Below, piece after piece: positions 1 through 64,000 of a DNA stretch of 64,000 nucleotides. Source of the DNA: Octopus vulgaris (Eukaryota). The number at the start of each line of letters is the position of its first letter. Position 1 is the stretch's first letter. A model generated the notes under the pieces. The model was given only the letters and a program-made list of their open reading frames with translations. It was not told the origin of the DNA and did not search any database. The position numbers were made by a program, and so were the translations under genes. The stretch is taken from assembly GCA_951406725.2 (NCBI GenBank), contig OX597815.1, positions 211,234,001 through 211,298,000 of the forward strand, written 5' to 3'.

Positions 1-591
1 TGCTCGATTAAAGGCGGTGCTCCAGCATGGCCGCAGTCAAATGACTGAAACAAGTAGAAGAGTAAAGAGTAATACTCTTTTACTTCTTTCAGTCCTTTGA
101 CTGTGGCAATTATTCTACTGGTCTCATGCTGAACCACTAAGTTACAGGGATATAAACAAACCAATACCAGGGCTATAGTAGCTGATACTTACCCCAGGTG
201 CCATGCAATGGTACTGAACTTGAAACCATGTGGTTGTAAAATAAGTTTCCTAACCACACAGCCTTGCCCACACATAATAGATTTATTTCTAAAAATGTAC
301 ATTACTTCTTATAATAACAGTATTCTGGTTACCGATATTATGAAGAGCAATACCGTTAACATTACTACAACTACATTCGTACCAATTTTAACAAGAATCT
401 TGATATCATTTTCACCACTCTGATACCATGGTTAACACTGCTGTTAACAGAGTTCTTCTACTATCATGCCATCATTAACAATACTATGTGCTATACTTCT
501 AGCTCTATCAATTATACCATCACCCAACAATACCATTGACCCTTTAGCATTCAGATTACTCTATCAAATGCAATGCTTATTTACTCTTGCC

Positions 592-958
592 CTTTTTACT
601 CTTTTACTTGTTTCAGTCATTTGACTTCGGCCATGCTGGAGCACCGCCTTTTAGTCGAGCAAATCGACCCCAGGATTTATTCTTTGGAAGCCTAGTACTT
701 ATTCTATCAGACTCTTTTGCCAAAATGCTAAGTTACAGGAGTGTAAACACACCACCATCGGTTGTCAAGCGATGTTGGGGGGACAAACACAGACATACCA
801 ACATACACACACACACTCACATATATATACGACGGGTTTCTTTCAGTTTCTGTCTACCAAACCCACTCACAAGGCTTTGGTCAGCCTGAGGCTATAGTAG
901 AAGACACTTGCCCAAAGTGCCATGCAGTGGGACTGAACCCGGAACCATGTAGTTGGTA
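592..958 (-). mobile_element. SINE family A copy (others at ~1-70, 1360-1690, 7578-7962, 11880-12200, 24665-25055, 37318-37490, 43660-44290, 47224-47450, 56990-57520)
   Basis: Same head/body/tail sequence as 27903-28300; source of the recurring pseudo-ORFs 'YQIHSQGFGQPEAIVEDTCPRCHAVGLNPEPCGW'. Confidence 0.88.
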
Positions 959-2457
959 GGAAATATTTGTGAATAGTCAAGATATGTACCTTGTAAGTTC
1001 CTCATAAAGTATCTTTGGTATTCATTCTTACAAAACAAATGGCCTAACCCACAAAATACCTTTTGTCTTTAGACCAATTTATGTGCAGATGGCAATGATT
1101 CAGAAATGTTGCATTCTGTATCATTAGTCTTACACTCATGTTTTATTGTTTGTGTTCCCTCAACATACATTCAGAGCAGCTGGTTTTGAAAGAGTCCATT
1201 CAGCATTTTTATAGAGATTCAAGAGTCTGTTATTCAGTCTCATAGGGAAGTGTGTCTTGCGGGCAGTGTTTTTTGGTATCAGCATTTTTTAATTTGGTTA
1301 AACTCACTTTTGTCAGTTTTGAAAAAGTTGTGAATGCTAAATTTGTGAGTTCTGAAAGCATAGCTATTTGGTTAAGAAGTTCACTTTACTGCATAGATTT
1401 AGATTCAGTCCCACAACGCAACACGCCTTGGGCAAGTGTTTTCTATTATGCCTCAGGCAGACTAATGCTTTGTGAATGAATTTAGTTGATGGAACTTATG
1501 TGGTAGCCTTTCAAATGAGTATGTTTGCTTGACCCACACCATAGCTTGTAACTTAGTGGTTCAGTAAAAGAGACCAATAAAATAAGTACTGGACTTTAAA
1601 AATGAGTATTGAGGTTGATCTGTTCAACTAAAACCCTTGAAGGTGATTCCCCAGCATGGCTACAAATCAATGACCGAAGCAAGTAAGAAAAAAAAGATGT
1701 AGAGGATCATAGTCATACAAGTCAAGGTACATCTTTCAGCTTGGAATTAGAGATTGTAGCAATTCTGTATTCTTCAAGATTGACAAGCTGAGAGTTATTA
1801 TTCGTCTAACAATTTAAGAGATGGTGCTTAATATGTTTTGGTAAATTTAGCATCCATAGAAAAGAAAAAAAGTCCCCATTCTTAATCAAATTAGTGAAAG
1901 TTTTCATGTAATCACACCTGCTTGTAAAATTACAGTGAATTACTCAAAATATTTCTTCAGCAACAATCATTATGTTAAACGTTGATCACTGCATGTAAGA
2001 TTTGCTTCTTTACAGAAAAAAAATTATTAAGACGTTCTACTTTGTAACCAGTGTAAATACTAGTTGCTCGTCTATATTTAGGAAAGGAATTCTCTTTTCT
2101 GAAAAGAATAAGTTGGTATTCAATTTCTGCTAGGTTATGGAAAAGACTAATTTAGCTGACAATGTTGAAAATTACTCAGTTGTATTGAATCAATGAAAGG
2201 CATCTTACTTTGCTTTCTGTCCATCATCCATTCATTTTTACAAGAGATTTGCATGGAAAATTCCAGAGAAAAAAATGGATAGATAAAGCTGAAGTTCGCT
2301 CTGATAAAAGGAAATGAACACAGCATTGGTACCAGTGAGACCAGATAGACTTGCAGACACCAAAATGGAATCTTCAGCAGCTTTTCATATGTATGTTTAT
2401 GTGTGATATGAGAGAATCAGATAATTTATTTTGTTAAGGTTATTTCTACAGAAATTC

Positions 2458-3757
2458 TAATTTTGGTTTTGTCATATTGGTGTTTCCACACTCATTATCG
2501 ACCTCATACTACCCAAATACTGGACAAAACTCTCCTACAATAGAAATGTTAAGGAGTTTTATGGGAAACAAACCACCAGAGGAAATCAGAGGTTACGCTT
2601 TTGGCTTTAACATCAGATATAAATTATTTGAGATTTGTAGGTACGTGATATTTCATTATACAAACCCTATATACTATAAGGTATACTAATAAGTCAGTAC
2701 CACATTCCGTTGCATCTGCAGTGCTTTTACATTATTCTGTTAAGGTTATTTCTACAGATATTCTATAGAACTTACAGCCTGCACTGATTTTTGCTACCAC
2801 GTTTCTTATCGAGACATCAGATGTAAACAGATGTGATCGAAGACAAAAGTGGGCAATGAGTGTATATGCCATATTTCGGGATTTTTGCCCCTTGATCAGC
2901 ACTCATCAAACTCAATATTGCCTCCGAACACATTGCTTATATAGCCACCACATACAGTTATTGGATATACCTATTTACATATTAAATACATTACTGGGGT
3001 TGGTATGCAAACACTACCCAATTTTGCCTTCAACCACATTGTCTGTTTACATCTGACATCTTGATACTTAACATTGTAGCAAAAATCAGTGCAGGTTGAT
3101 ATTCTATAGAATATCTGTAGAAATAACCTTAACAAAATAATCAAAGAGCAGTGCAGATGCAACGGAATGTGGTACTGACTTATAAAAACATTTAGTATAC
3201 CTTATAGTATATAAGTTAAAGTTGAGACAGTGTCACGTGACAACTAGCTGGAGCTGCCTGCTGGAGCCTAGCAGCAGGTATTTAAAGGGAAATTTCACAA
3301 GATAGTCAGTCACCCGGTGACACTCGTTCATGCTGCATCGAAGAGGCCAGGGAACAGAAGAAGGAAGACATGCACCCAACACCAGAGCTGAAAACACCTC
3401 CAAAAGTGGGGGGGCCCACCACGTCAAAATGGTAGAGGAGTAGGGGCCGAAACCAGACATGGTTCCTTGGGATGATGTCTTTAGCTAACTGGATCCTATA
3501 AAGGAGCTGTTGTGGTAGCAGACCATGAAACACGGTTGAAATTCCTAGGGTTTGTATAACGAAATATCACGTACCTACAAATCTCAAATAATTTATATCT
3601 GATGTTAAAGCCAAAAGCGTAACCTTCGATTTCCTCTGGTGGTTTGTTTCCCATAAAACTCCTTAACATTTCTATAGTAGGAGAGCTTTGTCCAGTATTT
3701 GGGTAGTATGAGGTTGATAATGAGTGTGGAAACACCAATATGACAAAACCAAAATTA
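2458..3757. repeat. Long inverted repeat with a 330-bp GC-rich segment present in one arm only
   Basis: 2458-2669 pairs with 3546-3757 (mirror ORFs 2477..2689+ and 3496..3786-); 2669-2872 pairs with 3000-3213; 3214-3545 is unpaired. Confidence 0.85.
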
Positions 3758-4587
3758 TGCATTTCAATTAGGCTAAAGTATGTCAACCGCTATTATTTAC
3801 TGAACATTGACATCCTCGTAAACATAACTCATAAGTCATCTTCAATTTACAAAGTTAATCACCTCAGCACCTTAGGTCACAGAACTTGCGAGCTTCTATC
3901 TAATTAGGGAGATGTCTAGTTTGATTCCCATTTATTACAACTGTATTTTCAGTTTCCTACTCTACAGATGGAAGTTAATATTAGTTACATAATTTCATAA
4001 TTTTGAATACATAATTTAACACACGCATGAACATACTGGTATATATTTGAAACAGTAATTCATCTATGCAAATCTGGTTAAATTCACAACTTGAAAACTT
4101 TTAAGCAATTTTGTATTAAGCCACTTATAATTTCAAATGACTCTCTAGGTTATTGAACAATGGAGATTCATTGGTCCAGGGTGACTTTGTCTGACAATAA
4201 CAACGATGTCGAACCACTAAGTGTCCCAAAATCTCCTCACACTCATAAATCTAATGTGTTAAGACCACCGATTTATCTTAAAGGTGAAGTTGTTCTCCAA
4301 GAGGGAAACACAACAGCAATTAGCATATTCAAGTTTGAATCTGTCAGAATGCATTAAGAATGAATATGCAAATAAATATGATTCTCACTGTTCCTCATGC
4401 ATATAATGATATAGTATTGGTTGGCAGATATCAGCATGCCTCAACAAATAATTTGTTTGCTATGGTTATAAAGAACAGTCACAAACTCTTTTAGATTCAT
4501 TAGTCAGGTGTTCAATGACTGATGAACTACAACTATATCAAAACACCTGATGTCCCAAAGTCCATTTATGCTGATGAATCAACTGTG

Positions 4588-4636
<49 letters not shown>

Positions 4637-4742
4637 CTAGGGGTGTATGAAAAGTCTTGAGCCTCAAAGAAAACAAACATGGTACAAGACTTCTAATAAA
4701 GGTACAAGACTTCAAGGCCCAAAACTTTTCATACACCCCTCA
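4637..4742. mobile_element. Tc1/mariner-type MITE
   Basis: TIRs AGGGGTGTATGAAAAGTCTTGAGCCT / AGGCCCAAAACTTTTCATACACCCCT, inserted in TA-rich sequence. Confidence 0.75.
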
Positions 4743-4796
4743 TGTGTGTATGTGTGTATATATATGAAAATGTATTTATAACTTCAACAAACAAAC

Positions 4797-4856
<60 letters not shown>

Positions 4857-4858
<2 letters not shown>

Positions 4859-5476
4859 AGGCACAATGGTCCAGTGGTTAGGGCAGCGGACTCACGGTCG
4901 TAGGATTGCGGTTTCGATTCCCAGACCGGGCGTTGTGTGTGTTTATTGAGCGAAAACACCTAAAAGCTCCACGAGGCACCGGCAGGGGGTGGTGATCCCT
5001 GCTGTACTCCTCCACCACCCTTCCTCTCACTCTTTCTTCTGTTGGCCTGCTCGCTTAGCCAGCAGGGTGGCGTCATTCAAAGTCTAAAACAATGCCAACG
5101 CATTGTGACCAGCGATGTGTAGCAATATCTGATGGTCTGGTCGGTCACGTGATATATATACATATATATATAGATATATATGTGGAGGTGCAATGGCCCA
5201 GCGGACTCGTATTTGTAGGATCGTGGTTTCGATTTCCAAACCAGGCATTGTGAGTGTTTATTGAGCGAAAACACCTAAAGCTCCACGAGGCTCCGGCAGT
5301 GGGGGGTGATCCCTGCTGTACTCTTTCTCCACAACTTTCTTTCACTCTTTCTTCTGTTGGCCTGCTCGCTTAGCCAGCGGGGTGGCATCATTTGAAGGCT
5401 AAAACAATGCAAAGCGCATTGTGACCAGCGATGTGTAGCAACATCTGATAGTCAGATTGGTCACGGTCACGGTGAT
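4857..5476 (+). mobile_element. Two tandem copies of tRNA-derived SINE family C (partial reverse copy at 10850-10963)
   Basis: GGAGGCACAATGGTCCAGTGGTTAGGGCAGCGGACTC..GGTTTCGATTCCC tRNA-like head repeated at 4857 and 5184. Confidence 0.85.
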
Positions 5477-8400
5477 ATATGATATATATATATATATATA
5501 TACATGTACATATACATGAAGATGTGTTTATAGCTTCAACAAACAAATATTTATTTACATATATCAATGATAAATCATAGGAAATGGATTGAGCAACATT
5601 ATTTAAAATCACTACAATTGTTTCAACACATTTTTACACTCATAGTATATTGGTAAGATGATATGAATAACATATTTTGTAATCTCAGTCATCCATCAAA
5701 GAAGCATATCTTACACTTTTAATGTAATAGGGATTATACAATATCATATATATCATCTCACCAATGTATTATGTCTGTTAAAATGTGTCGAAACAATTGT
5801 AAAGATTTTAAATAAAGAATGTTGTTCAATTTATTTTGTATTATTTATCTATTTATATTAACTTTGTGGATGTTATAGAATTCCTGGTGTAGCAAGAGAA
5901 TTTTCACTGTATGATAACATCTGGAAGTCAATAATTATGGATAAGCTTTGCAAGGTTTTTACCTGAATCTTTTTAACTATATATAAAGATGTGTACTTTG
6001 TTTCAAGATGCTCCTTTATGCTAATACATGAGATTTTGTCTTGGACATTAAAACATTTTTCCTCTATAGATCTAGTGTGTAAAAATACATCAAACCAAAC
6101 TCCAAGTGGCATCAGAAGACCACCAGATATGGTGTTTTGGTGTGATTTTGCCTTTTCAGTAGCAGACATTGCCTTGGTCATTTGGAGCGAAACCAGAACT
6201 TTTGCTCTTATCTCGAAAGCAGAGAACAATATATCAATTGCTGTGTGCTGAAGTCTGTTAAGCTAGAATTAATTTATGTTCACAATGGACATGCGTAGGC
6301 TTGAAAGAAATTAAGCTAGCATGATCCGCTGGATATGTAATGTCAGTATGCATGCATGACAGAGTGTAAGCACTCTGAGTGAAATGCGAAGACCCGACAA
6401 ATGAAGTGAGCTCATGGCTCGCAGGACGGCCTGCTGTGCTAACCTTGGATCGTAGGGTGACCCGTTGTGCTTGAGGAGACCTATTGAATCAAGTACATCA
6501 ACATCAAAATAAAAATCAAATGGAATTTGTAGTTGTGATACCCGTGCCGGTGGCACATAAAAAGCACCATCCGAATGTGGCCTGACTGGCATCCATGTCA
6601 GTGACACATAAAAAGCACCAACCGATCATGGCCGTTTGCCAGCCTCCTCTGGCCCCTGTGCTGGTGGCATGTAAAAAGCACCCACTACACTCACGGAGTG
6701 GTTGGCGTTAAGAAGGGCATCCAGTTGTAGAGACACTGCCAGATCAGACTGGAGCCTGGCACAGCCGCCTGGTTTCCCAGACCTCGGTCAAACCGTCCAA
6801 CCCATGCTAGCATGGAAAACGGACATTAAACGATGATGATGATGAATGCAGTAGGAATCAAAATAAAGAGTAAAACACAGTTTTAACATGCTCCTGTACA
6901 CTGGAACCTGAAAAGTATTCACTGCAGGACTTTGTCTTGCAGGGAACAATATTGGTTCTATAGACTAGACTTTGCATGTAAAAGCACATCAAGCAGAATA
7001 TCTTCTACTGAAGAGGTGAAATCATGCTGAAATATTCCATCTGATGGTCTATTTATGTCAGTGGAAGCTGATGTGTTTTTACCCATAAAATTTATAAAGA
7101 AATTTTTTCTCTTTGAGATAAAATAGTGCTGATTGTTAACTGTGGAGGGAACCTGTAGAAGAGGTAGACCCAAGAAGACATGGGATGAGGGGGTGAAGCA
7201 TGATCTTTGAATGTTGGGAGGTGATGACAAGTGACTGAGACCTTGGTGATATGCTGTACTTTAGAAGACTCTTTAAGCCAAGCAAAGCTGCAGTTGTGGT
7301 CGTTGCCAGAGTCATGTAAATGGCACCCATGAAATCCTTGTCATGGCTTTTACAGGCATCAGGTAAATGGTACTCATGCCAGATGCATGTAAAAAGCACC
7401 CATTACACTCTCGGGGTGGTTGGTATTAGAAAGGGCATCCAGCCATAGAAACCATGCCAAATCAGAGTGGAACCTGGCAGAGCACTTCAGCTTACCAGTT
7501 CCAGTGAAACCATCTAACTTATGCACGGATGGAAAGTGGACATTAAATGATGATGACGATGTTGATGATAATGATGAGTGTGGTAAGTGGCTTGCTTACC
7601 AACCACATGGTTCTGGGTTCAGTCCCACTGTGTGGCACCTTGGGCAAGTGTCTTCTACTATAGCCTCGGGCTGACCAAAGCCTTGTGAGTGGATTTGGTA
7701 GACGGAAACTGAAAGAAGCCTGTCGTATATATGTATATATATATGTATGTGTGTGTTTGTGTGTCTGTCCCCCAATATCGCTTGACAACTGATGCTGGTG
7801 TGTGTACGTCCACGCAACTTAGTGGTTCGGCAAAACAGACCGATAGAATAAGTACTAGGCTTACAAAGAATAAGTCCTGGGGTCGATTTGCTCAACAAAA
7901 AGGCAGTGCTCCAGCATGGCCGCAGTCAAGTGACTGAAATAAGTAAAGGAGTAGAAAGAGTAATGCATTTCAGCATCTCATGTTCTTGTGTTCAGGAGTA
8001 TGATAAAAGATATGTATACATCTTTCTTTTGATACTTGCACTTTTGTACACATACACTGTGTGTGTGTGTGTGCGCGTGTGTATGTGTGAGTGCGTGCGC
8101 GTGTGTATGTGTGAGTGCGTGTGTGTGTGTGTGTTGCGTGTGTGTGTGTGTGTGTGTGTATTAGCATGGTTGTGTGCTTGAGAAGCTTTCTTCTCCACTG
8201 TGTGCTCTTTTGTTCCGTCCAACTATGTGGACCCCGTGGGAAAATGTCTTCTTGGCCAACCAAAGCCTTGTAAGTGGATACAGTAGACAGGAACTGAAAG
8301 AAGCCTATCATGTGTATATGCATATACACTCGCACACACACACACACACACACATACATACACATGCACACACACGCACATACATAAACATATATACACA

Positions 8401-8965
8401 TGCACACACATGTACATGCGCGCACGCACACACACACACATATGATGGAAGGTATTTGAAAGGTGGTGAGCTGGCAGAACCGTTAGCACACCAGGCGAAA
8501 TACTTAGCGTTATTTCGTCTGTCGTTACTGAGTTCAAATTCCGCCGAGGTCGACTTAGCCTTTCATCCTCTCAGGGTCGATTAAATAAGTACCAGTTACA
8601 CACTGGGGTCGATGTAATCAACTTAATCCCTTTGTCTGTCCTTGTTTGGCCCCTCTGTGTGTTGCCCCTTGTGGGCAGTAAAGAAATAGGTATTTGTATG
8701 TAACCTAGTCCAGACATTAGATGATGGTTGTAAGCAGCAGCATCATCATACAATCAAATTTGTTCATTTCTAGTCTTCTACAAAAACATGTCTGGCCATG
8801 GGAAAATATTGCCTTGCTTGGAAACAGGTGAGAGTTGGTAACAGGAAGGTAATCAGGTGGTAGAAAATCTGCCTCAAAAATTTCGTCTAACCCATGCAAG
8901 AACGGAAAACTGAACATTATATGATCACAATGTGTGTGTTTAAATAATTTGATGTCCATCCATAT

Positions 8966-9159
8966 CAGGAGCATATATTCCGGGTGTGTTAGGTGTGCAC
9001 TTCACACCCATTGAAAATGGCAAATTCATTATAAATATTAACCTTGCTCATTAATTTAATCACAAATGTTAATGTAAAACTTTTGTTATCTCCCTGCTTG
9101 AAATTTGGTGACATTGGGTGTAGCAGTACACCCAATACAGTGACCACCATACACCACTG
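8966..9159. mobile_element. Decayed hAT-type MITE
   Basis: Ends CAGGAGCATA / TACACCACTG; 8-bp TSD ATCCATAT / ATCCATGT. Confidence 0.6.
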
Positions 9160-9285
9160 ATCCATGTGTGCAAGTGTGTGTATGTGTGGACATTTACAGG
9201 TCTATTTAAATTATAGCTAACTACACACACACACACATATACAATGTGTGTGTATATGTACAAAGATGCATACATTCATACATAT

Positions 9286-9682
9286 ACTCTTTACTCTTTT
9301 ACTTGTTTCAGTCATTTGACTGTGGCCATGTTGGAGCACCGCCTTTTAATCGACAACTCGACCCCGGGACTTATTCTTTTGTAAGCCCAGTACCTATTCT
9401 ATCGTTCTCTTTTGCCGAACCGCTAAGTTACAGGGACATAAACACACCAGCATCGGTTGTCAAGCAATGTTAGGGGACAAACACAGACACACAAACACAC
9501 ACACGCATATACATATATACGACGGGCTTCTTTCAGTTTCCGTTTACCAAATCCACTCACAAGGCATTGGTCGGCCCGGGGCTATAGCAGAAGACACTTG
9601 CCCAAGGTGCCACGCAGTGGGACTGAACCCGGAACCATGTGGTTGGTAGACAAGCTACTTACCACACAGCCACTCCTGCGCC
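9286..9682 (-). mobile_element. SINE family A copy
   Basis: Full-length reverse copy. Confidence 0.9.
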
Positions 9683-10366
9683 TATATACGTATATATAGA
9701 GAGGAAGCAGTATTAAAGTCTCCTGCTATTTATTTTCACATAACCCAAATATATGAAGAAATGGAAATTGAAAAATTGTCAAACAGTACAAATCCCACGA
9801 TGCACTCAATCAAGCTCTTTTCTTCTTTTTTTTTTTCGCTCCCCCCCTCCTTTCTGCAGCCATCCTCACAAAATTACCACATCGAATCACATTATCAGAA
9901 TGGCACAAATCTCTTCATATAACCTACTTTTATATATATTTCATACCTATCCACCTCCTCTGCCACCACCTCTATTCTGTTTCATTCTGACACACAATAT
10001 TCAGTTCCCCCCCCCCCGTTTACATTCTGTTTTCTAAAATAACCATCAACAGATTTTAATTAAAAACCAAACTAGAAGCCTAATTGCATATAACTTAGAA
10101 GGTTTCTTTAAACACAGTAATACTTTCAAGAGAATATACATTTCTCTTTTTTTTATTGCACCATTTAAACTATCACTATAATATTTCTCTCTCTGTCTCT
10201 GTCTCGCTCTCTCTCTCTTTCTTCTTGCTTGCAGGCATACATGCATATAAGAAAAACATGCGTGGGTATGTTTCCTTAAGACTTGAACACATGAATATCA
10301 ACATGAAGCACAGCCTTCATACTTTGAAGGTTATATGTTTGCCATCCAAAAGAAACAGAACGTACG

Positions 10367-10404
<38 letters not shown>

Positions 10405-10416
10405 TGCATACATACA

Positions 10417-10846
10417 TTATTATTATAGCTGCCCCCTCGTTATCGAGTATGGCCATTGCACGAAGCTTAACTGTTACCGGTGCTGTGACCGAATGTGACT
10501 TTTTAGCCCAGCTAAAGATCTACGATATCTTGTACAAAATTGGCAACTAAGACCTTTACTGGTAATAGCCGGCTGTAGTTGTAACTGGGCTTTATGTACC
10601 TTTGCATGTCGTTTAAGTCCTCCTGCCGAATTACACTCTCTTCCACATGCCTGACAGATATGATTAATATGGTGTGTTACACCACCACCAATGGCCAGGT
10701 TGTCACTCATCTGTCTCGTTTTATGACTACGAAGATGACTCATGAGTCCAGCTTTACTGAGGCAGGGTCTTGCACAGACATTGCATGTCAGAATCAAAGG
10801 AAGACCCTTCCCTTCTGGAAGTGTAACAGCAATGCCCTTTATTATC
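10417..10846 (-). mobile_element. RTE-like LINE 3' end encoding three C2H2 zinc-finger-like motifs
   Basis: CNVCARPCLSKAGLMSHLRSH, CQACGRECNSAGGLKRHAKVH, CQFCTRYRRSLAGLKSHIRSQH, then stop, short UTR and (TAA)n tail; no TGEKP linkers. Confidence 0.7.
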
Positions 10847-11215
10847 GTGAAGCTTTTAGGTGTTTTCGCTCAATAAACACTCACAACGCCCGGTCTGGGA
10901 ATCGAAACCGCGATCCTACGACCGCGAGTCCGCTGCCCTAACCACTGGGCCATTGCGCCTCCATGAATAAGTAAGTACTAATCACACACTGGTGTAACAG
11001 TACAAATAAACACAACCCTTTCTTATAGATTTGTGTATTTTACATCAATGCAGAAAATTATTATTCATTATTCTTAATCTAAAACTCATAAATCTTTGAA
11101 AGTTTAATTCTCTTATATTTGAAAATATAGTGACTAACTGTATTTTTCTTAAAGCAACATATACATACAGTTATGCATGCATATATATACACATGCACAT
11201 ACACATGTGTGTGTG

Positions 11216-11261
<46 letters not shown>

Positions 11262-13285
11262 CCATCATCATCGTTTAATGTCTGCTTTCCATGCTAGCAC
11301 GGGTTGGACGACTTGACTGAGATCTGGTGAACCAGATGGCTGCACCAGACTCCAATCTTGATCTGGCAGAGTTTCTACAGCTGGATGCCCTTCCTAATGC
11401 CATCCACTCTGAGAGTGTAGTGGGTGCTTTTACGTACCACCAGCTCGTGGGCCAGTCAGGTAATACTGGCAATGGCCACACTCAAATGCTGATTTTTACG
11501 TGCCACCTGCACAGGAGCCAGTCCAGCGGCACTGGCAACGACCTCACTTGAATGTTTTTTTCACGTGCCAGTAAGGCGACACTGGTAATGATCACGCTCG
11601 AATGGTGGTTTTTATGTGCCACCAGCATGGAAGCCAGTTAGCCGCTCTGGCAATGATGACGCTCGGATGGTGCTCTTAGCACTCCACTAGCACGGATGCT
11701 AGTCATCAAATTTGATTTCACTTGCCTCAACAGGTCTTCGCAAGCAGAGTTTAGTGTCCAATGAAGGAAAGGTATGAATAAGAGGGTTGGTTACCCCCCT
11801 AGCATAGGCCACGACTTTATATATATACACACATACATATATATACATACACAGACACATTTGTATGTATGTATGAATTTTATTTTTTATTTGTTACAAT
11901 CATTAGACTGTTGCTATGCTGAAGCAGTGCCCTGAAGAACTCTAGTCAAAAAAATAATCAACTCTAGTACTTTTTTTTTCTTTCTTTTAAGCCTGACCTC
12001 ATGGCAAACCATTTCATTACAGCACCAGTTGTCAAGAGGTGGTGGTGAACAAACACCACCAAAAAAGAGATACACACACACACACACATCTATAACAGGT
12101 CTCTCTTTTCAGTTTCCAGCAACAAAATCCACTCAAGGCTTTGGTCGACCTGAGACATAGAAGAAGACACTTGCCCAAGGTGCCATGCAGTGGGACTGAA
12201 ATATGTATGTATGTATGTATGTATGTGTGAATGTATACATGCTTATATACAGAAAGATAAGAAAGAAAGGGTGTATTCCCTATATTCTTTGCTGGTCAGG
12301 TTGAATATGGAATTATAAAGTATAGCTGTTAGAATACAAAATATGTTGAAAGAAAACCAAGTAATAAATAAATAAATATATAAATAAAATTTATGGTGTT
12401 GAAGTCAATCAGATGAACATTCATTTACATATAAAGATTTCTAAATATTCTCTCTCTGTTTCTGTGTGTATGCCACCATGTATGTGTGTGTTAAGTGCAA
12501 TAACCACGTGCCCAAGGATGCTTGACTCTTGCTCTCAAACTATCAGTTCTGACCTGGCAGCAGCTCTTGTGTTGCTTCCCAGTTCATATTTCATATTACA
12601 TAAGTTAGTGCCAAGAATATCAAATAAATATATAGGAAAATCACATGTTCATCTATTGAAACATTCATTGATTGATACATAATAACATGTAACTTAATGT
12701 GTCTGTGTGAGAGTGTGTGTGCGTGCATGCAGTAGGCATTTGTGTGTGCGTGTGTGTGTGTGTTATAAGCTAATACCTATAAATATACTTCTTATTAACA
12801 AGGAAATTACAGTTGAATATATTGTGTTTACTGGGTGCAGTTTATATATTTATCCATTATACCATAAAATAAAGTTTTAGGTTTTGGTTAAATGAAAGTT
12901 TACAGGTTCATTGTTATATTTATTGACAATATTTTACATATATTTACAATGCAAAATGGCCACTCTTTGCTTTCACCATAGGCCTCGATTCTTTACACCA
13001 ACCATTTTCGATGCTACAATGTGTCTACATTTTACTTGAGTCGCCTGATTTAATTAAGGGTAAACATTGAAACAAAAGAATGTTGGAAAGCATTAAACCA
13101 TGTTTGCCACTATTTTTGTGAATCAGAGTGTTTCAATCTATGTTTAAATCAGGAGTAAATTATTATGTTTGAATAATGGTTAAATGGATATGCTGCACCT
13201 GCGAAAGCAATCATTGATAATCAAATAAAAAAAATGACTGACGAACCTAAAACTGTTATGTGATACGACACAATTTTGAAACCAT

Positions 13286-14490
13286 TTTTCATTGTTTGTT
13301 GGAGGTTATATATTGTAGTTCAACATAGGGCCAAATCTATTTGGTTGAGTATACACACACACATATACACACATCATCATCATCATCGTTTAATATTCGT
13401 TTCCCATGCTGACATGGGCTGGATAGTTTGATAGCATCTTATGAGCTACAGAGCTATGATGAACTCCAATGTTAATTTTGGCATGGTTTTTGTGCATGGA
13501 TGCCTTTCCTAATGCCAACCACTTTGCACATACACATAAATGCACTTCTTCCTTCAATATATGAAACTTTGTGAAGATGAGCATAAGCCCAAAATGCCAG
13601 GAACACTTCCACTACATATTTCCTTGAACATTAAACTAATAACTACATTTTATTTTCATTGTTTGTTGGAGGTTATATATTGTAGTTCAACATAGGGCCA
13701 AATCTATTTGGTTGAGTATACACACACACACATATACACACATCATCATCATCATCATCGTTTAATATTCGTTTCCCATGCTGACATGGGCTGGATAGTT
13801 TGATAGCATCTTATGAGCTACAGAGCTATGATGAACTCCAATGTTAATTTTGGCATGGTTTTTGTGCATGGATGCCTTTCCTAATGCCAACCACTTTGCA
13901 CATACACATAAATGCACTTCTTCCTTCAATATATGAAACTTTGTGAAGATGAGCATAAGCCCAAAATGCCAGGAACACTTCCACTACATATTTCCTTGAA
14001 CATTAAACTAATAACTACATTTTATTTTCATTGTTTGTTGGAGCTTATATATTGTAGTTCAACATAGGGCCAAATCTATTTGGTTGAGTATACACACACA
14101 CATATACACACATCATCATCATCATCGTTTAATATTCGTTTCCCATGCTGACATGGGCTGGATAGTTTGATAGCATCTTATGAGCTACAGAGCTATGATG
14201 AACTCCAATGTTAGTTTTGGCATGGATGCCTTTCCTAATGCCAACCACTTTGCACATACACATAAATGCACTTCTTCCTTCAATATATGAAACTTTGTGA
14301 AGATGAGCATAAGCCCAAAATGCCAGGAACACTTCCACTACATATTTCCTTGAACATTAAACTAATAACTACATTTTATTTTCATTGTTTGTTGGAGCTT
14401 ATATATTGTAGTTCAACATAGGGCCAAATCTACTTGGCTGTGTATACACACACACACACACACACACATAGTCATTTAATATTCGTTTTC
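13286..14490. repeat. Tandem array of a ~370-bp unit, three copies plus a partial
   Basis: Identical pseudo-ORFs at 13390 and 13762 (period 372), third at 14129; each unit contains a decayed RTE tail. Confidence 0.92.
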
Positions 14491-14620
14491 CATGCTTCTG
14501 TGTTGTTATTTTCATCATAAAATTTGAATATATATTGCATGTGTGTGTCTGTAAAATCAACATTTTGCATAGAGCCAGTTACTATGTATGCACAATGCAA
14601 CAAATAGTTATTTATCTTAC

Positions 14621-14809
14621 CTTTGTCCAGCTTGCAGTCATCCATTCTTTACAAGGAGTGTAACATGCCTTTAATTCAGGTGGTTTAGTCAAAATGTTAC
14701 ATTTGTAGCTTGGTACGATTGGAGAGCGGCGTGAACGTCTGTCAACACAGTACACAACTCTGCTTCTGTTGCTGTGGCCACACTTTTGTTGTGGATGCTG
14801 GAAGTCACA
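14621..14809 (-). CDS. ADAMTS7: ADAMTS7/12-like exon: post-mucin TSP1 repeat (CDFQHPQQKCGHSNRSRVVYCVDRRS...CYTPCKEWMTASWTK)
   Basis: Translated by hand (different frame from the track ORF). Acceptor aatttcag, donor gtaaga; 189 nt, phase 0 -> 0, with RxRxVxC and WxxxxW motifs. Confidence 0.9.
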
Positions 14810-15775
14810 CTGAAATTTGAATAAAATACAAATACAAAAATTGAATAAAATACAAATACAAAAAATGTTTCAGAACAGATTCCAAATTTCCAAATTACAA
14901 TATTTTTCATTTTATTAATTGAATTATTATTTATATATCTTTTTCTATTAACTTAGATTCCATAATGTTCAATATTGTTACAAAATATTGGGTCTAGACA
15001 GTATTTTCTAAAGTATTATCTTACAACTATGTTTTAATTAATAATAAAAATTTTAATTTAAAGTGAGTAAAATGTATATATTCATCATATAGATTGAAGT
15101 AAACAAAGAATGTGTCTTGCATGGTGAAAAAAAATTAGATCAACATCATCATCATCATCCTTTAACGTCTATTTTCTATGTTGGCATGCATTGCCCAGTT
15201 TGAAAGGAGCTGGAAAGCTGGAGGGATGCACCAGGCTCCAGTCATCTGTTTTAGCAAGGTTTCTATGGCTGGATGCCCTTTTAAATGCCAACCACTTTAC
15301 AGAGTGTACTGGGTTCTTGTTATATGATGCTGGTTTACATATCATCATCATCATCATCATCGTTTAACGTCCGTTTTCCGCGCTAGCACGGGTTGGACGG
15401 TTCGACCGGGGTCTGGGAAGCCAGGGGCCGCACCAGGCTCCAGTCTGATCTCCAGTTATATATATATATATATATATATAAATTTGTATGTACAAAGATA
15501 TAGATACACCACCACACACATCTACACATACATATATCAACAACTTTCAAATTATCCATTACAAACTGACTTCCCCTATGTAAGGAGCATTTACTCCATA
15601 TTTTCCTTTAAAAGAAGGGTAGCAGAAGAAGAAAACATCCTATGTACACACAATGAATTAGACATGATCTTTGAAAGGAACTGGTAAAAGCAACAGACTT
15701 GTTTCAGGTTTATTAAACCTTTTCAGAGAATCAATTTTGTTCCATTCAGTTGACGTATCTAAGATTGATCAATAT

Positions 15776-16165
15776 ACTCTTTACTCTTTTACTCTTTTAC
15801 TTGTTTCAGTCATTTGACTGCGGCCATGCTGGAGCACCGCCTTTAGTCGAGCAAATCGACCCCGGGACTTATTCTTTGTAAGCCCAGTACTTATTCTATC
15901 GGTCTATTTTGCCGAACCGCTAAGTGACGGGGACGTAAACACACCAGCATCGGTTGTCAAGCAATGCTAGGGGTACAAACACAGACACACATACACATAC
16001 ATATATCCGACAGGCTTCTTTCAGTTTCCGTCTACCAAATCCACTCACAAGGCATTGGTCGGCCCCTGGGCTCTAGCAGAAGACACTTGCCCAAGATGCC
16101 ACACAGTGGGACTGACCTGGAACCATGTGGTTGGTTAGCAAGCTACTTACCACACAGCCACTCCA
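15776..16165 (-). mobile_element. SINE family A copy
   Basis: Full-length reverse copy. Confidence 0.9.
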
Positions 16166-16274
16166 ATATATATATATTGTATTCTTTTATTTGTTTCAGT
16201 CTTGCACTGTAGCTCTACTAGGACACCATCTTGAAGGATTTGGTTGGTTGTATTAAATTTGTTTGTTTTTTTTC

Positions 16275-16545
16275 TCTCTAGTTTTAGCTCAGAGCTGTGG
16301 CCATGCTGATGCACCGCTGTTTTGCTACACTGTTATTACTAAGAGCCTCTTCTGATATGTGGCACTTGGTGAAGCATGGAGTTTGATATAGCTACCTTCA
16401 TTTGCACCTCTTGCCGTGAGGTAGGTTCATCTGGGACTCTCGACAGAAAGATGTCCAGCTTTGATTTAAAAACCTCTACATCTACTTTGTGTAAGTTCCT
16501 CAGACTCTTTAGGAGAATATTAAAAAGCAGTGGGCCCTTTACAGG
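16275..16545 (-). mobile_element. CR1/L2-group LINE 3' end
   Basis: GPLLFNIL..LRNL..FKSKLDIFLSRVPDEP..SNS C-terminal motif followed by a short 3' UTR stem-loop. Confidence 0.75.
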
Positions 16546-17302
16546 CTGTTGCAGTAACTGGTCCTGAAGTGTGATGGCATTGCTGGGACCTTTGGCACTA
16601 TGTCTATGTAACATGTCTGTGCATCTCTGTGCACGCAGAGACACACAGACACGTTCAAACACTGAGAAACAGAAAGACTAATAGGAAAGTAGATGCAGTA
16701 GAAGGAGTAATAGTAGGAGTGGAGAATGAAGGGAAAGCATGAGAGTGAGACAGGAGAATATGTATTGTTACTGAGAGAGAGAGAGAGAGAATAGCAAAAG
16801 AGTGAAAGAGACAGAGAGAGAAAAAAATGTCTATGGTTACTGATAGAGATAGAAAGATAGAGACAGAACGAAACTACTGAGGGTGGGGGAGGAGAAGAAT
16901 CAAAAAGAGGATAGCTGCTAAGAAGGAGAGAGAGGGGGGGAAAGAGTGATATTTCTATTATTGTGAGAAAGGGAAAGGAGAGAGAGGGGGGAAAGAGTGA
17001 TATTTCTATTGTTGTGAGAAAGGGAAAGGAGAGAAAGAGGAGAAAGAAGATATGAGAGTAAGAAATAGAAAGGAACAGACTTATTGAAAGTCGAAAGAGA
17101 TAAGGACATACTGATGTAGGGAGGTAGAAAGAGAGAGAGAAGGGTTTTTAGCAAATGAATAAATATAAAATTAATCCAATATATTTGTCAGACAAAAATT
17201 ATATTGGATATATAATTAGCCTCAATAATCTATTTTCCAAAAAGTTTTAATAACTTTTCCACTCACTGAAAGAACCATGAATTTATATGTATTATATACT
17301 AA

Positions 17303-17582
17303 TCTGTTGTGTCTGGGGAGAATCATTTTCTTTTTGTGCCTTATAATGTAACACACTCATTGGTAAAATTTCCACTTATTTCTTATTTTAATTTTCCTAA
17401 AATTTTCGTTGCGTCTTGCAACCTTTTCAACAGTTTTGACTCTTGAAAAGACTATTGAAAAGGTTGCAAGACGCATCGAAAATTTTAGGAAAATAAAAAT
17501 AAGAAAAAAGTGGAAATTTTACCAATGAGTGTGTTACATTATAAGGCACAAAAAGAAAATGATTCTCCCCAGACACAACAGA
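17303..17582. repeat. Fold-back hairpin (~130-bp arms, 16-nt loop) with HHR motifs next to the loop
   Basis: 17303-17434 is the reverse complement of 17451-17582 with few mismatches. Confidence 0.9.
17452..17488 (+). ncRNA. Minimal hammerhead motif with U3-A8 core (mirror copy at 17397-17433, minus strand)
   Basis: CTA-TTGAAAA-g-GTTGC-aagac-GCATC-GAA-AATT-T-TAG. The mirror copy has a perfect stem II GTTGC/GCAAC. Confidence 0.6.
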
Positions 17583-20500
17583 ATATGCTTCAACACACGA
17601 ACTCATAAAAAGAATCTTGCAAACCAAATCCAAAAACGAAATTACTAATCTGTATTTTCAGCTACTTTGACAAGGACACTGTAGTCTACATTTCATTGAG
17701 GAGGTTTAAAAAAAAACTAAAACAGATCCGCAGTTGCTTCCCATATTTGCTGGAATATCTATCCATCCATTTTCCTAGCTTTCTCTTCTTGGGAGGGTCA
17801 TAAGGGTTGAGTCCTCAGGCACCTCCTATACAGGGTTCTATCAAAAGCAACTGTTATTAAACTTACCTACTAAATTCCTAAGTGTGGACAACTAAGACTG
17901 GGGATATTTTCCTCCCATCTCTCTTGTGTCTACCCCTAGGACTGTTCAAGCTCCCTGACTATTCTGGCATGGTTTCTAAGGCTGCGTGCCCATCCTAACA
18001 CCAACCAGTTTGCAGAGTGTACTGGTTTACACAGCACCAGCATGGGTAGTTTTTACATGGCACCAGCACATGTGACTCCATGAGATTATGGATGCTCAGC
18101 TGGAGAAGGTTGCATTTTGGTTTAACACTAGCATCTGGCACTTTGGGCATCTTTAGCAGTGAACACTTTGTTGCAGTCAGGCCAGATTTTCAGCTTGAGG
18201 ATATCTTTCTCTCTCCCTCCCACCAATCTTGGATACCCTGTAATAGGTCATGGGTACACCCTTCATCATCATCATCATCATCGTTTAACGTCCTTGTTCC
18301 ATGCTAGCATGGGTTGGACAGTTCAACTGGGGTCTGGGAAGCCTGGAGGCTGCACCAAGCTCCAGTCTGATCTGGCAGTTTTTCTACAGCTGGATGCCTT
18401 TCCTAACGCCAACCACTCTGTGAGTGTAGTGCTAGCTTTTTATGAGCCAACGGCACAGGTGCCAGGGGAGATTGGCAATGGCCACGGTCGGTTGGTGCCT
18501 TTTACGTGCTAGCGGCACAGGTATCGCAACTACAATTTCCATTTGATTTTTATTTTGATGTTGATGTACTTGACTCAATAGGCCTCCTCAAGCACAGCAG
18601 GTCACCCTATGATCCAAGGTAAGCACAGCAGGCCGTCCTGTGATCCAAGGTACTTTGGATGGGCTGGGGCTTCTATGTGAAGCTGGTGCAGGAAACAGCC
18701 ATGAACTCACGTTATTTGTCAGGTCTTCACAGCCACAGCTTATGTCCAGAGATGTCGGTCAGGTTTAAAAGATGAGAAAATATATAATATTGTCTTTTCT
18801 TCAGCACATAATTTATGTAATCAGCATTTTAAGGCTCCCTGCACTGACTTAAGTGTTTCATTTTTCATAGTCTGAGCTTTAAAAATTAACAAAAGTACAT
18901 ATCCAAATGGATTACTGGATGATTTTATATTCTCTTTGTTAATTTCTATTTGTTTATAAATATGCATGCTTTAAGTCAGCCGTAAACGTTTTTGACTGAA
19001 TGCATCAGTCTATAGCTTTGTCATATTCCCATTTTCTCTGCAACAGCATTACATCATCTGTCATTTCCCATTTGTTACATCAAGCATTCTTAACATTAAT
19101 GCATATTGATTTGAACAATAAAATTAAGGTGGCGGGGTTAAGGTTATATATGTATGACAAATGGACGGGGTATGAAAAATGTTAATGGAAAAATGCCAAG
19201 TGCAATAACATGTGAGATGTGATGACAGCAATGAGCAAACGATGCTCTGTTTCGATCAAATGAAAGAGGATGAAAAGCCTGCTGGGTGTCACAAGATCAA
19301 CAGACAAAAGAAGAAAAGATTACATAATTTTGTTCAAGTTATATTCTTTCGTGGTGTGTAATGGTTGTAATTTCATTTTGATGTTAGTTTTACAGGGTGA
19401 TCCAAAAGTCCCTTTAATGTTAATATAAACCAACTAAAGAAACAACTTCCCAAAGGTACTGAGCAAAGGGTTACATAAATTATGTGCTGAAGAAAAGACA
19501 ATGTCATATAGTTTCTTCACTTTTTAAACAGAAAGGAAGGGAGTACCCATGGCCCATGACAGGGTACCCAAGATTGATGGGAGGGAGAGAGAAGGATATC
19601 CTGAGACTAAAAATCTGGCCTGGATGCAACAAAGTGTTCAATGCTAAAGACCATTTTCTTAACTACACAACCACATCTAAGAATTCAAAAAATTTTTGTT
19701 GTATATAACATTCTGGTGAGATACTACAATTAATATTTATCTCATACACTAGCAACAATAAATTGAGGCAATCACTTGATCCTTCAGTTTTTTATTTATC
19801 CACTAATGGGTGATCAGCCCCTTTGATTTGGGGGAGGATCAATCATTATGTTGGTTCCAGTACTTGCTTGTTACTAATTTTATCGATTTGACAGGATGAA
19901 AGAAAAAGTAGCCTTCAGCAGTATTTGAACTCAGAATGCAAAGACTTTAACTAAATATTGATTTCAAATTTTGGTACAAGGCCAGCAATTTGGTGGGTGG
20001 GGGTGAATTGATTACATCAACCCTAGAGTTCAACTGATACTTATTTCATCAACCCTGAAAGGATGAAAGGCAAAATCAGCCTCAATGGAATTTGAACTCA
20101 GAATGTAAAGACAGATGAAATACTTCTTAGCATTTTGCCCCACATGCTGGAACCATAACTAAATATTACCTATTTCTTTATTGTCCACAAGGGGATAAAT
20201 ATAGAGGGGACAAACAAGGACAGAGAAAGGGATTAAGTTGATTACATCGATCCCAGCGCGTAGCTGGTACTTTATTTATCGACCCTGAAAGGATAAAAGG
20301 CAAAGTCGACCTCAGCGGAATTTGAACTCAGAACATAACGGCAGACGAAATACCTATTTCTTTACTACCCACAAGGAGCTAAACATAGAGGCGACAAACA
20401 AGGACAGACAAATGGATCAAGTCAATTACATCGATGCCAGTGCGTAACTGGTATTTAATCTATCGACCCCAAAAGTATGAAAGGCAAAGTCGACCTCGGC

Positions 20501-23359
20501 GGAATTTGAACTCAGAACATAACGGCAGATGAAATACCACTAAGCATCTCGCCCGGCATGCTAATGCTTCTGCCAGTTCGCTGCCCTCCATAACTAAATA
20601 TTACCTTGAACCTCAACTAAATGTTGCTGAGTATTACTTCCATTGTTCTAATGATTCTACCAACCCATCTGTGTGATATCCTCCAATATAATTATAAAAC
20701 AACAGATGAGGAATATAATGATAGTCAGTAGATTTAGTAAGCAAGTGACAGCTATCAATGGCATGAATATACTTAATATTATGTGTTCCTGTGGAGAAAC
20801 AGATGGAAAGAGATTTCGAGAGAAAGAAAGAGATGTAAAGTTGTCTGTATGAATACATTGTCTTTGGAAATGATTTGATTTATGATATATGAAAATGATA
20901 AAAACACACATAGAAAATTATAGCAAAAATGTAATTTATTTCATTTCTAATATGAAGGATTTATTTAGAAATGTGATGTCAATTTATTTTTGCATTATAT
21001 GTATTTCTCTGGTATACATTAAAAATAAAATGAAGGTAAAAGTGAGAGAGAGATAAAGCTGTGTTATTCAGTTGTAAAAGAATTTTTTCCACCTCTTTTT
21101 GGCAAAAATATCTATATTTTTCCTAGTTTCATAAAACTGGAAATCTATCAGCTTTTTGTTACAACCTTCAACATTACAGATTCCATTGATAATTCTTAAT
21201 GTTATAGTTAGAATTTTATGTTTACTATATTCCATTATAGATAACAAGTAAGTCTTCATAGAATAGATCTTGTGAGGTTGTGATATTCAAGCATTTTAAA
21301 ACTGGTTTAAGGATGAGGTTGGACAGAAAGAATTCACACGTTACAAGGAATCAGAAGAAAACTATTTTCAGTTTTAGTTTCATGTATATTCTACAGCATG
21401 GGTCATCATCATCGTTTAACGTCCGTTTTCCATGCTAGCATGGGTTGGACAGTTCGACCGGGGTCTGGGAAGCCAGGAGGCTGCACCAGGCTCCAGTCTG
21501 ATCTGGTAGTGTTTCTACAGCTGGATGCCCTTCCTAACACCAACCACTCCGTGAGTGGGTGCTTTTTACGTGCCACCGGCACAAGGGTCAGAGGAGGCTG
21601 GCAAACAGCCACGATCGGTTGGTGCTTTTACGTGTCACCGACACAGACGCCAAAGCAATTTAAGGATGTGAGCTGACAGAAATGATAGCATGCCAAACAA
21701 GAGGCTTAATGCCATTTTTTCTGTCTTTATAGTCTGAGTTCAAATTCCACCAAGGTCAACTTTGCCAGTCATCCTTTTGCGATCAATGAAATAAGTATCA
21801 TTTGCATATTGGGGCTGATGTAATTGACAAGTCCCTGACTCCCAAAATTTCAAACCTTGTGCTTATAGTAGAAAGGGTTATTGGAAAGTAAATTTAAGAA
21901 TAACAACTGATTATTTACTGATAGGATTTGCACAATACAGAGAGTAAAGTGAAGTTCATTATCAAGACTCAGTCAACTTGAACCTTGAACTTGACAACAA
22001 AATAATTTCAAACTTATATCTTTTCATGTACTCACTAAATATTGCCTGAAATTAAAGTATGCATATATGTGTAAATTATTTTAACCAAGTAAAATCATGA
22101 GATTATTCAAGTAAAATAAATAATTTATATTAATTCAACCTTGTTAAATAAACAACCTAGTTATTGTACAAAATATTTAACTTAGTCTTGCAAATATATA
22201 ATCTGTAAATAAATATAAATATATATATATATATACACACATATATACACATATATATACACACACACATATATATATACATATACATATATATATAATG
22301 TATGTATATATATATATATATATATAATGTATGTGATTACATCAAAGCAGCATGATTCATTTATCTTTAAAGTATAGAATAATAACAATATAAATATTAT
22401 TTCAAGTAAAATATTTCTGCTAAATTAAGATGTATTGTTAAGTATAGTTCTTAAACAAACTGGTGATTACAAGTAAGCAGGAAATTGTTTGCTATTTATA
22501 TATCTCCACTCTCTTTGATATGAATCTAATCAGTTGTCCTATGCTTGTTAATCTTGAACACTCACATTGGAACTTCAAAAGGAAATCACAGAAGAACTAT
22601 TTAAAGAGAGGCTTTTGAAAGGGTCAGACCACAAGTAATAAATTCTGCAGATAAATTAAAACTACACATTGGTCTCTTTGATGATCATCTAACAACGGTG
22701 AAATGGAGAAAGTTGATGGGGCATTGCTATATCGTAAGATCAAACAGGTTAACCAAAAACATCCTTTACAGAATAACCCACTGAAAAAGCTGATGTATGA
22801 CTTAGAAATAGTCTCTAGCAGCCATGTGAGCCGGGCTCAGGTGTTTCCCTATAATTGTAGGAGATGGTTATGACCAGCTTATTAGATCATATCTAAATTA
22901 AAACACGATAACAATTAAGATTCATTGTGCGACATGCATTTTAAAATTTCTATTACTTACATTAATTATTGGAGCATTTAATTTTGTAGCTGAATGCATT
23001 TTCTAGTAATCGACATGAAAAACTGTCAATTAGAATTCCAAAAGTACATCATTTTTTTAAAATATGTGGACTGAAATGGGTAGTTTGCAGAGCAGAACAC
23101 ACTGTCTTTGACAAACATTGAAACAAGAGACAAGTGTCTAATGTTGATCCAGTTATGGCTGATATATAAAAAACACTATCTGCTATAGTTTTACTAATTC
23201 CCACTACATCCATCATATGAAAATAAAACTGTTGGTCCCTTGAAATAATCATTCAAAACGGTTCAACATAATATGAGGTTAAGTTTAAAACTTGAACGAT
23301 TGGCATGATAATAATGAAACTGATGATTTATATATATATATATATATATGAATATATAT

Positions 23360-24432
23360 GAACAGCCATGCTACATGGCAGTGAAACATGGGCTGTGACT
23401 GCTGAGGACATGTGTAAGCTTGCAAGGAATGAATCCAGTATGTTCTGCTGGATGTGTAATGTCAGTGTGCATACTCGACAGAGTGTAAGTGCCTTGAGAG
23501 AAAAGTTGGACCTAAGAAAAATCAGATGTGGTGTACAAGACAGACGACTGCGCTGGTATGGTTATGTGGTGAGAATGGATGAGGATAGCTTTGTGAAACA
23601 GTGTCATACACTAGCGTTTGAGGGAACCTGTGGAAGAGGTAGACCCAGGAAGACCTGGGATGAGGTGGTGAAGCATGACCTTCAAACATTAGATCTCACA
23701 GAGGCAATGACTAGTGACCAAGACCTTTGGAAATATGCTGTGTTTGAGAAGTCCCGGCAAGCCAAGTGAGACCATAACCCGTGGCCTATGCCAGGGGTGT
23801 AACCAGCCCACTTATGCATAGCTTTCCTTCATTGGACACTAAACTCTTCTTGCGAAGACCTGTTGAGGTAAGTGAAATCAAAATCAAATTTGATGACCGC
23901 TGCGCTTGACTGGTATCCGTGACCAGTGGAGCGTTAAGAGCACCATCTAAGGTTGATCATTGCCAGGGCTGCTGACTGGCTCCTGTGCCAGTGGAGCATT
24001 AAGAGCACTATCTAAGGTTGATCATTGCCAGGGCTGCTGATTGGCTCCTGTGCCGGTGGCACATAAAATGCACCATTCGAGTGTGTACATTACCAGCATT
24101 GCCTTACTGGCACTTGTGCCGGTGGCACGTGAAAAACAATGTACAAGCAAGGTCGTTGCCAGTGCTGCTGGACTGGCTCCTGTGCAGGTGGAACGTAAAA
24201 ACACCATGTGAGCATGGCCATTGCCAGTATCACCTGACTGGCCCTCGTACCAGTGGCACATAAAAGCACTCACTGCACTCTCAGAGGGATTGGCATTAGG
24301 AAGGGTATCCAGCTGTAGAAACTCTGCAAGAACAAACTGGAGCTTGGTGCAGCCATCTGGCTCACCAGTCCTCAGTCAAACCATCCAACCCATGCCAGCA
24401 TGGAAAGCGGACATTAAACGATGATGATGATA
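23360..24432 (+). mobile_element. 5'-truncated RTE-clade LINE: ORF C-terminus, repetitive 3' UTR, (GAT)n tail
   Basis: MLHGSETW...RRLRWYGYVVRM...GRGRPRKTWDEVVKHDL; UTR with AAAAGCACC tandem units ending GGACATTAAACGATGATGATG. Confidence 0.92.
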
Positions 24433-25057
24433 TACATATATATACATGAAAATGTGTATGTATATAAGTAGTATATGTGTGTCAGAGTGCATATATATAT
24501 GTACATGTGTGTGTGTATTCATGAAAATGTGCATGTATATATATATAGCATGTGTGTGTGAGTGTGTATATTTACATATATATGTGCATGTGAATGTGTA
24601 TGTATATATACGTGAATACCATATGTGAGTGTGTGTGAGAGTATATGTGTGTATGTGTTCATGTGCACAGGCATGGCTGTGTGGTTAAGGAGCTTGCTTT
24701 GCCACCGCCTTGTTTTGGGTTCAGCCCCATTGCACACCACCTTGGACAAATGCCTTCTACTACAGCTCCTTGTAACTGAATTTGGTAGATCGAAATTGTG
24801 TGGAATCCTGTCATGTATATATATATGTGTGAGTGTGTATGTGCTTTTCTGTTTATATTTGTCCCACCTCCACTTGACAACTGGTGCTGGTTTATTTACA
24901 TCCCTGTAACTTAGCAGTTCGGCAAAAGAGGCCAATAGAAAAAGTACCAGGTTTTTTAAGAATATGTACTGGGGTCAATTCGTTCAACTAAAAATCCTTC
25001 AAGGCAGTGCCCCAGCATGGCCACAGTCTAATGAATGAAACAAGTAAAAGATAAATG

Positions 25058-25559
25058 ATATATATGGTACGACCACACTTGGAATTCGCATCATCAGTTT
25101 GGAATCCCTATCTTGCTCAGAACATTGACCTCCTGGAATCTGTCCAGAGACGTGCAACCAAACGCATACCCTCCATCAGACACCTACCATATTCTGAGCA
25201 CCTTGTTTCCCTGGGCATGGATTCACTGAAGCTCCGGCGTCTGGCGACGGACTTGGTAAACACCCACAAGGTTATCAACCACCTCACCAACAACAACACT
25301 GAACACCTTTTTGATCTCCATGTGTCTAACACACGTGGACATGCCTAGAAAGTCAGAAAACAGCACAGCTCCCATGACTTTCGGAAACATTTTTTCACGC
25401 TCAGGGTTGCTGAAGCGTGGAATAAACTGCCTGCATCAGTTGTTGACTGCCATGACACTGCATCCTTTAAGGCCCTCATGCTTCCCGAAATCCGTCGAAA
25501 CTACACCTGATTATATATACACTTTAGATGAGTTGTAGTGCACCTGAGCACTGTACACA

Positions 25560-25575
<16 letters not shown>
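25058..25575 (+). mobile_element. CR1-clade LINE 3' end
   Basis: VRPHLEFASSVWNPY...LESVQRRATK...TRGHA*KV...FFTLRVAEAWNKLP, with an internal stop and an (ATT)n tail. Confidence 0.9.
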
Positions 25576-25591
<16 letters not shown>

Positions 25592-25764
25592 TATGTGTGT
25601 CATTATAGTAACAGCTCAAATTTCAAAGTATTTAGCGAATATTTTAAAATCTCATATATACATACATACATACATACATACATACAGTACATACATACAC
25701 ATGCATGCACTCACACACACATCAATATTCAAACTAGATACTCATATAGTAAAGAATTTTACTA

Positions 25765-25937
25765 TATGAGCCATCTACTCGCAATACCAGAGGGCACACA
25801 CTCTCCTACCCTGATGTAATCTCCAGGGATACAGGCATCCAGCAACAGGACCTCCGTAATGCCATGATGGACCGTGAAGTCTGGCGTAGCATGGTAAATT
25901 CCATTGTCTCGACCACGGTCGAACAATGATGATGATG
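25765..25937 (+). mobile_element. Short RTE LINE 3' end of a second family
   Basis: YPDVISRDTGIQQQDLRNAMMDREVWRSMV, then a (GAT)n tail. Confidence 0.6.
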
Positions 25938-26052
25938 AAAGAATTTTGATCCAGATATTTTTTAAAGCTTCATGAGTCGTTTTTTTTTTGTTTGAATATA
26001 CAATGCTAATCAAATATGCAAATGTGATGTTAATAATGGTTGTTATACTTAC

Positions 26053-26660
26053 AAGAGTCCATTTTCTGAAAGTCCATTGATAACGAGATGGAGGTGGTTT
26101 GTTCTTAGTTGGTGCTTTGGCTTTGGTTCTGTTATTATCATGTGATACATGACTTGTAACAGATTTATTTTTACCAGCTTCTTTTGTGGGTCTGGAAGTA
26201 GGAACAGAAGGCAGATCATCCGAATGAGTTTTATTTGTTTTGTTCTTCTGGTCTTTTTTGGTATCATTGCCAATGAAATTATCGGTGTGTTTATCACTGA
26301 CATCGCTCCTGTGGCCTGGATGCTGTTCTCTCTGTTTGCCATTATTTGCATTTGACAAAGTTGTCTTCAAAATTGATGGAGTTGTTGATAAAATATGTTT
26401 GGTCTTACTGCGTCTAGTGACTGGCCTTGTTGTGGAAGCAACTGGTGAGGTAGCAATGCTGCTGGTAGTCGATGCTGTAGTTTTTGCAGATGTTTTAGGG
26501 ATGGTTTTCCTTGGAACGCTAAGAGTGGTTTTTCTTGTCAGAGTAGGTTCAATTAGATTTGGTCGCACTGTTGAGGTTGTTTTTATAGTGGTTGCTGTTG
26601 GTGGTAATGTTGTAGTAGATGAAGGGGATGATGATGATGTTGTTGTCGTTGTCGTCATCG

Positions 26661-26691
<31 letters not shown>

Positions 26692-26949
26692 CGGCCTTGT
26701 TGTTGTTGTGGTGGTTCTTGCTGCTGTTGTTGGTACAGTAGTTGTCATTGGGGATGATGGCTGTGGCGATGAAGAGGATGAAGATTGTGAATCGGAGTTT
26801 AATTTATTTATGGTGGGGGGCAACATTTCTGTACATTCTTGTATATTACAATGCTTCTTGGAGCTTGGTTTTAGATCAAGATCACATAATTCCATACCAA
26901 CACATGTAACATCTCGATAGTGAAAGCCTCCATCACATGATCTGGAACA
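26053..26949 (-). CDS. ADAMTS7: ADAMTS7/12-like exon: TSP1 repeat plus Thr/Ser/Pro-rich mucin-like domain (CSRSCDGGFHYRDVTC...YQWTFRKWTL)
   Basis: Acceptor tattctcag, donor gtaagt; 897 nt (299 codons) open, phase 0 -> 0, inside ORF 25762..27009. A mucin insert between TSR arrays is the ADAMTS7/12 architecture. Confidence 0.93.
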
Positions 26950-27485
26950 CTGAGAATAAAAGAATTTAATTAAAAAAAAGCACAGAATGATAAAATTAAA
27001 CAAGAACACTTTTTTTTAGTTTGTTTTTTTTTTTTTAGGGTATGCTAAAAGTAATTTTAATCTGTGAAATTCTCTCAAAGTTAGAATCAACAGCTGTAAA
27101 TACAGGCTTGTTTACATTATTTTATATCTTCCAAAAATAGAAACCGAGAATGACAGAAAAAAAATAGATATTAAGAAGCAGCAAGAAATATTATTATTGT
27201 TACTCAAATTGAAACGAAAGAAAAATATCTCAAATATAACATTTCTTTTGGTTCTATACCAGGTTAATTTTTTTAGAATATGTTTCATGTGACTGAACTA
27301 ACACCAGTTTTTTAATGTTTATTTACTTTAATAAACCTCTAGATTTATTACAGGTGAAACTAATTCTAATAAGATTTGAATACAGAACTGAGAAGTTTAA
27401 AATTAAACACAGGTACTTTACTGTCAGCCTTTTCCACTATAGTAATAAGTTTCAAAATAAAGTTGAGTTTTTTTAGTTGACCTAC

Positions 27486-27635
27486 CAAAGACCATTCACT
27501 GACAGACCAGTGTCCACATATCATGTTAGAGCAACGAACACTTGTGGCTAATTTTGTAGCATTGTGACATCCAATAATTGGATCTTCACAAACAACCTCT
27601 CGTTTTTTCCAGCCACATGGATTATTCGTGCAAGT
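27486..27635 (-). CDS. ADAMTS7: ADAMTS7/12-like exon: short divergent TSP1 repeat (TCTNNPCGWKKREVVCEDPIIGCHNATKLATSVRCSNMICGHWSVSEWSL)
   Basis: Not in the ORF track; translated by hand. Acceptor aatttcag, donor gtaggt; 150 nt, phase 0 -> 0, with TSR-type Cys/Trp spacing. Confidence 0.9.
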
Positions 27636-27902
27636 CTGAAATTATACAAAGAAAATAATTGTAACAATATTTGTCATACATTTTTGTACTATAAAATTTC
27701 ATGCATAATACACAGTTTTTAACAAAAATCAGCATTAAAACTAGGGCTGCAGAAAGTTCATGATATTAGGTTGCAAATTTCCCCACCAAACACAACTGCC
27801 ACAACCACCACCACCAACATCATTTTTATTAAGAAAAATATCAAAATGTGATTAAGCCATAATATTTACATTATTTTACCAAAGATCAATATATCTTTCT
27901 AT

Positions 27903-28300
27903 AGGCATAGGAGTGGCTGTGTGGTAAGTAGCTTGCTTACGAACCACATGGTTCCGGGTTCAGTCCCACTGCGTGGCACCTTGGGCAAGTGTCTTCTACT
28001 ATAGCTTCAGGCTGACCAAAGCCTTGTGAGTGGATTTGGTAGACAGAAACAGAAAGAAGCCTGTCGTATATATGTATATATATATGTGTGTGTGTGTTTG
28101 TGTGTCCATGTTTGTTCACCCAGCATTGCTTGACAACCGATGATGGTATGTTTACGTCCCCATAACTTAGCAGTTCGGCAAAAGAGACCGATAGAATAAG
28201 TACTAGGCTTACAAAGAATAAGTCCTGGGGTCGATTCGCTCGACTAAAGGTGGTGCTCCAGCATGGCCACAGTCAAATGACTTAAACAAGTAAATGAGTA
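27903..28300 (+). mobile_element. tRNA-derived SINE family A, full-length copy
   Basis: GGAGTGGCTGTGTGGTAAG (A box) .. GGTTCAGTCCC (B box), internal (TA)/(TG) tract, tail GGTGCTCCAGCATGGCCACAGTCAAATGAC..AAACAAG. Confidence 0.9.
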
Positions 28301-28386
28301 TATATATGTATGTATATGTATACATACGTATATGTATGTATCTGTATATATGTATTTATGTATATATGTATGTGTGTATGTGTATG

Positions 28387-28421
<35 letters not shown>

Positions 28422-29484
28422 CATCATGAGTATTTAGCCTGATGGCAAGCTAGAAAAATCCTTTTGAACAATAAAAAAACAAAAGATTTCTCACAGTCAA
28501 AATGATTGAAATAGGTAAAGAATACATGCACACACACACATATACACACGTATGCATACACACGCACATACAGACGAGCAGACACATGCAGACACAGATA
28601 TGCATTTTAAATCTCTTATTTTCATCGCATATGATTAAAAGTAAACATGTGCAGTGTAGATACCAAACAAGCAATAACTATTTTTCTCATAGATTGTAAT
28701 ATCTGTTTGAATATTGCAATGTAATAATTCTGTGTCAGTTTCTACCGTTTGGTAAAGAACTTGTCTGAAACTATTTAACAGCGATGTGTGCAATGATTTC
28801 CATGGAGGTTTTATATGCTATTATAAAAACATATTGGATGAAACTGCAACAAATAAACCTCCCAATATGTTTATAAAACTTGTTTTTATTACGAGCTTGA
28901 TCCATTCCGTCATTTATAACATGCCACGCATTGGGATGCAGGTGGGACCAGATGCCGAGCAGACTGCCTGCTTTTATTACCCGATTTTGCCATCTTTGAT
29001 ATATGTGTGTGTGTGTGTGTGTGTTTTCTGGATTATTCTAATAATAACTCCAGTTATATCAGTTTATATAATGATAAGTTATATTTGGTTAGCAGATACA
29101 TGCATGCATATCAATACCCATCTGCCTGCCTTTCTTGTCTGTCTGTCTGTCTGTCTGTTTCTCTCTCTCTCTCTCTCTCTCACTCTCTCTACACACACAC
29201 ACACACACTTGCTCCTCTGAGAACAATTTTTCAAGTCCATAGTCTTACTCCTAAGTGACTACATATTTTCATTTACACTCTGAAATAATGATAAAATGCA
29301 CTTTCATTCTAATCAGCATCACATTCATATTCATCATTATCATCATCAGCATCATTATTTTCACGTCTGCTTTTCCATGCCGGCATGGGTTGGACAAATC
29401 ATCTCCAACACACCTTCACAGCACTTTCTACATTCCTTTGTCATCTTCTTTTTGAGGTTCAGCCCCAATGAGTTCAGCTTTCAT

Positions 29485-29530
<46 letters not shown>

Positions 29531-30208
29531 TGTGTCAGCAAATTTTATCCTTTATATATATACTGTTCAGTATTTACATGTTGGAAAAATATACCTTTCT
29601 TCTTGTTATAAAATTATAGATTTCTATATTCAAAAACTAATAAAAAGTTAAGAACTTTATGGAAAATCTCTGACACAGACATTAACCCTGTTTCTTTAAC
29701 CAATACTAATTTATAAATTATTTAACAGAAGGAAAATTGAACTGATATTATTCATTGAAATAATTTATTCCTTATATAACCAAATTAACCTTATATAACC
29801 TTATATAATCTTATATAATATAGCTTCAGGCTGACCAAAGCCTTTTGAGTGGATTTGGTAGACAGAAACAGAAAGAAGCCTATCGTATATATGTATATAA
29901 TGTGTCTGTGTGTGTTTGCGTGTGTGTCCGTGTTTGTCCACCCAACATTGCTTGACAACCGATGCTGGTATGTTTACGTCACTGTAACTTAGCAGTTCGG
30001 CAAAAGAGACCGATAGAATAAGTACTAGGCTTACAAAGAATAAGTCCTGGGGTAATGTAATTATATAACCAAATTAATATCAAATAAGGATTACAGCATT
30101 AAAAGAAAAAAACAATGGTATAAGAAGGCTCCACAGTGGACTCATCTATACATATCCATGCAACTATTTCTAAATTCTTTCTTGAAGTCAAAAATAAGAT
30201 ATACTTAC

Positions 30209-30428
30209 ATCATCCCATGGACTACTAATCCATCGACTGACTTTAGGACAAAGGACATCTGTATGGTGACATTCTTTCTCATGATTTGGCTTTTTCTGAC
30301 CAATACATGCTGAATCGTCCAGTGCCATTTGTTCTTTGTCACCAAAGCTTCTCACACACATCACTGTTCGCCGTTGCACTCCTGAGCCACAGGTTACAGA
30401 GCAATGTTGCCATGGGCCTTCCCACCAC
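30209..30428 (-). CDS. ADAMTS7: ADAMTS7/12-like exon: TSP1 repeat (WWEGPWQHCSVTCGSGVQRRTVMCVRSFGDKEQMALDDSAC...WISSPWDD)
   Basis: Acceptor ttcttcaag, donor gtaagt; 220 nt, phase 2 -> 0. The RxVxCVRSxGxxEQxAL segment resembles the third TSR of vertebrate ADAMTS7/12. Confidence 0.95.
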
Positions 30429-30737
30429 CTTGAAGAAAATTTTGTAAAACATTTTTAAATAAAAGTGTTTAGAATATAAAAAAAATAGCAAATTCAATAA
30501 GATATCTCAAATATATGATATCAAACTAAGTTTGGTTATGAAATGCAAATGTTTTGAAACAAAATCATTTCTGTTTTATTCTAAACTTAACTTATTCAAG
30601 TCATCTTCTCGATGTGTGATAAATTACAGAGCACGAAATATTTGTATTTTATAATCAACAGTATCTGTACAGATATATCCCGTATTCATACACATGCACA
30701 CATGAGTGTGTGTCTATGTATATATATATATATATAT

Positions 30738-30932
30738 AAAGTTAATCCAAAGAAGAAAGCACAAAAAAACACAACGCGAGGACGTGGAACAAATATAGTA
30801 TTATTGGACGCTCAGGAAAGAAGGAAAGAAGGAAAGACAGAGGGTTTAACGTTTCGAGCGGAGCTCTTCGTCGGAAACATAGGAGTACGGAAGACAGAGG
30901 AAAAAAATCGCCAACGGTACACACGCGGTCAC
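30738..30932 (-). mobile_element. HHR-bearing Penelope-like terminal fragment in (TA)n (second copy ~61342-61550)
   Basis: Two ~200-bp homologous copies 30 kb apart, both starting AAAGTTAATCCAAA beside (TA)n and both carrying the minimal HHR. Confidence 0.6.
30844..30878 (-). ncRNA. Minimal (dimer-type) hammerhead motif, U4C core variant
   Basis: Reverse complement reads GTTT-CCGACGA-a-GAGC-tcc-GCTC-GAA-ACGT-T-AAAC; ACGT palindrome as stem III. Confidence 0.7.
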
Positions 30933-31009
30933 ATATATATATATATATATATACACATATATATATATATATATATACACATATATATATACACATAGTA
31001 TACATATAT

Positions 31010-31680
31010 ATCATCATTGTTTAGCGTCCGCTTTCCATGCTAGTATGGGTTGGACAGTTCAACTGGGGTCTGGGAAGCCAGAAGACTGCACCAGGCCCAG
31101 TCTGATTTAGCAATGTTTCTACAGCTGGATGCCCTTCCTAACGTTAACCACTCCGAGAGTGTAGTGGGTGCTTTTTACGTTCCACCAGCACAGGTGCCAG
31201 ACAAGGCTGGCAAACGTCCATGATTGGATGGTGCTTCTTACGTGCCACCGGCACGGAGGCCAGGCAAGGCTGGCAACGGCCTTGATCGGATGGTGCTTTT
31301 TACGTGCCACCGGCACGGAGGCCAGTCGGGGCGGCGCTGGCAACGACCACGTTCGGATGGGTATTGATGTTGATCAATTTCGATTTTGATTTTCGCTTGC
31401 TTCAACAGGTCTTTGCAAGTAGAGTTTTGTGTCCCAAGAAGGAAAGGTATGCATAAGTGGACTGGCTACATCCCAGGTAGAGGTCACAGGTTATGGTCTC
31501 ACTTGTCCTGCCGGGTCTTCTCACACACACCATACTTCGAAAGGTCTCGGTCTCTAGTCATTTCCTCGGTGAGACCTAAAGTTCAAAGGTCGTGCTTCAC
31601 CACCTCGTCCCAGGTTTTCCTGGGTTTACCTCTTCCACAAGTTCCCTCAACTGCTAGGGTGTGGCACTTTTTCACACAAC
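31010..31680 (-). mobile_element. RTE LINE 3' fragment (same family as 23360); further tails at ~6310-6845, 7140-7575, 11263-11815, 15145-15450, 18262-18760, 21403-21650, 43917-44100, 47483-47780, 52745-52975, 57535-57745, 58365-58655
   Basis: Shared CATCATCATCGTTTAACGTCCG..CCATGCTAGCATGGGTTGGAC..CTGGATGCCCTTCCTAACGCCAACCAC sequence. Confidence 0.88.
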
Positions 31681-32544
31681 TAGCACACATATATATTACA
31701 TATATACATAAAGATATACATATATATACATTTATGCACACATACACACACACATGAATACACCAACATATTTATACACACACACACATGTATAAAGAGA
31801 AAAAGAGGAAGTAACAGAGCAACAGAGGAAAAGGAAGAGTGGAGAATGAGATAGCAATTTCCTTCAATAAATGATAATTCTTACTGAATTCTTTGAAAAG
31901 AAGAGGGAAAATAAGTTACAATACTGATATTTGTTTCAAGGAAATCATTCCAGCCAAGAATCAAAGCTGGGTCACAGACACAATATGCCATGAACTTCGT
32001 GCCAATCCATAATTCTCACCTCATTAATTGAACAGATGAAATTGATTGTGATTAAAATTATGGCTTCTTTACACTTACCCATTCCTTCAGTGATTTAATA
32101 TAATAATCTGCATTCATTGTTTAATTAAATTCATTGATTAATCTTTTGCTTTGTTTATATCAATTTTTAATAAATTATTAGCAACAAATATAATTTAGTA
32201 GTACAATGGTTGTAAAGTTAAAGCACTTGATGACTTTGATGTGGTAATGAGCAAAATCATTATTCCTATACAACCAGTAGATCTATGGTCAAAGATGCTC
32301 CAGCTGTGCCAACCCCATTTTCTTCCAGCCATGGTATAAATAGGATTATGTAATTCAACAGTATAACTATCAGCTCTGAAAAACACAGTGTTACACAACC
32401 AGGCTGTTATTTAACATCCAGTTTAACATCCAGTGTGAAACCAATTGTTAAGATAGGCTATAATGGGTACATAACACAGTACACTTTGTTATGTGTATGT
32501 GTATAAATGTGTATATATATATATATATGTATAGATAGATAGAT

Positions 32545-33310
32545 ATTTGGCTATTTCTTCAACTGGATGTGATCTTTCATTGTTTTTCCCTTATTCCTAT
32601 GTGAGTTATTTTTCTGAGTATACATTGTCTGGAGACTTTTATTTGCAGTTGAAGAAATAGCCAAGTTTTTGGCTGCTATTTCGGAAAAGTTCGGTGTGTA
32701 GTAAAGTGAATTCTTTTACTTTACCATATTTTTATAAATTAATACTTCAAATATACCGTAAATGGTCTTTACATACCGAATACTGCTTGGTCGAATTTAT
32801 TAATAATTAATTGATTCGACCCCCATTTTCTCATAACAATATAATGCTTTCTCTCCAAGAATTTAAACTGCAGTTTTTACCTCTGTAGAAATGGAATGCT
32901 CTATGACTCACGTGGGCGGACAGGGAGAATAATAGATCTCATTCGTATTTTTGGATTCGCTAGTACTGGATGTCTGGCATAGTTTGTCCGATGTTACAGA
33001 TATCGGACGGGTATGTTTGATTCTTAGTATTTTCAAATCTAAATCAAAAGAAATCTCTGAGCTGATGAAGGAAAAGTGGCGTTTTACCCACAAATCCAGA
33101 AACAGACTGTCCTCGGGTATCGTATATGGATGTGATCTTTCATTGTTTTTCCCTTATTCCTATGTGAGTTATTTTTCTGAGTATACATTGTCTGGAGACT
33201 TTTATTTGCAGTTGAAGAAATAGCCAAGTTTTTGGCTGCTATTTCGGAAAAGTTCGGTGTGTGGTAAAGTGAATTCTTTTACTTTACCATATTTTTATAA
33301 ATTAATACTT
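32545..33310 (+). mobile_element. Penelope-like element remnant with partial-tandem pseudo-LTR structure
   Basis: ~185-bp direct repeats at ~32564-32747 and ~33127-33310; HHR immediately 5' of the second copy; short inverted copy TTGGCTATTTCTTCAACTG at the left junction; flanked by (TA)n/(GATA)n. Confidence 0.65.
33056..33117 (+). ncRNA. Type I hammerhead ribozyme motif
   Basis: TCTGAG-CTGATGA-aGGA..GTGG/CCAC..TCCa-GAAA-CAGACTG-TC-CTCGGG. Stem I 6 bp with GU pairs, GUC site after 33111; A.A mismatch at the base of stem II. Confidence 0.75.
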
Positions 33311-33348
33311 TTATAGATAGATAGATAGATAGATAGACAGATAGATAG

Positions 33349-33403
<55 letters not shown>

Positions 33404-33443
33404 TAATATATAGATAGATGGAATGAGTTAAAGATTTTATTGG

Positions 33444-33485
33444 GTACAAAACATGTTTCGACCCATTCTAGATCTCTTCAGGTAC
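33444..33485 (-). ncRNA. Type I hammerhead motif, partly decayed (decayed inverted copy at 34686-34727)
   Basis: Reverse complement reads GTAC-CTGAAGA-GATC-tagaatg-GGTC-GAAA-CATGTT-TT-GTAC. The partner copy reads GAAA-GATATG-TC-ATAC. Confidence 0.65.
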
Positions 33486-33524
33486 ATCAATAAAAAGTCT
33501 CACTAGAAATTTCCTGAGTCAGTT

Positions 33525-33561
<37 letters not shown>

Positions 33562-34815
33562 TGTGTTGCGTATTGCCTTTATCCTTCCATTCATCCATCC
33601 ATCAGAAACAGCTTTTCTTTTAGATGTATTGAAAATTTAAACCTGCTCTATTTTTATCCTTTCTATCAAGATTGTTTCATATTTTGCAGTTTATATTGTC
33701 TGTCTGATGTACACATGGCACCCACAACTCTTAGTACACATGAACTTGAGGACCTATATTTGAATAACTTGTATTTGTGATATGATCTTGCAATCTAGAT
33801 CCATATATGTATATATATGCATATGTATGCATATATATGTGTGTATATGCATATATGTGTACGTGTATGTGTGTATATATGTATATATGTGTGTGTATGT
33901 GCGTGAATATGTGTATATGTACATATATATAGATATATTTGTCTACACATTCAAGTGTGTGCACTTGCATTTTTTGTAGGTGTGTGTATATATATTAGTG
34001 TGGATCTGTGCATATGTGTACACAGGTGTGTTTATGTGTATATATATATGCATACATGTGCATGCGTATATGTATATGTGTTTATATATTTACTTATGTG
34101 TATATGTAAGTGTATTAACATGTGCGTGTGTGTATATATGTGTGTGTATGTGTGTCAAACTTTGCACAGACATTTGTATCTTGCTTTATGTACAAATATG
34201 TGCACATATTTATCTATGCTATGTGCGTATATTTATGTATATATACACGTTTGTACTTGCATATATGAGTTCCTATACATATGTATTCGTCCATACGTGT
34301 GCATTTGTGTGTGTGTATCTGGTTGTATGTACATGTCCATATACTTGGATATGCATGTGTGAGCGCATAAGTATATATGCGTATATATATGTGTGTGTGT
34401 GTGTGTGTATGTACATGTGCATCTAGGCACAAACACAAAAGAAATTTTTGTCTAAGCATTATTTTCATTTCAATCTCTACTTCGTTTTCTTTCTCTTAAC
34501 AGTTGCAACAGCGAAGACTCGTTACGTCATTTTCTCTAAACTAGAATGTATAATTTCCATGTTCATATTTTAATGTTTTGTGTTTCGGTAATTTTTCTCT
34601 GTTTTTATTCATTCTCGAAAATTTGTTGGATGTATAGTGGTACGTAAGCCGATTCAGGAAATCTCTAGTGAGACCTTTTATTAATGTACCCAAAGAAACC
34701 CAGAATGGGTCGAAAGATATGTCATACCCAATAAAATCTTTTACTCATTCCATCTATTTTATTAATACTGTTATATATATAGTGTACTAACCATATATGT
34801 ATATGAATATATATA

Positions 34816-34864
<49 letters not shown>

Positions 34865-34901
34865 GCTAGCATGGAAAACGGACGCTAAACGATGATGATA
34901 T

Positions 34902-35030
34902 ATATACTTTATTTAAAAGCAATAGAAATATGACAAAAGCTGTTACTCGGAGTTTTACATTCCAAACGGGAACATGAAACTCTGAGTATCAGCTTTTGTT
35001 ATATTTCTGCTGCTTTTAAATGAAGCATAT
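34902..35030. repeat. Fold-back hairpin with 3' half of an HHR (GAAA-CTCTGAG-TA)
   Basis: Arms ~34902-34963 and ~34969-35030, adjacent to (TA)n. Confidence 0.75.
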
Positions 35031-35096
35031 TACTCTACCTCTGGTATTTGAGTACTCTTTTTTCCACCTTGTTTTACATTTATGTGCTTACTCCAG

Positions 35097-35130
<34 letters not shown>

Positions 35131-35328
35131 TGTATATATATATGAATACACACACACACACACAACAGGCTTCCACACAGTTTCCATGAACTAAATTCAC
35201 CGACAAGGCACTGGCTGGCCTATGGCTATAGCAGAAGGCACTTGGCTCAAGTTGCTACACTGCAGAACCAAACATATGTGGTTGCATAATGAGATTCTTA
35301 ATGATACAGCCATACCAATACCTATACA

Positions 35329-35369
<41 letters not shown>

Positions 35370-36890
35370 TAGTAATAACGCCTACACTTATCACCTACTT
35401 CAAAGAGACAGCAATATATTCTAATGTCACTTCATCCTGAAGTTAATACCATAAAGGCTGAGGCTGGATTTGGCAAGTATACTATTCAATATAAACTGCA
35501 AAATATGAAACAATCTTGATAAAAAGGATAAAAATAGAACAGGTTTAAATTTTCAATACATCTAAAAGAAAAGCTGTTTCTGATGGCTGGATGGATGGAT
35601 GGATGAAGGCAACGCATACATATATAGCATCTCCTTATACATAAAAGCATCACAGACCATACAACCACGTATAAACATATGCACAGCTCATACAGTTTTG
35701 TTGGAGACATTGTGATTGCTATTCTTTTGATAAATGCTAATTTTAACCATCAAGAGAGTTTGTTCCTTGATTTATTTCCAGTCTACCTGCTTGTTACATA
35801 GAAGCTAACCACTAATGCTTCAGTCTGATTGTCAGTAACAACACCTGCATTGATTCCAAATTATTATCGCAGAGCTCCCCCCAAACGAGCTGCTACTGGA
35901 GTTCTTATTAGCATTCTCTTATATGAAATTACATAAAACCTATATCCACACTTCAAAACATCCGTGTATATATACAAACACATGCATACAACAAGCAAGT
36001 TACCACACTCACACAATTACATACACATTCATATACACACACATGTATAGTCTTATATTACTAAACATATGCTGCATATTATTTGATTTTGCTATCACAG
36101 GTATTATTTCTGTAGAAAATTGTCAGTGTGTGATGCGATGTTTTCAAAAATTGTTGCTGTACCAATTTTCCTGTAGTATTTCTCATGCATTTTTCTTTTT
36201 TCTTTAATTTTATCATTTTCCTTTTACTTACTTTTCATGCATAATTCAAGATTATAGTCTCAGATCAAAAAGTATAAATTTTCTAAAATACCCTTTTGTC
36301 ATATTCTGATTAATTTTACTGATCTACTTTCATTGCTAATCACCGTTTCTCATTGGAAAACAGTGTTACTTTAGGACTAGGTTATGCATCAGATTTCTCA
36401 TATATCAAGCTTTCACCTGACTTTTATACATGGATCCATGGCTTTCTAACAAAAATAATCTTTGAAACTCTGCTTTCTTGAAAGAGAAATTTTTAGAAGG
36501 AAATGGTAACATTGTCTAGCACCTATAAAATTGCTCCATTTCCATTTTGTTGAAAACCTCCAAAAGCAGTATGGTATATATCACAATTATACTAGTAGTA
36601 ATGTTTATAATAATAATAATAATAGTAATAATAATGATAATAATAATGGTTTCAAATTTTTAGTACAAGACCAGCAATTTAGGGGGAGCAGATAAGTCAA
36701 ATACATTAACTCCAGTGCTCAACTGGTACTTGTTTTATCAACCCCGAAAAGATGAAAGGCAAAGTCGACATCAGTGAAATTTGAACTCAGAATGTAAAGA
36801 TGGACAAAATTCCACTAAGTATTTTGCCTAGTGTGCTAATGACTCTCCCAGCTCACTATGATAATAATAATAATAATAATAATAATAATA

Positions 36891-37199
36891 GGGTGTCATA
36901 TATTTGGTTTTGCACATAGTATTGTTCAAGAGAATGTTTAAGAAAACGAAGAAAATTATGAGTTTGTTTTAAAATTTGAGATTACATAGACAGTGTTTTG
37001 TGTAGGATATGGGCAATTCCCATGGGCACTATCTTTTGAATTCTTCTCCAAAATAGCAGAAATTCATTGGAACTGCCCATATCCTACATAAAACACTGTC
37101 TATGTAATCTCAAATTTTAAAACAAACTCATAATTTTCTTATGTTTTCTTAAACATTCTCTAAAAGAATACTATGTGCAAAACCAAATATATGACACCC
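36891..37199. mobile_element. MITE with ~130-bp terminal inverted repeats (GGGTGTCATA...TATGACACCC), TA flanks
   Basis: Long TIRs, ~50-bp spacer, TA on both sides; no HHR motif found. Confidence 0.75.
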
Positions 37200-37481
37200 T
37201 AGGCATAGCACCAACAGGAACTTCTAACCTGTTGTCTCTTGAGGTCGGTCTCTGGGTGAGACCTGTAATCAAGATGTACAAATACAAAGCAAAAGTCAAA
37301 CATAATAATAATAATAAGAGGTGCAGGAGTGGCTGTGTGATAAGAAGCTTGCTTCCCAGCCACATGGTTCCAGGTTCAGTCCCACTGTGTGGCACCTTGG
37401 GCAAATGTCTTCAACTATAGCCCCGGGCCAACCAAAGCCTTGTGAGTGGATTTGGTAGATGGAAACTGAAAGAAGCCCATC

Positions 37482-37514
<33 letters not shown>

Positions 37515-37515
<1 letters not shown>

Positions 37516-37684
37516 AAGAAAAAAGCAACAAGAATGGATTAGTTGTTCAGTACAATTGTTTCATACGAAGAACAGATTTATTAAAAGCTGCAAAAATTCC
37601 AATTTTTGGAGCTTTTAATAAATCTGTTCTTCATATGAAACAATTGTACTGAACAACTAATCCATTCTTGTTGCTTTTTTCTTG
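37515..37684. repeat. Fold-back hairpin (~85-bp arms) next to (TA)n
   Basis: Direct reverse-complement match with a 2-nt loop at 37599-37600; contains GAAA-CAATTG-TA. Confidence 0.85.
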
Positions 37685-37806
37685 GTTATAATCACCCCAC
37701 ATTATTTTATGGTTAATACCATAAAGATTTCTGGTGCATCTAAGTTAAGTACCACATTCATGTGAATTCATTGGAACTCACTTGAATCTTAATTGTTTTA
37801 CTGAAA

Positions 37807-37848
<42 letters not shown>

Positions 37849-38023
37849 GTATATATATATATGTATATATATATATGTATATATATATATGTATATATAT
37901 ATATGTATATATATATATGTATATATATATATGTATATATATGTATATATATATATGTATATATATATATGTATGTATGTATTTGTGTAATACAGTTCTG
38001 TATTTAAGAGATGAGGAATTATG

Positions 38024-38193
38024 TATATTATTTACATTCGACAGATATTTGTCCTCATCTTATTTGGTGTTAACACAATGTTTTGGCTGATATACCCTCC
38101 AGCCTGCATCCAGGCTGGAGGGTATATCAGCTGAAACGTTGTGCTAACAGCAAACAAGATGAGGACAAATATCCGTCAAATGTAAATAATGTA
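38024..38193. repeat. Fold-back hairpin with truncated HHR (GGCTG..CAGCT-GAA-ACGT-T-GTG)
   Basis: Arms 38024-38106 and 38111-38193; the fold point falls where the HHR core would be. Confidence 0.8.
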
Positions 38194-38742
38194 TTTGTGT
38201 GTCAGTGTTTGTCCCCTCTCCACGTCATTGCTTGACAATGGGTGAGGGGATGAATAAAGTCAATGAAGCACACATGATGAGTGCTTGATAAGTAGGGGAG
38301 GTCAGGAGGAGCAGGTGACAACTGCAAAATTGGGTTGAGGGATGGTGATTTAGTGCAAAAGGATGCAGGGAATGGTGGATAGGGGCTAATATGACCAAAG
38401 ATGCATGGATGTGAAGAGCAGCAGAATACTCCTACTGAAATAGCTGATGGAGAAGGATGAGAGAAAGCAGTTGGTTGAGGGGGAGAGAGTTTGAATCGAA
38501 ACAATTGTAGGGATTATTAATATTTATATTATAATAATAATAATATAATATTATGTTAATGAATTTATAAATGCCAGTTTAAACTCTCCATGTTCCTTTT
38601 ATTATTTTTGTATAATGTGTATATACCCATTTGTATTGTAGAAAATATTTTCCTACCAATTAAACCAGTGAGAATTGGATGTTTCTATCCCTATAAGAGG
38701 AGTTGGTTTCCTTGTATTGGATTACATATATGTGTGTGTGTG

Positions 38743-38780
<38 letters not shown>

Positions 38781-39486
38781 ATATATGCACATACACAGAG
38801 AAACTTGGTTTTGCTGATTTGGGTGGATCTTCTCCAGAGTAACATATCCCCCAGTCATCCCAGTCCTCTCTCCATAAGATTCAAGGTCCTGAGATCTGCT
38901 TTCACCCCTTCCTCCCATGTCTTTCTCGGTCTCTCTCTACATTAAGTGAACAGCTCTTCTCTATTCAGCTTATTCTTATCCCTATGCATCACATGTCCAT
39001 ACTGGCACAATTTTCTTTCTTTCACACTACATCTGATTCTTCTTTTTGCTCTGTTTTTCTCTCAGCAATTTCGCACTATGTCCTTCATTCACAGTTACAT
39101 TGCATTCTGCCTTTCATAGCACCAGGCACAATAAAATTGCTACCTGGAATATACTGAGGGTGATTCAATACATCATCGAGTCTCCCCTACAAATATGGAA
39201 CATTGTACTTATTACAAATAAATTAACCCTTCCTGCCTGAAGTTTTAGAGGAAGGGGTTAGTTGATTACATCAATCCCAGGGCTTGACTGGTAATTATTT
39301 CACCAACCCCCAAAAGGATGAAAGACAAAGTTGACCACAGCAGAATTTGAATTCAGAACACAAAGATGGACAAAATGCTGCCAAGCATTTTTCCTAGTGT
39401 GAAAAAAGAATTCAATCAAAGAACCAATTTGTTCTAAAAGAAAAAGAAAAGAAAACTGAACTTGTTTGTATTTGAAATTACTAGAT

Positions 39487-39900
39487 TGGCATTGGAGTGG
39501 CTGTGTAGTAAGTAGCTAGCTCACCAACCACATGGTTCCAGGTTCAGTCCCATTGCGCGGCACCTTTGGCAAGTGTCTCGTACTATAGCTCAGGCCGACC
39601 AAAGCCTTGTGAGTGGATTTTTAGACGGAAACTGAAAGAAGCCTGTCATATATATGTATATATATGAGTATGTGTGTGTATATGTATGCATGTCTGTGTT
39701 TGTCCCCCCCCAACATCGCTTGACAACCAATGGTGGTGTGTTTACGCCCCCGTAACTTAGTGGTTCAGCAAAAGAGACCAATAGAATAAATACTAGGCTT
39801 ACAAAGAATAAGTCCTGGGGGTCGATTTTCTCAACTAAAGGCGGTGCTTCAGCATGGCCACAGTCAAATGACTGAAAAGAGTAAAGAGTAAAGAGATAAA
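39487..39900 (+). mobile_element. SINE family A copy
   Basis: Full-length forward copy. Confidence 0.88.
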
Positions 39901-40897
39901 TATACAAAGAAGTATTTGAGCTTATGCAAGTCTTTGTCTAGAGACTTTTTCATTTTAGAAATAGCAGCCAAATTTTCTGCAAATCGCATTCTGCCATGTT
40001 AAAACGGAGAAGGACACATTTGATAGAATAGCACAAGATACTCCTAAAATATCATGTTGATTATGGTCAGAATGCTTTTGATCACAGATTTGTTTCAGCA
40101 ATGTTGATTTGGAGCTAAATAACACCAGGAAACTACTTTTGTAAACAGTTATTGAAGTTTCCTATTTTGCCTTCACTGGCTTAGACATAAAGCATTAGCA
40201 GCAATAGACTATTGAACATATAGTCAAGACTCCTAAACTATTTTTACAGTCAATTAACTTGTACCCATTAATCAAGGCAGCTAAATCTGCTTATCTCAGG
40301 CAACCTAACTTACAACAGCTTTGATTCCTTACTTTACAAAAGAATGATTAATAGCAGGAAGAACATTAAACGGTAAAAGAAAACTCTCAAACAGTATAGA
40401 AATATCCTAATTTGTAGATCAGATTTATGCTAGCATGAAGACAAAGATGTAAACTAGCAGAAGAACCACATTCAAATATTTGTACATGCACGTTCATGCA
40501 CGTCTGCTTATACACGGCAACACACACACACATGTATGCTCATATGCACACATTTGTACGCATACGTACTAGAATTGGTTCAGAGATAAAGCTCTTTGTT
40601 GATGAGATATTTTGTTGTGAACTTAAGTCTTTCAGGTATACCTTATCCATCTTCTTAACCGTAGTATTAACTCCAAACAAATAACTAGATGCTAGTTAGG
40701 AATATACCTCACTGATAAAAGAAAACCCATGGTCAGTTGATAAAGAGTCTGGAGGGTGGGAAACTGATTGAAATGAAGAATAAAGATAAGAATGGGAAGA
40801 GAACAAGGAGAAGGCTAAGAAAATGACAATGGCATGAAAGATGAAGATGAAGGGAACAAAGATGAGGAAGGAAAGTAGAAATTCTACAATTTAAATA

Positions 40898-41300
40898 AGT
40901 GCAGGAGTGGCTGTGTGGTAAGTAACTTGCTTGCCAACCACATAGTTCCGGGTTCAGTCCCACAGCATGGCACCTTGGGCAAGTGTCTTCTACTATAGCC
41001 TCAGGTTGACCAAAGCCTTGTGAGTGGAATTGGTAGATGGAAACTGAAAGAAGCCGGTCGTGTATATGTATATATATGTATGTGTGTGTATATGTTTGTG
41101 TGTCTGTGTTTGTCCCCCAACACCGCTTGATAACCGATGCTGGTGTGTTTACGTCCCTGTAACTTAGCAGTTCGGCAAAAGAGACAGAATAAGTACTCGG
41201 CTTACAAAGAATAAGTCCTGGAGTCAATTTGCTTGATTAAAGGCGGTGCTCCAGCATGGCCACAGTCAAATGACTGAAACAAGTAAAAGAGAGTAAAGAG
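40898..41300 (+). mobile_element. SINE family A copy, followed by a decayed second copy to ~41610
   Basis: Full-length forward copy. Confidence 0.88.
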
Positions 41301-41639
41301 AAGTGCAGACATGGGTGGGTGCTTTTGCAACCACATGGTTTCAGGTTCAGTCCCACTGTGCAGCACATTGGGCATGTGTCTTCTACTATAACCCAGGATG
41401 ACCAATACCCTGTGAGTGAATACGGTAAACAGAAAATTATATGGAAGCCCATCATGTGTGTGTGTCTGTGTGTGTGTGTTTGTCACACCTGCTTCCCAGC
41501 TTGACAACAGGTGTGACTTACAGGTGTTCAGCAAAAGAGACCAATAAAATAAGTACCAGATTTTAAAAAAAAAATGTTCTACAGTTGATTTGCTCAGCTA
41601 AACCCTTCAATTAAAAGTAAAGAAGCAGAGAGAACTTAC

Positions 41640-41766
41640 ATTGCAGGACAAAGATGTTCATTGCATTTGCGTTGCTTGTCATCTGGTTTCATTGAAGCAT
41701 TGCAATACATTTCGTCCACGGCACCAGCTTCCATCTCAGTGCATATTACAACAGAACGTTGAGTTC
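41640..41766 (-). CDS. ADAMTS7: ADAMTS7/12-like exon: TSP1 repeat (GTQRSVVICTEMEAGAVDEMYCNASMKPDDKQRKCNEHLCPA)
   Basis: Not in the ORF track; translated by hand. Acceptor atcacag, donor gtaagt; 127 nt, phase 1 -> 2, in frame with both neighbouring exons. Confidence 0.93.
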
Positions 41767-41869
41767 CTGTGATAAAGATTAGTACAACACATTATTAACA
41801 AGGACATGTATTATACAAAAACACGTCATATAAAAATGTAATTCAGTAATCATAAATAAAAGACATGGT

Positions 41870-42330
41870 CAGTCATTTTACACGACTGAATATATGCTCT
41901 CTGACAGGTTTATAGTTGAGCCTATAGCAGTGGAGACCCCTGGTGTTCTTGGCCCCGCCAGACCTTATCCCTGCTCACAGCTAAGACTTGGTCAGTCATT
42001 TTACACCACTGAATATATGCTCTCTGACAAATTTATAGTGAGTCTGTAGCAGTGGAGACCCCTGGTGTTTTTGGCCGCACCAGACCTTATCCCTGCTCAC
42101 AGCTATCAGGGTGGAGATGGTTATCTGCAACTGCAAGCCCCGTGAGTCAGAGTGGCTGTACCAGTGCATCTCCCTCACCATCCTCCGAGGCAATGCCTTT
42201 TCCATTTTGTCTGCTGGGACCATGTGGGAGTCTAACTTAAAGGAAATTGTACGTTCCTCTCCTTGACGTAGAGTTACCTTATATAAATTGCAGTTACAAG
42301 TCATACTGGATAATAATAATAATAATAAAT
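41870..42330 (+). mobile_element. CRE/R2-group (restriction-like endonuclease) non-LTR retrotransposon 3' remnant with ~120-bp internal tandem duplication
   Basis: DRFIVEPIAVETPGVLG and PRESEWLYQCISLTILRGNAFSIL match the RLE C-terminal motif (..AVET.G.. / QR.S.AI.RGNA..I); followed by (TAA)n. Confidence 0.7.
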
Positions 42331-43872
42331 AGCCTTTCTACTAAAGGCACAAGGCTTCAAAGTTTGGGAAGGGGCATAGTCGATTACATCGACCCCAGTG
42401 TTTTGGTGGTACTTAATTTATCGACCCCAAAAGGATGAAAGACAAAATCGACCTCAGAGGAATTTGAACTCAGAACATAGTGACAGGCAAAATACAGCTA
42501 AGCATTTCGTCCAGCATGCTAACAAGTCTGCCAGTTCACCACCTTAATAATAATAATAATCCTTTCTGCAATAGGCACAAGGCCTGAAATTTGTGGGAAG
42601 TGGGTAAGTCGATGACATCAACCTCAGTACTTGACTGGTACTTAATTTATCGACCCTGAAAGAATAAAAGGCGTAGTCGACCTCAACGGAATTTGAACTC
42701 AGAATGTAACAACAGATAAAATACCACTTAGTATTTCACCTGGCTAGCTAACGATTCTGCCAGCTCACCACATAATAATAATAATAATAATAATAATAAT
42801 AGAAGAGCATTGTCGCTGTGAGAGCTGTTACTGCCCATGTATTTTAATTTAACCTTAAAAAAAAAAAAATTAACGAACTATTGAGTTTGGTTTAATGGCC
42901 TACCAATGTATACTATGAGTTTCTTTGCCCTAGGAGTTGGGAAGACGCTCGGCAAGAAATGGAAGCAAATTTGAAAGAAGAAGAAAAAAACAAAAAAAAC
43001 AATAATAATAATAATAATATGCTGAAATTAAACCTCATTAAGCTGTCTCTAATAATTTTCAAAGCTGTAGTTTCACGTGTCATGACTAAATATGTAAATA
43101 GGAGTAAAAAAAAATGTCATCTCAGTTTATGTTTGTAGGCAAGGCATGTACTGTCATGATGCTTCACTTCAGTTCAGCTCTAATAGCATTCTGGTCAAAG
43201 TCACTCCAGCCACAATCATCGGTACTTCTCCTATGAATTGCAACACTAAGACTATGTTATCCAAAATGTGCCACTATCCTTTCAGGATGGTAGTGGTGTA
43301 ATGTAAGGGAGATATGGCTGTTATTTCTTGCAGGGCAAATAACCACGATGAGTTCAAGACTAGGGGACACAAACACACAAATAGACACATACACACACAT
43401 ATTTGTAGTGGGCTTCTTTCTTAATATTCCATCTATGAGATCTATCCCACAGGGTTTGGTCAACCTGTAGCCATAGAAGAAGATATTTGCCCAAAGTGCC
43501 ATGCAGTGGAATTGAATTCAAAACTAAATGGTTGCAAAGCAAACTGCTTAACTTCTCACAGCCATGCCAATACATTACTTATACCAGTTACATTGAAAGA
43601 AAACGACTTTACAGTTGAAACTGCTCAACATGTTTCACTGACAATGTCTTATCTTCTATTATTCTATTATTTGTTTCAGTCATTTGACTGTGGCCATGCT
43701 GGAGCTCCACCTTTAGTCGAACAAATCGACCCCATGACTTATTCTTTGTCAGTCAAGTACTTATTCTATTGGTCTCTTTTGCCGAACCGCTAAGTTACGG
43801 GAACGTAAACACACCAGCATCGGTTATCAAGCGATGTCGGGGTGACAAATACAAACACACAAATATATACAT

Positions 43873-43920
<48 letters not shown>

Positions 43921-45829
43921 CGTAAAAAGCACCCACTACACTCACGGAGTGATTGGCGTTAGGAAGGGCATCCAGCTGTAGAAACACTGCCAGATCAGAC
44001 TGGAGCCTGGTGCAGCCTCCTGGCTTCCCAGATCCCCAGTCGAACCGTCCAACCCATGCTAGCATGGAGAACGGACATTAAACGATGATGATGATGATGA
44101 TATATATATATATATATATATATATACGACGGGCTTCTTTCAGTTTCAGTCTACCAAATCCACTCACAAGGCTTTGGTCGGCCCAAGGCTATAGTAGAAG
44201 ACACTTACTCAAGGTGCCATGCAGTGGAACTGAACCCAGAACCATGTGGTTAGTAAGCAAGCTACTCACCACCCAGCCACTCCTGCACCTAGAAACTTCA
44301 CTCTTATTGATAAGTGACAACAGAAAGCTCTGTGCTTTCCCCCCATCTTCTCTCAAAGCAATTCCGATGTGTATAAAACCGTTCTAACAAAAGACAAGAA
44401 TTTGTTATACTGAAAACTTATATCTCTATATTATGGATATTTTCATCATCATCATCATCTCCATCATCAGCATCGTTGTCATCATTGTCCCCATCTCTGT
44501 CATCATAATCATACTCACGATGCTCACCACCATCATGATGATTGTCATGGACATCATCATCACCATCATCATCATCATTGGTTTCATATCTGTTTATCTT
44601 ATGATTGTCTTGATTAAAGAAAAAAGAAAAACAAAATGTCCACAGCACTGGTTCCTTCTCATTGTCAATGTCGCTTTACTATCTCAGGACCTTGTTTATC
44701 TCAGACTGGATCTAATTACCACAGCTCACCATTTTATTTTTCTTTCTACCATAAACAATCACCCAAACCATAACACACCTAAACCCAAGTATGTATACAC
44801 ACACATGTGTGTGTGTATCAAATATTCTCACAACCCATCAAACCCACAGTCTGTCTCATCCCTATCTTCTATCACTCTTTCATCTTCTATCGTTTTCTTT
44901 TATCCTTAACATTCAAATATCTTTTTACTCTGTCTCTTTCTTTTATGTCTTCTTTTCTCCATTCTCTCTTTCTTTCACTCTCTTTCCCAGTTTCTCTCCG
45001 ATTCTTTCATCACCGTCTCCTCTTTCTCTCCTTTCCCTCATTATCTCTTTCATTCTCTCATTTCTGCTCTTTCTCTTTTCATTCTTTATTTCTTCCTTTA
45101 TTTCTATATCTACACATCTTCGACTTTCCCTTGATTTCTCTTTCTCTTATCTCTCTTCCACCTTTATTCACACACCACTCACTTTACATTTTCTCAAACA
45201 GCACTGATAGGTTTCAGATATCCAACGACAAAATATCCATCCAGTCCCTTGCACTCAGTATATCTCTCCAATCCAATAACATCCACATTGATATTTATGT
45301 ATCAAAGGTTACTGTATTTAGGTAAATAACCTCAATTCTGTTTTGGTCAGCCAGCAACTCTTCAGTTACTAAATAACAGAGAGTAAAGAGAGGCGGAGAG
45401 AGAAATGGAGAAGAGAGGAGGAATAAGTTTATGATAAAATCAGAGTGATACTGATACAGAGAGAATGGGAACGGGGGGGGGAATGAAATAAAATATAACT
45501 CAAGCATAAACATCTAAATGAAAAATCTCAGCATGAAAGGAAAAGAGACAAAAGCGCTTGGCTGGGGTAAAAGTTTGAAGATAACTAATTGCATCATTAT
45601 TAGGTCAATAAATGCACAAATGGATTATAGTCCATCTTTTCCTGCTTCTGAAAAATGGACTGATTCACTGATATAGAAGGGGTCAGTTGAGTTCAGAGAC
45701 AAAATACTACCATTAACATTAGACGCTGATTAAGAAGTAATGGATACGTTAGATAGAGATGAAAACATAGACATACATACATAAGTAGAAATGTATGTAT
45801 ATACACGCATAAATCCATATATACTATAT

Positions 45830-45920
45830 GTATGTATGTATATATACATAAATATATATATATACATATATACATAAATCATCATCATTGTTTAGCATCC
45901 GATGATGATGATGATTTATG

Positions 45921-45952
<32 letters not shown>

Positions 45953-46075
45953 AATATACATAAATATATATATATATACATAAATATATATATATACATA
46001 AATATACATAAATATATATATATACATAAATATACATAAATATACATATATACATAAATATACATATATACATAA

Positions 46076-46154
<79 letters not shown>

Positions 46155-46161
46155 TACATAA

Positions 46162-46198
<37 letters not shown>

Positions 46199-46229
46199 TA
46201 CATAAATATATATATATATATATATATAA

Positions 46230-46271
<42 letters not shown>

Positions 46272-46406
46272 TATATATACATACATAAATATATATATAC
46301 ATATATATATATATATACATACATAAACATATATATATATACATAAACATATATATATATATATATATATACACATAAACATATATATATATATATATAT
46401 ATACAC

Positions 46407-46437
<31 letters not shown>

Positions 46438-46490
46438 AACATATATATATATATATATACATAAACATATATATATATATATACATAAAC

Positions 46491-46521
<31 letters not shown>

Positions 46522-46540
46522 AACATATATATATATATAC

Positions 46541-46581
<41 letters not shown>

Positions 46582-46700
46582 CATAAAATATATATAATTG
46601 TGTTTGTGTGTATGTGTATATTTGTGTGTGTGTGTGTGTGTGTGTGTAATAAATGTATGTATACACACAAACACACACACACATATATATATATATGCAT
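45830..46700. repeat. ~870-bp compound (TA)n/ACAT/AAAT microsatellite
   Basis: Direct inspection; gives the spurious YIYI ORFs. Confidence 0.97.
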
Positions 46701-47389
46701 GTATATCTTTGCAACTATGCAGAACCAAAGAGCTCCAAGGTATGAAGTGTAATGAGAATTCATTTGGACTCTGTTGGTCGTATTTACAGTAGACAGGTAA
46801 ATTGTACAATATATGCAAGATATTTTAAGTTGAAATATATAATTCCAGAAAAGCTTGTTTGCATAGACTAGAAAATGTAAGCAACATGTTAACAGTGGTA
46901 GGTCAGAAATAAATAAGTCAAATTATGAAAAGTTTTGAATAGATACTAAATTCAGTGAATTTGAGTATGTATTGAACCAAGATTTATCTAGTTTTAGAAA
47001 TTCTATGAATAAATCTATAAATATTCATTTGAACCCAGGTGTCTAGTCACAAGATATGTCTAATACTCACACACACAGACAGAATGTATAAATGCCTGAA
47101 GGCAGATTCAAATTGAGATTTAAATTATGAGTGACACAAAGAAAATGAAATAATTCAAACTGAGATTTAAAAACAAGTAACATTTTAAGAGTATCTACAG
47201 AAATTATCAACATACTGCACCATAGGCGCAGTGGTGGCTGTGTGGTAAGTAGCTTGCTAACCAACCACATGGTTCCGGGTTCAATCCCACTGCATGGCAT
47301 CTTGGGCAAGTGTCTTCTGCTATAGCCCCGGGCCGACCAATGCCTTGTGAGTGGATTTGGCAGACGGAAACTGAAAGAAGCCTGTCGTA

Positions 47390-47436
<47 letters not shown>

Positions 47437-48302
47437 ATTTGTGTGTCTCATGTGTTATTCTGAGCCTGGAGACCTAGTTCAAATGCTAGCATGGGTTGGA
47501 CAGTTCGACTGGGGATCTGGGGAGCCAGGAGGCTGCACCAGGCTCCAGTCCGATTTGGCAGTGTTTCTACAGCTGGATGCCCTTCCTAACGCCAACCACT
47601 CTGTGAGTGTAGTGGGTGCTTTTTACGTGCCATATATATATATATATATATACATACATATATATCATCATCATCATCGTTTAACGTCCGCTTTCCATGC
47701 TAGCATGGATTGGACAATTTGACTGAGGTCTGGCGGGCCAGATGGCTGCACCAGTCTCCAGTCTGATCTGGCAGAGTTTCTACATATACATATACATATA
47801 TATATATACATACATATATATACACACAAATATATAAAAAGACAACATTTATTATTATATTAGGAGAGAATACATACATTTCAACACTTTACAGTATACT
47901 TACATATATACATAATTCTATACAATGATCTAAAACAACAGGATTACTAAACAAAGACCGGAATTAAAGAGAGGAGAAAACCAAAAGGTCTCGTGATATT
48001 CATTGAAGGATTTTATTTCAGATATTCTTATTTTAAAAATCATCTCCGGTTAATCATTGGAGGACGTTGATCTTGCGTTGGCGGAGGTTTGCGCTCTCTG
48101 AGTGCTCTTGTTATTTTTATTGCTATTTTTTTCGGATAGTGTGTAGTGTTGAGAGGCTGGGTATAGGATCTACGTGTTTTGTTTCGGAGTCGGTAAGGTA
48201 AATATCAGTCAAGTATTGGGGTCGATGGCATTGACTAACACCCCCTCACTCAATAATGCTTGTCTTCTACCTAAATTATTGTTATTATTGTTTTTGTTGT
48301 TG

Positions 48303-48334
<32 letters not shown>

Positions 48335-48490
48335 TGCCATGGTCATCTTAGCCTTTCACTCATTTGCAGTCTATAAAATAAGTACCAGTGGGATCAGAAT
48401 AATCAGCTAGACCTCCCACACACACATGCCCCAAAGAAATTTCAGGCTTTTTGCCTATAGTAGAAAGGATAATTACTGCTACTATTATTA

Positions 48491-48536
<46 letters not shown>

Positions 48537-48726
48537 TGTTATTATATTAATTCATATTTTTTTTCTTTATGTCTGTTTTTCAATGTATATTATAGCAGAA
48601 AGAAGAGGATGAAGAGAAATGACAGAAGAAGCGAAGGAAGAAGAAGAGGTGGATAGAAGCAAAAAGAAGAGGAGGAAATTGAGGTGGAAGAAGAGCAGCA
48701 GTAGGGGGATAAATAAAAACACATAC

Positions 48727-48859
48727 CTCCACCACATGAAGAGGTGCAGTGTGACCAATCTGTATACTGCCAACTGAATTCTGGAATTCGGTGGCTGGCA
48801 TTCTCATTCGGCACAGTATACTCAAACTCAACTCCAGGATTTGTCGACTGCAGTAACAA
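48727..48859 (-). CDS. ADAMTS7: ADAMTS7/12-like exon: end of spacer and start of TSP1 repeat (LLLQSTNPGVEFEYTVP...WQYTDWSHCTSSCGG)
   Basis: Acceptor tttacag, donor gtatgt; 133 nt, phase 0 -> 1. Contains the NPGVxYEY spacer end and a WxxxxWxxCxxSCGGG motif. Confidence 0.95.
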
Positions 48860-49011
48860 CTGTAAAGAGAAAAGGAAACAAGGAAGTTAGCAACAGAGTT
48901 AATTATAATGACTAATAGTCACAACCAGCTCCTTTTATTCCGTTTCCTGATGAGTGTGTAGCCCATTTGGGTTGCATGTTCATCTAATTGGTAGGTTTTA
49001 GGTTTCTAGAA

Positions 49012-49212
49012 CAGTGGTTTTCAACCAGGGTTCCGCCAGTACAGTCCAGGGGTTCCGCAAGAAGTTACAAAACTGCTAAAATCAGCAGTAATTTTTAATC
49101 CTCCTGTGCAGATATTTGTGCATAAAACTATTAAATTATTGCACAGGGGTTCCTCGAGCCAGTGGAATGTTTCCGTGGGGTTCCGCTCCAGCAAAAAGTG
49201 TGAAAAGCATTG
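49012..49212. mobile_element. hAT (Charlie-like) MITE
   Basis: TIR CAGTGGTTTTCA / TGAAAAGCATTG; perfect 8-bp TSD TTCTAGAA at 49004-49011 and 49213-49220. Confidence 0.88.
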
Positions 49213-50003
49213 TTCTAGAAGTTTGTGAGGTAAATGATTAAGTCAATGGTATCTCAAAACATGTTCAAATTCCGCCGAGGTCAACGTTGCCTTTCATCCT
49301 TTCGGGGTCAATCAAATAAGTACCAGTTATGCACTGGGGTCGATGTAATCGACTTAATCCCTTTGTCTGTCCTTGTTTATCCTCTCTGTGTTTAGCCCCT
49401 TGTGGGTAGTAAAGAAATAGGTATCTCAAAAAACTTTATGAGTTTTGAGAAGACTTCTTTTCTTGCACTATATACATAATCTCTATGTATATTGGAATAA
49501 GGCAGTATATCTTTCTACTCATTTGCAATGATAACAGGGTCACTGTCATTTGTTATCAAGGTGGTCTGCAACAGGACCTTATAAAAATGGTCCTTTTACT
49601 TATAAATTACAGCTTTGCATTCCTCTTTTAATGTACATTTTTCCATAATTGCATGCGTTAAACAGAAATTATTGAGGAAGATTTTTTACAACTGAGTACC
49701 CAACCGGTTGCCAACTTTCACCTGTTTCTAAGCAAAGTAATACTTCCTCCTAGCCAGAGACGTTTTTCATAAGAAGACTGGCAGAGAAAATCATTTGTAT
49801 GATGGTAACATCACGGATGTCATGATCATTTAGAACTACCAGTGATGTCAAGACAAGGATACACACAAACACACAAACTCTCTCTCTTTCTCTCTCATAT
49901 ATATATATATTTAAATATATATAATCGGTTGGACTCCATGCATGAGACTCCGGTCAAATGTTTTTGCATCTAGTCCTGCAAATTGTATTTCTAATATGAC
50001 AGA

Positions 50004-50067
50004 CCATGCTGACGAGATTGCAGTTTATCCTTGCGGATATTAACAATCGAAACTGATCAGTACATGG
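50004..50067 (+). ncRNA. Type I hammerhead ribozyme motif, intact
   Basis: CCATG-CTGACGA-GATTG..(loop with TATCC/GGATA hairpin)..CAATC-GAAA-CTGATCAG-TA-CATGG. Stem I 5 bp, stem II 5 bp, palindromic stem III ACTGATCAGT, GUA cleavage site after 50062. Confidence 0.9.
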
Positions 50068-50228
50068 GTAATCATTTTTATTTCGTATATTTTCATTTGT
50101 CTTGCTTATTTTTAATGCTTTGGTTTGTACTGAGTTTTTTATTTGAGAACATATTCTTCGTGGAAAATAGCGATTTGACGTCTATATCTGGCATGTTGAC
50201 CGTCCACTTTTAGTGGTCAGTCCTTTAA

Positions 50229-50286
<58 letters not shown>

Positions 50287-50446
50287 TAAAGGACTGACCA
50301 CTAAAAGTGGACGGTCAACATGCCAGATATAGACGTCAAATCGCTATTTTCCACGAAGAATATGTTCTCAAATAAAAAACTCAGTACAAACCAAAGCATT
50401 AAAAATAAGCAAGACAAATGAAAATATACGAAATAAAAATGATTAC

Positions 50447-50510
50447 CCATGTACTGATCAGTTTCGATTGTTAATATCCGCAAGGATAAACTGCAATCTC
50501 GTCAGCATGG
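50447..50510 (-). ncRNA. Type I hammerhead ribozyme motif, intact (mirror copy, sense to ADAMTS pre-mRNA)
   Basis: Exact reverse complement of 50004-50067 in the other arm of the palindrome. Confidence 0.9.
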
Positions 50511-50654
50511 TCTGTCATATTAGAAATACAATTTGCAGGACTAGATGCAAAAACGTTTGACCGGAGTCTCGCATGCATGGAGTCCAACCGATTATATATA
50601 TTTAAATATATATATATATGAGAGAGAAAGAGAGAGAGTTTGTGTGTTTGTGTG

Positions 50655-50686
<32 letters not shown>

Positions 50687-50841
50687 CAGGATAGGCCAAA
50701 GGCCATGAACCAAAACATTTGGCATTTTCTTTACATTATTGTCTTGTACTGTCTTCAGTGTTTTTTGTGAACCCTTAGATGTTAATAAAGAAAACATAAT
50801 TCATTTTGCTCATCATGTATGAGTACATGTGTATTTACCAT

Positions 50842-51213
50842 TATTACCTCTGCCTTAGCAAAGGTGGAGGTATTGTTTTCAGTCATGTTTGTTAGTTTGT
50901 TTATCTGTGGACAAGATATCTCAAGAACTGCCACATGGATTCAAATGAAACTTTCAGGGAAGTTTGGCCTCATGACTGGCACAAACTCATTAGATTTTGG
51001 GATCGATCTGGGACCGGACACAAATACTGGATTATTTTTCCTGTTTTTTTACTTAATTTTTGAGGGCTGTTGGGTTCGTTTTTAATATTCTCGTTTGTGA
51101 GAGTATTCGAGTTTATTTAAGATATTTTCTTTTTAAAAATCCTCTCTGGTTAATCATTGAGAGGACATTGGTGTTGCCTTGGCAGAGGTTTGCACTTTCT
51201 GAGTGGTCTTGTT
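50842..51213 (+). mobile_element. Non-autonomous Helentron-like (HINE-type) element
   Basis: 5' subterminal hairpin ACCTCTGCC..GGTGGAGGT, 3' subTIR GGCAGAGGT and terminal hairpin GCACTT..GAGTG followed by TT; homologous to 59683-60063 and ~48010-48112. Confidence 0.65.
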
Positions 51214-51285
51214 TTATTTATTTTACTTAATTTTAGAAAAATTCCAGGGCATATTACTTATTTTGTTCAACCCTATATGTATGTG

Positions 51286-51323
<38 letters not shown>

Positions 51324-52139
51324 TAAAAGGTTCCCATTAGTTTCATGGTTACTATTGCATTGGGCAATATAAGTGACTCATCAGAGATGCTGACCAGCAG
51401 AAACACATAACATTACTGATGGAGGTAAACATAGTCTTCATAGAATCTAGCGTAGCCCTCTATCTCATCTGTCCTTGTCGAACTATCCAACCCATGCCAG
51501 CATAGAAGAAGAACATTAAATGATGATGATGATGATTATATACATACACATATAAGTTTGTGTATATATATATTGATAAATGTATTCGTACATGTATACA
51601 AACATGTGTGTATGTGCATATTAATATTCACACACACATGGAATACATGAAGAGAATTTACATAAATTAATAGGACTAAAGAGAAAAACAATGAGATATA
51701 TCATTTTCATAAGAGTATTTAATCATTCAATATCCAAATGTATCTTTTGAATAAAAAATAAACTCATTGATAAATTGATAAATTATTCACAATGAATCAT
51801 ATTTCTAATGATTAATTTCTCAAAGAAACTGTTGGAGCTCTAGATTAAATAATGTACTGCATTTTGATGTGTACTTTACTTTTTGATTTGGAATCATCCA
51901 CAACTTAACTTTAACTTATCATTCCTTACCATGTCAATGATATAAATACCATTAATAAATTTGAGTTGATTCACACACCTAGATTTACATCCTCTAAACG
52001 TATTGCTTTTTGTGATGTGCATGTGTGTATGTGTGTTCATAAACATATGAGATTATAGACTATAGTTTCTTATAGAGATCCACTTGCACTGTAACAGTTT
52101 CATAATTGTTCTCAAATTACTCAGTACCTTAAGTAAACT

Positions 52140-52207
<68 letters not shown>

Positions 52208-52450
52208 GGAGGTGCATGGCTTAGTGGTTAGGGTGTCAGCACCATGATCGTAAGATTGTGGTTTTGATTCCAGGTCTGGGCGACGCGTTGTGTTCTTGAG
52301 CAAAACACTTCATTTCACGTTGCTCCAGTCCACTCAGCTGGCAAAAATGAGTAACGCTGCAATGGACTGGCGTCCCGTCCAGCTGGGGAACTCATACACC
52401 ATAGAAACCAGGAAACCGGACCCATGAGTTAGGCTTTAAAAGGGTGCATT
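52208..52450 (+). mobile_element. tRNA-derived SINE (V-domain-like 3' part)
   Basis: tRNA-like head TGGCTTAGTGGTTAGG..GATTCC; CAATGGACTGGCGTCCCGTCCAG; (TTTA)n tail. Confidence 0.65.
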
Positions 52451-53198
52451 TATTTATTTATTTATTTATTTATAAATATATATATATATATAATGTGTGT
52501 GTGTGTTTGTTTGTGTGTGTGTGCCTGTGTCTATGTGAATTTGTTCAGGTATGGCAGATGCAGGCACGGCTATGTGGTTAAGACGTTTGCTTCCCAATAA
52601 TTTAATTTTGGGTTCAATCCCACTGTATGTTGGCTTGGTTAAGTGTTTTCTAGTATAGCCCTGGGCTGACCAAATTCAATGGATTTTGTAGATGGAAACT
52701 GAAAGAAGCCCATCACACATGCACACACATATATATATATATATCATCATCATCATTTAACGTTCTCTTTCCATGCTACCATGGGTTGGACGATTTGACT
52801 GAGGTCTGGCAAACCAGATGGCTGCGCCAGGTTCCAATCTGATCTGGCAGAGTTTCTACAGCTGGATGCCCTTCCTAACGCCAACCACTCCAAGAATGTA
52901 GTGGGTGCTTTTACGTGCCACCAGCATGAGGGCCAGTTAGGTGGTACTGGCAACAGCCACGCTCAAATGGTGCTTTTTTTAGGTAATATTAAGGTAAGAA
53001 GAACTGATACTATTTATTGATATTAACCAAAAGACTGTGAAGTGATATAAAACAACTTTTGACCTTTGATGCAATATCAAGTTTCATTTAATAAAAAGAA
53101 CGTGTTATAATATTCATGAAACAATTAGAAAAATATAATGTTTTTATCTGCTTTTAAGAATAGAATATTTTTAAAATTAGTTACTAGTGGTAATAGTA

Positions 53199-53677
53199 TT
53201 GGGTTGTCTGGAAAGTTCATGCTGATTTATAGTAGCTTACCTTTCGATTTATTTTAGAACATGGTTGAGTCCATAAAATAGTATTTGACTACACCTCCAT
53301 TTAGAGCACAGTTTAAGCTATCGTTTCATGGAAGAAGATTTATGTTCCTATAACCTTCTGTTAATTCTGTAACCCTTTAAAATGGAAGATAAGAAAGTTC
53401 CACTTGATGCTTTGGGAACCAGACAAAAATTGCTGCAGCTTGGCTAGGATGTGTTACCCCACCCTCCATATTCACCAGATATTGCTCCTTCGGATTTCCA
53501 CTTATTCAGGTCTGTGCAGAATAGTCTTAATGGTAAAAATTTCAATTCCTTGCATGACATAAAAAGATACCTTGATGAATTCTTTGCCATATTTGGTTGA
53601 TTAAAAATGTAATGGCAAGTATTTATTGACCTTTTCCTTTCCTTTAAAACTCGGCATGAACTTTCCGGACAACCCAA
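53199..53677 (+). mobile_element. Internally deleted mariner DNA transposon
   Basis: TIRs TTGGGTTGTCTGGAAAGTTCATGC / GCATGAACTTTCCGGACAACCCAA; remnant VLPHPPYSPDIAPSDFHLFRSVQNSL (mariner YSPDLAPxD motif) preceded by an in-frame stop. Confidence 0.92.
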
Positions 53678-53889
53678 TGTATACAAAGGACTGGGAGATG
53701 TGGCAATTTGCTGTACTTGAAAAGATGCATCAAGCTAAGCAAAACCACTGTCTTCCATACATACCGGCTTGTCTCTTACAGGTGCTGTGTAAACACACCT
53801 ATTCTGGTGCTGCATAAGTGTACCTGTGCTAGTGGCATGTAAAAATCACCCAGTACACTCTGTTAAGTGACTGGTGTTTGGAAGGGCAA

Positions 53890-54282
53890 AGGCGGCGAGC
53901 TGGCAGAAACGTTAGCACACTGGGCGAAATGCTTAGCAGTATTTTGTCTGTCACTACGTTCTGAGTTCAAATTCTGCCGAGGTCGACTTTACCTTTCATC
54001 CTTCTGGGGTCGATTAAATAAGTACCAGTTATGCACTAGGGTTGATATAATCGACTTAATCCATTTGTCTATCCTTGTTTGTCCTCTCTCTGTTTAGCCC
54101 CTTGTGGGTAGTAAAGACATAGGTATTTCGTCTGCCGCTACATTCTGAGTTCAAATTCCGCCAAGGTCGACTTTGCCTTTCATCCTTTCGGGGTCAATTA
54201 AATAAGCACCAGTTACGCACTGGGGTCAATGTAGTCGACTTACCCTCTGTGTTTAGCCCTTTGTAGGTAGTAAAGAAATAGG
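53890..54282 (+). mobile_element. SINE family B with internal tandem units (others at ~8461-8695, 19820-20588, 21665-21880, 36645-36860, 42330-42770, 49263-49425, 56530-56980, 57768-57985)
   Basis: GGCGGCGAGCTGGCAGAA..GAGTTCAAATTCCGCCGAGGTCGACTTTGCCTTTCATCCTTTCGGGGTCGAT..AAGTACCAG; the core resembles the MetaSINE central domain (inference). Confidence 0.85.
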
Positions 54283-54669
54283 TGTTTGGAAGGGCATCCA
54301 GCTGTGGAAGCCATGCTATAGCAGACAATTGGAGTCTGGACAACTCCCAGCAGGCCAACTCCATGTAAATGACTGCAAGTTGGACAAGGACGACAATGAC
54401 AACATAAAACCGTCCAACCCATGCCAGCATGGAAAATGGACGTTAAACGATGATGATGACGTTGACATACATATATGCTCATGCATACATATATACAATG
54501 GTTTTCTTCGAGTTTCTCTCTATCAAATCAACTCACAAGTCGGAAACTGAAGAGTCAGAAATAGTAAAAATACTTATCAAACAAGAATAAACCACATATA
54601 AGTTTATGGAACATTATATAAGTTAGCATGGAAAAAATATTTCAGTTGATATTTCTAGTCAGGATATGT

Positions 54670-54789
54670 ACACTTCATGTGTGTGTGCGTATGTGTGTGT
54701 GTGTCGTGTGCGCCATGTGCGTATGTGTGTGCATGCATATGTGTATGGCTGTGCCTCTGTGAGTGTATGTGTGTGTGTGCCTCTATGCA

Positions 54790-54823
<34 letters not shown>

Positions 54824-55149
54824 GTTGTGTGTGCCATGTGCGTATGTGTGTGTGTATGCATATGTGTGTCTGTGCCTCTGTGAGTGTATATGCGTGTACC
54901 TCTGTGCATGCGTGTGTGTGTGTGCTTCTATGTGCATGTGTGTGTGTGTGTGTGTGTGTGTGTGCCATGTGCGTATGTGTGTGTGCATGCATATGTATAT
55001 GTCTGTGCCTCTGTGAATGTGTGTGTGTGTGCCTCTGTACATGTGTGTGTGCTTCTCTGTGGATGTGTGTGTGTGTGTGTGTGTGAGTGTTATATCATGA
55101 GATTTCGTCCTCTGTGAATGTGTGTGTGTGTGTGTGTGCTTCTCTGTGC

Positions 55150-55184
<35 letters not shown>

Positions 55185-55210
55185 TGTTATATCATGAGAT
55201 TTCGTCCTGT
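54670..55210. repeat. Compound (TG)n minisatellite
   Basis: Direct inspection; recurring GTGCCATGTGCGTATG and GTGCCTCTGTG units. Confidence 0.92.
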
Positions 55211-55854
55211 GATCTCTGGAGTCAAGTAGATTAACTAGTATCTACCCAATCACAATTTAGCAATTGTCTGCAATTAAAAGTCGGGTACGTAGTAATGAGC
55301 AATAGGGTTGATACTCTATTGATAGACACCTTTGATCATAAAAGCATTTTAAAGCAATTGACTCATTTGTCTGATAACTGACAGATCAAATACAAAAAGA
55401 AAAAGGAAAGACTTGTGGAAACAAAAGCTAAACGAAATAGTCTTACTGTAATAAAACGATGGAGTTATAATGCCAAGAGAGAGAAAGAGGGAGAGAAGAA
55501 GAGAGAGAGAGAGAGAGAAAGAGAGAGTATAACTGTTTCAAAGAGGTTAAAGAAAAACAAAAACCTAGAAACTGAGGAAACTTGTGATCGTGTACATCAA
55601 AAAGGGTGAAAAAAAAAACACACAATAAAATTCATAAAATTCGTGATTTTATCTGAAATCGTGCTTTGCATCATAATAGATTTATATCAGACATATAAAA
55701 CACAATTACTCTGTTATATTCACAACTGTTTTCTCATTATTTTGTGATATTTGTATAGATCTTCAACTATCAAAGTCTCTCAGCCTACATCTATGACCCA
55801 GTCACTGCTAATGTTTATGTGTGTGTATGTGTGTGTGTTTCTGTGTGTGCGTGT

Positions 55855-56295
<441 letters not shown>

Positions 56296-58842
56296 TTATT
56301 TTCTTTGTCATCGTCATCGTTATCATTTTAAATCTGCTTTCCATGTTAACATGCATTGATGATCCATGCTTATGACCTCTTTGCCACATCTCTTAAACTG
56401 ATGGGGGAAGAAGAGTAGGAACATCAGCTCATGTGTTATTCTGAGCCTGGAGACCGGGTTCAAATGGTAGCAACGTCATATATATATACATATATATATA
56501 TGTGTGCATATATTTATGTGTTTATGTTTGTTATTTCTTTACTGCCCACAAGGGGCTGACATAGAGGGGACAAACAAGGACAGACAAAGGGGCTAAGTCG
56601 ATTACATCGACCCCAGTGCATAACTGGTACTTATTTAGTCGACCCCGAAAGGATGACAGGCAAAGTCGACCTCGGCGGAATTTGAACTCAGAACGTAAAG
56701 ACAAACGAAATACTGCTAAGCATTTCACCCACTATGCTAACGTTTCTTATTTCTTTATTGCCCACAAGGGGCTAAACACAGAGGGGACAAACAAGGACAG
56801 ACACACAGTTTAAGTCGATTACATCGACTCCAGTGCATAACTGGTACTTAATTTATCGACCCCTAAAAGAATGAAAGGCAAAGTTGACCTCAGCAGAATT
56901 TGAACTCAGAACATAATGGCAGACGAAATACCGCTCAGCATTTCAACCGGCGTGCTAACGTTTCTGCCAACCCACTGCCTTATGTGTGTGTATGTATATG
57001 TCTGTCCTCCACCACTGCTTGAAAACCATTGATAGAGTGTTTACTTCCTCATAACATAGCGGTTTGGCAAATAAGACTGATAGAATAAATACCAGGCTTA
57101 AAAAACAGCTAAGTACTGGGTCGATTCATTCAACTAAAAATTCTTTAAGGTGGTGCCCCAGCATGGCCGTAGTCTAATGACTGAAACAAGTAAATGATAG
57201 AAAATAATAACTGATAGCTTCTGTTATCTATGTGATGAAATTATTGATTGAGATGGGTACTCCAAAAACATAGTACCCAGGGTAAAGGTAGGGCAGACAA
57301 AGGTTAGGGAGTTATTACCTTTTATGTTTCACTTGTTCCAGTGTTTGGACTGTGGCCATGCTGAGGCAATGCCTTGAAGGATTTAGTTAAACAAACTGAC
57401 CCCAGTATTTATTTATAAGTCTGGTACTTATTCCATTAGTCGTTTTTGCTGAACTGCTAAGTTATGGAGATGTAAAAACCAAAACCAGTTGTCAAGTGGT
57501 GGTGTAAAACAAACACACAGACACATATATGCTATACTGGTGCCACATAAAAAGCACCCAGTACACTCTGTAAAGTGGTTGGCATTAGGAAGGGCATCCA
57601 GCCATAAAAACGAAGCCAAATCAGACTGACACTTGATGCAGCTCTCCTGCTTGCCAGCTCTGGTCAAGCCAGAGAACCCATGCCAACATGGAAAGCAGAT
57701 GTTAAAGGAATATGATGATGATGATGATGATGATGTGGATGATGATATAATAGGCTTCTTTCAGTTTCTTATTTCTTTACTGCCCACAAGGGGCCAAACA
57801 AGGACAGACAAACGGATTAAGTCGATTATATCGACCCAGTGAATAACTGGTACTTAATTTATCAACCCCAAAAAGATGAAAGGCAAAGTCGACCTCGGTG
57901 GAATTTGAACTCAGAACGTAGCAGCAGACGAAATGCTGCTCAGCATTTCACCCAGCGTGCTAACATTTCTGCCAGCTCACCGCCTTTCAGTTTCTGTGTA
58001 CCAAATCTTCTTCTTTCTATCAAATTAAGGCTTCTTTCAGTTTCTGCCTACGAAATCCACTTACAAGGTTTTGGTCTGGTCCAGCGCCACAGTGAAAAGC
58101 ACTTGCCCAAGATCCTCACACAGTTAGACTAAACCCAAGACCCCATGGTTAGGAAGCAAGCTTCTTACCATGCAGCCATGCCTGCAGATTGTGTAATGGT
58201 TATGTATGAAGCACAATGATGTGGTATCATATGGTAGCGAAACAGTGATTCTGTGTATGAAGCAAGTATAAAGAAAGAATTGAGGCTGGATGTGTAATAT
58301 TTGCATTCATGAATTATCAAGCACAGATAAGCTGAGAGAAAACTTAGATGTAAGAACATCAGCTGTCATCATCATCATCGTTTAACGTCTGCTTTCCATG
58401 CTGGCATGGGTTGGACGATTTGACTGAGGACTGGTGAACCAGATGGCTGCACCAGGCTCCGATCTGATTTGGCAGAATTTCTACAGCTTGATGCCCTTCC
58501 TAATGCCAACCACTCTGAGAGTGTAGTGGGTGCTTTTTACATGCCACCGGCATGGAGCCAGTCAGGCAGTACTGGCAACGGCCATGCTCAAATGATGTTT
58601 TTTATGTGCCACCCGCACAGGAGCCAGTCCAGTGGCACTGGCAATGACCTCACTCAAGAGACATATAGAGGATGACATTCGGGTAAAGAAGCACAATGAA
58701 ATTAGTTGAAATGAAATTCTGAAGGAAGAGTGTATGGGATGCAATGCTGAAGACTGTTCTCAGACAGTGGGACTTTACAAAAGAGATTACAAGTGACCGG
58801 GACAATTGGGAAGGCATGGTTCTAAAGAAGACTAGATTAAGT

Positions 58843-59045
58843 GATGAGGAGGAGGTGAAGGAGGTGGAGAAAGAAGAGGAGGAAGTGGAGGAGGAGGATG
58901 GGGAGGAAGTGGAGAAGGAGGAGGAGGAAGTGGAGAGGAGGAGGAGGAAGTGGAGAGGAGGAAGTGGAGGAGAAGGAAGTGGATAAGAGGGAGGAGGAGG
59001 AGGAGAAGAGGGAGGAAGTGGAGAGGAGGAGGAGGAGAAAGTGGA
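58843..59045. repeat. (GAG)n-rich polypurine low-complexity tract
   Basis: Direct inspection. Confidence 0.9.
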
Positions 59046-59682
59046 GGTGAATGGTGATGATGATGTAGAGGAGGGGCAAGATGTAAATGACTAACAAGGA
59101 GGATAATCACAACATAAAAGGAGGACCAAGAAGAGAATGACTATAACGAGGCAGATGAGGAGGGGGAGGACAATGATGAAAAAAAGGAGAAAATTAGATA
59201 TGCCTCTGTGTGTGTGTGTGTGTGTGTGTGTATTTGTGTAAGCTTATATTTAAACTTCCTTGCATCATGAAATAAATCATACAACAAAGTTAACTGACAC
59301 ACCATCTGTTTCGATGACAAGTCTTCCAGTTGGTCCAATCAATGGAACAGCCTGCTTGTGGTATTAATGTGCACCTGGCTGAGTATTCCACAGACACACA
59401 CATAACCTTAACATAGTTTTCAAAGGGATTCAGCACGAGTCAATGGGACAAAACTGGCCCTATGAATTACAAGTATTACTCATTTTTTCCAACTGAGTGG
59501 ACTGGAGTAACATGAAATAAAGTGCCTCGCTCAAGGACCCAACACACCACCAGGTACCAATCTCATGACCCTATGATCCTGAGCTCAATACCTCAAGCAC
59601 AAAGCCATGTGCTTTCAAAATTAAACATAATGAAATCATATATTTATGTATTGCTTACAAGTAATAAATAATAATAATATCA

Positions 59683-60063
59683 AACACGAGCACTCAGAGA
59701 GCGCAAACCTCTACCAAGGCAACACCAACGTCCTCTCAACGATTAGCCAGAGATGATTTTTAAAATGAGAATATCTGAAATAAACTCAATTGCTCTCACA
59801 AACGAGAATACTAAAAACGAACCCAACTTCTCTGAAAAATTATGTAAAAAAAAAAACAGGAAAAATAATCCAGAATTCTTGTCCAGTACCAGATCGATCC
59901 GAAAATCTAATCAGTTTATGCCAGCCACGAGGCCAAACGTCCCTGCAAGTTTCATCCAAATCCATGCAGCAGTTCTTGAGATATCTTATCCATGGACAAA
60001 CAAGCAAACAAACAAACGCGACTGAAAACAATACCTCCGCCTCAGTGAAGGCAGCGGTGAAAA
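59683..60063 (-). mobile_element. Non-autonomous Helentron-like element, ~23 bp downstream of an ADAMTS donor site
   Basis: GAGCACTCAGAGAGCGC hairpin and ACCTCCGCC subTIRs; reverse-orientation homologue of 50842-51213. Confidence 0.65.
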
Positions 60064-60086
60064 TAGACAAGTAGTGTGAAACGTAC

Positions 60087-60340
60087 CATAATCGTTAGAG
60101 GTTCTTTTAAAGGTCCAACAGCATTGAAGCTTTCAACATCTCCCTCACGTGAATAATGAACAATGGTGCCAGCTATTTCATAGTCACCACTCCATTCAAT
60201 AAACCAGCCCCCATTCAAATAGTATTCTCCATTCTGGTTGCGCAGGGCCAGATAGTTGTGTTCTGCAGATTGAGCACCTTTCAATTCATTAACAAATATA
60301 TTTCGAGCCCCAGCTGGGATCATTTTCACTTCTTGGTATC
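60087..60340 (-). CDS. ADAMTS7: ADAMTS7/12-like protease, exon encoding the spacer domain (GYQEVKMIPAGARNIFV...GPLKEPLTIM)
   Basis: Acceptor tttttttag at 60341-60342 and donor gtacgt at 60086. Translation IPAGARNIFV..NYLALRNQNGEYYLNGGWFIEWSGDYEIAGT..GPLKEPL is the ADAMTS spacer motif. Length 254 nt, phase 1 -> 0. The 7 vs 12 paralogue cannot be resolved. Confidence 0.95.
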
Positions 60341-60917
60341 CTAAAAAAAGAAATAAAAAATAGTTTTTAAATTGTGTTAACGCATGGGTGTGTTTGTATA
60401 CATGGATATATACATATTAGATAAATCAACCATTTAAACAATTAGGCAAACAAATTCATACAATGTGTGTGTGTGTGTGTGCATGCACACTTGTGTGAAT
60501 GTGTTTACATACACATACATTCACACTTGGATTTGATGGTTCAAACAGGAGATATAGAATCCGATAGACAAAGTAGATTTACTAAGTACTACACATGAAA
60601 CTCTTTGCACTTAAATGAATTATGTAGCTTTACAGCTATATAGTAAAGAGGTCTATGTATGTATAGATATATGAATATGAATATATACACACATGTGCAG
60701 ACACACACATGCATACATATATATAGTGGGTTTTGGGTTAAAGAAAAAACAGGAAGATCAATTAATTATGATTTTATGCAACATATTCCCCTCTCAGATC
60801 CACACAGTTATTGCAATGGTCCTTCAGTTTTTAAGCCATATAAAAGAACTCAGAAAATTGGGTCTTCGACCAGGCCTTTTGTGATTCCCTTAAAGCCAGA
60901 AACTTTTCAGCACCCCT

Positions 60918-60969
<52 letters not shown>

Positions 60970-61293
60970 TTACTTGGAAAAGGATGCGTGGCGTTCAATT
61001 GTATAATGATATAAATAATATATAAATATATGCATATATACATTCATATATGTACATACTTACATCTATATGTATATATACATGCATATATTGGTACAGG
61101 ACATCAAAAAAAAAAACGTTGAACACAATGAGAAATGAAAACATAAAAACAAAAACATGGAAACGAACTTTTTTCAAACAACGAAAAAACAGTACAAGAC
61201 ATATGCATGCATATATACATATAGATGTAGGTACGTACATATATGTATGTATATATGCATATATTTATATATCATTTATATTATTATTATTAT

Positions 61294-61339
<46 letters not shown>

Positions 61340-61443
61340 TTATAAAGTTAATCCAAACAAGAAAACACAAAAAACGCAACAACGCGAGGACGTGGAACAA
61401 ATATAGTATTATTGGACGCTCAGGAAAGAAGGAAAGAAGGAGG

Positions 61444-61478
61444 GTTTAACGTTTCGAGCAGAGCTCTTCGTCGGAAAC
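61444..61478 (-). ncRNA. Minimal hammerhead motif, second copy of the 30844 family
   Basis: Reverse complement reads GTTT-CCGACGA-a-GAGC-tct-GCTC-GAA-ACGT-T-AAAC; only the stem II loop differs from the 30844 copy. Confidence 0.7.
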
Positions 61479-62579
61479 ATAGGAGAAGGAAAGATCCAGA
61501 GAAGGGAAGACAGAGGAAAAAAATCACCAACGGTACACACGAGGTCACATTTTGAAAGCGCACACATACAGACTGACTATGCCCTGCTCCAGTGTCTGTT
61601 TGGCATGGTTTCTGTGGCTGGATGCTATACCTAATGCCAACTACTTCACAATGTGTACTGGGTGCTTTTTTCACGAGACCAGCGCTAGTGGGGTTGCCAT
61701 ACAAACAATAAATGAGGAGGCAACTTTATGCTAGGAGAATAAGAAGTGGAAGAGAGTAATGTGTGAGAGAAAAGGTCCAGAGCAGAACAGGTTCCTTGCT
61801 TCAGATGAGACACAAGACTACTTACACTTTAACTGAGAGAGGAGATTGAGTAGGAAAGTAATATAAGTGGTGATGAGGTGTTACAGTGGACCTTCAGGAT
61901 ACAAGGTGGGAAGGAATGGTTGAGTCAGTGGTGCCGGGAGTGAGTGGGGGTGTAGGGGATGTCTAATAGTATGGTATAGCAAAATAGAAACGATGATACA
62001 GTAAACAGGAGGACGAAAGAGAGATGATGTACTGCTGGGTAGGTTGCAAGAATGTTTGGAGAAGAGAAACAGACACAGTGTTTAAGGAGAGTATAACCGT
62101 TTGGTAGAAGAGAAAGTGGTGATGGTGGTGGTGGTGGTGGTGATGGAGGAAAACAGTGACATGGAACTTGCTTTATGTTTTTTTTACAATTCCATGTTGA
62201 TATTCAAAAAAAAATCTTTCGTTTTTACAATTCCAAATCCATTTTTTTCACCTAGTTTTAAGAATTATATACTGTACTGAGGTGACTTCTTCAAAATAAA
62301 TTTATATATTTGATTTCAAAAGTTATGCATGCACACACACACACAAACAGAATCAGACATGTATGCACATGTACGATTGTCATCACATTTGAATTTCAGT
62401 CAGTCTTCCTTGGTGAGTGCTTATGTGATATGGTGTGAAAATCTATTTAGATGTGCATACATCTAAGTATACATACGCTAACAATAAAAACATACGAGAA
62501 AATATGCATGCATATACACACATGTGAATGTGCAGAGATATATAAGTACGAGAGTGTGTGGTGTGTGTAATATATATAT

Positions 62580-62689
62580 AGATATTTATGTATATATATG
62601 TATATAACTTATATGCAGAGAGAGTGAAGAGATTTGATCTGATGTCAGTCTTATATATTAATTTAACACACACACACACACACATACAC

Positions 62690-62725
<36 letters not shown>

Positions 62726-62800
62726 ATGTATGAATGTATAAAGACAACATATATATAATATATGCACACATACATCCACATATATATAACTGTGTGTGTG

Positions 62801-62863
<63 letters not shown>

Positions 62864-62947
62864 TTGATATTTATTTATATATGTATGTATATAACTTCAG
62901 AGAGAGTGAAGAGATTTGATCTGATGTCAGTCTTGTATATTAATTTA

Positions 62948-62995
<48 letters not shown>

Positions 62996-63075
62996 ATATA
63001 AACACAACATATATATACTATATGCACATATACATACACACATACATCCACATATATATAACATTGTGTGTGTGT
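62580..63075. repeat. Local tandem duplication (~285-bp unit, microsatellite-rich)
   Basis: CAGAGAGAGTGAAGAGATTTGATCTGATGTCAGTCTT at ~62616 and ~62898; related copy near 63785. Confidence 0.8.
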
Positions 63076-63327
63076 GTATTCTTGTATGTATGTATGTATG
63101 AATGAATGAATTCATATTATATGTGTAGTATTTTAGTGTAAGAAGAGGCAAACATTTTTTACAAATATATTTTGTCATTAAAATTAAATAGTATCATACT
63201 GATACACTGTATAGTTTACATTATAAAAACAGTCTATTTCAGGAGAGTAGCGTAGAGGTGTTTTCGAATTTGTTATCTTCTGATGGAATAACAGCAAGTT
63301 TTGGAAAATATATCTCTATTATATATA

Positions 63328-63755
63328 AGGAGTAGCTGTGTGGTAAGTAGCTTGCTAACCAACCACATGGTTCCGGGTTCAGTCCCACTGCGTGGCATCT
63401 TGGGCAAGTGTCTTCTGCTTCTGCTATAGCCCCGGGCCAACCAATGCCTTGTGAGTGGATTTGGTAGACAGAAACTGTCGTATATATGTATATATATATA
63501 TAGAAGCCTGTCGTATATATGTATATATATATATATATGTATGTGTGTTTGTGTGTCTGTGTTTATCCCCCTAGCATTGCTAGACAACCGATGCTGGTGT
63601 GTTTACGTCCCCGTCACTTAGCGGTTCGGCAAAAGAGACCGATAGAATAAGTACTGGACTTACAAAGAATAAGTCCCGGGGTCGATTTGCTCGACAACCG
63701 GCGGTGCTCCAGCATGGCCGCAGTCAAATGACTGAAACAAGTAAAAAAAAGAGTA
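63328..63755 (+). mobile_element. SINE family A copy
   Basis: Full-length forward copy with a small internal duplication. Confidence 0.88.
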
Positions 63756-64000
63756 TATAAATGATATGCAGTGAGGATCAACAGATTTGATCTGATATCA
63801 GTTTTATATATTAATTTATGGAAAAGGTGGCAAGGTTTAGCACCAGGACGAGCATCTGGCTATAAAACAATACTTCGAATAGCAGATTTCTCCAACCTAT
63901 GCAAGCATGAAAACAGATGAACAAATGGTATAGGCTCTTGTTCAGTCAATTTGACCATGATTCAGTTAGTGTGCTGTATATGGTGAAGTGAACCAGGAAT

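Follow-up and report, generated by a model that had tools for sequence, protein, structure and literature searches.

The closest described relatives of the locus reported here are the non-LTR retrozymes of animals (Cervera and de la Pena 2020, PMC7229834; Li et al. 2026, 10.64898/2026.07.22.740005, a preprint), the hammerheads in the pseudo-LTRs of Penelope-like elements (PLEs; Cervera and de la Pena 2014, PMC4209133), and the Neptune-type, (TA)n-biased PLEs with their non-autonomous partners (Craig et al. 2021, PMC8557442; Arkhipova et al. 2013, PMC3846280). Animal non-LTR retrozymes are described in these texts as short non-coding units of low GC content with one type I hammerhead each, found as head-to-tail repeats with two ribozymes in some copies and mostly as solo derivatives, and the repeat family to which our locus belongs shares all of these features. 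The preprint places about 43% of Xenopus retrozyme copies in introns. The family is unlike them in having a unit of 526 nt against ~170-400 nt (a descriptive range, PMC7229834), in showing no array of two full units in the loci examined, and in its frequent head-to-head inversions and (TA)n targeting, which are PLE traits.

With the PLE pseudo-LTR hammerheads of PMC4209133 the motif shares type I architecture, a 5-bp stem I, a small palindromic stem III and a dimer-type character, but its stem III palindrome is longer (10 nt), its stem II carries an inner hairpin, and no ORF-bearing parent was found. Opposite-strand hammerhead pairs are already known: that paper describes them 100-700 bp apart in Schistosoma PLE remnants, in a text that does not state their orientation. 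The family has the 5' truncation, partial tandems, inverted 5'-truncated copies, microsatellite target and lack of a clear target-site duplication described for (TA)n-biased PLEs (PMC8557442, PMC3846280), and its two preferred 3' ends resemble their optional tail. It differs from them in that its alternative 3' ends are ~100 nt apart rather than separated by a tail of 30-40 bp, in having no sequence link to the PLEs sampled, and in that our locus is tail-to-tail and includes flanking sequence, whereas head-to-head is the norm.

A fourth comparison is with snap-back synthesis-dependent microhomology-mediated end joining (PMC5728401), in which a 3' end folds on an inverted repeat, copies itself and rejoins through microhomology, leaving an inverted repeat. 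According to that text, TA/AT is among the commonest inverted repeats at which snap-back is primed. The caveat is one of length, since the repeats reported there run from a few to ~30 nt and our locus would require 374 nt to be copied, so that the enzyme would need more processivity. Our reading, to which we give a probability of a little under 0.6, is that the locus is a truncated retrozyme-like copy that was later doubled by fold-back copying at (TA)n, leaving on each strand a lone ribozyme that is predicted not to cut. This adds, with modest weight, a (TA)n-targeting, 526-nt family of dimer-type hammerhead retrozymes with good covariation, together with one tidy case of a post-insertion copy-back palindrome, an uncommon secondary rearrangement. 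Our literature search found no earlier description of the 526-nt family; supplements, which lie outside such a search, may list it.

The palindrome and its host gene

The window is the whole 64-kb stretch of DNA that was analysed, and its features are collected in Table 1. The initial annotation, made by reading the sequence alone, had described a palindrome of ~800 bp with a ribozyme motif on each strand. This is present, with two reverse-complementary arms and one motif per arm, and it turns on a (TA)n hinge as described, although the hinge is 50 nt long and not ~48 nt. The arms differ at three places: an indel of 2 nt lies near 49944 / 50570, a substitution sets T at 49959 against G at 50555, and one T is extra at the edge of the hinge. 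Element sequence makes up ~313 of the 374 bases of each arm, comprising unit positions ~227-526 and the first ~14-17 of the next unit. When the arm was compared with 30 loci by blastn, its positions 1-60 (segment X) were matched in full only at the window's own locus, and sequence other than X lies upstream of the family copies. The order at the locus is flank X, element, (TA)n, inverted element, inverted X and (TA)n. Palindromes with short spacers are not rare: six of at least 92% identity occur in 264 kb, and the window palindrome is the longest of them.

Table 1. Positions of the palindrome, its hammerhead motifs and the host intron within the window
Feature	Position	Strand	Remarks
Host intron	48860..60086	-	GT..AG, 11.2 kb; splits the spacer domain of an ADAMTS-family gene
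Left arm	49859..~50231		374 bases; reverse complement of right arm
Outer arm segment X	49859..49918	+	Mixed (CA)/(CT)/(TA) microsatellite; flanking sequence outside the repeat family; copied along with the element
Left arm, element part	49919..50231	+	Copy from the 526-nt family, truncated at 5'; abuts (TA)n at its 3' end; bears both arm-specific derived changes
Type I hammerhead motif	50004..50067	+	Predicted cut after 50062; antisense to host gene
Its stem I	50004-50008/50063-50067	+
Its core	50009-50015	+
Its stem II	50016-50020/50044-50048	+
Its GAAA	50049-50052	+
Its palindromic stem III	50052-50061	+
Hinge (TA)25	50232..50281	.	50 nt; insertion target of the element; self-complementary, putative fold-back point
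Right arm	~50282..50657		374 bases; reverse complement of left arm
Right arm, element part	50282..50597	-	Inverted element copy; family state at both arm-specific differences
Second, identical hammerhead motif	50447..50510	-	Core at 50505; predicted cut at 50452; sense to host pre-mRNA
Inverted copy of flank X	50598..50657	-
Distal (TA)16 run	50655..50686	.	Inverted copy rejoins right flank here, putatively by TA microhomology

The palindrome had been placed inside an ADAMTS intron, and the analysis of the host gene agreed with this. Minus-strand exons matched the Pfam domains ADAMTS_spacer1 (E 8e-22) and TSP1, and the reading frame continues across the GT..AG intron; from this continuous frame we infer that no further exons lie within 60086-48860. 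The host exons and intron are on the minus strand, and the minus hammerhead copy is indeed sense to the host pre-mRNA, as had been claimed. A motif scan located further ADAMTS-like exons, apparently cysteine-rich and TSP1-like, ~17 and ~55 kb beyond the window. No reprolysin domain was detected, either as a PF01421 match on the contig (17 candidates) or as a zinc motif in 264 kb; the missing metalloprotease exons may be short or further out. The host gene is a member of the ADAMTS family, and presumably encodes a protease.

The hammerhead motif and the 526-nt repeat family

Scanning both strands of the window with a hammerhead pattern gave exactly two matches, one in each arm. The motif has the CUGANGA core, GAAA and NUH arranged around three stems with an open-ended stem I that define type I. 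Each of the parts named at annotation was found, namely the CCAUG/CAUGG stem I, CUGACGA, a 5-bp stem II with an inner hairpin, GAAA, ACUGAUCAGU and GUA, and the assignment to type I, with a palindromic stem III as in Penelope elements and retrozymes, was borne out. The search with hammerhead models that had been proposed was run against Rfam and listed no hammerhead family, whether 10 kb was searched at E<=1 or 161 nt at E<=10; the long insert in stem II is likely behind this. MicroRNA matches in the same Rfam scans were set aside, as they fell below gathering scores and reflect the hairpin.

In place of an Rfam match, the motif is supported by stem covariation among genomic copies, another check that had been proposed. 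The set comprised 36 aligned copies, obtained from 40 motif copies by removing L019, L020 and L024 (identical to kept rows), L069 and the second L005 copy and adding the window. In these, 96.8% of 468 cells are paired and 6 of the 13 pairs have changed on both sides, counts to be read in the light of the copies being related and the cells not being independent events. The shuffle control gave 0/500 for cells paired, and slid controls reached 25-33%; one of five shuffle measures, that of further pair types, was not above control (496/500). The stem III palindrome varies in sequence yet stays self-complementary in five of the six motif variants folded, the sixth having one extra base. An extra U that lengthens this palindrome to 11 nt was seen in a subfamily comprising L012, L017-L020, L024, L025, L027, L030 and L073, in which a monomer stem of 4 bp with a 3-nt loop could form, with a predicted probability of only 0.06.

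The annotation had also suggested a genome-wide search with the arm for a parent PLE or tandem retrozyme forms, and a dispersed family that includes tandem forms was found. Searching the genome assembly (2.8 Gb, 227 contigs), whose repeats appear cephalopod-like, with the arm yielded 2592 candidates; of these 40 were scored, and over the length of the query the top non-self copies had 92-96% identity. A 17-nt end motif occurred in exact form 726 times against once in the control, and for the hammerhead pattern that marks the young subfamily there were 46 exact matches against none. The unit, mapped on a natural unit from L025, is 526 nt long and carries one type I hammerhead. The copies are permuted, cover less than two units and are cut short on the 5' side; their 3' ends lie directly on (TA)n and mostly near unit position 14-33 or 126. 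Two hammerheads stand head-to-tail, ~510-540 nt apart, in L089 and L105, each under two full units (13 overlapping loci were removed before the motif scan that gave L089); a region is covered twice in L074, L081 and L091, and the window locus itself is not tandem. A single 526-nt unit folded as a circle gave a suggestive z of -3.7 in comparison with 40 shuffles. Among 60 family loci there was no credible ORF in the unit and none shared upstream of the copies. As judged from its sequence, this dispersed non-coding family has the anatomy of a non-autonomous Penelope-like element, that is, of a non-LTR retrozyme.

An older, 77%-identical copy was observed at L105:8029-8600 (G000:C2 ~211386000), apparently in the same host gene and antisense to it. 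Its two tandem hammerheads are 508 nt apart, and all three stems have changed with pairing kept; this is a natural dimer.

Elements with RT and GIY-YIG are present in the genome, with frames of up to 781 aa, and those examined end on (TA)n. One of them, L037, has a CX4CXXC linker of the kind that PMC8557442 ties to Neptune and Naiad. Open 781-aa frames occur in many of the autonomous PLE copies, suggesting, at the level of sequence, recent activity. A parent PLE for the family, which the annotation had expected genome searches to reveal, was not found in the loci examined. Among the blastn matches listed for 30 GIY-YIG loci (30 of 148 scored, from 6136 candidates) there was no match to the unit other than microsatellite and SINE sequence; ORF scans of the 60 family loci and of 20 further 8-kb loci gave no parent; and tblastn of one PLE protein against the family loci gave two matches, neither placed upstream as a parent would be. 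At L085 a PLE fragment lies on the opposite strand beyond the (TA)n of the family copy, and not upstream. Because no sampled PLE is linked to the unit by sequence, the mobiliser can only be inferred; the unit would have been mobilised in trans by a (TA)n-targeting PLE.

Two further observations concern hammerheads near PLEs. Autonomous PLEs at L037, L038, L040-L042, L044, L045, L049 and L050 carry, close to the 3' ends that abut (TA)n, a hammerhead-like motif with a U3-A8 core variant. At L039:120-540 a PLE is adjoined by a head-to-head pair of hammerheads from a different family, in which stem III is palindromic and the stem II loop is long.

Origin of the palindrome

The initial annotation had linked the palindrome to the inverted pLTR structures of PLEs, and the orientation of the copies spoke against this. 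Neighbours within 1 kb, taken for the first 100 of the 726 listed ends, comprised 24 head-to-head, 3 tandem and 1 tail-to-tail; head-to-head orientation thus accounts for 24 of 25 close inverted pairs, and the sole tail-to-tail case among those listed is the window locus. Head-to-head is likewise given in PMC3846280 as the usual form of PLE inversion. An inverted pLTR would be head-to-head, with 3' ends outward and element sequence only, whereas in the window palindrome the 3' ends point inward and 60 bases of flank are included in both arms.

For the comparison of the arms with the family, and for that of TA runs below, 16 overlapping or duplicate loci were removed. Two changes, at 50159/50355 and 50190/50324, occur in both arms and are absent from 45/45 other copies; two more that the arms have in common are rare (9/45 and 5/45 other copies). 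The nearest other copy is 97.5% identical, and the arms are 99% identical to each other. The 5' junction, the 60-base flank and the two private changes are common to both arms, and therefore we consider that the arms descend from one copy. Together with the tail-to-tail orientation, the duplicated flank and the shared private changes point to a later doubling of one resident copy.

The order of the locus matches the product expected when a 3' end folds on (TA)n, copies itself and rejoins by TA microhomology. A DNA break would have occurred in the (TA)n adjoining the resident copy, and the broken 3' end would have snapped back and primed on the self-complementary TA run. Synthesis would then have proceeded through element and flank, copying 374 bases, and the new end would have rejoined the right-hand (TA)n through TA microhomology.

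Exact TA-hinged tail-to-tail joints number six in the family, at four loci: the palindrome in the window, the short copy-backs L062 and L063, and the array L064-L066. This array (G000:C27:9275700-9276980) consists of five head-to-head family palindromes with short (TA)n between them, at a period of ~233 nt. Among 861 unselected TA runs over 613 kb we found four distinct hinged palindromes with arms of 30-55 bp. One, the only case tested for single copy, matched only itself in the genome: this is an element-free palindrome of 138 bp at L111:9703-9839 (G000:C2:211447703-211447839), 160 kb away, with 55-bp arms and a TA/CA-rich hinge. Two resemble the ends of other repeats. Tail-to-tail TA joints recur at element ends, which would fit element machinery too. 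We favour DNA snap-back over an RNA route, the evidence separating the two being thin.

In that RNA route, which we regard as possible but clearly the less likely, the doubling would be an RNA-templated copy-back in cis. A PLE protein would reverse-transcribe a read-through plus-strand RNA of X, element and (UA)n and insert the copy beside its source. Synthesis would start at a nick in the (TA)n tail belonging to the element, or else the template would prime itself, and the product would be the same tail-to-tail palindrome. PMC3846280 notes that a sense template self-primed at its 3' end would yield tail-to-tail repeats, and PMC11167929 proposes that a PLE RNP nicks AT-rich DNA, including its own pLTR, and that uncleaved RNA is used. 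PLEs with 781-aa frames and ending on (TA)n are present; the copy extends 200 nt past the cut site, as fits an uncut monomer; and the tail-to-tail TA joints recur not only at family ends but apparently at those of other repeats. Such a route would, however, require an antisense transcript starting at or before 49859. The element-free single-copy palindrome has a similar hinge, and the rates are of the same order, six joints per 726 family ends and four per 861 unselected TA runs, counted by criteria that differ. A bolder form of the idea, with slightly poorer prospects still, is that the locus is the fossil of a Penelope-type RT that copied a read-through transcript into its own (TA)n tail, a predicted product that is rarely seen. 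If true, host flank would be duplicated in cis by this mechanism and introns would acquire long dsRNA hairpins, it would give the family a self-made source for small-RNA silencing or editing, and the RNA-templated route would bear on how PLEs make inverted structures.

We also considered whether only one arm is real, with the second created where long reads, or the assembly graph, folded back at (TA)n. The (TA)n is self-complementary, PLE tandem and inverted structures are described as troubling assemblies (PMC8557442), and none of the mapped data bridged the distal junction, two raw-read runs having given no aligned reads and the short contigs of two further sets having been mapped with the repeat letters 50591-50691 excluded. 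The annotation had argued from the small arm differences against such an artefact, and as far as the sequence can tell the argument gains strength from their direction: at each of the two inner differences the left arm carries the derived state and the right arm that of the family, seen in 37-39/40 and 41/42 copies. One of the two is a CpG transition. TA-hinged palindromes are also rare in the assembly and not systematic. We thus consider an artefact improbable.

Predicted RNA fate and the weaker alternatives

The annotation had called the hammerheads intact, and this is true of the motif; activity as a monomer, as far as folding predicts, does not follow from it. In monomer folding the active fold lies at -10.1 kcal/mol against an MFE of -14.4 kcal/mol, 4.3 apart, with a stem III probability of 0.00, and the best predicted fold pairs the CUGA core with the stem III loop. 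Two copies folded together are predicted to form a 10-bp stem III. These results suggest a dimer-type ribozyme whose monomer is predicted to be unable to cut. In the text of PMC4209133 the minimal PLE hammerhead shows no monomer cleavage. Counting against a dimer-only reading, PMC7229834 reports efficient monomer cleavage by many invertebrate retrozyme hammerheads; PMC11167929 suggests that the PLE protein can assist cleavage.

For minus-strand transcripts of nine lengths, the predicted stem III probability was at most 0.03 throughout, and stems I and II were lost once the antisense arm was transcribed. There is one sense ribozyme per transcript, its partner being on the other strand, so that a dimer cannot form in cis. 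The kinetic competition between self-cleavage and dsRNA formation that had been proposed is for these reasons unlikely to be a real contest. The long dsRNA hairpin in the same proposal did appear in the predictions, with a folding energy of -680 kcal/mol. The host pre-mRNA would form this hairpin of ~374 bp without cleavage in cis, and as an intronic structure it is a plausible substrate for editing or for small RNAs.

A working bidirectional switch, in which cleavage takes place within seconds unless the antisense arm overtakes it and in this way tunes splicing of the host ADAMTS gene, seems to us very unlikely. The core is unmutated in both motifs, the minus motif is sense to the pre-mRNA with ~380 nt between ribozyme and antisense, and other family RNAs could supply trans partners via the stem III palindrome. 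An intact core is nonetheless what a young copy should have, the locus showed no sign of selection, and the folding of the nine transcripts stands against a switch. A regulatory role for the host gene has little support; rather than a gene switch, the locus is probably an ordinary scar in the genome.

Least credible of all is that two independent insertions entered one (TA)n from opposite sides, or that the locus is a normal PLE inverted-pLTR product: tail-to-tail pairs do occur, as at L016, where a 72%-identical older copy faces a young one, and inverted pieces are very common in the family, but the identical 5' truncation point and the shared private changes speak against two insertions, which the shared 60-bp flank largely refutes, and in inversions of the family the 3' ends face outward (24 vs 1). 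The reading of the TA-flanked palindrome as a MITE was dropped, there being no second copy with the X-bearing end among the scored matches and the outer ends being plain microsatellite.

Near-perfect palindromes of 180-300 bp, almost spacerless and several of them flanked by (TA)n, were also seen at 17300-17585 and 37509-37690 of the window and at G000:C2 ~211342340 and ~211411843; these are probably head-to-head products of other families. At 13286-14466 of the window there is a tandem repeat with a period of 372, 3.2 copies and 96% matches, and the hammerhead scan found no motif inside it.
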